From: Geosiphon pyriformis uo1
Taxonomy: Eukaryota; Fungi; Glomeromycota
Assembly (NCBI GenBank): GCA_016748015.1
Contig: JAAOMT010000290.1
Coordinates: forward strand, 2,927-12,732
Reading direction: 5' to 3'
Length of the DNA stretch: 9,806 nucleotides
Shown piece by piece: positions 1-9,806 of this stretch; positions within the stretch are counted from its first letter, which is position 1, and every line of letters begins with the position of its first letter. The notes beneath the pieces are model-generated. The model was not told the origin of the DNA. It made no database searches and saw nothing but the letters and a program-made list of their open reading frames with translations. The position numbers and the translations under genes were made by a program.

Positions 1-16
1 TTTTTTTTTTTTTTTT

Positions 17-659
17 TGTTAATTCAGAGTGGTTGATTGCTAGTTCATCTATATTATAATTATTATTAGTTAGATTAAAAACATAAAAAGAGTTTTTTCT
101 GGTTGGCTTGCATTCTCACTCTTTAAAAATGCACCTATCAATTTAAAGACTAATAAATAGTGGCTTTAACTAAAAAAACTTTTCCAAAGAAAATTGATGT
201 TAGCATAATTGGATTTTTAATTGAAAACATTATTATTAATAGTTCTGTTGTTTTTATTGTTATTGTTTCTAAAAACTGGAGGAGACAATGGAGAATTGTT
301 GTCTAGTTAATTCATATTAATAGCATATAAATGGGCCATAATTTTGCTGTCTTTGATATAATAGTTGTTGAGACTGATTAAAATGTAATTCAAATTTGAG
401 TTTTTGTGATTAGTGATTGTCTCTGACTGCTTGGGCTAATAGTTTTAATAATTAATATTATAAGTAATTATTTAGAGTCTCAAAACAAATAACAAAACCC
501 ATAATTTAGTGCTTAATTAATAAGATAAGTATTGGTTTTTGAAGATTTTGGGTTGGAGTTTTTTGTATAATAAACAGAGATTTAATAGTGTTTCAGTAGT
601 CTTTTAGAATCACAATTTCATTAAATTTTTTTCTTAGTGTGGTGGCTGGTAATTTGACA
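17..659 (-). repeat. Candidate 3' LTR (about 640 bp)
   Basis: Lies downstream of all coding remnants and is bounded by short imperfect inverted termini (plus strand TGTTAA at 17-22 and TTGACA at 654-659, i.e. TG...CA). Only weak purine-rich stretches precede it on the minus strand (about 665-725). No second LTR copy is in the window to confirm it. Confidence 0.3.
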
Positions 660-1100
660 GAGATGTCTTTTTAGTAAGTTATCCTTAAATTATTAAACTT
701 TCTACCCTTTCTTTGGGTCTTTTACCAGGCTTATTCTTGACATCAATAACTCAGCACTTAATCTTTAATTAAATTAGTCAACAACAAAAAAGAATGAAAA
801 TAAAAGAAAAGAAGAATACAAAAAAATAAAAAAAATAAACCAAAACAATTAATGTTAGTATCTCATTAATAGTCATAATCAAGAGCTATTATTACAGTGT
901 AATTAAGTATTGATTACTATCAATATAAAAAGTTAATAGTGGAAAATAGGTTTAAGATATTAAATAATTATTTATTGATATTTGTGATGTGGAAGATTGC
1001 TTAGATTAAATCTAAATTAAGAGGTTTGTTTTTTCTACTTTTAATGCTACTGTTATATATACATAATCAAAATTCCTTAATTCCTCAATTTTTCACATCA

Positions 1101-1215
1101 GAAATTCTGCAATTTTTTTGAAAAGAATCCTGGAATTCTGGAATTCTGGAATTTCTCATATAAAAACTCTGAAATTTCTGGAATTCTGCAATTCCTTTAA
1201 GACAAATTCTGAAAT
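1101..1215. repeat. Cluster of GAATTCTG-like octamers in the 3' untranslated region
   Basis: Tandem gaatcctg-gaattctg-gaattctg-gaatt at 1125-1153, with related copies at about 1101, 1171-1194 and 1204-1215. Confidence 0.7.
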
Positions 1216-1341
1216 TTTACATTTATTATGTTTACTTTAGATTGGCTAATTTATATACTAATATACTTCCTATATTCTATAAATAACATTATTCTTTCTT
1301 TTTAATATTGAGTTTTGTCAAGATCTCCTAATTCTAATTTT

Positions 1342-1950
1342 CTATTTTTGAGTATTTTTTGAACTTTTTTTGAGAATTACTTGTGCTATTTTGTTTTGTA
1401 ATTTTTCAAATTGGGCATTGGTTATTTTTTCTATTTGGTTAATGATAATAGTATTCTATGTTGGATTGAATAAGATTTCTAGTCAGTCTTGAAATCCAAC
1501 TTGTAATTGATAGATGGCTTGTGTTTATGTGGTTAGATTATTTTTTTCATAAATTGTTTAAGTTGTTGTAATATTTCTGGATCGAATAATTGCTTTGTCT
1601 TATCCATATACAAATTTTGGATATTCAAATATTGTTCCAAGTGGAAATAACAAAAGTCTCTTGGAAATTGTTGTATTTACCAATTTCAAGTTTCTTTGGT
1701 CAATTCTTGATATGGAATAATACTTGTTGGCTCTTTTATTGTCAATTTTATTTTTAAAATTATTTTGTTGACAGTGTTCTCTGGTTTCTTTGTACTTTGT
1801 ATTGAAGTATTTTCTTAATATCTCTGTATTGAATGGTTTGTTGATTGATAGTAATTTCTATATTTCGTTGTTGAATTAGTTGGAAGAGTTGTTGTGCTAG
1901 TGTGTATCATCAGTAATTTTCATTTTTTTTTCTGGTATTTTTTGTTACAT
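1342..1950 (-). pseudogene. Degraded accessory ORF of about 200 codons downstream of integrase, function unknown
   Basis: One frame with ATGs at 1950 and 1923 and a stop-free run of 85 codons at 1857-1603 (KLLSINKPFNTEILRKYF...RLLLFPLGTIFEYPKFVYG). Protein-like sequence continues through scattered stops (TQAIYQLQVGFQD*LEILF...QFEKLQNKIAQ). Confidence 0.55.
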
Positions 1951-1981
1951 ATATCATGTTTTTATATATTTTTTTTATTGT

Positions 1982-3381
1982 TTAATTTGACGTGTTTGGT
2001 TCAATAATTATGATTGGTTCCAAATTTTATGGAATTTTATCTGGTTGGATTAGTATTCACTATACTCTCAGTTGTAAAATATTATTGGTAGATAATGATA
2101 CTGTATAATGATATGGTTTTAGTTGATTACCATATGCTGCTTTGACTAAGATTTTGTTGTCCCATCTTAATTTATAAGCTTTATTTTCTAGAATATTTTC
2201 TATGTGAAATGGTCTATTCTATTTGGAGTTGAATTTTCTACTCCATTGTTTTTCTACTTTGGTACAATATAAAAGTACTTTGTTTCCAATTTTGAATTCA
2301 ACTGGTTTATTTAATAGTTAGTTATTATGTCTTTCTTTTTGTTTTTTTTGTAATTTCTGGATGTTTTCAGCTGCTTTTTGCCATTTGTTTTCTAGTGTTT
2401 CTATTAGATCATATGTTTTTCTCAACAATGTTTTTTTTGAAAATTGTCTTCTGCTATTAGTTCAGTTGGATATGTGCTGACTTTTATTTTTACTAGTAAT
2501 ATTGCTGTTTTACTATATACTAATTCAAATGATGTTGCTTGTGTAGTGTCTTGCTTTATTGTCTAATAAGCAAATAATACTGATGGTATAAACAAATTCT
2601 ATTTGTCTTGATATTTTTGGCTGATTTTGGTAATTGCTTTACACAATGTTCTATTGAATCTTTCGACCAAGCCATTGGTTTGGAAATGATATAATAATAA
2701 TAATAGTCTTTTGATTCCAAATTTTTGACTTAATTCTGCTAATGTTCTATTTACAAAATAAGTTTCTTGGTCAGATAGTAATTTTTTTGGACATCCATGT
2801 TGACAAATCAAATCTTGATGAACGAATTTGACAACAAATTCTGCATCTGCTCTTTGAATGGCTTTTGCTTCTAGCCATTTTGTAAGATAGTTCATGGCTA
2901 CTGCAATGTATCTGTTACCTCTGCTAATAATTATTAGTGATCTGACTAAGTCAATTCCAATGTAATCAAATGGTTGTCTCACTTTAATTGTTTTTAATAG
3001 TTTACTGGGTCTTGTTTCTTCTCTTTTTTGACAAGCATCACAATTTTGAACATATTAAATAATATCTGAATACATAGATGACCAATAGTATTTTTTTCTG
3101 ATTTTTTTCATGGTTGCTTATTTGTTAAAATGTTCTGCTGTTGGATCAGAATGTATGTTGAATAATATTGTTTCTTTCTTTGGTTCTGTAATTACTTTGG
3201 TTGGTTGATTTAGATTTTTTTTGTTTTTCTGATAAAATATATCTTGATAAGTAATAAAATATTTGGATTGTTGTTTGATATGGCTTTGTTCTTTTGGAAA
3301 TAATTTCTCCTTGAACTGCTGAGTATTAATATAGTGTTGGAGTTGTTAATATTTTTGAGTTAAAATGTTTTTAGATTTGTC
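1982..3381 (-). pseudogene. Retrotransposon integrase (HHCC zinc finger, DDE core, GPY/F tail)
   Basis: HSDPTAEH (3153-3130) and CDAC (3042-3031) form the HHCC motif. ORF 2599-2982 is the catalytic core (IGIDLV, LLSDQETYF, QTNGLVERFNRTL). KFNSK*NRPF at about 2235-2207 is a decayed GPF module. Contains stops and a homopolymer frameshift near 2430. Confidence 0.95.
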
Positions 3382-3550
3382 TCATTCATGATAAGCCATT
3401 GGCATTTCTGTTTTTTTTTTCTTTTTTGTAATATACTGTATAATTAAATGGTAAAAGTTCTATTTTCTATCTAACATGACAATTATCTTCAAATTTTTGC
3501 TTTTGGATTAAAATTAATCTTTTATGATCAGTGTATATATCAAACTTTTG
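3371..3550 (-). pseudogene. RNase H, C-terminal half
   Basis: QKFDIYTDHKRL...R*KIELLPFNYTVYYKKEKKNRNANGLS* matches the Ty3/Gypsy RNase H motifs F-x-(I/V)-x-TDH (TDH at 3532-3524), RW and NxxAD(A/G)LSR. Confidence 0.9.
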
Positions 3551-4333
3551 ATTCAAGTATTCTTTCCATTTTATGACTGCTGTTACAAGAATGTTTTCTT
3601 GGTATATTTTAATTGTTAATTTTCTGTTTTAATTGCAATCAGTCTTTCGTGAATTTCTTGATTTTATGTGTTGAATATTAATAATAATGTACTGAAGATT
3701 TTCTCTTAATATTGTGATGTAAGTTTTCACTTTAATTCTAGTTGTCTTTATATGTTGTGTACTCCTTTCCAAAGGCTAATTTGAAATTTATCTACTGTTT
3801 GGGGTCTTCTCTAAGGCTATTCTTGCAATTGTCTAATGTGTTTTTCTAATCTAGAAATACAGAATGTTAATGGCTTTTTCGCGATTTCCCTAAGTATATA
3901 ATAAAGCTTTTTTTTCAATTTAATTAGTAACCACGGAAATAATTTTGATCAGAGATTATTTTTCCAAAGGGTTCAAAGATAAAATAATAGTTTTATTTAC
4001 TAAAGAAAGTATGTGAATTCTATTGTTAATCTCATAATTGTGATGTTCATTCAATTTATTATTATTTTTTTTAATTCTTTTTAAATAAGATTTTATTTAG
4101 ATATTTGTTGTTTCTAGTTGAAGCTTGTTTTTTCTTTATCATTAAAAACTATTGTATATATATATAATTATTGTTTTACAAAATAACGTTTTGTAATACT
4201 CTATTTCCATTATTATTTTTAAATAGTGCTTGTTGCTTTTGCACAATAGTGCTTGCTGTTATTTGTAAATCATTTCTTTTTATAAATTATTACTGTGCTA
4301 TTTTATGATTGGCTAATTTATATTATTTATAAT
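3551..4333 (-). other. Unidentified in-frame insert of about 261 codons inside RNase H
   Basis: 783 bp between ...AVLQFKNLIG (ends 4334) and QKFDIYTDH (starts 3550), both in the same frame. The translation has multiple stops and no motif I recognise. Confidence 0.7.
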
Positions 4334-4945
4334 TCCTATTAAATTCTTGAACTGTAACACTGCCTAATAGATTGCTAAGTGTTTTAGTGTTGGAGTTTTA
4401 TAGTTTTTTTCAGCTGAACTTAAGTTTCTGCTGGCATAAGCTACTGGATATTCTAGTCTATTCAGTCTTTTATGAANNNNNNNNNNNNNNNNNNNNAATC
4501 TCATAATTGTGATGTTCATTCAATTTATTATTATTTTTTTTAATTTTTTTTAAATAAGATTTTATTTAGATATTTGTTGCTTCTAGTTGAAGCTTGTTTT
4601 TTCTTTATCATTAAAAACTATTGTATATATATATAATTATTGTTTTACAAAATAACGTTTTGTAATACTCTATTTCCATTATTATTTTTAAATAGTGCTT
4701 GTTGCTTTTGCACAATAGTGCTTGCTGTTATTTGTAAATCATTTCTTTTTATAAATTATTACTGTGCTATTTTATGATTGGCTAATTTATATTATTTATA
4801 ATTCCTATTAAATTCTTGAACTGTAACACTGCCTAATAGATTGCTAAGTGTTTTAGTGTTGGAGTTTTATAGTTTTTTTCAGCTGAACTTAAGTTTCTGC
4901 TGGCATAAGCTACTGGATATTCTAGTTTATTCAGTCTTTTATGAA
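4028..4945. repeat. 449-bp direct duplication flanking a 20-N scaffold gap (probable unmerged contig overlap)
   Basis: 4028-4476 matches 4497-4945, with Ns at 4477-4496. I found three differences, all C/T (4077/4546, 4111/4580, 4458/4927). Confidence 0.93.
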
Positions 4946-4994
4946 ATAATACTATTTCTAATGCTTGACCCAACACATCAATTGTAATTATGAA
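4803..4994 (-). pseudogene. RNase H, N-terminal half (partly repeated at 4334-4476)
   Basis: FIITIDVLGQALEIVL...YPVAYASRNLSSAEKNYKTPTLKHLAIY*AVLQFK matches the TDAS..GLGAVL, PVAYASR.L..AE.NY and ELLAIVWAV motifs. Confidence 0.93.
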
Positions 4995-5963
4995 TGATTT
5001 ACTATAATCTGAATAGATTAGTACTAGAGCTTGAATAAGCTTTCTTCTTAATATATCAAAAGCTTCTTGCTGGTTTTCAGTCTATTTATATTTGGTGTTT
5101 TTTGTTTGGAACTAGTATAATGGCTGAGCCAGTTTGAAAAAGTCTTTAATAAAACATTGATAGTAATCTGCAAATCCCAAGAATGCTTATAATTCAGTTA
5201 AGTTGGTGAATACTGGAAAGTTTTTAACTATCTTGATTTTGTCTGGATCTGTTTTGATACCATCTTTGCTCATGACATGTCCCAAAAACTTGAGTTCAGT
5301 TTTTCTAAAGAAATATTTAGTTGCATTCAATTTTAATTTGAGTTGTCTTAATTTTTTAAATACTTGTTAGAGATGGTGTAAATAATCATCAAATGTTTTG
5401 GAGAACACATTGGTATCATTTAAGTATATGACTACTGATTTCTATAATATTTTAGTATAGACAATTTTTATAAGTCATTGAAATATTGCTGAAGCATTCA
5501 TTAAGCCAAAAGGCATAACTTCAAATTCGAATTTTTTTTTTTGGGTTGTAAAAGCTGTTTTCTCCTTATCTTCTAGTTTTATGGCTACTTTCCAGTAATT
5601 ACTGTCTAAGTCTAAAGTTGAAAACCATTTTTTTTCTCCAAAAGTGTCAAAAAGTTCTTGGATCTTTGGAATTGGGTAGCTATCTCTTTTTGTTACTCTA
5701 TTAAGTTTTTGATAATCTACACAGAAGTGGATTTTCCCATTTTTCTTACAGATTAGTATTATTGGTAATAATCATAGACTTATTAATGGTTAAATTAATC
5801 TATTGTTTAATATCCAGTTGATTTCTTGTTAGATAATTTTATGGCTTGCTGGCAGTACTTGGTATACTCTTTACTTAATTGATATTGCATTTCTAGCTTT
5901 GATTTAATATTAAATTATATCAGTTCTGCTAAATTGATTTTCACTAACAAAGATGTCATTGAA
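4995..5963 (-). pseudogene. Reverse transcriptase plus connection region
   Basis: KKNGKIHFCVDYQKLN (about 5750-5700), WFSTLDLDSNYW (about 5627-5592), VMPFGLMNASAIFQ* (MPFGL at 5516-5502), catalytic YLDD mutated to YLND (5426-5415), KFLGHV and EL*AFLGFADYY. Confidence 0.97.
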
Positions 5964-6158
5964 GTTGTTGAGTAATAATTTTAGCTGCATACATTATAAG
6001 AAGTCCAAATTTCTCAAGTTCATCTGTTTTAACTGTTCTGATTGGAACAGATAATATTCTTCTTGTCCATATATTGTTTGTGATGTGATATCCACATATT
6101 CACACAGTTGTGAAAAATCTGAAACAGAGTTTGGTGATTGCTTTTCAACTTCGATACT

Positions 6159-6400
6159 TAAATATCCAATAGTAGTTCTTTTTGATATCTTAAAAACATC
6201 TTTTGTTGTATTGTAGATAAGAATTTTAATATGTTTTAGGCTTTTATCTAGTATGTAAAAATTTGTGAGTCCAATTTTTCCTGATTCACTTATAGTATTT
6301 TCTGCTTCAAAAATTTAAGCTTGATCTTTTACTCCTCTTTTTATGGCTAATATATACTGGTTATATAGTGGAATAGAAATTGATTAACAGATGGAGATAA
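6159..6400 (-). pseudogene. Possible second, non-catalytic dUTPase-like domain
   Basis: In frame with pol. SISIPLY and HIKILIYNTTKDVFKISKRTTIGYL parallel TIKLKPH and NIIAMLQNNSEKAYIIEPNKKIS of the adjacent dUTPase, but no catalytic motifs are recognisable. Confidence 0.4.
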
Positions 6401-6455
6401 TTTTTTCTTTGTTAACAATTTTTTTTTCTGCCATATTAATTGATACATCTATTCT

Positions 6456-6872
6456 ATCTGTGAATCCTAATCTCTGTATTTTTCTAGCTGTAATCCCTAA
6501 TTCTTTTTTTCTCACTGACATTAATTGAACTATTTTAATTAGAGGCAGGAATATTGTCTATGATATTTTTTTATTTGGTTCTATGATATAGGCTTTTTCT
6601 GAATTATTCTGTAGCATTGCAATAATATTTCCTATATATTTTGCATCAATTATTCCTCCTCTGATGTTAATTTTTTTTTTTGCTAAGCTACTTCTGAATG
6701 CTAACTGAATTATTGTTGTTGCTAGAATTTTCAGTGCTATTTTTAGATTAATGCAGATGTATAAATGTGGTTTCAATTTGATGGTTTTTTTTTCTGGGTA
6801 TTTTAGATTAAACTCTAAATTAGTATCATGTGTGTATTCTAGCAAGATATCTTTATTATTATTGCTAAACAA
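6456..6872 (-). pseudogene. dut: Trimeric-type dUTPase domain of the polyprotein
   Basis: All five motifs in order, decayed: TNLEFNL (I, AGxDL), AFRSSLA (II), GGIIDAKYIGNI (III), KKIS* (IV, KIAQ with a probable CAG>TAG at 6560-6558) and RKIQRLGFTD at 6485-6456 (V, RGxxGFGSTG). Same frame as the RT. Confidence 0.92.
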
Positions 6873-7974
6873 CTTCAGTTCTTGCTTTTTGGTAAGATTA
6901 AGGAGTATAATATATTGTTTTATGTTTGAATTTGAGCTTAAATTGTTATTATTGTTATTATCAATTTAAACAAAACAGGAATTGTTATTATTATTGTCAT
7001 TATTGTCAGAGTTTGAATCAGGATTAAACATTGATTCTGATTCTGATGTGCAGTTGTTGATTGGTTCATGTTTTTCTAAAATTATGTAGATTATGCACAG
7101 TGATGGATTGTAAACAATGTTATAATCATCACAATATTCAAAGTCATTGGGAATTAGGCAATCTCTGTACAGTCTAATATTTAGTTGTTCTAACAGCTGT
7201 TTTTGCTTTTTTTGGGTAGGTGCTAAATTCTGGTAATGTTCATAAAACTCTTCTGGACTGGTTTCAATGTTGAAAAAAGTGTCTAGGTTAGGAATAAAGA
7301 AAGTTTTGACTAGTTCTGGTGGGTTATTTTTAATCTCCAATATTTTATTAGGCAAAATGCCTTTAACTTTAGAACTTGCCATTCTCCAAATTTTGTTTTC
7401 ATTATGTGGGTAGCCATCTAAACATGTCAAAGCACAGTTCTATGTAGTGTTAAAAGGTGTTTTATAACTAATCTAGTTGCTAATGAAGATTGTGTATTAA
7501 CACATTCTTCCTTAACCAGAAATGTTGTTCTATATTTTTTTGTTAAGTAACTGTTTCTCACAAGCAAGACATGGTTTGTTGTTCCAGTTGTCTTGTCATG
7601 TTGGGTAGTTATATCGTTTTTTGTGGTATGACTTGTAGTAATAGTAGATTTGCATTCAGTAATCTTTATTGAGTGCTATCCAAGCTCCTATAAAAGAAAG
7701 TTTTTTGCCACAATCTTAATATTTGAGGAGGATATATGGTAGTTCTTTAATAGATTTATGTAAGTATGATTTTTTTCAGCCATTTATTATCTCCTTAGTG
7801 GCTGTGGTTTCTTTGGGTTCGTTTTCTTCTTTTCCTTTTTTTTATCATTTCAAGTTAGAATTGGTGGTAGCTTATTATGATTATTGTTGGTCCAGAAAAT
7901 TTGGTAAGCTTTCCAGGTGGGGGGTTTTTTTTTTTTTGAATGTAATTAGTAGTAATACAATAGTTGGCTTGAAG
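6873..7974 (-). pseudogene. Protease-dUTPase spacer with Cys-rich motifs and an N/D/S low-complexity tract
   Basis: Includes ORF 6966-7430, which is in the pol frame. Motifs Y*DCGKKL, PCLACEKQL and YRDCLIPNDFEYCDDY. Ends in NPDSNSDNNDNNNNNS. Confidence 0.65.
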
Positions 7975-8340
7975 TGTTCACAAATTGCTGGTATTTATGT
8001 ATGATGACTGTTCTAACTAAGCTGGAGCTCTTGTATTGTCTAGTTAAGTACAGTGTTGGTTTTGATTAGCCAGTCATTACCAACAAAAGCTTGATACTGG
8101 ATGGTTTTTATTACTAAGACTTTAATTAGTACAGTAATACCATTAACTTCAATAGTAAAGTTATTGATTTCATCTATAGAAGTTTTGGTTACTCCATTAG
8201 CTGTAATGATTCTGGCACTGGTAATGTCACCAACTTGGCAATCTAATTGGTCCATGAGTTGTCATGTGATAATGCTGCCTACTAATTTGCTATTAAGAAT
8301 CAGTTTCTTTGACATTCATGTACATTACAGTAATGGGCTT
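7975..8340 (-). pseudogene. Retropepsin-type aspartic protease
   Basis: LILNSKLVGSII (NSK at 8294-8286 is a decayed DSG), flap-like IITANG and C-terminal AFVGNDWL (the ILGxDWL motif). Includes ORF 8040-8255. Confidence 0.88.
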
Positions 8341-9206
8341 TACATTAAAGATGGCTCTGCTAAAAAGGTATTTTGGTTGGTTTCTCAATCTCAAAAGAAA
8401 AAATTGCTGCTAACAACTTATTGTTGGTGAGTGGTTTCTTGTTTGTTTCTACATTGTTGAGCGAGATGTCTTCTGCGGTAACCAGAAAACTTAAATAATT
8501 TTGAAAATTCAAATTTTGGACATATCTAATATCCGAATTTCTTAAACATGATTCTAAGAATTATTGAGATGTGTTAGGGATTGGTTAATAAACAACCATT
8601 GCTGATTTTCAGTTTTGTTAAATAATTCTCAGCCTTTGATTTTCATTGGGCACAGTCATTTGTGGCAGTGTTTAAATGGCTTAAGATTGATAAATTAGTT
8701 ATAGTTGCAGTAGTTAATATATTATGGATGTTACTGATTAATAAATTGAAGGTAAGTATAATTGTTGTGTTATTGGTGCTTGATATATTGGCTAAGTCAC
8801 TTGAATATAATGTGGTAGATGTTGGTAATATTTTTGTGATTAATTACTAAAATAATTCTGAGTTTGGAGTTAGCAATCAGAGTTTTAATATTGAATATTC
8901 GATTATTGATTACTTAACTATTTATAATATTTAAATTACAGATATCCTTGTTTATTACAATAATAGTATACATGTGTTTCTTGTTGTCATTGTTGATTGG
9001 TAGAAAATAATAAACATGATTGATTTTGGAGATTATTAAAGTTTTCTTGATTATTTTGCCATTATAGGGTTTGATAGATGGTTTAATTGTTATTATTGTT
9101 AGTTAAGTATTTTTTTAATTTTTGGTTGATTGTGTTGTTGAATTGTTTTAGTTTAGAATTCAAGTCAGATGATCAGTTTATTACTAGATTTATGGTTTGG
9201 GCATGG
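8341..9206 (-). pseudogene. C-terminal part of gag with a decayed CCHC zinc knuckle, truncated by the telomere
   Basis: 8968-8927 reads Y-YY-C-NKQG-Y-L*FK-Y, the exact C-X2-C-X4-H-X4-C spacing if TAC/TAT derive from TGC, CAT and TGT by single transitions. It is preceded by a helical-looking segment (SSDLNSKLKQFNNTINQKLKKYL) and followed by N/S/T-rich sequence. Confidence 0.75.
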
Positions 9207-9806
9207 TTAGGGATAGGGATAGGGATAGGGATAGGGATAGGAATAGAGATAAGAATAGAGATAGGGATAGAGATAGAGATAGAGATAGAGATAGAGATAA
9301 GGATAGGGATAGGGTTTGGGTTTGGGTTAGGGTTAGGGTTAGGGTTAGGGTTAGGGTTAGGAATAGGGATAGGGATATTTATAGGGATATTTATAGGGAT
9401 ATTTATAGGGATATTTATAGGGATAGGGATATTTATAGGGATAGGGATATTTATAGGGATAGGGATAGGGATAGGGATAGGGATAGGGATATTTATAGGG
9501 ATAGGGATATTTATAGGGATAGGGATATTTATAGGGATAGGGATAGGGATAGGGATAGGGATATTTATAGGGATAGGGATAGGGATAGGGATAGGGTTAG
9601 GGTTAGGGTTAGGGTTAGGGTTAGGGTTAGGGTTAGGGTTAGGGTTAGGGTTAGGGTTAGGGTTAGGGTTAGGGTTAGGGTTAGGGATAGGGATAGGGAT
9701 AGGGATAGGGATAGGGATAGGGATAGGGATAGGGATAGGGATAGGGATAGGGTTAGGGTTAGGGATAGGGATAGGGTTAGGGTTAGGGATAGGGATAGGG
9801 ATAGGG
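9207..9806 (+). repeat. Telomeric array of 100 in-phase hexamers, G-rich strand running to the window end
   Basis: Hand count: 52 ATAGGG, 25 TTAGGG, 10 ATATTT, 2 TTTGGG, 1 TTAGGA and 10 G>A variants of ATAGGG. The orientation is that expected at a right chromosome end. Confidence 0.93.

What the first reader, a model, noticed from the sequence alone, without database searches (positions are those of the whole stretch)
9207..9806. Telomere built from two co-dominant repeats, ATAGGG and TTAGGG, in alternating blocks
Seen: ATAGGG (52 copies) outnumbers canonical TTAGGG (25). They alternate in clean blocks out to the distal end (15 TTAGGG at 9597-9686, 11 ATAGGG at 9687-9752, then 2/2/2/3) without losing the 6-bp phase. 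Known: variant repeats usually sit proximally, while the distal tract is homogeneous because telomerase copies one template. Inference: two telomerase RNA paralogues or alleles with different templates, possibly from different nuclei, may act on the same end. Each block would then record one processive extension. Recombination-based maintenance is an alternative.
Basis: partly seen in the sequence, partly recalled or inferred. Interest (0 to 1): 0.8.

Follow-up and report, generated by a model that had tools for sequence, protein, structure and literature searches.

The report
Mixed ATAGGG/TTAGGG telomere on healed end
The window ends in what looks like a real chromosome-end telomere of an early-diverging fungus (probably Geosiphon pyriformis), built from a few fixed repeat words rather than one; this suggests, but does not show, that its telomerase copies more than one template.

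Summary
Window 9207-9806 is 100 in-phase hexamers with no indel: ATAGGG 52, TTAGGG 25, ATATTT 10, ATAGAG 7.

The array sits at a contig end with the G-rich strand running 3' outward. It starts inside a truncated LTR retroelement at a TTAG microhomology, which is the mark of a healed chromosome break.

ATAGGG is genome-wide. About 40 contig ends carry it in the correct orientation. In 23 parsed arrays the tally is ATAGGG 807, TTAGGG 610 and ATATTT 158, and all 158 ATATTT units are followed by an ATAGGG-type unit.

The usual order runs from decayed units, through an ATATTT/ATAGGG zone and an ATAGGG run, to a distal TTAGGG run. This window is atypical: 15 TTAGGG are followed by 11 ATAGGG and a fine mix at the tip, on a contig of only 12.7 kb.

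The restricted vocabulary, the healed ends that begin with ATAGGG and the lack of shared patterns between ends favour templated synthesis from more than one template read-out. Two telomerase RNAs remain unshown, because I identified no telomerase RNA. Read-level confirmation failed because the reads tool skipped the repeat.

Earlier agents of this scan reported the same composite telomere on other pieces of this genome.

The parts
2599..9206 (-). Decayed LTR retroelement, with its pol reading frame on the minus strand, that forms the subtelomere. Its 5' (gag-side) part is cut off at 9206.
   Evidence: Integrase core domain (rve) at 2599-2979(-) and dUTPase at 6558-6869(-). Window 8300-9206 matches a dispersed family at 68-79% identity with 1479 first-look candidates.
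9199..9212 (+). Junction between the truncated element and the telomere. The TTAG at 9207-9210 is shared by the element and the first telomere unit, which is a healing-type microhomology.
   Evidence: In all 23 internal copies inspected, the element runs on past this point as TTAGCTT.. or TTGGCTT.. (TTGACTT.. in one). In the window it runs into TTAGGGATAGGG.
9207..9302 (+). Proximal zone: TTAGGG x1, ATAGGG x4, then G>A-decayed ATAGGG units (ATAGGA, ATAGAG x7, ATAAGA, ATAAGG).
   Evidence: There are 11 G>A changes between 9237 and 9302 and almost none further out.
9303..9362 (+). ATAGGG x2, TTTGGG x2, TTAGGG x5, TTAGGA x1: a first inner TTAGGG block.
9363..9596 (+). ATATTT/ATAGGG zone: 10 ATATTT units, each followed by 1 to 6 ATAGGG units. 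There is no TTAGGG here.
   Evidence: ATAGGG counts between ATATTT units: 1,1,1,2,2,6,2,2,5,5.
9597..9686 (+). TTAGGG x15 block.
9687..9752 (+). ATAGGG x11 block lying distal to the TTAGGG block. This is the atypical feature of this end.
   Evidence: It is the largest TTAGGG-run to ATAGGG-run return among 23 arrays.
9753..9806 (+). Fine mix of TTAGGG x2, ATAGGG x2, TTAGGG x2, ATAGGG x3, ending exactly at the contig end.

Best explanation
Window 9207-9806 is a genuine chromosome-end telomere of a Glomeromycotina fungus, probably Geosiphon pyriformis. It was seeded de novo on a chromosome break inside an LTR retroelement. In this genome telomeres are written in three discrete words: TTAGGG, ATAGGG and the 12-mer ATATTT-ATAGGG. 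I think the most likely mechanism is that telomerase synthesises all three from more than one template read-out. That could be two or three telomerase RNA genes or alleles, or one RNA with a long template holding several alignment registers. The active read-out would persist over many successive additions and switch only slowly, which writes zones and blocks. The 12-mer rule follows naturally from this. ATATTT has no GGG with which to re-pair on the template, so synthesis must run on to the next GGG. At most ends the current outermost layer is TTAGGG. At this end an ATAGGG phase follows a TTAGGG phase. Shown: terminal position and orientation, genome-wide use of the same words, the strict grammar, the healing junction and individually different patterns at each end. 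Inferred: that telomerase rather than recombination writes ATAGGG and ATATTT, and that more than one template exists.
For: (1) The array is terminal and G-strand-out, and (ATAGGG)4 occurs 254 times forward and 308 times reverse in the genome. The listed places lie at contig ends in the correct orientation on about 40 contigs.

(2) The vocabulary is discrete. In 23 arrays the tally is ATAGGG 807, TTAGGG 610 and ATATTT 158. Single odd units inside ATAGGG runs are ATATTT 38, TTAGGG 18 and all other variants 3. Inside TTAGGG runs they are ATAGGG 11 and others 3. Random mutation would spread over 18 possible single substitutions per unit.

(3) ATATTT is followed by ATAGGG, or by a G>A-decayed ATAGGG, in 158 of 158 cases. 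It is never followed by TTAGGG or another ATATTT.

(4) Ends where the array abuts unique sequence start with ATAGGG or ATATTT units right at a short G-rich microhomology. Examples are this window, C44, C336, C530, C565 and C499. This fits de novo addition by an enzyme that makes those words.

(5) No two ends share a complex unit pattern longer than a shuffled null gives: observed maximum 10 transitions, null 7 to 12. The arrays are therefore not copies of one another.

(6) Kilobase-scale decayed subtelomeric arrays are built on ATA[AG]3 (595) and not TTA[AG]3 (108). ATAGGG is therefore old and real in this lineage.

(7) A TERT-type gene is present. Two loci carry the Telomerase_RBD T-motif above the Pfam cut-off.

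(8) There is precedent. Two telomerase RNA paralogues with different templates give interspersed two-repeat telomeres in Mimulus lewisii (PMC12169523), and multiple copies with different templates are reported in Andrena bees (10.1101/2025.04.29.651168).
Against: No telomerase RNA was found, so the number and sequence of templates is unknown. The isolated template-like hits were histone TATA boxes or occurred at chance level, and Rfam Telomerase_Asco gave nothing. There is no read-level confirmation, because read laying skipped 9194-9596 as repeats and all three runs come from one sample and study. Most ends finish in pure TTAGGG. That also fits a telomerase that makes only TTAGGG, with the variants maintained by DNA-level processes. 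Run lengths are over-dispersed, with 41-51% singletons plus runs of 10 or more, so a simple two-enzyme competition with constant parameters does not fit. The window's contig is only 12.7 kb, and short contigs have less TTAGGG at their tips (Mann-Whitney p about 0.05). The distal order here may therefore rest on few reads or on a truncated array.
Confidence: 0.5

Rival explanations
1. Telomerase makes only TTAGGG. ATAGGG and ATATTT-ATAGGG are proximal variant repeats, like the variant-repeat region at the base of human telomeres. They persist and expand by replication slippage, unequal sister exchange or break-induced copying. The distal ATAGGG block of this window would then be a recombination product or an assembly truncation.
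For: The last ten units are at least 70% TTAGGG at 13 of 23 ends. Mean relative positions run decayed 0.20 < ATATTT 0.35 < ATAGGG 0.45 < TTAGGG 0.67. The relative R. irregularis has plain TTAGGG (PMC10234402). Over-dispersed run lengths and repeated zone cycles (ATATTT/ATAGGG, then ATAGGG, then TTAGGG, more than once) in C279, C686, C778, C384 and this window look like DNA-level amplification. Tips on short contigs are poorer in TTAGGG.
Against: Healed ends that abut unique sequence begin with ATAGGG or ATATTT units at only 2-4 nt of microhomology. Homology-driven copying would need more than that. Only two variant words occur, with almost no other single-base variants in the clean zones. No complex patterns are shared between ends beyond the null, and repeated zones within one array are not identical. 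ATAGGG outnumbers TTAGGG overall. ATAGGG runs follow TTAGGG runs of 5 or more at six or more ends.
Confidence: 0.3
2. This is a sequencing or assembly artefact. True TTAGGG arrays were miscalled in blocks as ATAGGG or ATATTT by a long-read basecaller or by polishing.
For: Block-wise, strand-specific miscalling of telomere repeats is documented for nanopore data (PMC9414165). I could not see any read over the array, and I could not establish which platform the assembly came from.
Against: The documented nanopore errors are TTAAAA, CTTCTT and CCCTGG, not ATAGGG. The arrays keep perfect hexamer phase with 0% indels. The same words and grammar occur at left ends and right ends of contigs. Kilobase-long decayed subtelomeric arrays are ATA-based, with ordinary G>A point decay that no basecaller error would create. 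The ATATTT-then-ATAGGG rule held in 158 of 158 cases.
Confidence: 0.08
3. There is a single telomerase RNA with one canonical template, and the variants come from enzyme infidelity. One example would be a one-base read-through of the template boundary that puts A in place of the first T.
For: Single-template heterogeneity is well known from my own background knowledge (Paramecium TTGGGG/TTTGGG, Plasmodium GGGTT[T/C]A, the irregular repeats of budding yeast). About half of the ATAGGG and TTAGGG runs are singletons, as independent per-cycle errors would give.
Against: Independent errors cannot give ATAGGG runs of up to 33 units and TTAGGG runs of up to 56. They also cannot give the triple change GGG>TTT in ATATTT with its strict successor rule.
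Confidence: 0.1

Closest known systems
Mimulus lewisii heterogeneous telomere made from two telomerase RNA paralogues (PMC12169523)
   Same: Two closely related repeat words are interspersed at chromosome ends across the whole genome. A relative uses a single word. The proposed cause is more than one telomerase template.
   Different: In Mimulus the two RNAs were found, shown to be expressed and shown by TRAP and TRF to be used. Here no telomerase RNA is known. The fungus has a third word, a 12-mer with a successor rule. It also has large-scale zoning from inner ATAGGG to outer TTAGGG, with occasional returns, rather than even interspersion. I found no fungal case in the literature searched.
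Andrena bees with multiple telomerase RNA gene copies carrying different templates (bioRxiv 10.1101/2025.04.29.651168)
   Same: Several telomeric words in one genome are linked to template diversity, with no corresponding evolutionary change in TERT, which is a single-copy gene there.
   Different: The bees are animals and their RNA genes were identified. Here there are two TERT-like loci, one apparently broken, and no RNA gene is known.
Variant-repeat region at the base of human telomeres, and repeat variants in ALT cells (PMC3919612 lists ATAGGG among human variants)
   Same: Variant hexamers, including ATAGGG, lie proximal to a homogeneous distal TTAGGG tract at most ends.
   Different: Here the variant is the majority unit (807 against 610). 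Only two variant words occur. They start directly at healed junctions and can lie distal to long TTAGGG runs.
De novo telomere addition (chromosome healing) at breaks with short G/T-rich microhomology
   Same: The array begins inside a truncated retroelement at TTAG, with no subtelomeric repeat or fossil array.
   Different: The first units added are ATAGGG, not the canonical word.

Membership tests
Telomerase-type terminal telomere | Short G-rich tandem repeat at the physical end of the sequence, with the G strand running 3' outward | tested here: met
   The array reaches the last base of contig C372. Left-end arrays read as CCCTAW and right-end arrays as WTAGGG.
Telomerase-type terminal telomere | The same repeat at many independent chromosome ends | tested here: met
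   About 40 contig ends carry it; 23 arrays were parsed.
Telomerase-type terminal telomere | A telomerase reverse transcriptase gene is present | tested here: met
   Two loci match PF12009 Telomerase_RBD above the cut-off. I did not establish that either whole gene is intact.
Telomerase-type terminal telomere | True DNA end (Bal31 sensitivity, 3' overhang) | not testable with these tools
   Needs wet-lab work.
Multi-template telomerase system (Mimulus lewisii type) | Two or more repeat words interspersed at chromosome ends genome-wide | tested here: met
Multi-template telomerase system (Mimulus lewisii type) | Two or more telomerase RNA genes or alleles with different templates | tested here: inconclusive
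   Pattern searches for isolated template-like words gave only histone TATA boxes or chance-level hits. Rfam RF02462 gave nothing, under a stricter first look.
Multi-template telomerase system (Mimulus lewisii type) | Both templates are expressed and used by the enzyme (RNA-seq, TRAP) | not tested
TRAP is wet-lab work.
Recombination-maintained (ALT-like, roll-and-spread) telomere | Complex repeat patterns shared between different ends or repeated exactly within an end | tested here: not met
   The longest shared complex pattern between ends is no longer than in shuffled arrays. Repeated zones within arrays are not identical.
Recombination-maintained (ALT-like, roll-and-spread) telomere | Absence of telomerase | tested here: not met
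   TERT-like loci are present.
Interstitial telomeric sequence | Unique sequence continues beyond the array | tested here: not met
   The contig ends with the array. The true DNA end beyond the assembly is unknown.
Nanopore repeat-calling artefact | Known error words (TTAAAA, CTTCTT, CCCTGG) occurring in blocks | tested here: not met
   None of these words occurs in the array. The error list is from PMC9414165. The sequencing platform is unknown to me.

The most novel reading that the evidence does not exclude
This fungus runs a telomerase system with two or three alternative templates, giving ATATTT-ATAGGG, ATAGGG and TTAGGG. Their use switches slowly and reversibly, for example with life stage or with the ratio of genetically different nuclei in the shared cytoplasm. 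Each telomere would then be a layered time record of which template was active, and this window would record a switch back from TTAGGG to ATAGGG.
Probability: 0.25. Interest if true: 0.85.

Novelty: new variant of a known kind. Interest (0 to 1): 0.62.

Why it matters
Telomere sequence is normally fixed by one telomerase RNA template. Mixed telomeres made from several templates have so far been shown only in a plant and proposed in bees. If this holds, a fungal case with three discrete words, a strict grammar and a layered, sometimes reversing order would do three things. It would extend the phenomenon to fungi. It would offer a natural record of template use over time. It would give a sharp handle for finding the still unknown telomerase RNA of Glomeromycotina, because its template must contain CCCUAU, with or without CCCUAUAAAUAU. 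There is also a practical point. Telomere finders that look only for TTAGGG will under-call chromosome ends in this lineage.

Tried and rejected
**Read-level check.** The one run search found three runs of one sample and one study, all kept as Logan contigs. Read laying on 8600-9596 skipped 9194-9596 as repeats. It covered the flank only with short pieces from related element copies, so it says nothing for or against the array. I still kept pure TTAGGG patterns out of later searches.

**Telomerase RNA.**
- The pattern VNNCCCTATAAATATCCC gave four hits. All are paralogous promoters with a TATA box upstream of an ATG-TCG-GGA-AAA-GG start (probably histone genes), so I rejected them.
- VNNCCCTAWCCCTAW gave 36 hits against 129 for the reversed control, which is chance level.
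- Rfam Telomerase_Asco gave no hit, and the tool warned that it had used a stricter first look.

**Independent occurrence.** They are short microsatellites or GC-rich arrays of other organisms, and none has the ATATTT word. The tool also says that records of this genome may be left out.

**Other checks that led nowhere.**
- The look-up of encoding contigs for the ORF nearest the telomere found nothing on record.
- The right-end arrays of 18 further contigs could not be fetched.
- A higher-order periodicity test in the ATATTT/ATAGGG zones was not significant (28 of 74 adjacent equal spacings against 24.3 expected, p about 0.16).
- The subtelomere is not a shared family specific to chromosome ends. 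Its relatives lie at internal positions of long contigs.
- I could not read the Geosiphon genome paper to learn the sequencing platform.

Full report
**1. The observation**

Window 9207-9806 is a perfect-phase hexamer array. Read in phase from 9201 it contains ATAGGG 52, TTAGGG 25, ATATTT 10, ATAGAG 7, TTTGGG 2 and single copies of ATAGGA, ATAAGA, ATAAGG and TTAGGA. Tandem Repeats Finder calls one period-6 array at 9208-9806 with 99.8 copies, 0% indels and score 701.

Ten ATATTT units lie in 9375-9566, each followed by ATAGGG. A proximal stretch at 9237-9302 has 11 G>A changes in about 11 units, after which the array is almost free of such changes.

**2. Position and organism**

The window is G000:C372:2927-12732, so the array ends the contig with the G-rich strand running 3' outward. 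The genome has 128.3 Mb in 792 contigs, and the window is about 25% G+C. Published figures for Geosiphon pyriformis are 129 Mb, 795 scaffolds and 29% G+C (PMC9453076). Earlier scan notes name the same species. I treat that identity as probable and did not prove it. The relative Rhizophagus irregularis has plain TTAGGG telomeres (PMC10234402).

**3. The junction looks like a healed break**

The subtelomere is a decayed LTR retroelement on the minus strand, with integrase at 2599-2979 and dUTPase at 6558-6869. Window 8300-9206 belongs to a dispersed family at 68-79% identity with 1479 first-look candidates, mostly at internal positions of large contigs. In all 23 internal copies inspected, the element continues past the point that corresponds to 9206 as TTAGCTT.. 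or TTGGCTT.. (TTGACTT.. in one). In the window it turns into TTAGGG-ATAGGG-ATAGGG.

The telomere therefore starts inside a truncated element at a microhomology of up to four bases, TTAG, with no fossil array. This is the signature of de novo telomere addition. The units added first are ATAGGG.

**4. The genome-wide picture**

(ATAGGG)4 occurs 254 times forward and 308 times reverse. The tool's reversed-pattern control means nothing here, because the reversed unit is a rotation of the same repeat. The listed places lie at contig starts on the minus strand and at contig ends on the plus strand. Together they name about 40 telomere-bearing contig ends.

I parsed 23 arrays: 19 of the 20 left ends fetched (one did not parse in a single phase), three right ends and the window. 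The totals and transitions are:

| Unit | Count |
|---|---|
| ATAGGG | 807 |
| TTAGGG | 610 |
| ATATTT | 158 |
| ATAGAG | 41 |
| other | 114 |

- The "other" units are mostly G>A-decayed ATAGGG and lie proximally.
- ATATTT is followed by ATAGGG in 142 cases and by a decayed ATAGGG in 16. It is never followed by TTAGGG or another ATATTT.
- Mean relative positions, from proximal (0) to distal (1), are decayed 0.20, ATATTT 0.35, ATAGGG 0.45 and TTAGGG 0.67.
- The last ten units are at least 70% TTAGGG at 13 of 23 ends.

The common layout therefore runs from inside to outside as follows:
- a decayed zone;
- an ATATTT/ATAGGG zone;
- an ATAGGG run;
- a short ATAGGG/TTAGGG mix;
- a TTAGGG run.

This layout does not hold everywhere. 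The zone sequence recurs within single arrays (C279, C686, C778, C384 and this window). ATAGGG follows TTAGGG runs of five or more units at six or more ends. The 15-to-11 return in this window is the largest of these. The window's contig is short (12.7 kb), and tips on short contigs are poorer in TTAGGG than tips on long contigs (Mann-Whitney p about 0.05). The distal order seen here may therefore rest on few reads, or the array may be truncated.

**5. Real or artefact**

I could not get read-level evidence. The run search found three runs from one sample and one study, all kept as Logan contigs. Read laying skipped 9194-9596 as repeats. The internal evidence nevertheless favours a real sequence:
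- The phase is perfect, with 0% indels.
- The words and grammar are the same at left and right contig ends.
- The documented nanopore telomere miscalls are TTAAAA, CTTCTT and CCCTGG, not ATAGGG (PMC9414165).
- Several subtelomeres carry long arrays, up to about a kilobase, of decayed hexamers built on ATA[AG]3 (595 in the 900 nt next to the arrays) rather than TTA[AG]3 (108). A basecaller error would not produce such ordinary point decay on an ATA frame.

I put the artefact reading at about 8%.

**6. Mechanism**

Three results argue that ATAGGG and ATATTT-ATAGGG are templated words rather than mutated TTAGGG units.
- Single odd units inside ATAGGG runs are ATATTT (38) or TTAGGG (18), with only 3 of any other kind. 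Inside TTAGGG runs they are ATAGGG (11), with 3 others. Each unit has 18 possible single substitutions, and the proximal decay is G>A, so mutation would give a different spectrum.
- Ends that abut unique sequence begin with ATAGGG or ATATTT units right after a short G-rich microhomology.
- No two ends share a complex pattern beyond what shuffled arrays give, and repeated zones within one array are not identical. Wholesale copying between or within ends is therefore not evident.

The successor rule has a simple mechanical reading, which is my inference. ATATTT ends without GGG and cannot re-pair at a CCC alignment site, so the 12-mer is made in one pass.

A single template with two repeats in tandem fits poorly. 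It would make strict alternation the default, yet TTAGGG-to-TTAGGG (478) and ATAGGG-to-ATAGGG (503) steps far outnumber TTAGGG-to-ATAGGG (97) and ATAGGG-to-TTAGGG (112) steps. Independent misincorporation cannot give runs of 33 or 56 identical units.

Run lengths are over-dispersed: 41-51% are singletons, and there is an excess of runs of ten or more. A constant two-enzyme competition does not fit either. The active read-out appears to persist and to change slowly.

This is compatible with several telomerase RNAs whose relative activity drifts. It is also compatible with one long multi-register template used in different modes. I cannot separate these two.

The main rival is a telomerase that makes only TTAGGG, with variant words kept by DNA-level processes. 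It explains the TTAGGG tips at most ends and the zone cycles. It struggles with the healed junctions, the two-word vocabulary and the lack of shared patterns. I give it 0.3.

**7. Telomerase components**

Two TERT-like loci carry the RBD T-motif above the Pfam cut-off: C608:679534-679656 and C572:755736-755834. They are 71-81% identical at the DNA level with many gaps, and the C608 copy has shorter open frames. This agrees with an earlier scan note of one intact and one broken copy.

I identified no telomerase RNA. I could not examine it.

**8. Comparison with what is known**

I found no paper that describes ATAGGG as a fungal telomere word, or that describes Geosiphon telomeres at all. The closest validated system is Mimulus lewisii, where two telomerase RNA paralogues with different templates are both used and the two repeats are interspersed (PMC12169523). 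Andrena bees are a second proposed case.

The fungal arrays share the genome-wide two-word telomere with those cases. They differ in having a third word with a 12-base unit and in their large-scale zoning with occasional reversal. The defining feature of that family, namely the RNAs themselves, has not been tested here. I therefore file this as working like that system, with membership open.

**9. Verdict**

- The telomere reading is supported.
- 'Two co-dominant repeats out to the tip' is true for this end but is not the rule in the genome.
- 'Two telomerase RNAs' is plausible but unshown.
- 'One block per processive extension' is not supportable from an assembly.

Other agents of this scan already reported the composite telomere on other pieces of this genome. 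What this window adds is the healed-break junction with ATAGGG as the first synthesised word, and the clearest case of a return from a long TTAGGG run to a long ATAGGG run.

Noticed in passing
L061 (G000:C608:678034-681156) and L062 (G000:C572:754236-757334): Two TERT-like loci each carry the Telomerase_RBD T-motif. They are 71-81% identical in DNA with many gaps. The C608 copy has shorter open frames and looks broken.
   Followed up: partly
window 2599-2979(-), 6558-6869(-), 4028-4946: The whole subtelomere is a decayed LTR retroelement, with an integrase core and a dUTPase on the minus strand. It contains a 469-bp tandem duplication (2.0 copies, 95% matches).
   Followed up: partly
L075 (C549), L078 (C646), L081 (C732), L066 (C44), L079 (C669): Long subtelomeric arrays, up to about a kilobase, of G>A-decayed ATAGGG-derived hexamers (ATAAAG, ATAAGA, ATAGGA, ATAAAA) lie proximal to the clean telomere at some ends. 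Other ends, including this window, have none.
   Followed up: partly
L075 (C549), L078 (C646), L066 (C44): Complete telomere-like arrays that end in TTAGGG runs are followed by runs of N and then more sequence, and finally a second terminal array in the same orientation. These are either scaffold joins of two ends, withheld stretches or real internal telomeres.
   Followed up: no
L083-L086 (C64:4282, C572:1093514, C783:485140, C783:494958): Four paralogous promoters carry CCCTATAAATATCCC (a TATA box) about 60 nt upstream of an ATG-TCG-GGA-AAA-GG start, probably histone genes. They mimic a template for the 12-mer telomere word but are unrelated to it.
   Followed up: yes
G000:C731:46667-46750(-) and C731:37271; C609:152590-152808: ATAGGG/TTAGGG arrays, or short doublets, lie at apparently internal positions or in the 'wrong' orientation.
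   Followed up: no
L087-L205 (metagenome contigs): Many GC-rich environmental contigs hold short (ATAGGG)n tracts mixed with CTAGGG, GTAGGGG or TCAGGG-type arrays, some at contig ends. These are variable telomere-like arrays of unrelated eukaryotes.
   Followed up: partly
window 8828-9193 versus run X1: Logan contigs of X1 lie on the flank only as short, very deep pieces (depth in the hundreds to thousands) with several differences. That is, they come from other copies of the retroelement family.
   Followed up: no
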